Shown here piece by piece: positions 1-64,000 of a stretch of DNA of 64,000 bases (position 1 is the stretch's first letter; each line of letters opens with the position of its first letter). Position numbers and translations under genes: made by a program. The notes beneath the pieces are model-generated. The model made no database searches and was not told where the DNA came from. It worked only from the letters and a program-made list of their open reading frames with translations. The DNA lies in assembly GCA_020184695.1 (NCBI GenBank), contig JAANOX010000126.1, positions 558,001 through 622,000 on the forward strand. Reading direction: 5' to 3'. The DNA is from Histomonas meleagridis 2922-C6/04-290x. Its lineage: Eukaryota; Protista; Parabasalia.

Positions 1-571
1 TTAGGTCATAAAAATGTGGAAAATAAACGCAAAGGCTGTTCATGAACGTTTTTAGATCGCTTGGAAGAGGTTTACAAGTTAACATTTTGAATAAATAACC
101 AAAGTCAGAACTACTATGAAAGGTAACAAAGGTTACGTCATCATTCATCACAAGGCCAGAAGTATATAAAAGCTGGGTAAATTCGTAAACACTAATTCCA
201 TCTGTATTAAATTTGTTAAAGTCAATCCCTGATTGTTGAAGAAGCTCAATGGCTGGTGTTGTAAACATGTCTTCATCAAGATTAAATTTGAAATTGAACT
301 GCCAACAACAACATGGTGATGGAAAATTTCCTTTGCCATCACCTAAACTAATTCCAATTTGGATTATTTTAAGGCAATCAACATTGACTCTCATAAGGTT
401 ATACTGAAAAGATTCTTGTGATTGAAATTGACCTATTGGTCGTGCAATCACGCCAGGAAATTCTGTATCCATTCCAACATAAGGATAATCATTTATCAAG
501 TCAGCAATTATGGCCATTTCTTGTTCGAGGTTATGACTCCATACCTCTCTAATAATGAATTCATCTGACAT
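1..571 (-). CDS. CAF1: CAF1/POP2 (CNOT7/8-like) DEDD deadenylase, 3' end runs off the window
   Basis: Not in the ORF track. Manual translation from ATG 571: MSDEFIIREVWSHNLEQEMAIIADLINDYPYVGMDTEFPGVIARP...LKIIQIGISL...WQFNFKF...FHSSSDFGYLFKML...FPHFYDL. Open to base 2, with the CAF1 motifs MDTEFPGV, WQFNF and FHxxxDFGY. Confidence 0.93.
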   Translation of the reverse strand, partial: MSDEFIIREVWSHNLEQEMAIIADLINDYPYVGMDTEFPGVIARPIGQFQSQESFQYNLMRVNVDCLKIIQIGISLGDGKGNFPSPCCCWQFNFKFNLDEDMFTTPAIELLQQSGIDFNKFNTDGISVYEFTQLLYTSGLVMNDDVTFVTFHSSSDFGYLFKMLTCKPLPSDLKTFMNSLCVYFPHFYDL

Positions 572-864
572 CTGCAGACGTTAACAAATGATGTATCGTA
601 TAACCGGTTTCCCTCAAAAAGTGAACTTTCGTTTTTTATTCATCTTTCATCCAAAACTAATTCCTTATTCAAACAAATTATTTTAATAATTTTTTTTCAT
701 GAAATCTATTTATATGTCAATTTATTTATAATACAAAGTTGTTTTAATTCTAATGATTAAAAACAAAAAATTTTTTATTGAAAATGAAAAAGATTTTTTT
801 TCTAGATTTATATATAAAATTTATATTTTATTTAATAACAAAATTTGTAGCATAATTTAATCTG

Positions 865-1662
865 TTATGAGTACAGTTTATCCCATATTGAAAGCAGTCT
901 TTTAATTGGACTTAATTTAATTTCTTCTTCTATTCCATCAAGTTCATTTTCGTTTTCTGGCTCTTCCATGTCTTCATTGTATTGACCAGAACTTGCTTTT
1001 GATGTTTGCACACTACGAAATACACTTTGCATAGTGTCTTTTTCTTTTGGAACTGTTTTATATTCAGATGTTTTCCATCCCCATCTTTTGAGTTGCTTGT
1101 TTGCAATATAAGCAGCAGAAACATGATCGAGTGAGTTCGTTACTTCAATGCCTTTTTGTGTTTCTGGTTCATTTGCCTTGGTTTGGTTAATTTGTGCTGA
1201 TTGACCTTTGGATAATAGATTTAAAGGCTGTTGTGAAAACGTAACTTGTGGCGTCGAAGAATCTGTATTGAAATGTGGCTGGGGATTGAATGGGTTGGTA
1301 TAACTTTGTTGAAAATTTATTGGATAATAATTATTAGGTGGATAATTTACATTATAGTTTTGTGTGTAATTAGGTTGATAGTAATTAGGATTTTGTTGAG
1401 ATTTTGCTGAGATTTGATATTCTGTGTTATTTTGAATTTGTGAATTTAAAAATGATTTTGTTGGTGGCCCTTCACTGGTGTGGCTCATTTCTGTCTTATT
1501 GTCCTTGAAATAAATAGGATGAATTGAATTAGAATATTCAACATTTTGTGGAATAGAATTATATGAATTATGTGAATTTCCAAAATTGATTTTTTTTGTG
1601 GTTATTCCCAATGAATTGCTGCTTGGGAACATTGTTCTCTTTTTCGTCCAAAAAAGTGACAC
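865..1662 (-). CDS. Hypothetical low-complexity (N/Q/P/Y-rich) protein
   Basis: 265-aa ORF with no recognised domain. Confidence 0.6.
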   Translation of the reverse strand: MSLFWTKKRTMFPSSNSLGITTKKINFGNSHNSYNSIPQNVEYSNSIHPIYFKDNKTEMSHTSEGPPTKSFLNSQIQNNTEYQISAKSQQNPNYYQPNYTQNYNVNYPPNNYYPINFQQSYTNPFNPQPHFNTDSSTPQVTFSQQPLNLLSKGQSAQINQTKANEPETQKGIEVTNSLDHVSAAYIANKQLKRWGWKTSEYKTVPKEKDTMQSVFRSVQTSKASSGQYNEDMEEPENENELDGIEEEIKLSPIKRLLSIWDKLYS

Positions 1663-1891
1663 TCATAAGGCTTATTAAACTTGGAAACCCTAATAATTAC
1701 AAGAATTCAACAAGATGAACAGATACAACGTTTAATTTCATAAATTGTATGTTTATAAAAAGAAATAATTGCTTTTTGAAATTTTGTATTTACATTACTT
1801 TATTAAAGGAGCTAATGAAGATGTCGACATCTAAAAAATGATAAATTAATAAAAAAGATAAATCGGTCATTTTGGGTCAGTCTAAAAATTT

Positions 1892-4690
1892 TTATGTACC
1901 ATTTGATAAATTCATATTCACTTCTTTGATCTCTTCTGCAATTTCTATTGGCAACTGTTCGAATAAACCTCTCAATTCTGCGCCACTTATGTTCATAAAG
2001 TATTCAAATGGGTTAATTGAATCGAATGGAACTGGAAACAGTGTAATGAGTTGTGGCGGTGTATCATCTTCTTCGTCATCGTCCACTTCTACATTATTTT
2101 CTCTTAATTTTAATATGTAAGTTCTTTTGTATAAAGAAGCAGCTTTAAGATAAGCATCAGGCACCCCATTTTTCGCCAACGAAATCAGTACGATAAATCC
2201 TATCGTCATTTCTCTGTAAGTTGTCAAAGTTTTTTCTGAAATCAATTTCAATAGGAATTGAACCAAGTCGTTATTTAGCATTGAAATCACTTGAATTTCA
2301 TTAATTCTAATTCCAGCGGCAATTACATGCAAAGCGCCAACGAAAATTGTTGGATCAGTTTCGATTATATTCGTAGTTCTAATAGCTAATGACATTTGAA
2401 CATTTAACACATTAAAAGTTAAAGGCAAAAATATCATCAAAGTATTTTCACCAGTTACTTGAATTATGCAAGAAGCTAAAAACAAAGGATAAGATAAACA
2501 TTCTTCAGAACCTTCATCAGAGTTACCGAATTCTATCATTGCTTGAGTTAATTGTATTATCGAGTTCAACATTTCCAAATTTTGTAATATCGGAGAATTA
2601 TCACATACAACTAATGGGTATATAAACATTGTAATTTGTCTTGCAGCAAACAAAAGATCTCTATCATTTGCAAGTAATTGTAAAAAGCTTGGTAATACTT
2701 CAAACATTATTGGTATTACTAATGACATTTTTTGGGAGAATTCGCCCATTAAATCGATTAAATCAGGGAAAACTTCATTTTGAGGGAATTCATTAAATAT
2801 TTCCATAACTTTTGGTATTATATAATTTGCTAATTCCAAAACGATTGGATCATTATCTTCAAGTTGAGATATTATATCATAAATCAAATATAATATTTGT
2901 GTTGCTCCTTCCATAGTTGGATCATTATCTACGTTTTGTATATGATTAATAGCTATGTTTAATAACACACTAATAAGTTGTCCTGCATAACTCGAAAGAT
3001 TTTCAGTGGAATTTAAACATAAATATTCGATTGTAAGTGATGGAATATTATTTGTAAAGATTGATGACGTATCTAAAAGTTTCGGCAATAATGAATTAAT
3101 ATTTATTGATATTTGTTCTTCTTCTTTATTAATATGTTTAATACAACTTGTGAATAATTTCGATGCTGATAATACTTCGATTGGATATGGTGACGTCTGT
3201 ATAATATTTAATGAGATATAACAGCCAAGTTTAGGATCAACTTTTTTTAATGTTGTTGATAAAAACCATAATAATGTAACACGTAAAAATAATGGATTAT
3301 TAGTTCCATTATTTAATATATTTATTACGTTCGTAATGAAATCAGGTGAAATATTAATGTGAGTTGTGGAAATTGGTTTCTTCCCTTTCTTCTTGTTCTT
3401 CCGAATCTTGGAACGTGTAATTGATTTCATTTCTTTAATGAGAATTAATAATAAATATATTTTAGCTTCAAAATCATAGGCATCTTTTGGCGATGTAACA
3501 AGGATCGAATAAAGTTCATCAATTGGAATATGTGATGAAATTAATGATATAATATATTTGCAACTATTACGTGGTGATAATGTTTTCTCGATGTCGATTC
3601 CAAAGTTTAAATTTGTCTCTAAATATTGTTCGGGATTTATCTCAGTTTGTGTTACTTCATCAAACGGAATTTGTGCAGATTTAATTAATACATTGATAAT
3701 GAAATCAGGTGTAACTGTGTTTAAGTCACAAATATTATGTGAATGGAATTGATAATAAATATATAATGCTTTACCACTAATAACATATGTTAATGGTAAT
3801 GATAACATAGAATATATATAATTAGATATCGTGGGTGATATTTGCGTTTTATAAATGTTGGAAAAATTATTAATAAGTGGGTTCTTACTTGGCTTGTTTT
3901 TGAGAAAACTTTCATTAAGCATATAGATGATTTTAACAATTTGATATTTGATTTTAAGAATAATTTCATCGGTCGAGTTGAACGTTAAGATTGAGCACAA
4001 TTGTAAAATTAATTCAACAAGAATTTGTGAGAAGTCATTCAAAAGTATTGAAACTGTTAAACGGTAGATGATTTTGGATAAATAATAAAAAATGTTTGGA
4101 AACTGTTGGAAATTTATACCAGATTTCATAATGGTTGAAAGAAATGTAACAATTTTAAGATTAAATTGATCAATTGCATCAAATTCTGCTTGATTAGGTT
4201 TTTGTCTTTCTGAACATGATTTTGCCCAAAAATAACAAATTTGAAGAAATGATTCGAAATCATCTAAATTATTGTTTGATATTTTCGTGCTTGCTATGTT
4301 CATAAGTGTTTCCATGATTTGATAAACATTTGGGAAAGATCTAAGTATTATAGTACGAAAAGCCGCAATAAAATGTTGCCTGATGTTATGGTTAACATTG
4401 AATACTAAATTGAGAAGAGTCATTGCTATTTCATCCTGATTTTGTTGATTCCAATAAATTTCTTCTCGAATATCAAATGATATTTTCCAATGATTTCTTA
4501 TTAACACACCGATGTAAATACAAATTTGATTTAATAATGTTGGATCTTGTTGAACTTCTTGTGTTGGAATTAATTGAAAAATAAATTGTATAAATTGTGG
4601 ATTTCTGGATGCTTCTTCAATGATTTTTGTTGCATTTTCAACAACAGATTGGTCTGGTACTAATGTTTGTTTGAAAATAGAAACATCCAT
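1892..4690 (-). CDS. Importin-beta family (importin-7/8-like) HEAT-repeat protein
   Basis: 932 aa. The N-terminus resembles IBN_N (QTLVPDQSVVENATKIIEE...LIRNHWK), followed by an all-helical body and an acidic patch near the C-terminus. Confidence 0.7.
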   Translation of the reverse strand: MDVSIFKQTLVPDQSVVENATKIIEEASRNPQFIQFIFQLIPTQEVQQDPTLLNQICIYIGVLIRNHWKISFDIREEIYWNQQNQDEIAMTLLNLVFNVNHNIRQHFIAAFRTIILRSFPNVYQIMETLMNIASTKISNNNLDDFESFLQICYFWAKSCSERQKPNQAEFDAIDQFNLKIVTFLSTIMKSGINFQQFPNIFYYLSKIIYRLTVSILLNDFSQILVELILQLCSILTFNSTDEIILKIKYQIVKIIYMLNESFLKNKPSKNPLINNFSNIYKTQISPTISNYIYSMLSLPLTYVISGKALYIYYQFHSHNICDLNTVTPDFIINVLIKSAQIPFDEVTQTEINPEQYLETNLNFGIDIEKTLSPRNSCKYIISLISSHIPIDELYSILVTSPKDAYDFEAKIYLLLILIKEMKSITRSKIRKNKKKGKKPISTTHINISPDFITNVINILNNGTNNPLFLRVTLLWFLSTTLKKVDPKLGCYISLNIIQTSPYPIEVLSASKLFTSCIKHINKEEEQISININSLLPKLLDTSSIFTNNIPSLTIEYLCLNSTENLSSYAGQLISVLLNIAINHIQNVDNDPTMEGATQILYLIYDIISQLEDNDPIVLELANYIIPKVMEIFNEFPQNEVFPDLIDLMGEFSQKMSLVIPIMFEVLPSFLQLLANDRDLLFAARQITMFIYPLVVCDNSPILQNLEMLNSIIQLTQAMIEFGNSDEGSEECLSYPLFLASCIIQVTGENTLMIFLPLTFNVLNVQMSLAIRTTNIIETDPTIFVGALHVIAAGIRINEIQVISMLNNDLVQFLLKLISEKTLTTYREMTIGFIVLISLAKNGVPDAYLKAASLYKRTYILKLRENNVEVDDDEEDDTPPQLITLFPVPFDSINPFEYFMNISGAELRGLFEQLPIEIAEEIKEVNMNLSNGT

Positions 4691-4755
4691 TTAGAAACAA
4701 AAATTTTGGTCGAACATATTAACGGTTTTGGGGTACTCCAAATCCAAAGTCAAAA

Positions 4756-5610
4756 TCAAAGAAATGCTTGAGGTTCATCTGGCTCTTCTGCGTTATAATA
4801 TACATTATATATAGAGAACAAAATAAAACATCCAATCGACCAAATCATAAATGCTAGTAATACGGGAATATCACAAAGAGAAGGAAAAAATACTAATGCA
4901 ATTGAAAGTAAAAGATTATGAATAAAATGAAACATTATTGAAGGCATAATAGAGTTTGTGAATATATTACTATATCCCCATCCAAAAGAAAGAAAAAAAA
5001 TTACTAAAGTCGAAAAAAATGAAGAATGCAAATGACAGAACGCAAATATTATAGAGCTCATAAAGGTTGAGAAAGTTGGGTCAAAAAACCTACTAAGAAA
5101 TGTAACCATCCATCCTCTGAAAAAAATTTCTTCTGAGATGGCAGGTAATATACATAATGTAAATGTACTAAATAAGATTTGCAAGATGGAAGAATCAGGA
5201 TTTATTTTGTTGTTCAAACAATTATTTTTCGAAATTAATGATAATGATAATAAAGAAAAACCAAGTATAAGTAACAACAAAGTAGTAATTCTTACCTTGT
5301 TGAAATGAAGATATTTTTTAAAATCTGTTTCACCCATAAGCTTAAGTGAAACAAATGGAATTAGTAAAAATGAAATTTCACCAATTATTGGCTTAAAATA
5401 TACAAAAAATTGAGAATCTTCACTTACCCCTGAAATTCTACTAATGATAAATACTAGTAATGATGGAATTAAATTTAAAATTAGAAATGCTGATATTGTT
5501 AGACCTAAAACAAGACAAAATGATATAAAAAAGTTATCATTGCCTTCTTCATTGGATTCTTGGATTGAACTATCTGAGTAATCATCAAATGAGGAATACT
5601 CAGGTTGCAT
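4756..5610 (-). CDS. CPBP/Abi family (type II CAAX) intramembrane metalloprotease
   Basis: Multiple TM segments plus the family motifs EEIFFRG, FAFCH and HFIHN. Confidence 0.85.
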   Translation of the reverse strand: MQPEYSSFDDYSDSSIQESNEEGNDNFFISFCLVLGLTISAFLILNLIPSLLVFIISRISGVSEDSQFFVYFKPIIGEISFLLIPFVSLKLMGETDFKKYLHFNKVRITTLLLLILGFSLLSLSLISKNNCLNNKINPDSSILQILFSTFTLCILPAISEEIFFRGWMVTFLSRFFDPTFSTFMSSIIFAFCHLHSSFFSTLVIFFLSFGWGYSNIFTNSIMPSIMFHFIHNLLLSIALVFFPSLCDIPVLLAFMIWSIGCFILFSIYNVYYNAEEPDEPQAFL

Positions 5611-6168
5611 AAAATCGCATGAAATTTTGTTTTGATAAAGTTTATAGAATATATTGAATAATTATAAAAGCCGATAGAAGTGAAAAGGTTCCTTACAAAG
5701 TTAGCTACCTAAAAAATGGTGAGATTAATTAAAAACAAGATATCTCGGAAAAAAATTAGAATTTAATAATAAAACTTGTGATATGTTTTGATTCAAAGAT
5801 TGATTTAATACTTTCATTTCTGATTCATATAAAAATTATAAATTATTGAAATATTTTATATCTTTGATTTTTTCTCATCATTGCATTCACTCATGATATA
5901 CCACGTAAGGCATTTTATATGTTGTTTAATTTCACGAAATTTTTCCTAAAATTTAAGGAAATAGTTCTCAAAATTATTGTCATGTTAATCTTGGTCTTAT
6001 TTTTCTGCATCTTAGCAATGTTGTATCTTATAGAACATAATTTAAAAAAAAATAGTTCAAAAATTTTATATAAATTGTAATTCTATTAATAACATATCTA
6101 CTGATAATATATCTTTAAACGATCATAACCATGATAATAGATATGCTTTAATAGATCATATCCAATAT

Positions 6169-6484
6169 TTGTATATTGAAACTAAATTTATTTATTATGA
6201 TTATACAATTATTATTTATACGACAATTATTATTATTGTTTGTGTTGTTATTATAATTATAATTATTATGACACTACTTGGCGTATATAATTATTATTCG
6301 AATTCGAAACAAAAAATCAGAAAATATTATAAACGAAAGTTCAGAAGAAAAAGCAATTGAAAACAAAAAAGAAACCACAAATACATTTGCAACAGGAATT
6401 TCTATATCAACAATTGAAGAAGATCCTTTCGCTGATGATTTCAAAGAAGATAAATTTATTGTGCAAATGGATTTTTTTTTTTAA
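6169..6484 (+). pseudogene. C-terminal fragment of a BspA-like single-pass surface protein
   Basis: Two overlapping frames give YIETKFIYYDYTII, a TM stretch and TNTFATGISISTIEEDPFADDFKEDKFI. These match the tail of the 51547-53433 protein (YIETEFIYYNYTIV...TNTFTTGISNINIEEDPFAEDFIEEKFI). Confidence 0.7.
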
Positions 6485-7085
6485 TATCAAATAAGCAATA
6501 AAAGAAATATATGCGATATTAAAATCATTTTCTTTTTTTAGAATAAAAATTAAATTTCTTTGAGATATGCATGTATATCATTGATTTTAATTTCATTAAC
6601 AATAAATTCATTTTTAAAAAATATTGAAAGAATAAAAAAAAATTAGAATTATAATAAATTATATATTTTTTCAAATCATTAATAATCTTTTCAACTTAAA
6701 CTATTCTTTATTACTACAAGTATTTGGTACCAATAAATACGGAAAAACCAATCCAAAATAAACTTAACAATGAGAAAGATAAATCAAATTATCTGCTTGA
6801 AAATATGCTCAAGCAAAATTAGGCCGATGCAAAAGTTCATTCGAGATTTTTTAAGATAAAAAAGCCCAGCCAATCTTAATAAAAAATAATAAGCATAAGA
6901 TTCAGATAAATATTCATGAACAATAATAAAGAAAAATCAAAGAGAATCATAAATTTCTATCATAAATGTATATAAATTTTCATTTTGCCCGTTTTTTGTT
7001 CTTTGCTTTTTCATTGAAAATTGAGAAGCCTACTGAAAATTTCAAAGGAAATGCATCAACATTCAATTTCATTAAAATCTAAAAA

Positions 7086-7841
7086 ATGAGTTTGGACGAT
7101 TCTTCACATTGCCTCGAGATGAGTGATATTGATTCTGTAAATGAGATATCTGAAAGCGCTAACAAAAATGAACATGAAGCAGATATAAAAGACAACAAAA
7201 ACAATAATTTAACAGATTCAAAGAATCCATTGGAACCTTCAAATGAAAATATAGAAAAAGCACCAAATTATGTATACCTTGCTGCAGGAAAGTGTTATGA
7301 AAAAGATTCTCTAATATGCCACCGATGTAAAAAGCAAATTCATTCAAGTACTGTTTATATCCATCAAAACATTGAAGAAGATACCAAAGATATTGTTATT
7401 TATTGCACTACATGTGCTGAACTTATTAAATCACAAGCAAAATTCTGTGAAATATGCAAAACCGAAATCAAACCAAATGAGTTACACAATTCATCAACTA
7501 TTGCTCAAATCACTAAAGGCAAGTTCTACCACCGCCATTGCTTACATTGTTCATTTTGTAGTGAAATAAATGATGATCCAAAACATTATTCATTACATAC
7601 TTATGAAAGTGATAATACTGTACATTCATTATTAATCTGTCAAAACTGTATAAGGATCTTAAATGGATGTTCTGTTGACAGTGAAAAACCAATAGTTGGG
7701 CAGTTTGTACCAGAATTGCTTCCTGAAGATTTCATAAATAGTTGTCAACAGTGTGGAAACGAGTTTGTACATAATGTTTATATTTATGAAAACGGTAGGC
7801 TACTTTGTGTAAACTGCAGTGAAACATTTTGTCAAGAATAA
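7086..7841 (+). CDS. LIM-like zinc-finger protein
   Basis: Repeated CxxC...H/CxxC pairs (CHRC..CTTC; CEIC..HRHCLHCSFC..CQNC; CQQC..CVNC). Confidence 0.65.
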   Translation: MSLDDSSHCLEMSDIDSVNEISESANKNEHEADIKDNKNNNLTDSKNPLEPSNENIEKAPNYVYLAAGKCYEKDSLICHRCKKQIHSSTVYIHQNIEEDTKDIVIYCTTCAELIKSQAKFCEICKTEIKPNELHNSSTIAQITKGKFYHRHCLHCSFCSEINDDPKHYSLHTYESDNTVHSLLICQNCIRILNGCSVDSEKPIVGQFVPELLPEDFINSCQQCGNEFVHNVYIYENGRLLCVNCSETFCQE

Positions 7842-8579
7842 AAATTGATAATTAGTTGGACTTATTTGACTCATTTTTTGTATTTAGAAGGGAACTATTT
7901 ATTTTGCTCATTGTGAATCATGAAACACTTTCAAGGCTATCAATTATCAACGATGAAGATGAATGAAAAATAATCGTATTAATATTGAAAAAAATAAATC
8001 AAAAGTTTATACCGACAGAAATTATAACTTTTTTATTGTGAGTTACTTCACTTTTTCAGAACGATCATATTCAATTGGAAATGTGGAAATGTCAAAATAT
8101 TCCAAATAATGAAAAAAGGAAGCAAAAATATCGATTAATAATATTTGGTGCTTATTCAACAAATTCAGTAGCAATTACCTCCTCAAGGAGGTACCTAAAA
8201 TACAAGAAATAATTTCAATAAAAATTTTGATGGCTTTTTTATGGAATATTCGAAGTTTATTTCGATTATAAGACAACTTTTTGAATTGAATAAACGCATC
8301 TCCAAAAGAAATAAGCAAATAAAAAGAGACCATTTTCAATTCGAATGGTAAATAAAATAATTGCGAGTTATTTTAAAAACTTCAATTTTGATCATTCTTC
8401 TTGTTTTGTAAAAAGGCAAATATAGATGAAAATTAAATTCAAGAAGAGCAGTATGTTGAATGTCTTCAGAATTCATTATTGTACATGAAAAATGAAAAAG
8501 ACATCAATGTACATAAAGATGTACTAGGTAGGTTTTATATACCGTAAAGACATTTCTGCGAGATTCGAATGTTCTAATT

Positions 8580-9154
8580 CTATCATTCCATGGATTTTTC
8601 AAAAAATATGGAATTAAATATCCAAAACTTAATAAAGGAAGGAAATCAAAATATGTTGATCTGAGAATGATTGCACAATTTTGTATTATACCAGAAAATT
8701 TCGGGTTGATTATCAAAGGATGACTGATGTTTCTTAAAGTAAGGGTTTCACAGTTACGGAAAATGATATCAAACGAATATTTGAAACTGAAGGACTTTAC
8801 TTATTTGAGAAGGAATATAAACCATATAATGTTCATGATCTAATATTTGTTGCTATATTTGTCAATCAAATTTGGCATACAGATCTGCATTATTTTAGAA
8901 AAAAGGAAGGTGAGGATCAGAAATATTTAATAAGTTTTATCGATGATAGATTTCGAAAAATATCATATTCTGAGGTTATGGATGATAAAACTGATGAAAG
9001 CGCAAGTCACGATAATTCAACAATCGGTTAAATTGTGGATGAATATAATATGTATTGGCTTCACAAATATATTTACAAGATCGACAAAAAGAAAATGACT
9101 CCACAAGAAGCTTGGGGAATAATGCCAAAGTATGATGGTACACAAAGTGATTAA
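8580..9154 (+). mobile_element. Degenerate rve/DDE transposase (IS481/IS3-like, cf. parabasalid IS481EU)
   Basis: Translation with stops: ...GFTVTENDIKRIFETEGL...VNQIWHTDLHYFRKKEGEDQKYLISFIDDRFRK...*IVDEYNMYWLHKY...MTPQEAWG. WHTD and YLISFIDD are integrase-core motifs, and YN..H..TP.E is the C-terminal motif. The central part is deleted. Confidence 0.65.
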
Positions 9155-9264
9155 GACCTTCGACTTGTTTATATCTGGATATTAATTTGTCATTAATTTA
9201 TTTTAATTGTTAAATTATTCATCCAAAATTTTTAATGATAATTGTATGTCTCAAACGTTTCGAG

Positions 9265-9343
9265 ATCGTACGGTAGTTAACGATCAAATGTCACGTAAAA
9301 GCGGCGATTATGAATGACATTTGATCGTTAACTACTGTACGAT
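9265..9343. repeat. 29-bp inverted repeat (1 mismatch) with a 21-nt spacer
   Basis: ATCGTACGGTAGTTAACGATCAAATGTCA (9265-9293) and TGACATTTGATCGTTAACTACTGTACGAT (9315-9343). Confidence 0.9.
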
Positions 9344-9567
9344 AGTGAAAGCGAATTAATTGTCATTAAATATTCTGACATGGTACACTTTTTAGAATGA
9401 ATATGATCGTTATAAATATTTTGTCTTAGTCCACTTTTTCAGTGTTTTTTATTCGTATATCATTTTGCCATATTCACTTTTTGAGTAGCTTCTATCGTCA
9501 AAAGTGGAATATTCTCCACATTAAATTATAACTTTTTGAACAATATATTCGCCAAACAAAATTTCAA

Positions 9568-12500
9568 TTGAAATTTCATATCATTAACATGAAAAAAACA
9601 ATTGAAGTCATTGGTAAGTCCCAAGACGCTACCAGTTTTAGTGAAGCCTTCAACGCCGTCAGGATGTCGGTATTTTTAAACATTGTACCTGATAGCACGA
9701 TTGACATTTTATTTGTTTTTGATAATATGATAAATGATATTATTCAATATATTCAACCTACCACAGTTATCTTTTTATTTGACTCTTCTATATCTATTGG
9801 CGTTGGTGAAATTTATCCATGCAAATTAATCTCTCCATTAACATTTTCACTTATTGATGAAAACCAACAACTTTCACGCAATTTCCATTTTGCTTTTGGA
9901 TACATTGCACTTGCCAAAATCAAGATATCTTTTAAAGATGATTCTGCTTTTTTCTTTAATTCAGTTTATGCTTCCAAAACAAATATCAAGAAGGCCAAAC
10001 CAACGGAAAACAAAGTTGTTGTTAGGGATCCCAAAAACTCAACATTTCATTTAATTATTGCGTTAGATTGTACTGCTTCTATGGCGATCCAAATCACCAA
10101 CATTAAGAACACACTTCGATCAGTCATTAACACCATTAAAAAAGAACATCCGAAAGTCTTAATTAGTTTTTATGCATTTCGTGATTATACAGATAAAGAT
10201 GTTATTAAGAAAGTTATATTCCAAGAAAATGTATATACAATTATCGATGCAATCTCACAAGAACGTGCTACAGGTGGTGGAGATAAAGCAGAAGCACATA
10301 AAACATGTTTATATGAAATATATAAAGATATAACATCATCACAAATTGAAAATCTTATTTCAGTTTGTATCTTTATTACTGATGCGCCACCACATATCGC
10401 ATATGAACCAACATCACCTGAAGCAATCATGGAACGCGAAGCATTGAAAGATAATCAAATAGCTTCAGATTGGATAACACTTGCACGTAATTTAGGTCAT
10501 ATTGGATGTCAAGTCTATACCTTTTTCTCCAAGATTAATGATGACATTAAACCAATGGCAATCATGAGCAAATATACAAAAGGTTTATGCTTCTATATTC
10601 AAGATAATCAAGAAGCATTTCAGAAACAAACGTTAGCTATAATTGGTGGACTTGTTACACAAGGTAAGGACCCTATTATAGTTGATGGAATTAGACTTTA
10701 TTCAACATCTGATAAAGCTGAAGAAGAAGAAACAATTAAGAAAATTACATTGAATCAAACAATTGATAAGCAGAAAATTCAAACTGCTGTTATGTTATCA
10801 GGACAATTAATGAGATTAGATCCTTCATCACGTGCAGCTAAAAGAGTTACAATTACTTCATCCGAATTGATTGAATCAGGAAAAGTAGCAATTAAAGCAT
10901 TAAAAGCATTATATAAATTATGTCAAGGTAATCCGGCAGGTTATGAATTCTTTGATAGTATTAAAGGAAATAATGTTTTAAAGAAAATTGGAGAAGAACT
11001 TAAGAAAGATACACCTAATCCAACATGGTTTACATCATCAACAATAGAATGTATTTGTTCTGCTTCTACTTATACTGATGCATTCGAAGCGTTATTAGAA
11101 TTTGATGAAGATTCCAAATGCACTGATATTTTAAGTATATTTTCTATGATTGGAAACTTTGTGATTGGATATCCATTTTTATTTGAATTAAATCCAACTG
11201 GTAAATTTAATATGGAAGATGCATGGGCAATTAATCTTAAAAGTATTAGTACATCTTATACATTATCAATCTCATCATTATATGATATATTAATACATAG
11301 TGGCACACAAGAAGCAATTGGTAAATTTAGAGATTTAATGGTACGTAATCAAAAATCAGGAATTGTTCCAATATGTATACCTGGCGATTTATTAGGCGTT
11401 TATGTAACAAAGATTTTAGACGCTACAAAATGGCTTGATTCATTAGTATCTTATGGTTTACATCGTAACATTGAGCCACTTCCATCAATCACTAGAGCTA
11501 CATGTTGTGATTTCATTGTTAAAATTTGTAGAAGTTCATTTAAAGAAGGAAAAATAACACCAAATCAAAGAGAATCAATTACGAATATTTTGTTTATGAT
11601 GGAATCAATGGTATCTTTAGGATGCAAAGATATTATGAAAGCATTTAAAGAAGCATTTCAAAACGAAGTTATACCTTATGATGCATTTTCACCTCAAGCT
11701 CCTTATAATTGTTCTTCTTTAATTAAATTACTTAATGTTATAATCCAACTTAAAAATGATATCCAAAATCTTAATGAAGATTATGCGCAAAAATTATTCC
11801 ATTATTTCATATATGAAGGTATAGCAATGTTAGCTCCATCTATTAAGGAAACTAAATTTGATTCATTATTAAAAGTGATTTTCGGAGATATTGAAGTCGA
11901 TGTTAATGATGTCGAAAATATGAATCCTTTAGAAAGTTCAAATTATCGAGTATTCGATAACGTTCATTTTAATGTAAAAACATTTACACAAAGTTCAATT
12001 ATTCGATTATCAGTACATTTATTTAAAACAATTTGGAGTTTCTTTAGACCAAATGAAAAATTCATTGTTCCTTCCGATGTAGAATTAACAGCAGCATATG
12101 CACAAGCGCTTGTAATGTTTCCACGTGTCAGCAAATATAAAATTAATGATTCTTCAAATGAACCTACGACAATTCTTATTCCAAAGTTCAACTTAGAAAA
12201 TCCACAAAAGTCATTACAAGTTGTTATGCATATTTATTTCAGGAAGACAAAACTCGAAGATCTTTTAACCCTTCAAGAAAACAGACGAGTTTATCTCAAA
12301 AATATGATAATATCCGATTTAATCATTGCATTTCGCAATTGTGACTTCGAAGAGTTTTATAATATTTTAATGCAAGGTAATCAACTTGATTGGATGAGAA
12401 AACCTTTTCTTTTAGATATGACTGATTGTCAAGACATTTTCAATAGGATTTTAGATGAGGTTAAAAAGCCTGAGCCATATGGTGATGAGTTTTATTTTAA

Positions 12501-12912
12501 TATTTTGAATTTGTTAGCTTTGGGTGAATCTGGTTCACATGTTTGGCAAAAGTTAAAATCATTTAGAAATGATTCTACTGTGAGGGAATATACCAACCGA
12601 TTCTTGCCTGATAATAATGCGGTGTTGAACTTTTATAAAATGAATTCCCAACGTAAAACTGTGAATCGTCATGGACATAATAAATACACATGTCCAAATT
12701 CGGATATGTATACTGAGCTTTACGCAAGAAGAAGAATCATTTGTACAATCGCACAGTTTTACTTCTTGCCTGATTTGCCACATCACGTTTCACCAATAAA
12801 ACCAAAAATTATTTGGGCATTATCAAAGAAAATTAACGCACCACCAAAAGAAGAAATTATGGAGCTAGCAAATCAGATATATGAGGAAATGAAATCATTC
12901 GAAGATTATTAA
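9568..12912 (+). CDS. Large vWA-domain protein (vwkA/alpha-kinase-type vWA); likely ATG at 9589
   Basis: LIIALDCTASM (MIDAS DxTxS), FRDY, GGGDKAEA and FITDAPPH are motifs of this vWA subfamily. The remaining ~750 aa are unassigned. Confidence 0.7.
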   Translation: MKFHIINMKKTIEVIGKSQDATSFSEAFNAVRMSVFLNIVPDSTIDILFVFDNMINDIIQYIQPTTVIFLFDSSISIGVGEIYPCKLISPLTFSLIDENQQLSRNFHFAFGYIALAKIKISFKDDSAFFFNSVYASKTNIKKAKPTENKVVVRDPKNSTFHLIIALDCTASMAIQITNIKNTLRSVINTIKKEHPKVLISFYAFRDYTDKDVIKKVIFQENVYTIIDAISQERATGGGDKAEAHKTCLYEIYKDITSSQIENLISVCIFITDAPPHIAYEPTSPEAIMEREALKDNQIASDWITLARNLGHIGCQVYTFFSKINDDIKPMAIMSKYTKGLCFYIQDNQEAFQKQTLAIIGGLVTQGKDPIIVDGIRLYSTSDKAEEEETIKKITLNQTIDKQKIQTAVMLSGQLMRLDPSSRAAKRVTITSSELIESGKVAIKALKALYKLCQGNPAGYEFFDSIKGNNVLKKIGEELKKDTPNPTWFTSSTIECICSASTYTDAFEALLEFDEDSKCTDILSIFSMIGNFVIGYPFLFELNPTGKFNMEDAWAINLKSISTSYTLSISSLYDILIHSGTQEAIGKFRDLMVRNQKSGIVPICIPGDLLGVYVTKILDATKWLDSLVSYGLHRNIEPLPSITRATCCDFIVKICRSSFKEGKITPNQRESITNILFMMESMVSLGCKDIMKAFKEAFQNEVIPYDAFSPQAPYNCSSLIKLLNVIIQLKNDIQNLNEDYAQKLFHYFIYEGIAMLAPSIKETKFDSLLKVIFGDIEVDVNDVENMNPLESSNYRVFDNVHFNVKTFTQSSIIRLSVHLFKTIWSFFRPNEKFIVPSDVELTAAYAQALVMFPRVSKYKINDSSNEPTTILIPKFNLENPQKSLQVVMHIYFRKTKLEDLLTLQENRRVYLKNMIISDLIIAFRNCDFEEFYNILMQGNQLDWMRKPFLLDMTDCQDIFNRILDEVKKPEPYGDEFYFNILNLLALGESGSHVWQKLKSFRNDSTVREYTNRFLPDNNAVLNFYKMNSQRKTVNRHGHNKYTCPNSDMYTELYARRRIICTIAQFYFLPDLPHHVSPIKPKIIWALSKKINAPPKEEIMELANQIYEEMKSFEDY

Positions 12913-13876
12913 AATAAAATTATAAATAATTGCTTATATTATTTTGTTTATTAGATGAGAATTAACTTCTTTCATTTTCGTTTTTTCATGGTAATTAATT
13001 TCATTGCGTGCACAACTTCCATAAAAACAATTATGAATATGTTTTAAAACATTTTATGTTAGTTTAAAGAAGAACATCACGCGATGCATCGATCCCCAAA
13101 TATCTTTCAGAATAGCAATAAAAATGAGGCTTTGTGATTCCATCAAAGTGGTTGAATTTGATATAGATCTCCAACATTGTATATTTTCATATCAATATTA
13201 TTGTATTCAAAAGATTCAACATTAAAATCAATTATCCGAAATTTCAATTTCCAAGATATATTATTTATATATAATTGTAGTTATTTCACATGCAACATTT
13301 TGGAATGTTCAATCATACATTATTAAAATCATATATAATTTATCTAATTTAATAACCATTCAAAAGACACTAAAATTTTCGAAATGTCTCAGATTTAACA
13401 ATATGTTTAGAGTCATTAATATGTTCTGCAATGGTTGTAATTTTACAAAATTTTGAACCATTTATTGTTTCACTGAGTTCGTTTGATTGCATTCCGATGT
13501 TTTTCACAAACTTTTTCTTATCATAACGGTTGCCAGTGTTTTTTGTGCTACAGTTTCTAAGTTCAAATTGATAATATTTACAAAAATAAAAATAAAAACG
13601 TGTTTGCTGTTCCCCAAACGCATAAAATTCGAAACTTAAAGATATAGTTTTTATTTCGAAATTTTTTTTATGAAGATTTTTGTTTGGTCGGTGCGATAGC
13701 GTTCAAAAGTCTGAGCGTACCAAAGTTATCGTCGACGGTTTTTTGCAGAAACGTCCGGCCAATGCACAATGTAAAGTCATCAAAAAGCACGATCAAGAGG
13801 TCGTTCAAGATTGAACCTGTGAATTGAATGGTACTTTTTGACTATCCCATTGAAAAACAGCTGTTCATCATTATAA

Positions 13877-15178
13877 ATGCGGAAGGTAGTCAGAGTCTTT
13901 AATTTTCTCCTCGGTGGTTTAATAACTTCGTTCATCATAATCATGACCTGCGCATTAGGATACAACGCCTATTATCATGATCACAACTTTTTCTCCAGAA
14001 ATACATATGGCCAACATTCAAAAGTTGCTGATGTAGCAATTGTAATCGTAGTTTTCGCCGCAATCTCGGCAGTTGCTATGCTCCTTTATTTGGCTTTCTA
14101 TGTAATGAATTTACCATCAGTAGCAAAATTATCAATGTTAACAATTGCTATCATTACATTTTTGGCTACACTCCTTGCGCAAATCATCGGACTTAGCTAT
14201 ACAACATATGGAAATTCATTAGTTTCTAGTATCTATTCATACTACGATAACGATGAAGATTTCAAAAATTATATCGATACAAACTATCAAGTTGGTGACT
14301 CATCAGCAGATTTCGAAATCCCAGTCGCCAATAATTCAGTCGGTTACGATCCAAATACTTTCAGTGATTTTATTGTTTCATATCGTTACTATGATAATGG
14401 CGTATACAGAACAGGAAGAGCTCCATCATGTAAGTTCACCAATTTGACTCTTGAGACAATTACACTTGGAAGCAATCTTACATCAATGCTTGGCCCATGT
14501 TTCTATGACTTTTCTAATGTCCAAGGAACATGTATTGGTCGCTGGGACCCTGAAACATTCCGTAATTATTGGTGCTATATTGTTACAAATCGTAATGATA
14601 GACTTGAACAAGAAACAGTCGATGAACAGATTCAATACCAAGCCTCACGTGATCGTGATCATACTGGTTATGGTACATTTGCTAACTTTTATGCTTTGAA
14701 CCTTTATCTTATCATTGTTGAAGTAATTGTTACCGTAATCATTCTCGTATTGATAATCACAATCGCAGCAATGCAATGTTGCAGAACCAGATCTAGGCAA
14801 CCTAAGGGAAAGAAGACTAATGAACCTAAGGAGCCAAAGAAGAAGCCAGAGCCTAAGAAGAAGGAAGAGCCAAAGAAGAAACCGGAACCAAAGAAGAAGG
14901 AGGAACCCAAGAAGAAAGAGGAACCAAAGAAGAAGGAAGAGCCAAAGAAGAAAGAAGAACCAAAGAAGGAGGAGCCTAAGAAGAAACCAGAGCCAAAGAA
15001 GGTGTTACCTCCACCATCTGATTCAGACACTTCTTCATCTTCATCTTCTTCATCTTCAACAGAGGAAGACGAATATGAAGAAGAATACGAAGAAGAAATT
15101 ATTGAAGAAGAATATGAAGATGAAACATCAAGCTCAAATGAAGAAAGCTCATCATCAAGTTCATCCTCATCTGATTAA
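13877..15178 (+). CDS. Tetraspanin-like 4-TM protein with a charged repetitive tail
   Basis: Three N-terminal TM helices, a large Cys-containing loop, a fourth TM ending QCC, then PKKKEE repeats and an S/E-rich tail. Confidence 0.6.
   Translation: MRKVVRVFNFLLGGLITSFIIIMTCALGYNAYYHDHNFFSRNTYGQHSKVADVAIVIVVFAAISAVAMLLYLAFYVMNLPSVAKLSMLTIAIITFLATLLAQIIGLSYTTYGNSLVSSIYSYYDNDEDFKNYIDTNYQVGDSSADFEIPVANNSVGYDPNTFSDFIVSYRYYDNGVYRTGRAPSCKFTNLTLETITLGSNLTSMLGPCFYDFSNVQGTCIGRWDPETFRNYWCYIVTNRNDRLEQETVDEQIQYQASRDRDHTGYGTFANFYALNLYLIIVEVIVTVIILVLIITIAAMQCCRTRSRQPKGKKTNEPKEPKKKPEPKKKEEPKKKPEPKKKEEPKKKEEPKKKEEPKKKEEPKKEEPKKKPEPKKVLPPPSDSDTSSSSSSSSSTEEDEYEEEYEEEIIEEEYEDETSSSNEESSSSSSSSSD
14821..15001 (+). 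repeat. Coding 18-nt repeat, (EPKKKE/EPKKKP) x about 9
   Basis: EPKKKPEPKKKEEPKKKPEPKKKEE..., with many synonymous differences between units. Confidence 0.9.
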
Positions 15179-15458
15179 AAATAATATCATTTGATAGATT
15201 TTGATGTGCGTCACTTTTTTTGATGTCAAATTCATTTTGTGATGTGTTTCCTATTATTTGGCTATGTAATTTGCCAATTTTTTCTTTTGGTGTTTTGTTG
15301 TTTGTGTTATCGTAAAATATTTTAGAACATCAGATTTATTATTTTTTTTGATTTCATGAAAAAATGTTTTTTTATACAAAAATATCGTAAATATTTCACT
15401 ATTAAAAAGATGTTGTTAGAGAAAGATTAAAAACATGTTTATAAAAAATCTTAAAAAA

Positions 15459-15794
15459 TTACATTTCATGAAAATTTACGCTCTTACAATACGCATCGGC
15501 TTTTGCCATCAAGAATTGAATTTCGCTCATAACGTTATCAATTTCTTGATTAATTTTTGTCATTTGTTCTTGAAATTCTTGCTCATTTGATTCAAATTCG
15601 TGGAAACTAAGTGAACGAACATTGGGCGTTTCTTCCCAATGTGATAATAATTCGGAAAGACTAAGAGAGCTTTGTTGATTTGATTTTGATTTCCCAAAAG
15701 ACATTGGACAGTACGTTAAGGTTGGGGTGCACCATATAACCTTCTTTTTTTGAGTGAGAAAAGCGGTTTCTGTTAAAGGTTGGCCATTTTGCAA
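15459..15794 (-). CDS. Small hypothetical coiled-coil protein (start uncertain)
   Basis: 111-aa ORF from TTG. The first ATG gives MSFGK..., and the C-terminus has heptad-like residues. Confidence 0.45.
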   Translation of the reverse strand: MQNGQPLTETAFLTQKKKVIWCTPTLTYCPMSFGKSKSNQQSSLSLSELLSHWEETPNVRSLSFHEFESNEQEFQEQMTKINQEIDNVMSEIQFLMAKADAYCKSVNFHEM

Positions 15795-15813
15795 GAACGT
15801 TCCAGCAAAAAAA

Positions 15814-15904
15814 GTATGTACTTTCCGTGATGAGTTGATGCCGCCCCAGTCTGAGACATGAGGATACGGCCTCTCTGATCCAAAATAGACATTCTAACAC
15901 ACAG
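15814..15904 (+). other. Canonical parabasalid spliceosomal intron (91 nt) in an apparently non-coding host
   Basis: Begins GTATGT (15814) and ends TCTAACACACAG (15893-15904), matching the Trichomonas GTAYGT...ACTAACACACAG consensus at 11/12 of the 3' motif. Confidence 0.85.
15827..15878 (+). ncRNA. Box C/D snoRNA, predicted guide for LSU rRNA Gm2251-equivalent (snR67/SNORD31-like)
   Basis: Box C GTGATGA 15827-33, D' CTGA 15851-54, C' ATGAGGA 15858-64, D CTGA 15875-78. The D' guide (T)GCCGCCCCAGT is antisense to the conserved LSU P-loop (A)CUGGGGCGG. Confidence 0.88.
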
Positions 15905-16260
15905 AGTGAAAAAATAAAATCTTTGAAGATTCTTTGATTGTTGTTTTATTTTAATAAAAAGAGATAAACTTGAACTTTAATTGTTATTTTTTCTTTTTTG
16001 TTGATGTAGTTATTGGGATTTTAGGACGATTTTTTCATCATTATTGCAATCATTTTAAACTTTAAAATTAATAATTTCTTTTGTTCTTCGAAAAAAAGTT
16101 TTTTATATGGAATGGTTTTTTATGTGAAATAGTTTTTTATTTCGAAAGTAAAGCGATTCCAAAAGTACTTTGCATCTTGAGCATGTAACGGTTTTAACTT
16201 TTTATATGAAAACTTGTCTGCCAAAATTTTTGAACGCAAAAATTACTGCCAATATTTCCT

Positions 16261-16833
16261 ATGTCCAACCATTCAGGAGAGAAAAAGCCAATACAGAAGT
16301 CAAATGTAATTTTTCTCAGTAATATTCCCCCCAACAAAAATGATGTTCATGAAGTTTTTAAACATTTCAAGCATTATGGTCGTATCCAATCAATATGGGC
16401 TGAAGGAACCAAAGCCACAATAGTTTATGAAACTCCTGAAATGGCTGAAGCTGCCTTTAATTCCCCAGAAGCATTTGTTGGTAATCGATTTGTCCGCTAT
16501 TTTTATCATAAGAAACCGGAAGAAGCTGAATCAAGCCTTTCCAAAATAGTTGACAAAGACCGTGTAAATGCCGCTCTTAAAGAAGCCAAACAACAAATTG
16601 CTAATGCACAAAAAGATACCATAATGCTTCAAAGCCAAATCTCATCACAAAATCTTATAAACACAAAGAAAGAGATTGAAGACTTGCTTAAGGAAGTTAA
16701 ACTCAAACTTATATCAGAAACCAATCCAGAATCTCGTGCAGAATATGAGAATGATTTACAGTCTCTTGAAGAGATGCTGCAGTCTATTGAAAAAGACATT
16801 TCGCAAAAGGAAAATACAAATAATACTGAATAA
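16261..16833 (+). CDS. RRM protein (RBM26/27-like RRM) with a coiled-coil C-terminus
   Basis: IFLSNIPPNKN..VFKHFKHYGRIQSI...ATIVYETPEMAEAAFNSPEAFVGNRFVRYFY. Confidence 0.75.
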   Translation: MSNHSGEKKPIQKSNVIFLSNIPPNKNDVHEVFKHFKHYGRIQSIWAEGTKATIVYETPEMAEAAFNSPEAFVGNRFVRYFYHKKPEEAESSLSKIVDKDRVNAALKEAKQQIANAQKDTIMLQSQISSQNLINTKKEIEDLLKEVKLKLISETNPESRAEYENDLQSLEEMLQSIEKDISQKENTNNTE

Positions 16834-16842
16834 AACTTTGTT

Positions 16843-17598
16843 TTAGTGCTTCTTACCTCCTTTTCCTGGCTTCTTGCGTACTCTTGTCTTCTCTACCTCT
16901 TGTGCTGCCTCTGTTGTGCAGGATGCGCCTGCGATCTTGAAGACTGCTTGTCCGTTTGTCATTTTGGATAGTTGTTCATTTAATGCATCGAACTTTCCGG
17001 GTGAAACAGTAAGTGAAATGTAGGCGTTCTCAGGACCATATTCTTCACGAGTAACAGTGCCCAAATTATAACAGATACCAATTGCTTGGCCAAGTTTGGT
17101 ATTTGGAATGACAACAGTGCCTTCGATTTGACTCTCGGAAAGTCGTATAACTGTTGTGAGCTTAGGAAGAAGTGCGCGGACATTACGCTCAGCTGATATA
17201 TCTGGATCAATACGAGCTTTGATTTCTTGAAGTGCACTTTCAATACGTGTAACAGGATGTGGTGTACGCGTGGATGGTTCAATGAAATTCTGATGGATGA
17301 AATTGATAACTTCAAGTTTCCTTTTCTCGATAATTTCGCGTTTTTCTTGTGCTGTTAAACTGTACTTACCATTTTTCATTATTTCTTCAAGAAGTTCTCT
17401 TCCACTAAGACCAAGTTTTCCAATATCGGCTTCGCTTGCAACATCACCACGTGAAGAATTGGTATAAATACGATCATCTGCAATGGCATCAGCAAGTGAA
17501 CATTGACCTTCACGGAACTTTGTTACCTTTCCTGGCTTACCAAGAACCTCAACTTTAACGCCGTTCTTTTGATAAGTTACTACTTGGAATTGCGACAT
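16843..17598 (-). CDS. SBDS: SBDS/Sdo1 ribosome maturation factor
   Basis: Motifs IYTNSSRGDVAS, EKRKLEVINFI, EPSTRTPHP and RIESALQE, with a C-terminal ferredoxin-like domain. Confidence 0.88.
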   Translation of the reverse strand: MSQFQVVTYQKNGVKVEVLGKPGKVTKFREGQCSLADAIADDRIYTNSSRGDVASEADIGKLGLSGRELLEEIMKNGKYSLTAQEKREIIEKRKLEVINFIHQNFIEPSTRTPHPVTRIESALQEIKARIDPDISAERNVRALLPKLTTVIRLSESQIEGTVVIPNTKLGQAIGICYNLGTVTREEYGPENAYISLTVSPGKFDALNEQLSKMTNGQAVFKIAGASCTTEAAQEVEKTRVRKKPGKGGKKH

Positions 17599-17638
17599 AA
17601 AATGGTCAGATGATTTGGGGTGCCCCTAATTTTGAGTA

Positions 17639-17664
17639 AATAACCGCCTCGTGGGGCGGTTATT
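17639..17664. promoter_or_regulatory. GC-rich palindrome in the SBDS/RLP24 divergent intergenic region
   Basis: AATAACCGCCT-CGTG-GGGCGGTTATT: 11-bp stem including one G-T pair, 4-nt loop. Regulatory role is inferred. Confidence 0.5.
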
Positions 17665-18044
17665 GTCTCTACTTATATTTTGATCTAATTCTCCAATATA
17701 GACCGAAAAACCTAGAGACATAACCATGATATTTTAATCAGCATTATATTATATAATTTATGAGTAAATTTAAATTTGGTATGGTTCATGTAAAAATTGT
17801 ATTTTAATAAATCATGAACAGAAATAATTTATTATAATAATATTTTTTTGTATTGTGGTCAAAATTAATGTATTGGCTACGTTATTACTACAACATATTG
17901 TATTAATGTCAGTTTACCTTCATCAAAACTTCAACTTGAGGAGATTTAGATTTTGACTGAGTTTTGTTGTCAAAAAAATTGAATCAATATTTTTTAGTTA
18001 ACATGTCATGCTCGACTTGAAAAAGTAGATTTTGGTCATGCAAA

Positions 18045-18587
18045 ATGGTAAGAGTCGAAAAATGTTCTTTTTGTGGAGGACCTGTTTGGCCAGGCCACGG
18101 CACTATGTATGTTCGTAATGATTGCAAAACTTTTCGATTCTGTAGGGGAAAGTGCAGAAAGTTTTGGATGAAAAAGAAGAATCCTCGTAAATTCAAATGG
18201 ACAAAAGCTTATCGTGCAGCGCAAGGTAAAGACTTGGTTGTTGATTCAACTTTCGACTTTGAACAGCGTAGAAATCGTCCAATCAAATACGATCGTAATA
18301 TTGTTGCGCAAACGCTCCGCACAATTCGTTTGATTGATGAAATTCGTCAACAACGTGAGGCTGCACATTGGGAGAGGAGAATGAGAACAGCAGCCACTAT
18401 TGAAACAAGACAGAAATTATTTGATATTGCACAGAACATCAATCTCATTGAACATGTTCCTGAGGTTGTCAGAGAGCAAACACAAAGAGCAGAAGCTGAA
18501 ATTAATGAACATAAAGCTATGATATTAGAAGAAAGAAGACAAAAGCGTTTGCAACAAAAACAAGAGAATGGTAATAATGATCAATAA
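18045..18587 (+). CDS. RLP24: Ribosome biogenesis protein Rlp24 (RSL24D1)
   Basis: CSFCGGPVWPGHG..YVRNDCK.FRFCRGKC..NPRKFKWTKAYR..GKDLVVDSTFDFEQRRNRPIKY, with the long C-terminal extension typical of Rlp24 rather than eL24. Confidence 0.9.
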   Translation: MVRVEKCSFCGGPVWPGHGTMYVRNDCKTFRFCRGKCRKFWMKKKNPRKFKWTKAYRAAQGKDLVVDSTFDFEQRRNRPIKYDRNIVAQTLRTIRLIDEIRQQREAAHWERRMRTAATIETRQKLFDIAQNINLIEHVPEVVREQTQRAEAEINEHKAMILEERRQKRLQQKQENGNNDQ

Positions 18588-19089
18588 AAATATTAAAATT
18601 TCATTAAAAAATAAAAAATGTTCATAATAGATGAGTAGTAGCTTTTAATTTAATCATAGCTATGACAAAATTGTTATGTTAAGATTGGACTTCAAATCTC
18701 TTTTTGCTATATGAAGATTTTTCACAATTTTGATTTTATTGATGAAGTTAACATAAAAGGTTTCGCCTATTCTATTTGGCAAAAACTTTGTTGAAGAATG
18801 GTTTCATTTCTTATAACATTAATTTAATAATATTCAAGAAATATGAATCTTTGCATAATTATATGCTTGCAGAAGGAGCTTGCTTACTTAACGAGTAAAG
18901 ATTTATGTGTCTAATTATTATTTTTTCTCAAAAATATTGGACGTTACAGCAAGCCAGAAGCAAATTTCTCCTGTCAACTGCCACAGAAATTTGATCTTTT
19001 TCTTTAGCTCAAAATTGCTCTCAAATAACCCATAAATTGCATTCAAAAAATTTGATACTCACAAATCTCTATGTAAATCTCTCAAAAAC

Positions 19090-20175
19090 ATGCATACAAA
19101 AACAATGGGCGAGAGCCCACACCTTTTTTGTATTGACCTCCAGAATTGTCCTCATTGGCTTATTCTTACTATAGGGGCAATTGGAGTTTTTGGTTCTTTC
19201 CTTTTGCATGGATTGGCACATGAAAAGCTATATAAATATTACCATTTTTCAGAAACAGTGTTTCTCACGTTTGCTCAATTCCTTGGTTATGCTTCTCTTT
19301 CGCTACCATCAGCAATAAAGTTATTTAAAAACAGAAGTGAAATTAAAACCCCGATGGGCTTATATCTATTAACGTCAATTCTTTTAGGCCTTTCAATGTC
19401 TTTAGCAAACTATGCAGCACTTCGTTTAAGTTATGCAACAGAAGTTCTTTTTAAATCTTCAAAACTTATTCCAGTTATGATCGGAAATATCATATTTCTC
19501 AAGAAAAAACCAAGGCCTACAGAAGTGCTCTCAGTATGTCTAATAGTTTGTGGCTTAGTAAGTATTTCATTAGGTGATTTTAAAGGCAAAAATAAATTTA
19601 ATGCTGATGGCGTTATAGCAGTTATCTTATCTCTTTGTTGTGACGCCATAGCATCCAACATGGAAGACAAAATCATGTCTGTTTATGGTGCTTCTCAAGA
19701 TGAAATCATCACATTTTTATATGGAGCTGGATCCATCTTAATTGGCATTGTTTCGATAGCTAATGGACAGATGGTGTCAGGTATACGTCGAGTTAGCCAA
19801 GATCCCACCTCACTTATATATATATTTTTATTCTCATTTTTGGGTGCACTTGGAATTCAATTTGTTTACCTTATAATGAAAGTCTTTGGGTCGCTTTTGA
19901 CTGTTATGGTAACATCTTTGCGTAAAGCCATGACTGTTATGATGTCATTTGTTGTCTACAAAGACAAAAAGTTCACACATTTTCACGCGTTTGCTATTTT
20001 CATGATTGCCTCGGGCATTTCCTTGAACATATACGACAAAAATAGAGGGAAAAAGAAAGAAGAGGAAATCGATGAGGTCGAAATGTTAGAAAATAATTTT
20101 GTCGATGTGGAAATTAATAACAAAGATACAAACGAATCAGTTTTAAATCAAAAGAAATATTATAATAAAATTTAA
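19090..20175 (+). CDS. UAA-family (SLC35B-like) nucleotide-sugar/PAPS transporter
   Basis: About 10 TM helices with motifs LANYAALRLSYATEVLFKSSKLIPVMIG and VTSLRKAMTV. Confidence 0.88.
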   Translation: MHTKTMGESPHLFCIDLQNCPHWLILTIGAIGVFGSFLLHGLAHEKLYKYYHFSETVFLTFAQFLGYASLSLPSAIKLFKNRSEIKTPMGLYLLTSILLGLSMSLANYAALRLSYATEVLFKSSKLIPVMIGNIIFLKKKPRPTEVLSVCLIVCGLVSISLGDFKGKNKFNADGVIAVILSLCCDAIASNMEDKIMSVYGASQDEIITFLYGAGSILIGIVSIANGQMVSGIRRVSQDPTSLIYIFLFSFLGALGIQFVYLIMKVFGSLLTVMVTSLRKAMTVMMSFVVYKDKKFTHFHAFAIFMIASGISLNIYDKNRGKKKEEEIDEVEMLENNFVDVEINNKDTNESVLNQKKYYNKI

Positions 20176-20276
20176 AATTTCTCGATCAAACTCTTTGTTA
20201 ATAAAATGTCATTTCAAAAATTGTTTGCTATTATCTGTTTGTGATGATTTCATTTAGTTAACACATTAAACTCAAA

Positions 20277-21372
20277 ATGATTCATTACACACACATAAAG
20301 AGGATGTTGAATGGTTTACTTAATTATTCAATGAGAAAACTGCCGGTAAATCTCCTTCAAAAACTTTTGACAACAATTCATAAGATTATTCAAAAAGTGG
20401 ACTCGATCGATGAAAATAATATGAAAAGATTAATCATGTTAATGAATATTGTTCCGATAAGTTGTTATCAAGCATTATCAATTTGCATATGGGAAAATAC
20501 AATTGGAAAATTTGATGAATTTATCGATTTATTTACATACTGGAAACAATCTCTTCCTTCATCATATAAAGAAATGATTTTAGCTTTAGCAAAGTCATCT
20601 CAATCAAACATTAACGCATTAAATTTATTGATTTATTATTGTAACGAATTTTTATTCAACAATTTCTGAAATTGTAAAAGAATCTCTTCCTACCGGTAAT
20701 TCAAATATTGAGAAGCTATCGGAGCTGTATTCAATTTTCTTGGACTGCCCCAACTTAACGGATTTTTTACTTTCATTTCCTGAATTTTATTATGTTTCAT
20801 ATTATATACTATCAACGAATAAAATTTCGGAATTAGTAGAAATCTTCAAGTCAAATGAAGTAAGATCTGATTTGATATTAGAATCAAATCTTTGTAATCA
20901 AATTGTAAATTTACTTCAAAATGCAAAAACGACAAAATTTTTAAGTTATTTAATGGACATTGAATATTCTTTTTTAACAATTAATGATTTTACTGATCTA
21001 AGACGTTCTATACCAATTCTTACGAAATGTCTTCGATCAGAAAATTTAAAAATTTCTTTTTCTGGATTTTTGTGTCTTTCTTTGCTGTTTAAATATAAAG
21101 AAGATGACATTGATATTGAGCTTCTTTCCTTTTATTCGTCTTCTTTTATTACTTATGAGAGTCGAATATCGAAAAATTGTTCGCTTTTTGTGCTTTCGAA
21201 ATGTATAACGAAAATTCATAATCATAACTCATTAGTAAATAACTTGTGCGAAAATCTGAAAACTAAAGACTCGAGTGTAATAGAATACGCAAAATTGATC
21301 ATAAAGTTTGATCAAGAAAATGATGTTTTGGGAAATAACCAAAGATTAAATCTATACGAAATTGTAAAATGA
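20277..21372 (+). pseudogene. Frameshifted helical (ARM-like) hypothetical gene: ORFs 20277-20669 and 20740-21372
   Basis: The second frame is open upstream of 20740 (SEIVKESLPTGNSNIEKLSELYSIFL) back to about 20666, overlapping the first ORF's stop. This fits one frameshift, either real or an assembly error. Confidence 0.5.
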
Positions 21373-21741
21373 AATTTGGCGGAAATAAATAAAATGTTAA
21401 TTAATTAATTGTTTTGTTTTTCTTTGATATATAATTAAATTTTTTCGAATTATATATCTAATATCTAGACCAGTGAATACCAAATTTACTCTACAATATT
21501 TCTTAAATATGAGAAATATTATAAAACACTGACCAATTATAAATAAATTAAAACAATGTAGCAGATTTAATGACATATTTTAAGCTCAATGAACTTATTT
21601 TAGTAGCTTTATTAAATCGGACATATCGATTTCACTTTTTGAACATGATTAAATTGAAACCGATCGAAAAATGTGTTGAAAACATTCAGGTGTTTACTGA
21701 AAAGTGTTGTGAATTTTCGCTTTGGTTCAAAGTTCAACACA

Positions 21742-24700
21742 ATGGATGGAAAACAAAAAACTTTAAATAATTGGGAAACATTTTTATCAATTAACCAAAT
21801 GATTTTTGACTTAAACAAAGAAAATTATGTGGAAACAGCAAATTTATTATTTAACAAAATTGATAATAATTACATTTATTCTTTTAATTTAGTTGTCAGC
21901 CAAATGATATATTCATTTTTTATTGTTAGAATGAATGAGATTGATTTATGCTTAAATTTTGCAAAGGAAATACAAAAATTTGAAGAGAGCAATCAAATCA
22001 AACCATATTTTTTTGATGTATTTGTAAGGCTTCTTTTTAATAAATACAGCAAAGAATCGGATTATATTATTGCTAAAATGTCTGAGTACAATTTATATGA
22101 TTTTACAAAAATTTCTCATGATAAATTAATAATCCCAAATCTTATGCATTTACTACCAGTCCGAAAAATCAAAAAATTATTAAATTATAGAGATATGGAA
22201 GATCTCAGAAATAATTATAAAGAACTATCAGAGAATAACTTTGAACTTCATAAGAAATTAGTTAAAGAAGGAGTTAATCCAAATGAAATTGCGAAAATAA
22301 TTCGAAATGATGAAATCGAAAAACTTCAAGAAATTGCAGTGTACAATGATTTTGATGTTAATGATATAATTAATTATTCAAATTATGATAGATGTTCATT
22401 TATTAATAAATTTAATAAAAATGTATCATTAATTGATTATGCCGCATTTTTTTCTTCTATTAAATGTTTTTAAATATTTACTTATGAATGGTACAAATGT
22501 AAAAAATACAGGTAAATATGCAATTGCAGGTGGAAATTTAGAGATAATTCATTTATGTGAACAAAATCATTCATCATTTAAAAGATCATATGAAACAGCA
22601 ATTCGATTTCATCGAAATGATGTATTTAAATATCTTTATGAAAATAAAAATATTAAAATTAAAAATTTGGCTCAATTAGGAAGAAAATGTATTTTATATA
22701 ACAATTATGAAATATTTTCGTTTTTGTTAGAAAACGGAATGAGAATTAATGATTTTCTTATTAATGAATTATCTAGAATTGGAAATATATTTGCTATAAA
22801 ACATTTTATTGAAGGAAATCATTTTCCACATATTTTAGGTTTTTCAACAGTTTTAGGAAATATTGAACTTGTTAAATATATTTTAGAACAAGAAGGAATC
22901 GATATTAATGCTAAAAATATTTATTTAATTTATTTGAAATTTATTTTGATAATTTTATATTTTTAAAATAATATTTGGAAATTATTTTAATTATTTGAAA
23001 CAGCACTTATAATAGCATTTAGTGAAGGTTATATAGAAATAGTTAAATTGCTTCTAGAACAAGAAGGAATTGATGTTAATGTTAAAGATATTTATTTGTT
23101 TTATTTATTATTTATTTTAATAGATTTGGATTTCAAAATAATATTTGGAAATTATTTAAAATATTTAATACAGCACTTATATATGCATCTTATAATGGTT
23201 ATACGGAAATAGTTAAGTTACTTCTTGAACAAGAAGGAATTGATGTTAATGTTAAAGATATTTATTTGTTTTATTTAGAATTTATTTTAATAATTTAGGA
23301 TATCAAAATAATATTTGGAAATTATTTTAAATATATAGAACAGCACTTATTTATGCTACTAAAAAAAGGTTATATAGAAATAGTTAAATTGCTTCTTGGA
23401 CATAAAGGAATTGATATTAATGCAAAAGATATATTTTCGTCTTATTTTATATTTCGTCTTATTATTTAAAAATTATGTTATTTATTTAATGTAGCACTTC
23501 TTTATGCATATATAATGAGGTACATGGAAATCTTTGAATTACTTCTTGAACACGAAGGAGTTGATATTAATGCTAAAGATATTTGTTTGTTTTATTTAAT
23601 ATTTATTTTGATAATTTAAGATTTCAAAATAATATTTGGAAATTGTGAATATTATTTTGGACAGTTCTTCTCTTAGCATCTTCAAGAGGTAATACAGAAA
23701 TAGTTAAGTTACTTCTTGAACATAAAGGAATTGATATTAATGCTAAAAATATTTATTTAATTTATTTGAAATTTATTTTGATAATTTGATATTTCAAAAT
23801 AATATTTGAAAATTATTTAAATTATTTGAAACAGCACTTATATTAACATCTTATAATGGTTATACGGAAATAGTTAAGTTACTTCTTGAACATAAAAAAA
23901 TTGATCTTAATGCTAAAGATATTTATTTGTTTTATTTTTTATTTTTTCAAAAAATTTGATTTTTCAAAACAATATTTGGAAATCATTCAATTTTTTTAGA
24001 ACAGCACTTATGAAAGCAACTTCAAATGATCAACCAGAAATAGTTAAATTACTTCTTGAACAAGAAGGAATTGATATTAATGCTAAAGATATTTATTTGT
24101 TTTATTTAATATTTATTTTAATAATTTAGGATATCAAAATAATATTTGGAAATTATTTAAATCATTTGAAACAGCACTTATGATTGCATCTGAAAATGGT
24201 AATACAGAAATAGTTAAATTACTTCTTGAACAAGAAGGTCTAGATATTAATGCTAAAAATATTTATATGTTTTATTTAGAATTTATTTTAATAATTTGAT
24301 ATTTCAAAATAATATTTGGAAATTATTTAAATAATTTGAAACAGCACTTATGATTGCATCTGAAAATGGTAATACAGAAATAGTTAAATTACTTCTTGAA
24401 CAAGAAGGTCTAGATATTAATGCTAAAAATATTTATATGTTTTATTTAGAATTTATTTTAATAATTTGATATTTCAAAATAATATTTGGAAATTATTTAA
24501 ATCATTTGAAACAGCACTTATGATTGCATCTGAAAATGGTAATACTAAAATAGTTAAATTACTTCTTGAACAAGAAGGTCTAGATATTAATGCTAAAAAT
24601 ATTTATATGTTTTATTTAGAATTTATTTTAATAATTTGATATTTCAAAATAATATTTGGAAATTATTTAAATAATTTGAAACAGCACTTATGATTGCATC

Positions 24701-25562
24701 TGAAAATGGTAATACTAAAATAGTTAAATTACTTCTTGAACAAGAAGGAATTGATATTAATGCTAAAAATATTTATTTGCTTTAATCGATATGACTAATA
24801 TAAAATAATATTTGGAAATTATTTAAATTATTTAATACAGCACTTAGATTAGCATCTGAAAATGGTCATACAGAAATAGCTAAATTACTTCTTAAGCATG
24901 AAGGAATTGATATTAATATTAAAGATATTTATTTGTTTTGTTTAAAATATATTTTAATAATTTGAAATTTCAAAATAATATTTGGAAAACATTTAAATAA
25001 TTTAATACAATACTCATTTGGGCATCTTCAAATGATCATACAGAAATCGTTAAATTACTTCTTAAACATGAAGGAATTGATATTAATGTTAAAGATATTT
25101 TTATATATTATATTATGTTTATCTTAATAATTTGATATTTCAATGCAATGTTTGGAAATTATTCAAATTATTTAATACAGCACTTATTTGGGTAACTTCA
25201 AATGGTCAAATAGAAATAGTTAAATTACTTCTTGAGCAAAAATGCCTTGATATTAATGCTAAAGATATTTATTTGTTTTATTCAATATTTTTTTTGAATA
25301 ATAATATTTGGAAATAATATCAATTATTTAAAACAGCACTTATGTATGCATCTGAATATGGTGAAATAGAAATAGTTAAATTACTTCTTGAACAAGAAGG
25401 TCTAGATATTAATGCTAAAGATATTTATATGTTTTATATAAAATTTATATTAATAAATTAATATTTCATAATAATATTTGGAAAATATATACATTATTTA
25501 ATACAGCGTATATGTTAGCATCCAGATTTGGACATGCAGAAATTGCTAATTTACTTCTTTAA
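21742..25562 (+). CDS. DUF3447-ankyrin gene 1, with 16 C-terminal ankyrin blocks each separated by an intervening spacer
   Basis: The N-terminal region (LIDYAAFFSSIKCFKYL..YAIAGGNLEIIHLCEQ) is split by one extra T at 22467-71. Ankyrin blocks start at 23000, 23170, 23340, 23491, 23661, 23831, 24001, 24171, 24341, 24511, 24681, 24837, 25007, 25177, 25333 and 25503. The last block ends TAA at 25560-62. Confidence 0.75.
22919..25562 (+). repeat. 170-bp tandem array (90-nt ankyrin block plus 80-nt AT-rich spacer) x16
   Basis: Unit example: ACAGCACTTATGATTGCATCTGAAAATGG...GATATTAATGCTAAAAAT followed by the spacer. Period is 170 except two units of 156, one of 151 and an 81-nt first spacer. Confidence 0.95.
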
Positions 25563-26584
25563 TGAAAAGGAATATATATATTTATTTTGTCTGAAAATTG
25601 TCAAACACTTGAATGTTAAATTTTCATTATATTCTCATATGATAGGATAATTTCTATAAATCCTCATTACTTCAAATTAATACATATGTTATTTCAAAAG
25701 ATTTTGAAGAATATGTTGCATGTATTTACATAAAATAAAATGAAATAATATTTTTTTTTTATATTTCTCTTATTGATTAATAGTTAAAGATCGAAATTGT
25801 GAAATAAACTATCAAGAATAAATTTATATGGCTAGTTAAAGAAAAAAATATTCTAAATAGGAAAATATAATTTTTTATGATTATCAAAACAATGATTTAA
25901 TTTATCATTTTGATACTTATATTGAAACTTATATGTTTTACATGTATAAACTTAAACTAAATACAGTATGTAATTAATAACAAAACGAATTTGTTAAATA
26001 ATATATATAAATTTAACAGACTCTTAAATCTACTTATGTTTGAGTTACACACTATTTCGTTGAGCTTGTAATCGAAAAAAAATCAAAACAAATAATTCAT
26101 TTAATTTTACAGAATTGTTAATTATTTAATTTGATATATTAGTTTTGAAGCAATGAATAATCAACTTCAAAAAATGGGAGAAGATTTTCTTGTGAAATTG
26201 TTTCCCTTTTTATATTTTTTGCTCGTGCAAGTAAATCGCTTTTCTCGTAATAATCATCTTTGCCAAGTCTTGTTTCTATACCCTCAGTGCCGTACATGTC
26301 TTCATCCATATCTCTGTGTCCAAGCATAGTTCTTATATCTGCATTGTGCGAACGGTGTTTTTTTTCTTCCATTCTGGAATTGACAGAGTCTGTTTGAATA
26401 TTGTCGAAATTTTATTCAATACTTTACCCTAACAAAATGAATGGAAATATTGACTTGCTTCGTTTGATATAAAGTTATCGTTTTGACGAAATCATCACCT
26501 GGAACCACTTCAGAGAGTATATTGCATACCTCGATTAAAAAAAATAACGCAAAACTCTAAAAGTTTTATTTATAAATATCTTAG

Positions 26585-28647
26585 TTAAAAGTTTTCTACT
26601 TGAGTATTATTATTATTATTTGATTGAAGTATTTTAACAACATCATCGTGACCTTTATCAGATGCCCACTTAAGTGCGCTATGGAAAAAATAAATAAACT
26701 TCCAAAAAAATATATGAAACAGAAGAATAAAAATATAAGCATCAAAAACAGTCAATAAAATAAAGGATCATCTATCGTCAAACCTGTGTCAATCAATAAT
26801 TTTACAATATCAATATAACCTTTTGAAGCTGCGAAAGTTAACGCAGTGAAGAAAAAATTAAAGAAATTCCAAATGCATAGATTAGATATAAAGCATGAAT
26901 AAAAAATTTATTATTTTAAAATAAATTATCTGTTTCGTTTATAAATGAAAAATTAAAACCTTTTTGTATTAATATTTTCACTATTTCTGTAAAACCTTTC
27001 TGAGCAGCATACATAAGTGCAGTAGGAATAATTTTATTAAATTCCCATTAAAAATTTATTATAAATATTAAGTAAAAATTTAAAAAAACATCAAATGAAA
27101 TTTAAGAATATCTTTAACATAGATATCAATTTTATATTGTTCAACAAGTAATTTAACAATTTCTACATTACCTTCCTTAGCTGTATACAATAACGCCGTT
27201 TTAAATAATTTAAGAAAATTTCAAAAATTTGCATAAAATTTTAAAATAATTTAATTAATATCGATTAAAAATGATGAAAATCTTTAGCATTAATATCAAT
27301 TTCTTTTTGTTTAAGGAGAAATTTAGTTGGTTCTGGATTAATCGAATGAATGGATTCAAAAAAGAGTTTTTGCAAAAACTTTTTTTTTCCAAATGTTTGA
27401 TAACTTTTCGATATCCATTTGCTTTTCATAAAATATCTAAGAAGATATAAATTCCCAATATTTAAAGATAGAATAACCATATCTTCATTAATTATCATTC
27501 CCATTTTTTCCAAAAATAAGAATATTTCATAATTGTTATATAAAATACATTTTCTTCCTAATTGAGCCAAATTTTTAATTTTAATATTTTTATTTTCATA
27601 AAGATATTTAAATACATCATTTCGATGAAATCGAATTGCTGTTTCATATGATCTTTTAAATGATGAATGATTTTGTTCACATAAATGAATTATCTCTAAA
27701 TTTCCACCTGCAATTGCATATTTACCTGTATTTTTTACATTTGTACCATTCATAAGTAAATATTTAAAACATTTAATAGAAGAAAAAAATGCGGCATAAT
27801 CAATTAATGTAACATACCAATTGTTAATAAATGAACATCTTTCATAAAGTGATGGTTCAATAAATTGACAAAAATCAAAATTTTCTTGTGATGATATTTC
27901 TTGAAGTTTTTCTATTTCATCATTTCGAATTATTTTCATAATTTCATTAGGATTATGTCCTTCTTTAATTAATTTTTTATGAAGTTCCCAATCATTCTTT
28001 GAAAGTTCTTCTAAATTTGATATAAATTTATCCCTCCATATCGATACGAAAAGTTGTTTATTAGAATGTTGTTCCTCTTCAAAAACTAGTTCATATTGAC
28101 CTTTTTTTTGAATATGTATATTAATTTCTTCTTTATCTTTATGATGTGCAAAATGCATACTATATTTGTTATCAACTAAATTTGAATTAATTAATTCTTT
28201 ATTAATCATCTTTTCAAGAAGGAAATATGATTCTTGTGTCTTTTGTTGTAATAAATATTTAGCGAAAATATCAATTATTTTATTAATATTTTTCTTAATT
28301 TTTTGTTCTTGAAAATCAATTGCTTTTAAATATTCAAAATATATTTTTACATGTCTTTTTTTAAAAATGAATACGGAATAAATCAGCATGCAAATTACAA
28401 TGTTAAAAGAATAAGGGATATCAGGATTCAACAATTTTATTGAAGTTAAAACAGATTCTTGAAAGTTTTCTTCATTTAGTTTAAAAATAATTTGTTTTAG
28501 TGAAAGTAAAATTTGTGTCTCGCTTGACATATGCAAAAAGTGCAATTCAAACCAAAATTGACGAATTGAAGAATTATCAATGATATTCATTTCTGACCAA
28601 TTCAAAAACACCATAGACAATATCACAAATAGAATGATAAGATACAA
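26585..28647 (-). CDS. DUF3447-ankyrin gene 2, with 4 spacer-separated ankyrin blocks
   Basis: ORF 27265-28647 ends DINAKD. Further blocks start at 27199 (TALLYTAKEG..), 27023 (TALMYAAQKG..), 26847 (TALTFAASKG..) and 26680 (SALKWASDKG..ENF*). Spacers are 80, 86, 80 and 80 nt. Confidence 0.72.
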
Positions 28648-28992
28648 ACTATAATGGAGAAAAAAAGAAATAAAAAAATTTAATGAATTAAATTCACGAA
28701 CAAAATTATATGCTGCTTCATGATATTATTATATGAAAATAAATAAAATAACTATTCAAATAATCATTTTTTTTGATGAAGTTCACAATATATAATTAGT
28801 TGCATCAATTCAATATGCCTTTAAAGACTTTATATAACTTTCCTTTCTTAATTAATTAATATTTTTTTTTCTATTTGTTATTGTGTTACACATAAAAATG
28901 TTTGAATCAAATTTTATTTTACAAAATTTTACTGTTTTTAGCTTACATACAAAAGAAACATAATTTTATTCATTGTATTACATTTTATTCAT

Positions 28993-30936
28993 TTAATCGA
29001 CTTCTTCCACGCGTGGTCCTGATGAGTGTCCACTATTTGCTGATGCTCCACTTCCTCCTTGCATGTTCGCTCCTGGCATTCCACCCTGTGCGCCGCCTGC
29101 TGCATGCTGATAAGCTGCTTGCATAATTGGCATCAGTTTGCCTTCGAGTTCCTTCTGCTTAGCTTCGATTGTCGCGACGTCTGCGTCTTGGTTAGACTCG
29201 ATCCATGTGAGCGCGTCATTGATTTCTCTGTTGATTGTGTCCTTATCTGATTGTGACAATGCGTTAGCGAACTGCTCTTGATTTAATGAGTTGCGTACGC
29301 CGAAGCAGTATCCTTCGAGTGCGTTCTTCGCTTCCACTTTCTTACGCACTTCTTCATCTTGTGCTTTGTACTTCTCTGCGTCTGCAACCATTTTGTCGAT
29401 ATCTGCTTGTGAAAGACGTCCTTTCTCATTCTTAATCGTGATCTTCTTCACGTTACCTGTCGACTTATCTTGTGCCGAAACGTTCATAATACCATCTGCA
29501 TTAACATCGAATGTAACTTCAATCTGTGGTACGCCGCGTGGTGCTGGCGGAATGCCTGTTAAATCAAATGTGCCAAGTAAGTTGTTGTCGCATGTTCGCG
29601 AACGTTCTCCTTCATAAACTTTGATTGTAACTGCGGGCTGATTATCTGAGAACGTTGTGAAGACATTTGACTTCTTAGCTGGAATTGTTGTGTTACGTGG
29701 AATGAGCACTGTCATCATTCCGCCAGCTGTTTCGATACCTAATGAAAGTGGTGCAACATCTAACAACAAAATATCTTTCACTGTGTCTGATGTGTCGCCT
29801 TTGATAATTGCCGCTTGCACTGCTGCGCCATATGCAACTGCTTCATCAGGATCAACGCCACGGCACGGCTGCTTGCCATTGAAGAAGTCTTGTAGCAATT
29901 GTTGGACACGTGGAATACGTGATGAACCTCCAACTAACACTATATCGGTGACATCTGACTTCGACATGTTCGCATCCCTTAATACTTGTGCAACTGGTGT
30001 CATCGTCGATCTGAATAATTCATCATTTAAGTTCTCGAACATTGCGCGTGAAATGTTATCCATAAAGTCGTGGCCTTCATATAATGAATCGCAAACAATT
30101 GATGCGGATGTGGCTGTGGATAATGTTCGCTTAGCTCGTTCGCATGCTGTTCGTAATGTACGTAATGCACGCGGCGATTGTCTTAAATCACATTTGAACT
30201 TCTTTTGGAATCGATCTGCAAAGTAATTAACCATACGATTATCAAAGTCTTCGCCGCCAAGATGTGTATCACCTGCTGTGGCACGCACTTCGAACATGCC
30301 GCCATCGATATCAAGTAATGAAACATCAAATGTACCGCCGCCAAGATCAAATATTAAAACATGACGCTCTTTATCGGATTTTTCATTAAGACCAAATGCA
30401 ATTGCGGCGGCTGTTGGCTCATTGATAATACGTAATACATTTAATCCTGCAATAACGCCTGCATCTTTCGTGGCTTGACGTTGGCCATCATTGAAATATG
30501 CTGGAACTGTAATAACTGCATCTTTGACTTTGTCTGTAAGTTGACTTTCGGCAATTTCTTTCATTTTGCCTAAGACCATAGCTGAGATTTCTTCTGGATA
30601 GAATTGTTTTGTTTCGCCTTTCCATTGAACTTGAATCCTTGGACGATCTGCTTCACCACGAACAACTTTAAATGGCCAATGTTGCATATCTTTTTGAACA
30701 ACTGGATCACTAAATTTACGGCCAATCATACGCTTGGCATCAAATACTGTGTTTGTTGGATTCATGGCTGCTTGGTTCTTTGCGGCATCACCAACAAGTC
30801 GTTCATCTTCTGTAAATGCAACATAAGATGGTGTTGTACGATTACCCATATCATTTGCTATAATATCAACACGATTGTGTCTAAAAACACCAACACAACT
30901 GTATGTTGTACCTAAATCAATACCTATAGCTGACAT
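28993..30936 (-). CDS. HSP70: Cytosolic HSP70
   Basis: [29 protein letters not shown] and C-terminal GPRVEEVD. Confidence 0.98.
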
Positions 30937-30944
30937 AATAAAAA

Positions 30945-30949
30945 AATGA
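30945..30949 (-). promoter_or_regulatory. Initiator (Inr) TCATT upstream of HSP70
   Basis: The minus strand reads ...CATCATTTTTTTATTATG. A TCAY Inr a few nt before the ATG is the typical parabasalid arrangement. Confidence 0.6.
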
Positions 30950-31465
30950 TGTTATGAAGGCATTTTTTGGTTGAGCATTTAATGATTCAATTTAAGTATT
31001 CGACCATTTAAAGTATTGAAATCAAAAGAACGTTTAATAACAACGGTCATAAATCATTCAAAACATTGAATCGCTTTTGTTGGAACAAAAAACACAAAAA
31101 ACCCACTATCAAAAAAGCATTTAGCTTTAAATATTATTACAAGTACTTACAATCATTTGCTTCTTTATCTTATATAAAATTATATATTAACATTTTATTC
31201 ACAAAGTTCATATTATATTCCGATTACCATAACCAGTTAATTGAAGCATTTGTATTCCTTCAATGACTTCCTCTGCAACAAATTGGAATATTTCACCAGT
31301 TAACACCACAGAATGAACTTGCTTTTTGCTTCAACTGTTAAATTTTCACGATTTTGAAGATCAAATTATGTTTACCTTACTTACTTGCATGCACATTCCA
31401 TAATTGAACGGATCAATAATTTCCTTTTTGCGGTAATAAATGCATAAACATTAAAAACATCATGT

Positions 31466-31972
31466 TCACATATGCATTATTAGCCAATCTAATCCTTCAT
31501 AAAGTCCATCACCTGTTATTGCACATGTTTTTTGTATTTTCCATGGACGATTTGTTATATCACTTAATTGAAGTCTCTCTTCTAATTCACTGGATTTAAT
31601 TGCATTTGGGAGATCTTGTTTGTTTGCATAGATTAGTAAAGCGGCATCAAGAAAATCATCTTTTTCCAAAAACTTATGTAGTTCATCCCTTGCTTCTGGT
31701 ATTCGCTCAGTATCATTAGAATCAACCACAAAAATTAAAAATCGCGAAATAGGATAATAATGTCTCCACAATGGACGAAATTTAACACTACCACTAACAT
31801 CCCAAATATCCATTTGAATCCCATTATATTCAATATTTCCAACGTGGATAATTGGAAGTATATGATCACCAAATTTGAGTTTATAAAGAATTGTTTTTTT
31901 TCCAGCTCCATCAAGCCCGAGCATGAGTACTTTTATTTCGCGATTTGCGCACCTGCTAAAGATATTTCCCAA
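31466..31972 (-). CDS. Divergent ARF/ARL-family small GTPase
   Basis: MG myristoylation start, RPLWRHYY, NKQDLP and GDGLYEGLDWL are ARF-like. The P-loop reads GAGKKT and switch II reads DVSGS, both degenerate. Confidence 0.85.
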   Translation of the reverse strand: MGNIFSRCANREIKVLMLGLDGAGKKTILYKLKFGDHILPIIHVGNIEYNGIQMDIWDVSGSVKFRPLWRHYYPISRFLIFVVDSNDTERIPEARDELHKFLEKDDFLDAALLIYANKQDLPNAIKSSELEERLQLSDITNRPWKIQKTCAITGDGLYEGLDWLIMHM

Positions 31973-32096
31973 AACTTTTTAGAGCTTCTTCGTTGGGATA
32001 TTCGATGGAACTTTTTGAGTTTAATTCGATGGTTTACGTGACGATGATAATTATCCTTATCAAAAACGTAGAAAAAGTTGTTAAGAGAACTTAAAT

Positions 32097-33452
32097 TTAC
32101 TGTCCCTTTAATTTCTTGAGTTCTTCTTCCAGTTGAGCGATCTTTGCCTTTTGTTCCTCAATTGTCTTGTTAGCAGCGGCGATTTGTTGCTTGAGCTCAG
32201 CTGGGTCATCTGATGGGACTGCTTCAACTGCGAAGTCGGCGACTTCATCGGAGATCTTGAAGTTCTCAAGGTTGACGAGCTTGGGCTTAACTTCGGCACC
32301 ATTCTTCCATTCGTCGAACTCGGCAGAAGCTTCTGGACCAACGGTATCTGGGTAAATGTCATCTTGGAAGCATTCAGCATTACGACGTGGAACAATCATT
32401 GGGATATGGATGAGTGACTTGGAGTTAGTTACGGCGTAGAATGGCATGATTTCGCAGATGGATGTGTTGCAGCAGTACTTGGGTTGGCAAGCGATGCAAC
32501 GAAGTGCTTCTTGCATTTGGAAGCTGGAGAGTGCCATGATTGGATGCTTGAGGTCATCGTCACGGAGTTCGTAGTACTTAGCGCCAGTATCACCACGGCC
32601 AAATGTGAAGACAACACCATTGTCATAATCAATGAATGGGAAGAGGATACCTGCGTTGTAGTCAACATCTTCTTCTTGGAGTGGCTTCTCTGGGTTACGT
32701 TCATCACGAAGAGCGATTTGACGGGCAGCACGTGATGAGAAACCAGTTGAGAAGATATAATGGAGCTTGTCATAGAATAAAGCATGTGAAGATTTGAGGT
32801 TTTGATGTCCTGGAACTGCAATAACTTCATTACCAGCTCTCATATCATAGATGTGGATCTTCTTATCCTTAGCTGGAGCAACAACACGGTTACCATCTTG
32901 AGACCATGAGATATCAAGGAAGTTTTGGTTGTTTGTGTTGCCCTTGATTGTTGTAACACATTGTGCACGGTTGATATCCCAAAGTTTGATGGAGTTTTCC
33001 ATACCGAAGGATGCCATGGCACCATTGACAAGTGGGTTGAAGGTAACACGAGCTGCTTTACGACCATGACCAGTTAATGTGGCTAATGGTTGGTTGTGGT
33101 TTGGTTTGATATTACCTTTTCCATCTTCTTCGATCTTCCAAACGCGGATTGTTGCATCTTCGGAAGCGGAGACAAAGATGTTGTCAGCAAATGGGTTGAA
33201 AGCAACATCAATAACTGGTGCTTTGTGACCTGAGAAGAGTGGGCATGTGTTACCAATTTTACCCTTTCCACCAACTTTAAGGACACCGACTGAACCACCA
33301 CCGATTGATTGCCATGGGATAGCAAAGTAGTGTGCATTAACAGCGAGCATATTGGAATCAACTTGACCACCATGGATAAGGATGTCGCCGTAGCTGTCGA
33401 TAGCTCTGGCTGGTTCACCGTAGACGTGACGGAAGAGAGAAGCTCTTGTCAT
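32097..33452 (-). CDS. Coronin
   Basis: FRHVYG, WD40 repeats (GHKAPVIDVAFNPF, GHGRKAA), PMIVPRR..FQDDIYPDT and a C-terminal coiled coil. Codon bias resembles a highly expressed gene. Confidence 0.95.
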   Translation of the reverse strand: MTRASLFRHVYGEPARAIDSYGDILIHGGQVDSNMLAVNAHYFAIPWQSIGGGSVGVLKVGGKGKIGNTCPLFSGHKAPVIDVAFNPFADNIFVSASEDATIRVWKIEEDGKGNIKPNHNQPLATLTGHGRKAARVTFNPLVNGAMASFGMENSIKLWDINRAQCVTTIKGNTNNQNFLDISWSQDGNRVVAPAKDKKIHIYDMRAGNEVIAVPGHQNLKSSHALFYDKLHYIFSTGFSSRAARQIALRDERNPEKPLQEEDVDYNAGILFPFIDYDNGVVFTFGRGDTGAKYYELRDDDLKHPIMALSSFQMQEALRCIACQPKYCCNTSICEIMPFYAVTNSKSLIHIPMIVPRRNAECFQDDIYPDTVGPEASAEFDEWKNGAEVKPKLVNLENFKISDEVADFAVEAVPSDDPAELKQQIAAANKTIEEQKAKIAQLEEELKKLKGQ

Positions 33453-33455
33453 GAA

Positions 33456-33461
33456 AAGTGA
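33456..33461 (-). promoter_or_regulatory. Initiator (Inr) TCACTT upstream of coronin
   Basis: The minus strand reads AATTAATCACTTTTCATG. Confidence 0.65.
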
Positions 33462-33833
33462 TTAATTAGCCGTTCAAAATTCAAAAGATTCAAAGAAAAA
33501 GTGCATTTTCAAGATGGGACAATGTTCCTTGGCCAAAAAGCGGTTTGCATTGTATTAAACGGCTAACGAACGAACAATTTATCTCTTATAAAAATTATAA
33601 GACTGAATATTTGCGTTATCTTTAGATATGTAAAAAACTAGAAACACTTCAGAAATTTTGATTTTAATTTGGATAAAATTCAACAAAAGTTGAATTTCTT
33701 TTTAATTTTCATAAATTTTAAAAAATAATAAAAGAAAACAATTCTTAACTAATTGCTTAATTTTTTTCACATTAAGTAAAAATAAAGTATCAATTCTAAA
33801 GATATTTTATACAAAATCATTTGAATCAATCTG

Positions 33834-35480
33834 TTAAAATTGTGGAATTTGAGCTCGAAGCTTTTGTAAGTAATCATCATCAAATGGGTGTATATTTATA
33901 TGATCATTCAAAATAAACATTTCCCCATTTTGGTACAAAACTATTATAGATCTATCATACCTATAAAAGTCTACATCTTTGTTCATACTTGGTTCATCAT
34001 TTGTGAACACACCATGTAGAACAACACCACAAAGACTACATGAGAAATCTGCTATGCTGCAAGATTGAATGATGGAAAAGAGACCGTTTGGAAACAAAGA
34101 CGATAAAATATTTTGAATACTTTTTGATCCGACAAATTTTGTGTTCGAAGACCGAAAAATTAAATTTCTTGAATATTTCGAGAACTCACTTAGACTGCTA
34201 ATGTATTTTGGGTCAACAGTCATTGAAAATGTTGACTTCTCATGGTAAAAGCGAGATATTCCATAGATTTCATCTCTTAGAGCTGAAACATATCTTGTAA
34301 TAAAAGGATGAGCTGCATGAGCAAACAGATTAAGATTGATTGCTGTGGAAAATATTATTCGAAGCTTTTCTGGGTCAACTGATTTCTTTTGATCTTGCTT
34401 TGTTTCTTGTTTTGGTTCAGGAGGTGGAGATTCTGTGATCCTTTTGCTTAGAGATGTTGATATTAGTTCATTGGATTTATCTGCTTTTTCATTTAAATAT
34501 TCAATTGGAAAATTTTCCCTCATGCCACTTTTTTGATTAAATACTTTATTTCTTTTATCACTTTTTTGATCGAATGCTTTATTTTCTCTTTCACTTTTTT
34601 GATTAAATACTTTATTTCTTTTATCACTTTTTTGATCGAATGCTTTATTTCCTCTTTCACTTTTTTGATTAAATACTTTATTTTCTCTTTCACTTTTTTG
34701 ATCGAATGCTTTATTTTCTTGAGGTTTTGTTTGTTGAATTGTATTTTTTCCAAATGGTAAAAAATCACATTGTTGTTGGAATTTATAGTTAAGATTTGGT
34801 TTTTGACCATTAAGAGGATTATCTCGGAAGTCTATGCTGGTTAACTTTGGGAAATATAGAGGCCAATCAAAACTATTAACATATGAAGAATATAGTATAT
34901 TGTTGTTTCTAAGATCAATTGATGTGATCTCAACATTTTCTTTGTGAGACCAGAGAAATGCAAAGTAAATAATTGTGAAGAATGTTTCTTCAAAATTGAA
35001 TTCACGGACGTTATCAAAAAAATAATTAGTATAGTTTTGTAAATTTAAAGCCCCGTTTTGAAAACGCTTGGAATATTTTTGGATGAGGCTTTTAGGCTTG
35101 GATGAAAACTGATAGTTTGTCATAGAAATGATATATTTTGAATCATTTGTTAATATTTTATAATTTGGCTTTTCTTCCTTAGATTTCTTGTCTAATTGAA
35201 TAAATAAAGGATAAGTGCTTAATTCCTTTAAAGCCTTTTTAACTTTTTTATGATCATCAAAATATTCGCTTACATCATGACGTTTTCCTTTAATGAATGG
35301 AAAGCGTTCTTCGATGGCATTTAGAAAATCATTTTCCTTTTCATTTGTATATGGATAAAAAAGAAAAAAAGGAGGAAAATTCACCTTATCCTTCTTTCTT
35401 GGAGGCGCTGTTTCACTCTTATTATTTGATGGAAATGATGGTGAGTCATCTATTTGTTTTTGTGATGCATTATTATCCAT
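33834..35480 (-). CDS. NXF/TAP/Mex67-like protein (LRR plus NTF2-like domain)
   Basis: LRRs ITSIDLRNNNI and FPKLTSIDFRDNPL. The NTF2-like region reads FITRYV...RFYHEKSTFSMTV...VVLHGVF...YDRSII...ILNDHINI. Confidence 0.65.
   Translation of the reverse strand: MDNNASQKQIDDSPSFPSNNKSETAPPRKKDKVNFPPFFLFYPYTNEKENDFLNAIEERFPFIKGKRHDVSEYFDDHKKVKKALKELSTYPLFIQLDKKSKEEKPNYKILTNDSKYIISMTNYQFSSKPKSLIQKYSKRFQNGALNLQNYTNYFFDNVREFNFEETFFTIIYFAFLWSHKENVEITSIDLRNNNILYSSYVNSFDWPLYFPKLTSIDFRDNPLNGQKPNLNYKFQQQCDFLPFGKNTIQQTKPQENKAFDQKSERENKVFNQKSERGNKAFDQKSDKRNKVFNQKSERENKAFDQKSDKRNKVFNQKSGMRENFPIEYLNEKADKSNELISTSLSKRITESPPPEPKQETKQDQKKSVDPEKLRIIFSTAINLNLFAHAAHPFITRYVSALRDEIYGISRFYHEKSTFSMTVDPKYISSLSEFSKYSRNLIFRSSNTKFVGSKSIQNILSSLFPNGLFSIIQSCSIADFSCSLCGVVLHGVFTNDEPSMNKDVDFYRYDRSIIVLYQNGEMFILNDHINIHPFDDDYLQKLRAQIPQF
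34526..34723 (-). repeat. Coding 33-bp tandem repeat x6 with alternating A/B units
   Basis: ENKAFDQKSER / ENKVFNQKSER / GNKAFDQKSDK / RNKVFNQKSER / ENKAFDQKSDK / RNKVFNQKSGM. Confidence 0.92.
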
Positions 35481-35561
35481 TCCAATTATCCTGTCACTTT
35501 TTATTTATTTGATTATATTATTTGATAATTAAAAGTGGCAATTTAAGAAAAGTGACAGTTA

Positions 35562-36143
35562 ATGTCTTCTGAAGGAACTGTTACCGTGAAGATCGCTCTT
35601 ATTGGCAGTACTATGGTTGGTAAAACTTCTCTTATGGTTAAGTATTGCAAAGGTACATTTAGTGAAGACTATATTGCAACACTTGGAGTTCAATTTCTTG
35701 AACGAACGATCAAGGTGAAAAACACTCCAGTTAACCTAGTTATTTGGGATATAGGTGGTCAAAAGAACTTTATGGATATGCTCAACATTTGTTGCGAAGG
35801 TGCGCACGCCATGATTTTCATGTTTGATTTAGCTAATATTAAATCATTAACAGCACTTCGTGACTGGTATAAAGCTGCCTATCAATGCAATCAAACAGCA
35901 CGCGTTTTTTTGGTAGGTAATAAATTTGACAAATACTTTGAATTGCCTGAACAAGAAAGAATTGCCATTACAAACAAAGCTAAAAAGTTCGCAGCAGCCA
36001 TTGGTGCACCTTTAGTTTATTGTTCAAATACCCATTCGATCAATGTTAAAAAACTGTTCCAAATTGTAATTGGATCCGTGTTCGGACTCAACTTAAAGGT
36101 TGAAAAGGTTGAGGACCCAAGCAAGCCAGTAATAATTTTCTAA
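35562..36143 (+). CDS. Spg1/Tem1-like septation GTPase
   Basis: GKTSLMVKY, YIATLGVQF, IWDIGGQ, IFMFDL, LVGNKFD and SINVKKLF, with no prenylation motif. Confidence 0.88.
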   Translation: MSSEGTVTVKIALIGSTMVGKTSLMVKYCKGTFSEDYIATLGVQFLERTIKVKNTPVNLVIWDIGGQKNFMDMLNICCEGAHAMIFMFDLANIKSLTALRDWYKAAYQCNQTARVFLVGNKFDKYFELPEQERIAITNKAKKFAAAIGAPLVYCSNTHSINVKKLFQIVIGSVFGLNLKVEKVEDPSKPVIIF

Positions 36144-36568
36144 AAAAAATCTAGAAATCATTTTCAATAAAACATCTAACCAATTGGAAAAGTAATATAA
36201 TAAATTATTTACATTATACTTATTATACTTTTCAGGAATTAGAAGCTAAAGCATGCTTAAAATGGCTTATTCTTTTATGCAAGAAAACATTTGTAAATTG
36301 TCAGTTAATTGAATAGAGAAAATCTTTTCCCTTCAATTTTTGAATTCAAAGTGACGGTTTGTTGAGATATTCATTTTTCTGGAAATTTCACTTTATTTAT
36401 AAATGTAATTTCTTTTATTCTATCCAAAAAATTGATAAGAAAACGTATATTTTATCATCTAAATACATTTACTTATTTTTGTAATACAAAAAATTATTTG
36501 GAAATAAAATGAATAAAATTTCATACCGAAACAAAAAATCGCTTATAAACATTTACATATTAAAATCC

Positions 36569-39500
36569 TCAGCTTAAAATTTTCTTTCTAATTTCTCTAA
36601 TTTTGTCAATCTCCAATTGATAAAACTCGTTTCTCTTCATTCCAGTCATCTCCTCGAATTCCTCGTCCCTTAAGTACACTTCGGGCACCGGCGTTGTTCT
36701 TCTTAATCTCTTTATATCCTTCACGTTAAACTTCGGAACATTTATATTACTAAAGTTACAAATTTTCATGTTCAAGTTATTATTTTTTTCGCTTTGTACC
36801 TCATAAACTTTTGCGTCGCATTCAGCGGCGACAATTTTATTAATTACAAAATCGTTTTCATTAACTTTCATTAAAGGAATTGATCGAAAAATCGAACGCA
36901 GAAATTGCCGCATTTCATATGAATATGAATAATGTGAAATTACTTCGTTCATATACAGCGCATGTTCGAGCGAATATATTACCGATTTGGGATCTTTCGC
37001 AGCTTCAATAAGTTCCTTTTTGGTGGCAACTAAATGTATCGGGTTGAGAAGCTTCGGAATATGTTCCGAATATTTCAAGTTCGAAGGAATTATAATATTC
37101 GTGGTTTCCGTTTTTGGGATAATGGGATCAAACAACATCGAAGTTGGTTCGACAGGAGATACCCATATGTTGTTTTGGAATGATAAAATTCGAAATCCGT
37201 TTTCTTCAATTATATTTGAAAGTGAACAATTTTTGGAAGCAGAGATTGATAATGAACATAATAATGTCCCACGTAACAAATACGATGTACTTTCATTTGT
37301 AGTTTTGATCATTTGTGTAATAATTTCTTGAGAATGTAAATTCGTATTTGATAAAAAATGTGATAACGCAAAAAATGAAGAACGTTTGGAATTCATAGAT
37401 TCTGATTGTAATTGTTCTAATAAAATAGGAATCTTTTCACTAAGTTTTTCAATCCCAATTTTTGTTTTAGATAATTCCCCAAATAAATGGGGTGGTATAA
37501 CGAGATAACCGTTTGGAGGGGATGTCGGTGACGGTTTGGGGTGCACCGAGTCGAACGTTTCTTCAATTTTCTTATCGTATATTTTAACGTATTCTTTGTT
37601 GCCGGTTTGCATCCACCAATTTATTTCATCATTAATATTACAATATTCAAATGAATTTTCATTGCTTAAAAGTAAAGAATATGTATGGTGTGATAAATGA
37701 GATATTATGTTATGCATTTTAGAATCATTTGATAGAAGATTTAGAAATCCTTGATCAGTTTGTAATAACTCAGTAATAAGTTTTATGACCATATTAACTT
37801 GTTCTTGTCTTTTGCCTTCTAATCCAGTGATGAAATATTGGCTAAAAATTTCATGTCGAACAATGTTATAATTTGGAAGAGATTGAGTTTTAGATTTCAA
37901 CTTTTTTAACGCATAAAAAGATACTGAGTTATTTGATGACTCAATGAATCGTAAGTAAAGTGCGATTCCAAGTGAAGATTCTGGGTAAAATCGAATCATT
38001 GAAATCATCTTTTTTGCAATTGTCAAATCAGTCACGTCAATATGTTTTACTTCTTGTAATATATTCCAATGTGACAAAATTTCGATACTATTAAGTCTTG
38101 ACATCATAATACAAAACAAATTCCACACATTAAAAACTTGAGTTTTTTCAGAAGCTTTGTTCGAACAAAGCATCTCAATTGACTTTCTTAACAAATTTAA
38201 TAAACCTTTTTCTTCAGTAATTAATTTAATTCCCCAATTTTTAGATAAAAGGAATTCCATTAATGACAAGAAAGTATTTGCTATTAATTCTATGTTATTC
38301 GAATTTAATTCCAAGAAATCATATGCAAAAAATTCCAAAAGTTTCTTGATGAAAGTGATTGCGTTTTGTGATTGTTCTTCAGCTTCTTGAATTGGTAATT
38401 CGATAGTTATCAAAGAATTAATTTGTATCCAATCCCATTGAGTTTTATCTTGTTGTAAAACATAATCACTAATTAATAAATTTGTTTGTTGCTTAGAAAA
38501 TTCCTTTGAAATTCTTAAAATTGTTTCGTTCGATTCGATTAAATTATTTTTTGGATTTGGAATTGGCGCATAAGAACAATCAATGAAAGTTTCTAATGTA
38601 CTTCCACAATGTATCGCAAATGGTAAATATTCGTTAAAGAATTTCGATGCGTCTTCATTCGTTATCGAGATTTCATTTAAGATTTGGAATAATCCGAGTT
38701 TCATTAATATATCGAGTACGAAACCTGAATAACAAGCGACAATAGAATTACGTGGTCCATTTAAGAGAATTAACTTGGAAAAAATACTTAAAACTGGAGA
38801 TGGCAAATGTGGTAATATACTAATTAAATCATGAAATACATTACTACGTAACCCAAAACAAAATAAGCCAGTCCATGTTTTAAGAAGATAAACAATCGAA
38901 AGACATGTGGATTCACAGTTGGGGGGTTGTGTTAAGGTGGGGGAAAGTGGCATAAGTAACTTGGAGATAAAATTGGATTGACTTGATGGATATTTTTGAT
39001 GTTCAAAAAGATAACAAATTAACCCACATAACGCTTTGGATGGAAGCTCTGTTATGGATTCGATGAGAATTTGTGAGATTTCAGGTACATCTGGAATATC
39101 TTCATTATCACATATTATAAGGGCTTGGGCAAGATTAGAAATGATGGGAACTTTGTACGAGTTCTTGGGTGTATAATATAATGAAATTAATGCGCGGAAA
39201 ATTGACTCGGGTAGATAATTCCGAAGACGTATTAATAGTGAAACTAAGCGAAATGCAGCTTCCTTTTCTTCATCAATCTTTGGTGGAGGTGTGGGCTCTT
39301 TTTGATCAATTGAAATGGCAATTAATTTGTCAAAAAGATACTTTTCAATTATTGATTCTTCTGTTTTTGCTTCAAAATGACTTATAATTCTTAGCACTGA
39401 GGCTCTAACTAAAAAGTTTTGAGATGTGAAAATTTGATGAAAAAAAGGTGCGATAAAATCAAAATTAACAATTTCCGGTGAGATTGTCTCTGCTTCATTT

Positions 39501-39664
39501 TCTAAAAACCGCATTGCATTTAGCACTTCTGCAGACTTCAAAGATGGGTTAGCTATCGACCTAAACCCTAGTTCGAAAGCAGAGCTGACCTTCATCTTGC
39601 GCCGAACGATACACTTTGAAAGTTTTACACTGAGTATTGAAAAAATCAAATCACTCAAAAGCAA
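36569..39664 (-). CDS. Rictor/Avo3-like TORC2 subunit
   Basis: ARM N-terminus (VRASVLRII..ISIDQKE..EKEAAFRLV), TWTGLF and PPHLFGEL motifs. Confidence 0.7.
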   Translation of the reverse strand: MLLSDLIFSILSVKLSKCIVRRKMKVSSAFELGFRSIANPSLKSAEVLNAMRFLENEAETISPEIVNFDFIAPFFHQIFTSQNFLVRASVLRIISHFEAKTEESIIEKYLFDKLIAISIDQKEPTPPPKIDEEKEAAFRLVSLLIRLRNYLPESIFRALISLYYTPKNSYKVPIISNLAQALIICDNEDIPDVPEISQILIESITELPSKALCGLICYLFEHQKYPSSQSNFISKLLMPLSPTLTQPPNCESTCLSIVYLLKTWTGLFCFGLRSNVFHDLISILPHLPSPVLSIFSKLILLNGPRNSIVACYSGFVLDILMKLGLFQILNEISITNEDASKFFNEYLPFAIHCGSTLETFIDCSYAPIPNPKNNLIESNETILRISKEFSKQQTNLLISDYVLQQDKTQWDWIQINSLITIELPIQEAEEQSQNAITFIKKLLEFFAYDFLELNSNNIELIANTFLSLMEFLLSKNWGIKLITEEKGLLNLLRKSIEMLCSNKASEKTQVFNVWNLFCIMMSRLNSIEILSHWNILQEVKHIDVTDLTIAKKMISMIRFYPESSLGIALYLRFIESSNNSVSFYALKKLKSKTQSLPNYNIVRHEIFSQYFITGLEGKRQEQVNMVIKLITELLQTDQGFLNLLSNDSKMHNIISHLSHHTYSLLLSNENSFEYCNINDEINWWMQTGNKEYVKIYDKKIEETFDSVHPKPSPTSPPNGYLVIPPHLFGELSKTKIGIEKLSEKIPILLEQLQSESMNSKRSSFFALSHFLSNTNLHSQEIITQMIKTTNESTSYLLRGTLLCSLSISASKNCSLSNIIEENGFRILSFQNNIWVSPVEPTSMLFDPIIPKTETTNIIIPSNLKYSEHIPKLLNPIHLVATKKELIEAAKDPKSVIYSLEHALYMNEVISHYSYSYEMRQFLRSIFRSIPLMKVNENDFVINKIVAAECDAKVYEVQSEKNNNLNMKICNFSNINVPKFNVKDIKRLRRTTPVPEVYLRDEEFEEMTGMKRNEFYQLEIDKIREIRKKILS

Positions 39665-40063
39665 AATGGAAGGTTATAGATATGCATGTTAAAAATAAGA
39701 TTTCGAAAATATTTAAAGAATTATTTGCACTTTAACGCTAAAATTATTTTTTAATGTTTTGACTGCACCTCTTTTTAGTGGGTATTATTATAAGTTCTAG
39801 TGGAACTTCATTCAAATTAACTTTTTCACGATAACAGAAAAAAAAATATGGCTGGACACTTAGCAACTCATTTAAATAATTAAAATATTTTCAAAATCTA
39901 TCTTTAACGAAATTTTGGAAGTTCCCAAAGGAAAACTAGAAGTCCCATTTTGAAAACACTAATGTATGATCATCAATAGCCTCCAGTATTTTTGGATGTT
40001 ACAAATATTGCTTTTCATTCAAATCATGACGGTTATGCTCATAAAATTTCAGGTCAAAAACAC

Positions 40064-43000
40064 ATGAACCAACAAGATAATAAATCAAACTATTTAAATG
40101 TTCTTTGTACAGCGCAAAGCATAATTCACGATTTAAAGGGAAAGAATATTAATGAATCAATTGAATCAATAATGAATTTATTTAATGACAAATTTCCAAT
40201 ATCTACTGATTTTATCATCAGTCAATTAGTTTATTCACTTTTTGTTTCAAAGGCATTTGATTTTGATTTGTGTTATGATTTTCTAAAAGGGATTAAAGAG
40301 AAAGACAAAAAATTCCATTTAATTTATAAAGTTTTTACAAATTTTCTAATTAACATTAATTCACAAGAATCAAATTATTTACTTGAAAAACTGATAGAAA
40401 AAGATATAATTAATTCTAATGAAGTTAAAAACAAAAATACATTATATTTTGTACATTACAAAAGAACAAGTTATATGAAATTATATCATATGGAATATTA
40501 TAATGCATTTTTAAACAACCCCGAACTATCAAATAATGATTGGGAACTTCATAAGAAATTAGTTAAAGAAGGTGTTAATCCAAATGAAATTTCAAAAATC
40601 ATTCGAAATGATGATATCGAAAAACTTCAAGAAATATCATCACAAGAAAATTTTGATTTTAATCAAAAAATCAGGCCATCACTTTATGAAAGATATTCAT
40701 TTATTAACAATTGGGATGTTACATTAATTGATTATGCAGCATTTTTTGGATCAATAAAATGTTTTAAATATTTATTATTAAATAGTTCTAATATTGATAA
40801 TACAAGCAAATATGCAATTGCAGGCGGAAATCTTGAAATCATTCATTTATGTGAACAAAATCATATAACATTTAAAGGTGCATACAAAACAGCAATTATG
40901 TTTCATCAAAATGATGTCTTTAAATATCTTTATGAAAATAAAATAACTAAAATTAAAAATTTAAAAGCATTAGGAAAGAAATGTATTAACTTTTCTAATT
41001 ATGAAATTTTTTCATTTTTAAAAAGCATTGGTATGGAAATATCTAATATTATTATTAACGAAGCAATTAAGAATTGTAATTTATTTTTGGTTAAATATTT
41101 TCTTAAAGAAACAAAATCTGTTGATAAATATAAAGTTTTCCCTGTTAAATATGATAACGTTGAGTTTATTAAATATCTTTATGAGAAAAAAGGTCTTGAT
41201 TTAAATGCTAAAAATATTTGCTTGTTTATATTCCTGTTTATTTAAAATATATAAAATTCCATTAAAAATTATGAAATTTCTTCAAATAATTTTTAATGTC
41301 ACCTGTTATGATTGAAATTGAAAATAATCATAATGAAATTGTTAAATTTATTATTGATAAAAGTCAAATAGATTATAATATAAAAGAAATTTATTTATAA
41401 TATTAGTTGCTTTTTATAATTTAATATTTTATCATCATATCTGGGAATTATTTTGATTATTTAGAACACCACTTACAATTGCAGCACAAAATGGTAATTT
41501 TAAATTAGTAAAAATAATTCTTGAATCAAAAAATACATTAATTAATGATACTGATATTTATTTAGTATGCTTTATATTTATTTATATGATATGATATTTT
41601 TTAATAGAATTTGGAAACTGTTCATTTTATTTAAAACTGGACTTGTAAGAGCATGTTTAGAAGGTCATGATGATATTGTAAAATTACTTCTTGAACAAGA
41701 AGGAATTGATGTCAATGTTAAAGATGTGTTTTAGTTTTATTTAAAATTTGTTTTAATATTTCACTATTTTAAAATAATATATGAAAATTATTTACATTAT
41801 TTTGGACAGCACTAATGTATGTATCAGCCAATAATTACTTAGAAATTGTTAAATTACTTGTACAACATAAAGGAATTGAAATTAATGCTCAAAATTTTTT
41901 TATATTTTATTTGGTATTTATATGAATAATAAAATGGAATTTAATCATAGTAATTGAAACTGCGTTCTTTATTGCTATTTCGAATGGTAACATTGAAATC
42001 GTTAAGTATTTTATTGAAAATGGATTAGTTGATTTTAATATTAGAAACATTTTGTAATTTTGTTTAATGTTTGATTTAATCATTGAAGGTTTCAATATAA
42101 ACCATCAAAATTATTCAAAATATATGAAACAGCACTTTTCGTTGTGGTGTCGCATGAATTTTTAGAAAGAATTTATCTAAAAGACCCAAATTTTCTTGAA
42201 GTATTTAAATATCTTCTTCAACAAAAAGGATTTAATATCAATGATAAAGATATTTATTTCTATTTTTTAAAATTTAATTTTATCTTTTAATGTTTTCAAA
42301 TAATTTTCGGAAATTATTTAGATTTCTTCAAACAATATTTATGAGAATGGTAGAATTTGGGAAAGTAAAATATGTTAAATTATTACTTGAGCAAAAAGGA
42401 ATTAATATCAATGATAAGGATAGAAATTATTTATTTTATTTATCATACATTTCAATAATTTAATGTTTCACAAAAATAATCCAAAATCATTTAAATTATT
42501 TATGACACCACTTATAATTGCATCTAGACTTGGAAAATCAAAAGTTGTCAAATTACTTCTTGAGCAAAAAGGTATTGATATTAATGCAAAAGATGTTGAT
42601 TTGTTGCATTAGTAATTTGTTTTTATATTTCGGAATTTCATAAAAATATTTGGAAATTATTCAAATCATTTAAAACAGCACTTATGATTGCATCTTCAAA
42701 TGGTCATATAGAAACAGTTAAATTACTTCTTGAACAAAAAGGAATTGATATTAATGCTAAAGATGTTCATAAATTTTATTTAATGTTTGTTTAAGTGATT
42801 TAATGTTTCAAAATAAAAATCGGAAATTCTTTTGAATATTTCAAACAGCACTTTTGTGTGCATCTAAAAATTGTCAGACAGAAATAGTTAAATTACTTTT
42901 AGAGCAAATAGGAATTGATGTTAATGTTAAAGATATTTATTAATTTTATTGAATATTTATTTTGATAATTTACTGTTTCGAAATAACATATGGAAATTAT

Positions 43001-43256
43001 TCAAATTATTTAATACAGGACTTATAATTGCAACTGTTTTTGGTTACACTGAAATAGTAAAATTATTTATTGGACATAAAAAAATTAAAATCAATGAGAA
43101 AAATATATTTTAATTTTGTTTAAAATTAATTTTATAATTATAATATTTTAAAATAATATTTGGTAATGATTAAAATTGTTTAAAACAGCACTTATGATTG
43201 CATCTTCCAATGGAAATACCGCAATAGTTAATTTACTTAAGCAAAATTTAAAATGA
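40064..43256 (+). CDS. DUF3447-ankyrin gene 3, with 12 spacer-separated ankyrin blocks
   Basis: ORF 39992-41245 (first ATG 40064). Blocks start at 41299, 41466, 41636, 41806, 41959, 42129, 42332, 42505, 42675, 42845, 43015 and 43185, and the last ends TGA at 43254-56. Spacers are 83, 77, 80, 80, 63, 80, 80, 83, 80, 80, 80 and 80 nt. Confidence 0.75.
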
Positions 43257-43534
43257 ACTAATCATATTTAAAAAATATTTAAATCACACGAAGAATAAAA
43301 ATTGAAATTAAGTACTTGATATTTTTCTCCTAGGAGAAGTATGTTTGGATATTGCACATTCGTTGTTTTTGACATGTAAACAAGACTCCTTTTCATATGA
43401 GATTCTTAAGTTATATATAAAGAATTAATTTATGCTGTGAGTGGACAAAGATTAGTTTTCAACAGATTTTCTTATAAAGAAACATTACATCTTATTGCCA
43501 GAATATTTTTATTAATTATATATTAAAGAAATCT

Positions 43535-44212
43535 TTAACATATAAAACCACGTTTAGAATTGTTATTGGGAGTGTGATTAAGATTGAGATCGGGAATGGG
43601 ATCAATATTTTCTTTTTCATTTGATTTCAAAAACTTTTCTGCAATAGTTTCGAACATCGCATCAATGCCATCATTAGTTTTTGCACTCGTTTCGAAATAC
43701 TCAAGGTTTTCATCAATCGTTCGAATCTTTTCCATAACTTCATCGTGTGTGATTTCTAGTTGGAGATCGTTCATATTTCCACATAAAGCAATCATTGTGC
43801 CTTCATCTGCATTATTCTTTATTTGCCGATACCATTCTCCTATGGTATTAAACGATTCTTTCGCAAGCGGAACCGTTGGGTCGAGATTTCCGAGTGCAAA
43901 AACTATTATTATCGCTTGACAATTACGATAAAAATTTTTAACGATGGATCTATATTGTTCTTGTCCTGCTGTGTCACGTACAACAACGTTGACTTGCTTT
44001 CCAAGGATGTTTAAGGTTTTATTGAATAAATCAAGTCCAACGGTCAAAGATAAGTTTTTTGTAAAACCATTTCCTGCAAAACGTAAGCTAATTGCTGTCT
44101 TGCCAACACTCGCCTCTCCTACAAGAGCTATTCTTAATTCGTTCTCTCTTGAGAGATAGCTTTGCATATGCAAAAAAATATAAACACAAAAAAAATGCCA
44201 AAATAACATCAT
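43535..44212 (-). CDS. Rab-family GTPase (copy A; likely start MQSYL)
   Basis: GEASVGKT, DTAGQEQY, ETSAK and a C-terminal Cys (GFIC). G4 reads GNMND. Confidence 0.88.
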   Translation of the reverse strand: MMLFWHFFCVYIFLHMQSYLSRENELRIALVGEASVGKTAISLRFAGNGFTKNLSLTVGLDLFNKTLNILGKQVNVVVRDTAGQEQYRSIVKNFYRNCQAIIIVFALGNLDPTVPLAKESFNTIGEWYRQIKNNADEGTMIALCGNMNDLQLEITHDEVMEKIRTIDENLEYFETSAKTNDGIDAMFETIAEKFLKSNEKENIDPIPDLNLNHTPNNNSKRGFIC

Positions 44213-44379
44213 ATCGCAGTGAAAATTAAAACGGTTTCTTAGAAAATTGGTGGTTTAAATCACAATTTCCACTTTTTGATCGCCAACAGATGAAGTACAA
44301 TTTGGACTTGCATAAAATCATGAGGAATTTATGTTTAAAAGGATGAACATTTTCATTAAATACTTATTGCAATCATAGG

Positions 44380-45000
44380 TCAACAACACCGACGATTATT
44401 ATGTTCTTCATTTTCAATGTCAATGAAATTGTTTGACTTATCTTTTTCATGTTCAATAAAACATTCGCTTTGTAGATACCTTTCTGCAATAGTTTCGAAC
44501 ATCGCATCAATGCCATCATTAGTTTTTGCACTCGTTTCGAAATACTCAAGGTTTTCATCAATCGTTCGAATCTTTTCCATAACTTCATCGTGTGTGATTT
44601 CTAGTTGGAGATCGTTCATATTTCCACATAAAACAATTATTGTGCCTTCGTCTGCATTATTCTTTATTTGTCTATACCATTCTCCTATGGAATTAAACGA
44701 TTCTTTTGCAAGTGGAACCGTTGGGTTAAGATTTCCAAGTGCAAAAACTATTATTATCACTTGACAATTACGATAATAAAGTTTGATAATAGATCTATAT
44801 TGTTCTTGTCCTGCTGTATCACGCAAAGAAAATGTAATATCTTTCCCGTCAATGTTTAAGGTTTTATTGAAACTGTCAAAATGAATTGTTGAAGGGAGAT
44901 TATTATTGAAATCGTTATTAACAAAACGTAATGCTATTGCTGTTTTACCAACACAAGACTCACCTACAAGAGCTATGTTTAAATCAGCAATTTCATTCAT
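44380..45000 (-). CDS. Rab-family GTPase (copy B)
   Basis: GESCVGKT, DTAGQEQY, ETSAK and C-terminal RRCC. G4 reads GNMND. Confidence 0.88.
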   Translation of the reverse strand: MNEIADLNIALVGESCVGKTAIALRFVNNDFNNNLPSTIHFDSFNKTLNIDGKDITFSLRDTAGQEQYRSIIKLYYRNCQVIIIVFALGNLNPTVPLAKESFNSIGEWYRQIKNNADEGTIIVLCGNMNDLQLEITHDEVMEKIRTIDENLEYFETSAKTNDGIDAMFETIAERYLQSECFIEHEKDKSNNFIDIENEEHNNRRCC

Positions 45001-45547
45001 AATTAGGATTTTTGATCTAAGATTTTATAAGCAGAAAAATTAACATGACCGTTAATCCATTGTTCCACTTTTTAGAAATTAAAGTTGAATTGCTCGTTCT
45101 TGGAAAAGTTTATTATCAAAACATATGAGACAGAGTTACTAACTCTAACATTTGAAGGATATTTATGTATCAAATATTCACTAATCAAATCACTTGATAA
45201 TTTATATAAATCGACAAGAAATGTTTATTTAAATGCTATACAATAAATTTTTTATTCATACAATTTTGCTGCCGGTGTATTTTTTGACTTGAAATTCGAA
45301 AAATTACAATCCTATTTTTAATTTGTGAATTCACAAATTGTATAAATATCTTACTTACTTAAATTTCTTTTGAAATTTCATATGAAATTCCCAATATGAT
45401 TGTTGGTGAAGAAAAAGCAAAAAAACATTTTAAAAATTTGCTGTTCTAAATGCTTTTGATCTCCACCGGCGTTAGAAATTGAATTCCGATCGGAATAAAT
45501 TGAAAGAGCGCAAATTGGATACATAAACTATTCAAAAATCAAAATCA

Positions 45548-48500
45548 TTGATGTCGAAGCTTGGAAACCTTAAATTTAGGACAATTATTGATATCCTTAC
45601 AAGAGGACCTAATGCACAACAACGCAAACAGTTATTACAATTTTTAAAAAATTCAACTGAAATCAAATCAGAAATCAATAGTCTTTTCGGATATATCAAG
45701 AATGAAAAGGAATTTCAGCTTGAATATCTCCAAATAATTTGCGATCTTCTTCAAAATGAATGTAATCAATATCAATTTGAAGATGAAATAATCCAAATTT
45801 CAGGAAACATTGCACAATTTCCGGGTACCATTAATTCGTTCGAGACTTACATGAAGATTGCTTCAGCTATCCGTGGTCTTTATAATAATCTTGCAGGTGG
45901 AACCGGATTTGAAAATAGAGTTATTTCTGAAATTCATGGACCTAATGCAGATTTAGTTATATCTGTATTTAGTGAGAAGCTTCCACAGTTACGCCAAAAA
46001 TGTCTTGAAATTTTGATTCCAAAACTTATAATTGGAACCATTCAACCACAAGTTGTTATTTGTCTTGCAATTTCAATTCGTTATCTTCAACGTGATGAAT
46101 TTCCAAATGATAAAATCGATGTTGACACGGTAACTAGTATTTTAAATGAGCTTTTCACCAAAAATTCCATTTTCCATTCGCAGGCAGCCGTTTATTTCAT
46201 GACTTCACTTCACAGTTTTTATGACGACGATGAATTTTGCGGGCTTTTTACAACAACGGTTATCCAAGGAATTCAGAAGATTACACGACTTCACCGTGAA
46301 ACCGATTCTATCGTCTTTGATTTAATCAACAAATTGCCGATAGGAAATGAACATTTAACTATATCAACACAAATCACATCTTTTTTACCAAATTTATCGA
46401 CAACTATAACAAAATTTAATGATGAATTTTTAGAGAAACTTTATACATTTATTTCGACAAGAAAAGAAGATGAAGAATTTAATAAAACATTTTTAACATT
46501 AGCACAAAATCCAAATTCATATATTGGTGGAATAATGATTGGAATAAAATCGAAACTTTTTGGAAATGAAAACATTGAAAATCTTAAAAATTATTTTCCA
46601 ATTCCATTAAATGAAGGCACCGAAATCCAAATGCTTCAAAGTATTAATGAGTTAATGAAATCGGAGATAATTAATAATGAAAACATAAACATAATTTGTG
46701 ATTCTATTTTCTCAATTATCACAAATTATTCATTAATATCACGAATTGATGTAAAAGATAATTTAGAAAAATCGATTAATTATTTAATACCTGAATTTAC
46801 TAATGAGTTATTTAAATGTTATGTTAAGAACATATCAAATATTAACTCAATTGAAATAATAATATTTTTATCCAATTTCTTCGAGAATAAACTTTCACGT
46901 GATAATATAACTAATTTACTTAATGAAAGTGAATATTGTTTAGTTGTATCAATATATTTACCAATTATTATAATGAAATTAAATGATAATAAAGGAGAAC
47001 AAGAGAAATTAATTAAGTTTTTATATAATTTATCATTACATTTCGGTAACACTAAAACAGAAACGCCTAAATCGCCATATATATTTACAAATTTAGTTAA
47101 TTATTATATATGTAATATTATCATCGATAAATTCATTCAATCGAATCTTAAATTGATTGAAATGAGTCCAATTTATTTAATAAATCTTGCAGCTACACCA
47201 GGATTAACTAATGATAACAAAACGAAAATTTATAATTTAATTCAAACACTTACTGATCTTGACATATTTCCAATGTTTTATTATACACGATCATTAATAG
47301 ATCCTAATGAAACAATACGAAGTTTAACTGTATTAATGAAATCATCACGAAAACATGGATTTATCGGTATATCTAAGAAAGTACCAACACCACAATTAAT
47401 GAAATGTATATTAAATACAATAACAATTTTATTAGAGAATTCTATCATTAAATCAGATAACGATAATAAAATATTTATGGAACTTATCGAATTAGCATTA
47501 CCTAAAGATCCTAATGAATTATATAATGTTAAAAATGAAGCATGCGAAATGATATCAGCGTTATCTAAATCAACATTATCTAAACCTAAAGAAAGTTTTG
47601 TTGATTCATTAATACAAACGCCTTTATACGCCGAATATTTACCCGGACTTTTAACTAAAGTTAAATATAAAGATAATCGTTTAGAAGATGCTATAATGTC
47701 ATGGAGCAAACATTCATTTGATAATCCATTTACTGAAAGTTTAATACCGGAAATAGTTCATTCGTTATTTATGTTTTCTAATAATTCTCCAAAAACTTTA
47801 AATATTATATTAGAAAAGATTTTGCCATTACTTACAAAAGATGATCCATTAGTTGCATATAAATTTGCATTAGAAGTCTCAGAAGTATCACGGAAACAAG
47901 GAATTAAATATACAATTAATCCAACAAAACTTTTGTTAATTGTTAGTGTACAATGTTTATCATTAATTGATGAATTAAGAATTATAGCAACAACATTTTT
48001 ACTTAATATATTTGATTTGCCTTTAGTCTTTAATGAAGATTCGCCATTATATTATTATAAAAATAATCAATCGCCATCAGACACTAATAAAATATTTTAT
48101 TCTTTGTTCACATTAATATTAACTAAAATTAATCCTCAAATATCAGTCGAATTATTTACAAAAATCATTCAAGAAGGGCATTTAGTAAAGAATGAAGTAT
48201 TAATCATTAGAATAATCTTGTCTCATCATAATAAAGAACTTACAAAAACTTCAAATTCGCCTTTGATTAAATTGATTTCTTCAAAAACACAAAAATTCGA
48301 TCCAATTATATTACAACAAGTTCAAAACGCAATTTTGAATTTCGCTAAAGATCAATCATTTGAATTCATACATCTTTTGTTTTTGATTCCGTTGAATGAA
48401 TTAATTTTAAGTTGCTTCAGTAGATTAATACAAAAGGAACAACAAATGAAATTGTTTTTAGTTGATTACATTAAATTCATTTCTGGAATTTCTGAAACTA

Positions 48501-49693
48501 CAAATATCGATACAAGAAATGCTAGTTTTAAATTGATTAGTCATTTAGTTTCAATGAATACTAATCAAGATTTCACTGGTTCTTTACTTACAATATTATT
48601 ATTATGGTTTGGAATTCTTTATGAACAAAATCAATCAAGTAAAAACAAAGATTTATACAATAACGAACTCAAAGAAATTTCAAATAACTTTTCACAACTT
48701 GTAAAATGTAAACCAATTAACTTTTCAATAGCCACATTTGAATCGTTTATTTCTACAATTCAATTGATTTCAAACGAGGTTCTCAAAATTGAGGACTCTC
48801 AATTCAGAACATTTTTACAGAACTTTACAATAGTCTTAACGGTCCCCACGATTTCTACAATTAATATAACTGGTATTTTATTTATGTATTTATATATATC
48901 ATTTTGTACTTATACATCACCATCATCATCATCTATTCGATCAAACATTAGTAGTATTATATCAAGATGTTTTACAATTAAAAACAATTTAATCATTCGA
49001 AAACTTTCATATACATTTAATATCTGTATAACATTAAATAGTTATAAATTAATACCAATAAATGAACAAGAACATATTTATCAAGGAATATTAGAATCGA
49101 TTTGTGATAAGTCAATTGATTTATATCGTAATGAATGTTCAGATTTGTTTTGTTGGATAATATTAAACATCGATATCTCGATAGTTAACAAATATATGGA
49201 ACAAGAAATTGTTGCAATGAATATAATATTTAATTCCACGCCAATTAAGAAGCAAAAACTTGAAACTGTTTTATATTTGGTTAAAAACAAAATCCAAATT
49301 ATTAATAATTCTTCAAAGAATTCGAAGTTATCATATTCGGAATTAATGTTAATATGTTTACGTGCACGCGAAGACTTACAAGAAGTTGCATACGAAATAT
49401 TAAAATATGTTTTTAGCGAAGAAAATTTGGGAATTGTGACGAGCAAAATTATTAAAATGTTGGAAAAAGACGAAATTAAATTCATGTTAAAGAAATTGTT
49501 AAACGAATTACAAATTAAATTCATTGATAATAAGTTCTTCATTTGCTTAATGGAAATTGCAAAGGATTTGAATAAGGAAATAGAGAACTACAACGAGTTC
49601 TTCGTAGGTTACTTTAGGATTTGCGCTGAAATTGCGATGGATAAGAAGCACCAGTGCAACGAAATGGCCGTAAAGGCGTTGGGGCAATTATAG
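45548..49693 (+). CDS. Large HEAT/ARM-like hypothetical protein
   Basis: 1381-aa uninterrupted ORF, L/I-rich and helical. No family recognised. Confidence 0.7.
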   Translation: MMSKLGNLKFRTIIDILTRGPNAQQRKQLLQFLKNSTEIKSEINSLFGYIKNEKEFQLEYLQIICDLLQNECNQYQFEDEIIQISGNIAQFPGTINSFETYMKIASAIRGLYNNLAGGTGFENRVISEIHGPNADLVISVFSEKLPQLRQKCLEILIPKLIIGTIQPQVVICLAISIRYLQRDEFPNDKIDVDTVTSILNELFTKNSIFHSQAAVYFMTSLHSFYDDDEFCGLFTTTVIQGIQKITRLHRETDSIVFDLINKLPIGNEHLTISTQITSFLPNLSTTITKFNDEFLEKLYTFISTRKEDEEFNKTFLTLAQNPNSYIGGIMIGIKSKLFGNENIENLKNYFPIPLNEGTEIQMLQSINELMKSEIINNENINIICDSIFSIITNYSLISRIDVKDNLEKSINYLIPEFTNELFKCYVKNISNINSIEIIIFLSNFFENKLSRDNITNLLNESEYCLVVSIYLPIIIMKLNDNKGEQEKLIKFLYNLSLHFGNTKTETPKSPYIFTNLVNYYICNIIIDKFIQSNLKLIEMSPIYLINLAATPGLTNDNKTKIYNLIQTLTDLDIFPMFYYTRSLIDPNETIRSLTVLMKSSRKHGFIGISKKVPTPQLMKCILNTITILLENSIIKSDNDNKIFMELIELALPKDPNELYNVKNEACEMISALSKSTLSKPKESFVDSLIQTPLYAEYLPGLLTKVKYKDNRLEDAIMSWSKHSFDNPFTESLIPEIVHSLFMFSNNSPKTLNIILEKILPLLTKDDPLVAYKFALEVSEVSRKQGIKYTINPTKLLLIVSVQCLSLIDELRIIATTFLLNIFDLPLVFNEDSPLYYYKNNQSPSDTNKIFYSLFTLILTKINPQISVELFTKIIQEGHLVKNEVLIIRIILSHHNKELTKTSNSPLIKLISSKTQKFDPIILQQVQNAILNFAKDQSFEFIHLLFLIPLNELILSCFSRLIQKEQQMKLFLVDYIKFISGISETTNIDTRNASFKLISHLVSMNTNQDFTGSLLTILLLWFGILYEQNQSSKNKDLYNNELKEISNNFSQLVKCKPINFSIATFESFISTIQLISNEVLKIEDSQFRTFLQNFTIVLTVPTISTINITGILFMYLYISFCTYTSPSSSSIRSNISSIISRCFTIKNNLIIRKLSYTFNICITLNSYKLIPINEQEHIYQGILESICDKSIDLYRNECSDLFCWIILNIDISIVNKYMEQEIVAMNIIFNSTPIKKQKLETVLYLVKNKIQIINNSSKNSKLSYSELMLICLRAREDLQEVAYEILKYVFSEENLGIVTSKIIKMLEKDEIKFMLKKLLNELQIKFIDNKFFICLMEIAKDLNKEIENYNEFFVGYFRICAEIAMDKKHQCNEMAVKALGQL

Positions 49694-50134
49694 TAAGTAA
49701 AAATTTGATTTTGTGAAAGCGTTTTCTCATTAACCAGAATAAAATGTCCAAAACATTAAAACTTTTTGCTTTCTGTGTGTCTGACCTCCTCCTTGGTGTA
49801 GACGAGATGTTGCCATTCTCTGGCAAATGGAGATTATTGATCATTACGTTTTGGGTGAAACCAAGGGCTAAATTAAGGTTCGTTTTTGCATAAGTTAGAG
49901 TTGACAACTAAGAAAGAATGATTTTTTATAAAATTTCAGATATTGAATGTCACTTTTTCTTGACAGAGACCTCGTTCAAAAACCGTTTGGCTATGTGTAA
50001 AGCAATCAAAAAACGGTGGGAAATGGGTTATTTGAATGGCAATTCAATTTACAATTCAAACTTGACTGTAACAAACAACTGTCAGCGAACCCATCAGAAA
50101 AAATTCTCAATTCAAATTTTGAATAATGTAATCA

Positions 50135-51301
50135 ATGGGTTTTTTGGTTCACATGATTTTTGTTTTACTTTGCGCTCTTACTTACCAAAACCATTTCTTC
50201 TCTGAAAATAGTACACTAATTGTCAACGATGCTTCAAGTTATTCAATATATAAAACAAGTACTAAATATCTTTACATATATGGAATCTCAAGTTTGGCCA
50301 ATGATGCATTCCGACGTTGAGAATCTTTGATAACAGTTTATATAGGTGATGGAATCACAAAAATAGGTGATTATGCCTTTGATAGATGTACTTCATTAAC
50401 CCAAGTCACAATTAGAGCAAGAGTACAAACTTTTGGAAAATATGTTTTTAGACGTAACTTCGTTTTAGAAAACATATCAATTCCAAATTCTGTCACTTAT
50501 TTTGATAAGAGCGTTTTTTCTTATTGCCAAAAATTAAAAAATATTGAACTTTTAGGTTCTTACACAATTCTTGGAATTGATTTTTTTTATTATTGCACAG
50601 GGTTAATAAGTGTTACACTTTCAAATTCTCTTACTACTATTGGAGCAAGTGCATTTAGTTATTGTTCAAGTTTAAGAAGTATTACAATTCCAAGTGGGGT
50701 CACTTCTATCGGATCCAATGCATTTAGTGGTTGCAAGTCTCTAAAATGTATTTACTTTTATGGAAGAAAAGAACCAACATATGAAGATAATTCTTTTTCT
50801 GGTGCTAATACTACGTTTGTAATGACTGGTTCATCATATTCATCTTCAATATTTTGCGGTCTAACTGCAGTCAAAGGAACAGTAATTGATGAATGTCTTC
50901 CCGCAACACAAACATTTACAAGATCAAATACATTTACTAAATCATATGATGTTGGTGAATCTACTGACATAGCTATAGAATCTTTTACACGCTCTTATTC
51001 CCTGACTCAAAGAGTGGTTGTAAATTCGTTTATTTCTCGTACATATTCTCTTACAGGTGAAAACGCACGCACAACATACTTAGAGTATTTATCCACATAT
51101 TACGAATCTAAAGTCGAACAATATTATTCTCTTTTCGATATTAACCATAATGATGGAACAGGAGATGATGACAATACTAAAATTTATATTATTGTGGGCG
51201 TTGTTGCTGCGGTCGTTGTGATTGCAATTGTGGCTGTTATATTGTTTTTGGTCATTCGAAAACGAAATCACAAAGAAATGTCTTCTACAAGTTCTGTCTG
51301 A
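50135..51301 (+). pseudogene. BspA-like LRR surface protein interrupted by one in-frame TGA (50318-20)
   Basis: Hydrophobic N-terminus, ...LANDAFRR*ESLITVYIGDG continuing in the same frame into TpLRR repeats (TTIGASAFSYCSSLRSITIP), an S/T stalk and a TM segment. Confidence 0.75.
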
Positions 51302-51546
51302 GAATGACGTATGAATAAATAACTTTATTGAAAATATATATTTGCAAAAACTTTTTTAATTTGCTGACATGAAAAATATAATGAAAATTTGATCGAATGA
51401 AAAAGCTGTATAAATCTTATAGTAAATTTATCAAAATGTCTTCATACATATATATGAAAGAAGGGATTATCAAATTAATAACGAAATCTCTCTATAAAAT
51501 TTAATTTAAAGAAGAAAATTAAATTGTGTCTTTATTGATATTTATA

Positions 51547-53433
51547 TTAAATTTGTTCAATAAATTTTTCTTCTATAAAATCTTCAGCAAATGGATCTTC
51601 TTCAATATTTATGTTACTTATTCCAGTAGTAAATGTATTCGTCGTTTCGTTTTCATTTTGTTCTGATTTGTCATTTTCATAAATTTCTTCTTTTTTATTT
51701 CGAATATGTTTCAATAATATAATTAATAATATGATAATAACTATTACTATAACAATTACACAAACAGAAATGATGATAATCGTTGTTTTATTATCGTTAT
51801 TTTGATTATCATTATTATCAGTGTAAAACATTGTAAAGAAATTGGAATAATAATTATAATAAGTCGAATAAATAACAATCGTATAATTGTAATAAATAAA
51901 TTCTGTTTCAATATATGAAAATGTCGAATTATTTATATATAATGAAAATGTTTTCGTTTTTGTTTCATAAATAGTTAATGAATGTGTAATTGATAATGAA
52001 ATTGTTAATGTATATGAAAATGAAACTGAAATATCACTTTGAAGTGATGCAGTAAATGTATATGATTTAGAAAATGTAATTGATTGACTAAATGAATATA
52101 ATTTTGAAAATGAAATTAAATCTGACTGTGCATATGAATTTGATCTTGTAAATGTATTCGACTGACTAAATGAATGTGTTGGAAGTGGTTCGCATATTCC
52201 TTCTGCGTTTTCTTTGGCAACATCTAAATGTCCAAATTTACTTCCGACGTATGTTGGATATGTGATAACACTTGTTAAAACATTATAAAATGCACCTTCA
52301 CCAATATTTGGTTCTGAATCTCCATAATAATAAATACATCGAAGATTATAACAATTCCCAAATGCTGAACTTCCAATTTCTCTGATTCCATATCCAAGTG
52401 TTAATAAAGTTAAATTAGAACATAATGCAAATGATGAAATTCCAATTGTTGTAACTGAATTTGGTATCGTAATGTTTTTGATTGTTGAACAAAATGAAAA
52501 TGCTCCACCACCAATTGTTGTAACATTTCCTCCAAAAATTATCGTTTCTAAATTAAAACATGACGAAAACACTGAACCTTCAATATTTGATACTGAGTCA
52601 CCAAAATTCACTAAAACAACTGAAGACCATTCTGAAAATGAACCACTTGGAATTGAATAAATATTTTCATTGATAATTATAAATTTCGCTATATTTTGAT
52701 ATTGTCCAATTTCACTAAATTCATTTGAATTTATAATTGAAAGTGTTAAATTATCATAGTTAAATATTTGATAAGAATTCATGAAAAACATAACAAAAAT
52801 TAAAATATTTTCTTGTTTTTTCTTTTCTTTTACTTTCAATATATATTTGGTCGTTAGTATTTTCTGAACTGAAATTGTGTTTTTCTGATAAAATTTGATA
52901 TGAATAACCGAAAATATCATTGAAAAAATGACAGTTAAATGAAGTAAAACATTCAAAATATTTGGTCCTTCTTCGTTGTCGTTTCGCATCATCGAAAAAT
53001 GTAAAAATTCACGTTTTATGGAAGATGTATCTTCATAAGATCTGTTCAAGGTTTCATCAAATATGCCATTTTTGACAAATATATTGATTTCAAAGTCTAT
53101 CTTCAAAATGTTCGAAAAATATGTTCTATGAAATTTTTGTTTGTTATTAAAATCATGATGTACAATTGATGTAGATTCATTATTTGGTATCAAATTTAAA
53201 AATAATTCATTGATAAACAAAACTTTATAATTATTGTTAAATCTTTTAAATTTTTTGAGCATAATTTCATTGATTGAAACTTCTCCATCACATTGGTAAG
53301 TCAGTCCTTCCTTGCTTTTACCTTTTTGTATTTGTAAGATTTCTTTTTGAACAGTATAAGGTGTAATAAGCTTTGTGTCAGTTTTAAATCGTTTCATCAT
53401 GATCAAAATGCTGAACAAAAGAAAGGTTATCAT
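51547..53433 (-). CDS. BspA-like LRR surface protein (true start probably near 52790)
   Basis: TpLRR repeats (IGGGAFSFCSTIKNITIPNSV), S/T stalk, TM and acidic EEDPF tail. The first ~210 codons are unrelated to BspA. Confidence 0.8.
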   Translation of the reverse strand: MITFLLFSILIMMKRFKTDTKLITPYTVQKEILQIQKGKSKEGLTYQCDGEVSINEIMLKKFKRFNNNYKVLFINELFLNLIPNNESTSIVHHDFNNKQKFHRTYFSNILKIDFEINIFVKNGIFDETLNRSYEDTSSIKREFLHFSMMRNDNEEGPNILNVLLHLTVIFSMIFSVIHIKFYQKNTISVQKILTTKYILKVKEKKKQENILIFVMFFMNSYQIFNYDNLTLSIINSNEFSEIGQYQNIAKFIIINENIYSIPSGSFSEWSSVVLVNFGDSVSNIEGSVFSSCFNLETIIFGGNVTTIGGGAFSFCSTIKNITIPNSVTTIGISSFALCSNLTLLTLGYGIREIGSSAFGNCYNLRCIYYYGDSEPNIGEGAFYNVLTSVITYPTYVGSKFGHLDVAKENAEGICEPLPTHSFSQSNTFTRSNSYAQSDLISFSKLYSFSQSITFSKSYTFTASLQSDISVSFSYTLTISLSITHSLTIYETKTKTFSLYINNSTFSYIETEFIYYNYTIVIYSTYYNYYSNFFTMFYTDNNDNQNNDNKTTIIIISVCVIVIVIVIIILLIILLKHIRNKKEEIYENDKSEQNENETTNTFTTGISNINIEEDPFAEDFIEEKFIEQI

Positions 53434-54176
53434 GTTTCAGCTTGTAATATGCTTATAGACCTTCACCAATTATACATCGGCTTTCTCAAAAGTTTAAAAT
53501 CTCACGGTTAAACTTTAAAAAACCTGTTGTTGAATTGTGGTCTTTCAAATCACTCCTGAAATATTTCTATCGATTTTTTAAGACAACAATCAAAGAAACA
53601 GCTTTATAACATTATAATTTCACTTTTAAATAACTCAATGAATATATGTTATAGAATCGATTTTAAGCTTTAATTTGATATGCTGTTCATTCATTTTAAA
53701 CGTTTTCATCATCATGAAATTTAATCTTTTTTTATAGCATTGGAAATTCTTCGATTATTTAATTATAAGTTTCTTATTTTATTCTAAATAAACATAAAAT
53801 AAGAAGATCTTTATGTACAAAATCCTTTTCAGTGTATTTTTAATTTGAAATATATTTTTTGCTTTTATAAATAATGAATTCAAGTAAAGTTTGTTCCATT
53901 GCATTCAGAAAAGTGCCAACATTTAATGTAAATGTAATCATAATTTAAAATCATTGATCATTGTTCAACAATATTTATTTTGTTATATTTAAAGTCAGTA
54001 ATAATAGTTATACATCTTTAAAATTCAAAATTTCTTATTAAAATGAAATAATTGCAAACATAAAATGTCAAAATGACTCATCATTAATATGACTTCATTT
54101 TATTTTATATAACAACAAAATAATTTTATATTTGTTTATAAAAATTAAAATTAATAATTTTTATTACACATTTTAT

Positions 54177-54886
54177 TCATAGCCAATTGTCTTCATCTTC
54201 TTTCACAATATCTTCAACTAAACTATTTACTTCTTCGATTTGCTTTGTACTTGATGTCGTCGTGTCATTATATTGTAACTTTGATTTCGATTTTTCTTTC
54301 TTGTTATTACTTTTCACTAAAAATATAACAATTCCAACAATGATCAAAACAAATGCAAATGATCCGCAAATAATTCCAATCAAAACATTTGTCGTAATTT
54401 CATTTGGTGAATTTTCGTCGGAAGTATGAAACATTGTAAAGAAATTGGAATAATAATTATAATAAGTCGAATAAATAACAATCGTATAATTGTAATAAAT
54501 AAATTCTGTTTCAATATATGAAAATGTCGAATTATTGATATATAATGAAAATGTTTTCGTTTTTGTTTCATAAATAGTTAATGAATGTGTAATTGATAAT
54601 GTAATTGTTAATGTATATGAAAACGATAATGTAATATCACTTTGAAGTGATGCAGTAAATGTATTCGATTGACTAAATGAATGTATTGGAATTGGTTCGC
54701 ATATTCCTTCTGAGTTTTCTTTGTCAACATCTAATTGTCCAAATTTATTCTCTATATATATTGGATATGTGATAACACTTGTAAAAACATTAAAAAATGC
54801 ATTTTTGTCAATATTTGGTTCTAAATCTCCATAATAATAAATACATCGAAGATTATAACAATTCCCAAATGCTGAATTTCCAATTT
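54177..54886 (-). pseudogene. 5'-truncated paralog of the 51547-53433 BspA gene
   Basis: 54428-54886 closely matches about 51826-52376 except for a 96-nt in-frame deletion. It has a different TM and tail, and no start codon or signal peptide. Confidence 0.75.
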
Positions 54887-54959
54887 AGAAGAAGTTAAGT
54901 TAGGAACCAATATTCATAGCAATGGAAAATTTGCATTTTATTATTGTTCGTCATTCAGT

Positions 54960-55141
54960 AGCATTGAACTCTCTGATAGCATTACTTCAATAGGCGAATC
55001 ATCTTTTTCATTTACAGGTTTACATAACATTGAACTTCCAAATTCTGTTACTATAATTTCAGGAGCTTTATTTTCTTTTGATGAAAAGGCGCAGAAGGAA
55101 TATCACAAACATATCAGGCTCTTATTACGAGGAATTCGTTA
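54960..55141 (+). pseudogene. BspA LRR fragment
   Basis: SIELSDSITSIGESSFSFTGLHNIELPNSVTIISGALF... then a stop. No start. Confidence 0.6.
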
Positions 55142-55478
55142 ATAAATAAAACTTTAAATAATTTCTGAAATTTCTTTATATCGATGCGATGTAACATTAA
55201 CATGTGCGCAAAATTTTGTAATTTTGCAGCTCATCGCAATGATACAGCAAGCAAAACTAAATATCTTAAAGAGTTAAGTGCGCAAAAGCAAATTTCTCAC
55301 TCTCAAAACTAAGCAGCCGAAAAGTGGTGTGCGCAAAACTGAATATCTGAGTTGCAAAGGTAAATAACAGTATAACAATTGCAATGGTTATAACAGCAGA
55401 ATTACAACACAAGAAAACATTATATTTTTTGAAAGTTATTAAAGAAAATTTGGCGTTTAAAAAATAGTAATTTAGCTC

Positions 55479-56282
55479 TCACTTTGCGTCTCCAAGTTTG
55501 ACGTCCTTCAACTTATAAATATCTTCGTCTGTTCGATTGCCACTAATTGGTATTGTCTTCAATCTTTCTTCGATGCTTTCGTACTCTTCTTTAGTCAATG
55601 TAACGAACACAGAGCCCAAATTTTCTTTAATTCGTTCGTCAGTCCTCATTCCTGGGATCGAAACAACAAAATCACCTTTGCACATAATCCAAGCGAGCGA
55701 TATTTGTGCTGGCGTTGCGTTTTTAGCAGCTGCAACTTCTTTAATATAATCAAGCAATTGTTGATTCATCACAATATTTTCTTGGGAGAAACGAGTAATA
55801 ACGCGTCTAACATCATCGCCTGTGAATTTGGATTCCGTTGAATACTTTCCACTAAGGAATCCAGATGCAAGTGGCGAAAATGGAACAAATCCAATGCGCA
55901 ATTCTTTGCATGTTGGTATAACTTCCTTTTCGTACATACGCTCCATGATAGAGAACTCGCTTTGGATGGCTGTAAGTGGTGTAATAGCATGCGCACGACG
56001 GATCTTATCAGCATCAACTTGTGACATACCCCATCCACGAATCTTTCCGGTCTTAATGAGTTCGCCCATAGCCCATGCGACATCTTCGACCTCGGCGTTT
56101 GTGGCTCGATGCCAATAATAGAGATCAAGATATGTCGTACGAAGACGTTGAAGAGATGCATCAAGGTGCCTTGTGATCTCATTGAGAAGGGCCTCGCGAC
56201 CGGGTTCTTCAACTGGTTTGTAGAAAGTGAATTTTGATGCAAGTACGATCTTATCACGGATTGGTTCAAGAGCTTCGCCATT
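55479..56282 (-). pseudogene. Aldo-keto reductase (bacterial-type), N-terminally truncated
   Basis: The frame is open from 56282: GEALEPIRDKIVLASKF...SLQRLRTTYLDLYYWHR...GKIRGWGMS...QSEFSIMER...PFSPLASGFLSGK...PAQISLAW. The N-terminal segment with the catalytic Asp/Tyr is absent. Confidence 0.8.
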
Positions 56283-57091
56283 CTAAAAAGTGAAGCATGA
56301 AAAAATTTTCAATCAAATTCAAAATTTATCGTATACACACAAATAATTCAATGTGTTTAAAGAATAAAAATATTTTTTCTTTTACCGACGATTATTTTTT
56401 ATCCAAAAAGTTTACAACCGTAAAATATTTGAATAATAAATCACGGTTTTTAAACCGTCGTGAAAAATCAATACTACTTTTTTTCGAAATTCAGCAGAAG
56501 AAATTTTTAAATATTTCAAATTAATTACATCAAGTATATATGTAAATGCTTATATAAAATTATTATAAGAAATAAATGGGTGAGTTTCTAGAGTCTTGAT
56601 GATTATTTGGCATGTAAATTTTCATAAGAAATGTGCTTTTCCTCAAAATCAATAATATTTATTTCAGAAAATACCTGATAGTATACTTGGCAATGTTAGT
56701 GTGTATATTAATATGTATAAATAATCAAAAAATTATTAAATAATTATCGGATCAAATTTCGAGATATTAAATTTATATAAATAAAAGTCATATACTCAAA
56801 TAATCCGAATCTAGCCATATAATTTTTACTATAAAATTTTATTTATATTTTAAGTGTATATGCTCGAAAAAGTAATAACATATTTTCTGAAGGGAAATCT
56901 TCAAGAGTAGTACGGATTTCCTTGTAAAGTGGTCGCAGAAAAGTTTACCAAACACTTCAGTTTTTGAATATATATCCGATGATTTTTTATTCATTCGGTT
57001 CTATCGTTGGGAAACCTCACTGCAACCACATTAGCACAATCTCCAAGAGTCGGAACCACTTTTCTGTCACTTTTCAATTTGTCCTTGTCTG

Positions 57092-58290
57092 ATGGAATCA
57101 CAGATCAATAAAGAACCAAATGAATGGGAAACTCTTATATCCATTAAGCAAATAATTTTTGGTTTAAATCGGAAAAATGTTATTCAAGCAGCAAATTTAA
57201 TATGCAGGAAATTTGATGATTTTTACTCATTATCTTTTAATATAGTTGTTAGTCAAATTGTGTACATATCATTTTATCTTCAAATGAATGATGATATTAA
57301 TTCGAAGTATGTTTATCTTCTTTATTTAATTTTTATTTTGGAATTTTTGTGTTTATTAATAATATTTAAAACAGCACTTATGTTAGCATCTTCAAATGGT
57401 CATATAGAAATAGTTAAATTACTTCTTGAACAAAAAGGAATTGATATTAATGCTAAATATATTTATTTGTTTTATTTCATAATAATTTTGAAAAATAGTA
57501 TTTGAAAATTATTTAAATTATTTGATACAGCACTTATGTATGCATTTTCAAATGGTCATATGGAAATAGTTAAATTACTTCTTGATCAAAAAGGAATTGA
57601 TGTTAATGCTAAAGATATTTATTTGTTTTATTTTTAATTTATTTTAATGATTTTGGATTTCAAAATAATATTTGGAAATTATTTAAATTATTTGAAACAG
57701 CACTTATATTAGCATCTGAAAAAGGTAATACAGAAATAGTTAAATTACTTCTTGAAAAAGAAGATATTGATATTAATATTAAAGGTATTTATATGTTTTA
57801 TATTGGGTTTATTTTAATGATTTGATATTTTAATATAATATTTGAAAATTATTTAAATCATTTCATACAGCACTTATGTATGCATCTCAATATGGTCATA
57901 TAGAAATAGTTAAATTACTTCTTGAACAAAAAGGAATTGATATTAATGCTAAAAATATTTATTTGTTTTATTTAAAATATATTTTAATAATTTAATATTT
58001 CAAAGTAATATTTGGAAATCATTTAAATTATTTTGGACATCACTTATATATGCATCTAATAATGGTAATACAGAAATAGTTAAATTACTTCTCAAAAACA
58101 AAAAAATTGATATAAATATGAAAAACACTTATTTAATAAATTTAAACTTTATCTATATCATTCTCAATTTGAAAATAGTATTTGAAGTTTCTTCAGATTA
58201 TTTAAAACAGCACTTCAGATTGCAATTGAAAAGCAATACATAGAAATTGCTAACTTAATTCGTGCGTATAAAAAGAAAACTAAAAAGTAG
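57092..58290 (+). CDS. Internally deleted DUF3447-family gene 4, with 6 ankyrin blocks
   Basis: N-terminus MESQINKEPNEWETLISIKQIIF resembles gene 1 and is joined directly to DINSKY. Blocks start at 57371, 57527, 57697, 57867, 58037 and 58207 (ends TAG at 58288-90). Spacers are 60, 66, 80, 80, 80 and 80 nt. Confidence 0.65.
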
Positions 58291-58928
58291 AACTATTTCA
58301 TTATTTTAGGAATCATGTACAAGTAATCTCTATCAAGTATAGAATAATACACATATAATTAATATTTTTATATGCATTTATTAATATGCCTAAAAACTTA
58401 TTTTTTAATTCACAAATGATATTGAATAGTAGAGATTTCAATAAAGTATATTTAATTTATTTTTACTTTGTTCTCTATCATTAATTTTTTGGGACTTTAT
58501 TGTGAACCTCTACATCATTTTCTAATTATTATTCAAATTGTTATATATGTAAATATAAAAAAAATCCAATACTGTTAGTGCCAACAATTAGTGGACAAAT
58601 TAAATGATCAGGAAACTGTTTTCCACAGTAATTTTTACTCATTGATCCAAGTTTTATTAAGAATATTAAAACATTATATTTCGCATAATACAAAGCTTGT
58701 TAATGAGTGATCCGAACAAGAATTGATATTGATCCCAAAGATATATTTATTTGTTTGATTTTTTGTTTAATAATTTAACAATTTGAAATTTATCAACAAA
58801 AAAGGTGCATGCTGATAATTTTGAATTAAAACACAAAGCTCAAAGAAAAATATTATTTTGATGATCACGAAAATAATTTATAATTTTTATTATTATTCGA
58901 AACAATCAATTTAAATTTATAACTTAAT

Positions 58929-61900
58929 TCATTGTTTAGTAAAACATCTTTTCAGCACTTCCATCAGTGCCTTTCTTACATTAGCGTCGTCCGATTCAAC
59001 CATTTGACACAGTATATCAATTGATTGCTCTTTGCATCTCATAAACAGCTCATCGTCCATGTTGATCATTATTGTCAAACTGTTATACATCAACTCATTC
59101 CAATATTCATTTTCTTCTACTTTTAATGAATTTTGGAATATTAATTTTAAGAAGTTAATACTTTCTTCGTTCAAATTATTTTTCACCAAATAATTCAAAT
59201 AACATTTCTGAGCCTTACACCAAAACTGCCAAATTTCTTTATTATTTAAATCATTTTGGCAAATATTACAAATTTTATTTATTACTTTAATAATTTCTTC
59301 TTTATTAAATGTATATAAGAATTCTTCCAAAATATCAACATATAAAGGTAATCGAATGAAATCAGCCAAATTATTAAATACTTCATATAACACTTTGTCA
59401 TCATTATCTTTATAATAATTTATATTTAATTCCAAAAATTGCTTTAAATATTCCAATGTTTTTAATTTCATTTCGATTGATTCACTTTTTGTGCAGAATT
59501 CAATTAATTTCAATATCAAATCATTTGTTTCTGTGAATTTTTCAGAGTACTTCAGAATTAACTCATTGAAAAGTGATTTCTGAAATTCGATTGAATGCTT
59601 TGCATCTTTTTCAGATAACGATATAATATCGGTCAAAAAGTTACCGAAGAAATATTTCCAAACGTTCAAATTGATTTCATTCTTATCACAACCGAATTCC
59701 ACGACGATTGAAATCAATTCATTTTCTATGTATCGTTTAATTTCATCTTCTTCTACATTTTGTATTGAATTCCCAATGTTTTGTAACAAACAAATCCAAT
59801 TATCTATTTCATTACTATTTAATGAGTCTGCAATTTTATTAAATAATTTAATTGCGTCAATTTTCAAATCATTATCTTCGAAATGTAATACAAATGAAGA
59901 AATTATATTCATCAGAAATATTGCGTAAGGTTTAATGGAGTCCATTAATTGCGTTATAATTTTCTTTGTTATTTCGAACGAACGAATTTTCAACTTTTTA
60001 TCATTTTCTTCTTCGATTTGGAATGAAGAGAAATTTAATATCCTAAAGAACACGTTCCAACCACTATGTAATACAGTTGCGAATTGTAATGATATGAATT
60101 CGACGCAATCTAAAATCACTTCTTTTATATACGAATTCGATTGTTTCTCATAGATATCATTAAATGGCTGTAAGAAATGTTCTTGGAAATGATATTGCGT
60201 AATTTCTTTTCGAGGCAAAAACTTATTCGAAAGTTGTCGAATGATATCTACTGCTGCTACAGCTATCGATTCATTTTGAAGACATCCGACCTCGTCCAAA
60301 TATTTCGATATTATGTTCCAGATGTCTTTCCATATGAACATTGGTCGATTCATATTATAAAACGCCGTATCACTAAACTTTAATAACATGAATTTACGCG
60401 GCGGATTTTCCTTTAATTCTAATTTCGATATGTTTTTCATCGCTTCAATAAAGTCTAAAATTGATTCACGTGAAAGTTTCCAAGTGTTTGAAAACAAGTT
60501 TTCTGTAATTGATAAATCACATACAAATGAATCATTATCTTTCATCTTATCTAACGCCGATATTTGCCCTAACACTATCATCCAAGCGCCTTTTAGATAT
60601 TCGATATCTTCAATTGCGCAATGTATTAATGCATTTGTACATAAGAAATTCTTCGACTTTAAATTCGTCGAATAAGTTTGTAAACGAGTGAACTTTGCAA
60701 AAGAATCAACTAATGTGTTCAATGCATCTTCAACATAACAATGTGATGCTATATGTGTACATAACTTAAATCCTTCTAAACATAAGTTAATTAATTTGTT
60801 GTCATCTGTCTTTTCAAACGTCATTGTTAACACTGCTAATATTCCTCCCCATATGGAATGGAACATTGGGCCAATTAACATTGATGATTCAGCACGATGA
60901 TATTGATGTTTTAATGTGCCTAATTTTGTTCGTTCTCGTGCTGTTTGTAATGTTTGTTCACATTGTTCCTTATATAAATCGGCTTTAGCTTGATTCGATA
61001 ATAATGTAACACGTGTAGTTGGTTGTGTATTAGTTGTTAAGTTAATCTTTTCTGTCGTTATATCTTTATATAATTTCTCTAAGAAGTCATGCGGTAAATC
61101 TTTACCACCATCAATTCCTCTGTTATTAGATATGAACTCTTCTAATGTCATTCGATTTTTAACACTTGGATGATGTGCATCTGTATGTAACATTAACGTG
61201 GAAAATGATAATACATAAACAGTGTCTGCACATGAAAATAATTTTGGATTATCATTATAATATTTGGATCCAAATTGTTCCATAATTCGATCAATCATTT
61301 GTGATTCTCCTGGAATTTGGAACTTAGATAAAAATGCTCGAAACGCTGCTTCAAATGACATATTCTTGAAGTCAAACATTTCAATAAATAATGGTAATAT
61401 TTGTAAATTTAAATCTTTTGATCCTCCAATGACTTCCCCAACACCGGATGGATCTAATGATGGCGTATTAAATAAAAATGAAGCAATTGTATTCGGATCA
61501 TCATTTTTGATGATTTCATTTTGGATAAAGAAGTTGATTCCTTTCATAGGCGACTTCCGAAAGATATCTAATCCTTGATCAAAGATATTTTTCGCTTTCT
61601 TCGCTTCTAAAAATTCTTGTGGACTTTCATTAGCGTTTGTTTCTTCTTGTGTTTTGTTCTCAAATGAGATGAAATATTTCCATAAACTTTCTAATACTTT
61701 AACTAATGTACTAAGCGCTTCTTTTTGCGCTTTCTCATTTGGATATGAATTTCGTACTATCGAATTAATACAATTCTCAAATATGTTCCTGAAAAAACCA
61801 GATTGATCACAATCATAATTAACAAACAAGTCAACAAGAAATTGTGGTTCTTCTGCAATCTTAGAAAAGATTTTTAAGGTTCGTGTAATGACATTTGTAT

Positions 61901-62873
61901 ATGGTGAATTTAATGCAATTGATATTCCTCGATCTAATACTTCATTTAAACCTTCAATATAAATCGAGGCAAATCGTTTCCATATGGAAATGATTAAATC
62001 AGAAGTACAGCTTGCTAAGCCTTTATGATTATCTAATGATAAGGTCAATAATGCAACATGAATGTTGGTGGTAAGTAACGATTGAAAAAGTTGGCTTTTC
62101 AAAAAGTCGGAATTTGAATTGAGGATTATGTGGAGAGAAAGACTGCAGACAACAAGAGTATGGACATGATACTTATGTCGTTCAATGGCATCTGTAAATG
62201 ACTTACACAAAACTATAAAATCGGCATCTTGAATTGTGCCTTTAGAATCAGGTAAAATTTCATTTATTATTATCGAATTCATAACAATATTCGTGACTAA
62301 TAGCTCGGCAGTGTCTTTGTTGGATGATGAAATTGGAACAAGAACAGGCTTGGTATAATTGGCTATTACTCGACGAACTAAATCATATATTGTCATTGTT
62401 GCAACTTCTCGAACTGTTTGACTTTCTTTTTGATTATGCAATGACAAAAGGAATTGGAAACATTTTCCAAGAAGTTTACCATGTAAGTAAAGATTGCCAG
62501 TAATGGATTGAAAGATTGATGAAATTATTTTTACACATTGAAGACAATGTTCGTCAGTTAATTCTAGTTTAAGCAGCTTGAAAATTGTGTTTAAAACTTT
62601 CGTTATTAAATCACAATCAAATAATATGTTTGACGAACTCATAAAAATAGTTGTGAATGTGTTTAAAATAATTGTCAAATACTTTTTCGAATCAATTTTA
62701 TAAGCAGTAAAGAATGGCGTAAAAAGTAATTCAATTTTTGGTTCTGATTCTTCTGATAACTTTTGAATTGCAGATGTAATTTCATTCAACAGTTCCTTCT
62801 TCCCCCATTTCCCACACTTTTCTTTCAGTGATAGTAATCCTTTTTTTAAAAAAGGGATCAGGCTAGAAGACAT
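58929..62873 (-). CDS. BIG/Sec7-family large ARF-GEF
   Basis: DCB/HUS regions (LFVNYDCD), Sec7 glutamic finger FQIPGESQMIDRIMEQF, LMLHTDAH and HDS regions. Confidence 0.93.
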   Translation of the reverse strand: MSSSLIPFLKKGLLSLKEKCGKWGKKELLNEITSAIQKLSEESEPKIELLFTPFFTAYKIDSKKYLTIILNTFTTIFMSSSNILFDCDLITKVLNTIFKLLKLELTDEHCLQCVKIISSIFQSITGNLYLHGKLLGKCFQFLLSLHNQKESQTVREVATMTIYDLVRRVIANYTKPVLVPISSSNKDTAELLVTNIVMNSIIINEILPDSKGTIQDADFIVLCKSFTDAIERHKYHVHTLVVCSLSLHIILNSNSDFLKSQLFQSLLTTNIHVALLTLSLDNHKGLASCTSDLIISIWKRFASIYIEGLNEVLDRGISIALNSPYTNVITRTLKIFSKIAEEPQFLVDLFVNYDCDQSGFFRNIFENCINSIVRNSYPNEKAQKEALSTLVKVLESLWKYFISFENKTQEETNANESPQEFLEAKKAKNIFDQGLDIFRKSPMKGINFFIQNEIIKNDDPNTIASFLFNTPSLDPSGVGEVIGGSKDLNLQILPLFIEMFDFKNMSFEAAFRAFLSKFQIPGESQMIDRIMEQFGSKYYNDNPKLFSCADTVYVLSFSTLMLHTDAHHPSVKNRMTLEEFISNNRGIDGGKDLPHDFLEKLYKDITTEKINLTTNTQPTTRVTLLSNQAKADLYKEQCEQTLQTARERTKLGTLKHQYHRAESSMLIGPMFHSIWGGILAVLTMTFEKTDDNKLINLCLEGFKLCTHIASHCYVEDALNTLVDSFAKFTRLQTYSTNLKSKNFLCTNALIHCAIEDIEYLKGAWMIVLGQISALDKMKDNDSFVCDLSITENLFSNTWKLSRESILDFIEAMKNISKLELKENPPRKFMLLKFSDTAFYNMNRPMFIWKDIWNIISKYLDEVGCLQNESIAVAAVDIIRQLSNKFLPRKEITQYHFQEHFLQPFNDIYEKQSNSYIKEVILDCVEFISLQFATVLHSGWNVFFRILNFSSFQIEEENDKKLKIRSFEITKKIITQLMDSIKPYAIFLMNIISSFVLHFEDNDLKIDAIKLFNKIADSLNSNEIDNWICLLQNIGNSIQNVEEDEIKRYIENELISIVVEFGCDKNEINLNVWKYFFGNFLTDIISLSEKDAKHSIEFQKSLFNELILKYSEKFTETNDLILKLIEFCTKSESIEMKLKTLEYLKQFLELNINYYKDNDDKVLYEVFNNLADFIRLPLYVDILEEFLYTFNKEEIIKVINKICNICQNDLNNKEIWQFWCKAQKCYLNYLVKNNLNEESINFLKLIFQNSLKVEENEYWNELMYNSLTIMINMDDELFMRCKEQSIDILCQMVESDDANVRKALMEVLKRCFTKQ

Positions 62874-63199
62874 TTCCCTTTCGGTATTAAACGATCAAAA
62901 ATCATTGGAAAACTCTATCAGCCGGTGGTTCAATTGTATGCAAAATTTTCAATAGAATTCTCTCGTTGATCAAATGACCAGTCATAGGATTTAAAAACTT
63001 ATATAGTCAAACAAAGTGTATTGTGTAACTGTTAACACATTACTTTTCGATACAGGAAGAACATTAAATCTATCCATATAGAATATATAATATATGTACA
63101 TAATTGATATTATAGTTTAATATGAATGCTATATTATATTCAAGTGAAGATGAGATAAATTCATTTTGAAATCCCGAAAAGTGACGAGATTTGACTTTT

Positions 63200-64000
63200 G
63201 TATTGTTTACTTTGTTATCGGTTCTTATCGTTGTGATGATGGAGTACGATACATGAACGATAAAAAATATCTTCTTTGGTGTTACAGCAAAAAGTAAAAT
63301 ACTTATCGATTTTTATTGATGGCAAAGAAATTGATATTTCAGAAGCTGATATATTTATGTCAATAAGGGAATCAAATGTTTTAAATATGAATTGAGCCAA
63401 AATTCTAAATGTGGTTTTGAAACTTTGGTATGCACTAAATAATATTATTATTGAATTTACTACAGACATCATAGGGGAAATATTTAGTATTTGACTTAAT
63501 TTCACTACGAATACATTTTCACAATCAAATTCATTCACTAACTCATATACATTCACAAGATCAAATACATTTACAATTTCTATTCCATTTGGTTTAATAT
63601 TAACAAATTTAATTATTTTTTAAAGCTCATATTCACTTACAGAAACAATTATTCAAAAAACATTTGATTTAAGTACTATTACATTTTATATAATTGATTC
63701 AAAGGCAACTTATATTTATACCAATATTATTTATTATAATTATACTTGAAGGCATACGAAGAATTAGCTCTGATGCATTCAGAGGATGTTCAAACCTTAT
63801 GAATATTTATATACCAAGTTCTGTTTATTCAATTGGAAATCCATTTTTAGAATGTACGAAACTCAATTTATTAATGTTTCAGAAGAAAATTTTGAATATT
63901 CGAATTATGAAAATGATGGAGTTTTATATGGTAAAGAAATTACACAAATTATTAGTTATCCGAATGGGAAAAGTAAAACATTTCCAATTCCTAATTCGGT
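63200..64000 (+). pseudogene. Scrambled BspA-like remnants (stalk plus LRR pieces)
   Basis: Fragments in several frames with stops: DDGVRYMNDKKYLLWCYSKK*, TFSQSNSFTNSYTFTRSNTFT, YIYTNIIYYNYT*, ISSDAFRGCSNLMNIYIPSSV and NDGVLYGKEITQIISYPNGK. Confidence 0.65.

Follow-up and report, generated by a model that had tools for sequence, protein, structure and literature searches.

A U31-type box C/D snoRNA enclosed by a conserved splice-signal frame in the parabasalid Histomonas meleagridis

Human SNORD31 (U31) carries the guide core CCGCCCCAGU before its D′ box and guides methylation of a P-loop G of the large-subunit (LSU) rRNA (28S Gm4166; PMC13507652). It is intronic in the lncRNA SNHG1, a long, multi-intron host that carries eight snoRNAs and has no protein product. 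Animals are known to encode snoRNAs in the introns of non-coding host genes. Yeast snR67, which guides the equivalent P-loop methylation, is not known to be intronic and has a second assigned target. In Giardia, GlsR4 is listed as the guide for 23S-Gm2040, with yeast snR67, plant snoR35 (AtsnoR35), and vertebrate U31 as homologues (PMC11427974, Table 1). Giardia snoRNAs, GlsR4 included, are described as located in short intergenic regions, as probably independently transcribed, and as without an intron frame (PMC11427974).

The Histomonas meleagridis genome analyzed here, one of two published for the species, comprises 43 Mb, with 28% GC and few introns (PMC8529796). For Trichomonas and Giardia, intron-encoded snoRNAs have been called "highly unlikely," since introns are few and short (PMC3228867), and our search found no report of intronic snoRNAs in parabasalids within the searchable literature. 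Long-read-validated type A introns of T. vaginalis follow the pattern GTAYGT{42,104}ACTAACACAYAG, and the short type B introns end in TCTAACAAACAG (PMC13548475). Validated type A introns interrupt or precede coding sequence and are AT-rich (GC, 13 to 35%). Motif-bearing sequences without RNA-seq support have also been compiled, 34 from T. vaginalis and 20 from T. stableri; these "putative inactive introns," to which the term snoRNA was not applied, were suggested to be remnants or stage-specific genes (PMC12316389).

Here, we analyzed a 64-kb stretch of H. meleagridis DNA (64,000 nucleotides of contig JAANOX010000126.1, assembly GCA_020184695.1, positions 558,001 to 622,000, forward strand; hereafter, the window), in which the initial annotation had described an intron almost filled by a 52-nt C/D′/C′/D cassette. 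All of the sequence features in that description are present where they had been placed, within an element of 91 nt (Table 1). The C/D unit spans 52 nt when counted from the R of the C box through the end of the D box. A spacer of 17 nt, terminating in GCCGCCCCAGU, separates the C box from the D′ box, and only 4 nt separate D′ from C′; the snoRNA is more compact than SNORD31. The donor lies 14 nt from the C box, and on the other side the D box lies 14 nt from TCTAACACACAG and 19 nt from the predicted branch A. The snoRNA forms a GC-rich island (GC, 0.52, versus 0.28 across the window), and the mature RNA is predicted to measure about 55 to 65 nt.

Table 1. Coordinates of the snoRNA cassette and of neighboring features (position 1 is the first nucleotide of the window)
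Feature	Position	Strand	Remarks
Intron-like frame, 91 nt	15814-15904	+	GTATGT, 73 nt, then TCTAACACACAG
Donor GTATGT(A)	15814-15820 (GTATGT, 15814-15819)	+	Fits trichomonad consensus GTAYGT
Box C/D snoRNA, U31/snR67/GlsR4 type	15820-15884	+	Rfam matches to GlsR4 and SNORD31
C box GUGAUGA	15827-15833	+	Aligned to C box of both Rfam models
D′ guide GCCGCCCCAGU	15840-15850	+	Antisense to LSU P-loop ACUGGGGCGGC; +5 position is C15846
D′ box CUGA	15851-15854	+	Aligned in Rfam models
C′ box AUGAGGA	15858-15864	+	Aligned in Rfam models; UGAGGA also in L009
Region 5′ of D box, UACGGCCUCU, 10 nt	15865-15874	+	ACGGC core
D box CUGA	15875-15878	+	Aligned in Rfam models
Fused branch-site and 3′ splice-site motif TCTAACACACAG	15893-15904	+	Consensus from PMC13548475; predicted branch A, 15897
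Putative exon 1 of tiny non-coding host	15780-15813	+	3′ end ...GCAAAAAAA; GTTCCAGCA at 15799-15807
Putative exon 2	15905-15940	+	Begins AGTGAAAAAA; TAAA at 15915-15918, possible poly(A) signal
190-aa RRM-like gene	16261-16833	+	356 nt downstream of cassette
Open frame previously described as head-to-head ORF	15459-15794	-	First ATG at 15704

A permissive Rfam scan of both strands of the window (4,227 families; E values up to 0.05) gave matches at the cassette and nowhere else. GlsR4 (RF02473) matched over its full length at 15820 to 15880 (40.7 bits; E = 2.7 × 10−4 window-wide). SNORD31 (RF00089), the model with which a comparison had been proposed when the element was first described, likewise matched over its full length at 15820 to 15884 (33.7 bits; E = 1 × 10−3 window-wide and 8 × 10−6 locally). 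Both scores lie below the gathering thresholds (40 bits for SNORD31 and 70 bits for GlsR4), and at those thresholds the whole window yielded no matches; by Rfam's rule, the RNA is therefore not called a member, though both window-wide E values are significant and the alignments span every box and the guide. A tRNA scan of the DNA found none. GlsR4, the best Rfam match, has the same length (61 nt) and the same D′ guide, and its D box is likewise preceded by the ACGGC core. A clear terminal stem adjoining the boxes is missing from the Histomonas RNA, which has only a weak outer pairing, AUGUACU/AGACAU, predicted inside the intron, and its fold is no better than that of shuffled sequences (z = −0.5). 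With these matches, all four boxes in place, and the GC-rich composition, the cassette RNA is a real box C/D snoRNA, the H. meleagridis orthologue of U31/SNORD31 (snR67 in yeast; GlsR4 in Giardia). As such, it is a new member of a well-known family, and Histomonas thereby gains the annotation of a guide for a ribosomal methylation that is among the most conserved.

The rRNA target was checked on E. coli 23S rRNA; for the rRNA of the species itself, pairing is presumed because the P-loop is universally conserved. In its pairing with ACUGGGGCGG, the D′ guide sets the fifth nucleotide upstream of D′ (C15846) opposite G2251, and the 10 nt 5′ of D′ complement ACTGGGGCGG (E. coli 23S positions 2247 to 2256) without a mismatch. 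The initial annotation had named the P-loop as the target, with the D′+5 rule falling on the G2251 equivalent, and this exact complementarity bears it out; the grouping of the RNA with snR67 and SNORD31 is supported by Table 1 of PMC11427974 and by the Rfam matches. The guide is identical in an uncultured parabasalid (L009; see below) and in the GlsR4 consensus, and it is also identical in the SNORD31 consensus except at the distal end. The Histomonas RNA shares with human SNORD31 both the guide core before D′ and the P-loop G that it addresses. In the cell, the D′ guide would form a duplex of 11 to 12 bp with the LSU P-loop and place fibrillarin on the G2251 equivalent (Gm4166 of human 28S rRNA), where it would direct 2′-O-methylation.

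The snoRNA is enclosed by the same signals that delimit validated trichomonad type A introns, namely the GTAYGT donor and the fused CTAACACAYAG motif. Of the 18 positions of the type A consensus, the Histomonas frame matches 17, and its 73-nt body falls within the type A length range. The sole deviation is a T at the first position of the 3′ motif, where type A introns have A (TCTAACACACAG matches 11 of the 12 positions of ACTAACACAYAG); T is what type B introns have at this position, and these, too, are spliced. At 91 nt, the element lies inside the range of validated intron lengths (about 59 to 196 nt), as does its 96-nt counterpart in L009. Unlike the AT-rich type A introns, which are associated with coding sequence, the Histomonas element has a GC-rich core and no coding exons. 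The earlier description of a canonical intron holds for the type A frame, with two reservations: the 3′ motif begins with T rather than A, and a second possible donor, GTACGT, is present at 15711. This alternative was rejected as the main site, since it has no counterpart in L009, where the proximal donor alone is conserved. Even when one mismatch is tolerated, CTAACACAYAG has a single match in the window (a first-order model predicts about 0.023 exact ones), and a GTAYGT would stand by chance in the 30 nt 5′ of the C box with a probability of about 0.008; no type B acceptor was found in the window. A splice frame placed around the only detectable snoRNA of the window, on the right strand, is not chance.

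A metagenome scan with the D′ guide followed by the 3′ motif within 25 to 55 nt returned a single match, in L009 (Ga0209639_1000494, minus strand, 1943 to 1848; 96 nt). From its 5′ end, this element consists of GTATGT, 12 nt, TGATGA, 6 nt, GCCGCCCCAGT, CTGA, 4 nt, and TGAGGA, followed by AACGGCTTAA, CTGA, 15 nt, and ACTAACACACAG, the last being the full 3′ consensus. Its snoRNA matches SNORD31 at 35.1 bits (E = 6 × 10−5 for the locus) and has a clean terminal stem of 7 bp (UUUGCUC/GAGCAAA). The SBDS of the same metagenome is 62% identical to Histomonas SBDS (T. foetus, 66%), and the gene upstream of the cassette, on the same strand, encodes an AP-3 delta homologue with T. foetus as its best named relative (34% identity); from these two relationships, the L009 organism is a parabasalid. 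The cassette begins 77 nt past the stop codon of AP-3 delta, with a convergent ORF facing it.

Histomonas and L009 agree in the boxes, in the D′ guide, and in both splice signals, whereas the donor-C and D-branch spacers differ, as do all of the flanking sequence and the neighboring genes. Conservation therefore extends to the snoRNA and the splice-signal frame around it and does not include a host gene. The intron frame reported around the snoRNA in Histomonas is thus present in a second, distant parabasalid within unrelated flanks. No snoRNA and no canonical intron frame were found at the SBDS loci of T. foetus, an uncultured parabasalid, and a Logan organism (L002 to L008), and no snoRNA copy was found at the AP-3 delta loci of T. 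foetus and another organism (L016 and L017); the position of the cassette is therefore not conserved. A sequence resembling G(T/G)TCCAGCA stands upstream of both cassettes and is not significant alone. With a broad U31-like pattern, viral contigs gave no match, and bacterial and archaeal genomes gave five. Three of these fall in large bacterial contigs, roughly as many as chance would give; the other two, on tiny scaffolds (L011 and L015), may be eukaryotic contamination, possibly animal or human.

The putative exons that flank the cassette in Histomonas cannot code. In the public gene calls, 1,083 nt without a gene separate a 411/433-aa membrane-protein gene from the 190-aa gene, and the cassette is in the middle of this gap. 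The plus strand has no ATG from 15640 to 15813, and when the putative exons are joined locally, only ORFs of 1 to 6 codons precede 16260. The flanking exons had been described as lacking an ORF, and we likewise find none longer than 6 codons. A TAAA stands 11 nt past the acceptor, and most genes of the window have one at the stop codon; in trichomonads, UAAA serves as the poly(A) signal (PMC13548475). Upstream of the cassette, no initiator-like TCAYW start element is visible. The placement of the host head-to-head with an ORF at 15459 to 15794, also part of the initial annotation, is not supported as a relationship between genes: this frame has no gene call in the public record and no homologue was found for it. 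It gave a single weak, sub-threshold Pfam match, its region has a local GC of 0.35 to 0.40, and a low-depth contig covers 15443 to 15659; its standing as a gene is not supported, and it may or may not be one.

Of five sequencing runs of one organism, none on record as RNA, we compared four at this locus, all as assembled contigs, which drop rare forms, ends, and strand. No joint between 15813 and 15905 was present in the contigs of the four runs, and contigs of two runs contained unspliced sequence across the whole cassette. In one run (X4), an unspliced contig starts at 15834 and continues unbroken through the spacer and the 190-aa gene to beyond 17000; a neighboring contig of this run is tenfold lower in depth, a contrast that looks more like RNA than DNA. 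Since the contig is unbroken into the 190-aa gene, transcription may continue into that gene. The extension of this contig past 17000 counts against a short exon 2. In published poly(A) RNA-seq, an absence of junction reads is expected if the ligated exons measure only tens of nucleotides. The close packing of the element bears on splicing as well. In vertebrates, splicing-coupled snoRNP assembly is favored at a much longer spacing between snoRNA and splice site than that seen here, and a bound snoRNP so near the donor and the branch A could hinder the spliceosome. On balance, we think that the cassette is probably spliced, with considerable room for doubt.

The reading that we prefer, and hold to be moderately probable, is that this U31-type snoRNA resides in a one-intron, non-coding mini host gene and is released by splicing. 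Such a gene, transcribed as a separate unit, would consist of a short non-coding exon, the 91-nt intron (donor GUAUGUA and branch/acceptor UCUAACACACAG), and a second short non-coding exon with a UAAA nearby. The core snoRNP proteins would assemble on the C/D and C′/D′ motifs of the precursor; the spliceosome would then excise the 91-nt intron, and the lariat would be debranched. Exonucleases would trim both ends to the protein-protected RNA of about 60 nt, and the ligated exons would be a throw-away product. A mere coincidence of boxes, guide, and splice motifs in AT-rich spacer DNA, a notion that draws on how common GTAYGT is by itself (26 matches in the window, as many as chance predicts), is refuted, having next to no probability left: the joint expectation is about 10−7 or less per window, and there is an orthologue in L009. 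Nor do we expect, except as an unlikely outcome, that the motifs work without productive exon joining, either as sites for U1 and U2 snRNPs or other factors that mark the ends of the precursor or in a first-step-only or discard pathway; a host gene in the usual sense would then be absent, and the RNA would be passed to exonucleases. This would accommodate the retention of the motifs around the snoRNA in L009 and across T. vaginalis/T. stableri pairs, the very short distances from the snoRNA to the donor and to the branch, and the fact that neither junction reads for such cassettes in published RNA-seq nor a joint in the contigs analyzed here were seen. However, the full-length 7-nt and 12-nt signals are the same as those of validated trichomonad mRNA introns, for which the complete reaction is the simplest assumption, and missing junction reads are to be expected with exons of tens of nucleotides and poly(A)- and size-selected libraries.

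It is also conceivable, though quite improbable in our estimate, that the element is a 5′-leader intron of the downstream 190-aa RRM-like gene, with the snoRNA a passenger of a protein-coding pre-mRNA. The two are on the same strand and 356 nt apart, the X4 contig, starting at 15834, covers the spacer and the gene without a break, and T. vaginalis has unexpectedly many introns in untranslated regions. The leaders of trichomonad mRNAs, however, are as a rule very short, and the would-be leader of 356 nt contains six ATGs and six TAAA poly(A)-type signals; the cassette in L009 has no such gene downstream; a contig spanning two genes does not show a single transcript; and the runs may contain DNA. 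An equally poor prospect is that the snoRNA is transcribed and trimmed alone and that the splice signals are the decaying relic of a former host gene, i.e., an "inactive intron." The absence of splicing evidence would fit such a relic, and the authors of PMC12316389 proposed remnants of non-transcribed genes for the Trichomonas sequences. Decay is difficult to reconcile with the retention of 17 or 18 of the 18 signal positions in two distant parabasalids while the spacers and flanking genes changed, or with motifs that, compared by eye, are intact in most T. vaginalis/T. stableri pairs despite substitutions in the spacers.

Those Trichomonas sequences, which we compared only by eye from S3 Table of PMC12316389, resemble the Histomonas cassette. 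Nearly all of the long entries show, by eye, its layout: GTATGTA, a spacer of 10 to 30 nt, a C-like box, guides and CTGA boxes, often with a terminal stem, a spacer of 25 to 40 nt, and ACTAACACACAG. At least 16 of 18 canonical long T. vaginalis entries have, again by eye, a C-like box (TGATGA, TGAAGA, TGACGA, or TGAGGA) after the donor and CTGA or CCGA at 25 to 40 nt before the acceptor, often with a terminal stem. T. stableri repeats about 12 of 15 T. vaginalis families, again by eye, with both motifs intact and substitutions in the spacers. At 100 to 135 nt, these elements are slightly longer than the Histomonas cassette, and most lie outside ORFs. Their 3′ motif begins with A, in contrast to the T of Histomonas, and none has a P-loop guide; this guide was not found in the supplementary tables of PMC12316389 and PMC3228867, which thus yielded no T. 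vaginalis orthologue. By their layout, the "inactive introns" look, to the eye, like the same class of element as the Histomonas cassette.

A snoRNA packaged, as proposed here, in a one-intron, non-coding mini-gene that parabasalids conserve would be a new form of the known intron-encoded arrangement. In human cells, too, the U31 host has no protein product, but SNHG1 is long and has many introns, whereas in Histomonas the snoRNA almost fills the single 91-nt intron of a putative host with tiny exons. Whether dedicated one-intron mini-genes with throw-away exons are the source of many, perhaps most, box C/D snoRNAs of parabasalids is, in our judgment, evenly balanced. If they are, snoRNA release would be a main client of a reduced spliceosome and one reason why intron-poor lineages retain the spliceosome and rigid splice signals; the "inactive introns" of Trichomonas would be active snoRNA genes; and even the ancient P-loop guide U31 would be made from an intron, as in human cells. 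Splicing of the cassettes would add a functional intron class to lineages with only a few dozen validated introns and re-explain the published "inactive" set, and the question of why intron-poor protists keep a spliceosome would become directly testable.

A further comparison concerns the region before the D box. The ACGGC core is common to Histomonas, L009, and the GlsR4 consensus, whereas the four nucleotides adjoining the D box differ among the three. The nucleotides adjoining the D box must pair with the target for methylation at the +5 position. Searching this region against E. coli 23S rRNA gave only chance 7-mers, and no second target could be assigned to the RNA. ACGGC can instead pair with GCCG in the distal part of the D′ guide, and this GCCG/CGGC pairing is present in the predicted folds. 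The corresponding places of the SNORD31 consensus read UACC and GGUA. This comparison, post hoc and of four sequences, suggests that the region before the D box may be a small internal helix that covaries with the rRNA target, rather than a second guide.

The sequence preceding the D box of the Histomonas cassette may be a structural element of the snoRNA rather than a guide. GCCG at the distal end of the D' guide (window 15840 to 15843) is complementary to CGGC ahead of the D box (15867 to 15870), and the same pairing is possible at the equivalent positions of L009 (the orthologous minus-strand cassette of an uncultured parabasalid) and of the consensus of the Giardia family GlsR4. The SNORD31 consensus carries UACC and GGUA at these positions. 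The two segments may be the arms of an internal helix that co-varies, with the "second guide" possibly a part of the fold.

Units resembling box C/D snoRNAs and laid out as in Histomonas were observed by eye in nearly all of the long "putative inactive introns" of Trichomonas vaginalis and T. stableri (PMC12316389, S3 Table). Most of these units occur in T. vaginalis as well as in T. stableri, the splice motifs having stayed intact while the spacers changed (also judged by eye). They are not named snoRNAs in that study (PMC12316389).

Upstream of the donor, the Histomonas and L009 cassettes share G(T/G)TCCAGCA, at distances of 7 and 28 nt, respectively, although a common 7-mer between two 60-nt stretches is not significant alone. 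The motif could serve these two mini-genes as a start or promoter element. The AP-3 delta homologue beside the L009 cassette is short compared to its relatives (653 versus 960 to 970 amino acids [aa]), and no continuation was seen past the cassette; its C-terminal third is either absent or diverged beyond recognition.

Other features of the window and of L009
Feature	Location	Strand	Remark
AP-3 delta homologue	L009 2020-3981	-	upstream of L009 cassette; 653 aa
G(T/G)TCCAGCA	window 15799-15807; L009 about 1979-1971 (minus strand)		upstream of donor in both cassettes
Open frame, 111 codons	window 15459-15794	-	first ATG at 15704
L24e-type protein gene	window 18045-18587	+	180-aa frame from 18045

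The 111-codon frame has a coding-like GC content (0.35 to 0.40), and its 3' part is covered by a low-depth contig. It has no gene call in the public record, and a homologue search found none; the alternatives are a small gene confined to this species and a frame that is open by chance. A 17-nt segment of T-rich spacer (15981 to 15997), present in the window and in sequencing runs X1 and X2, is missing from a contig of run X4. Intron signals are absent from this segment, and the difference is probably a strain indel.

Among bacterial and archaeal genomes, two scaffolds of 430 and 570 nt, from Marinifilum and Ancylomarina assemblies (L011 and L015), match the pattern of a U31-like C box and P-loop guide. 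Both are probably eukaryotic contamination, possibly of animal or human source.

The public call for the L24e-type gene begins at the second ATG, giving 160 aa. Since the Pfam L24e match starts at residue 3 of the longer frame, this predicted protein is probably 20 residues too short.
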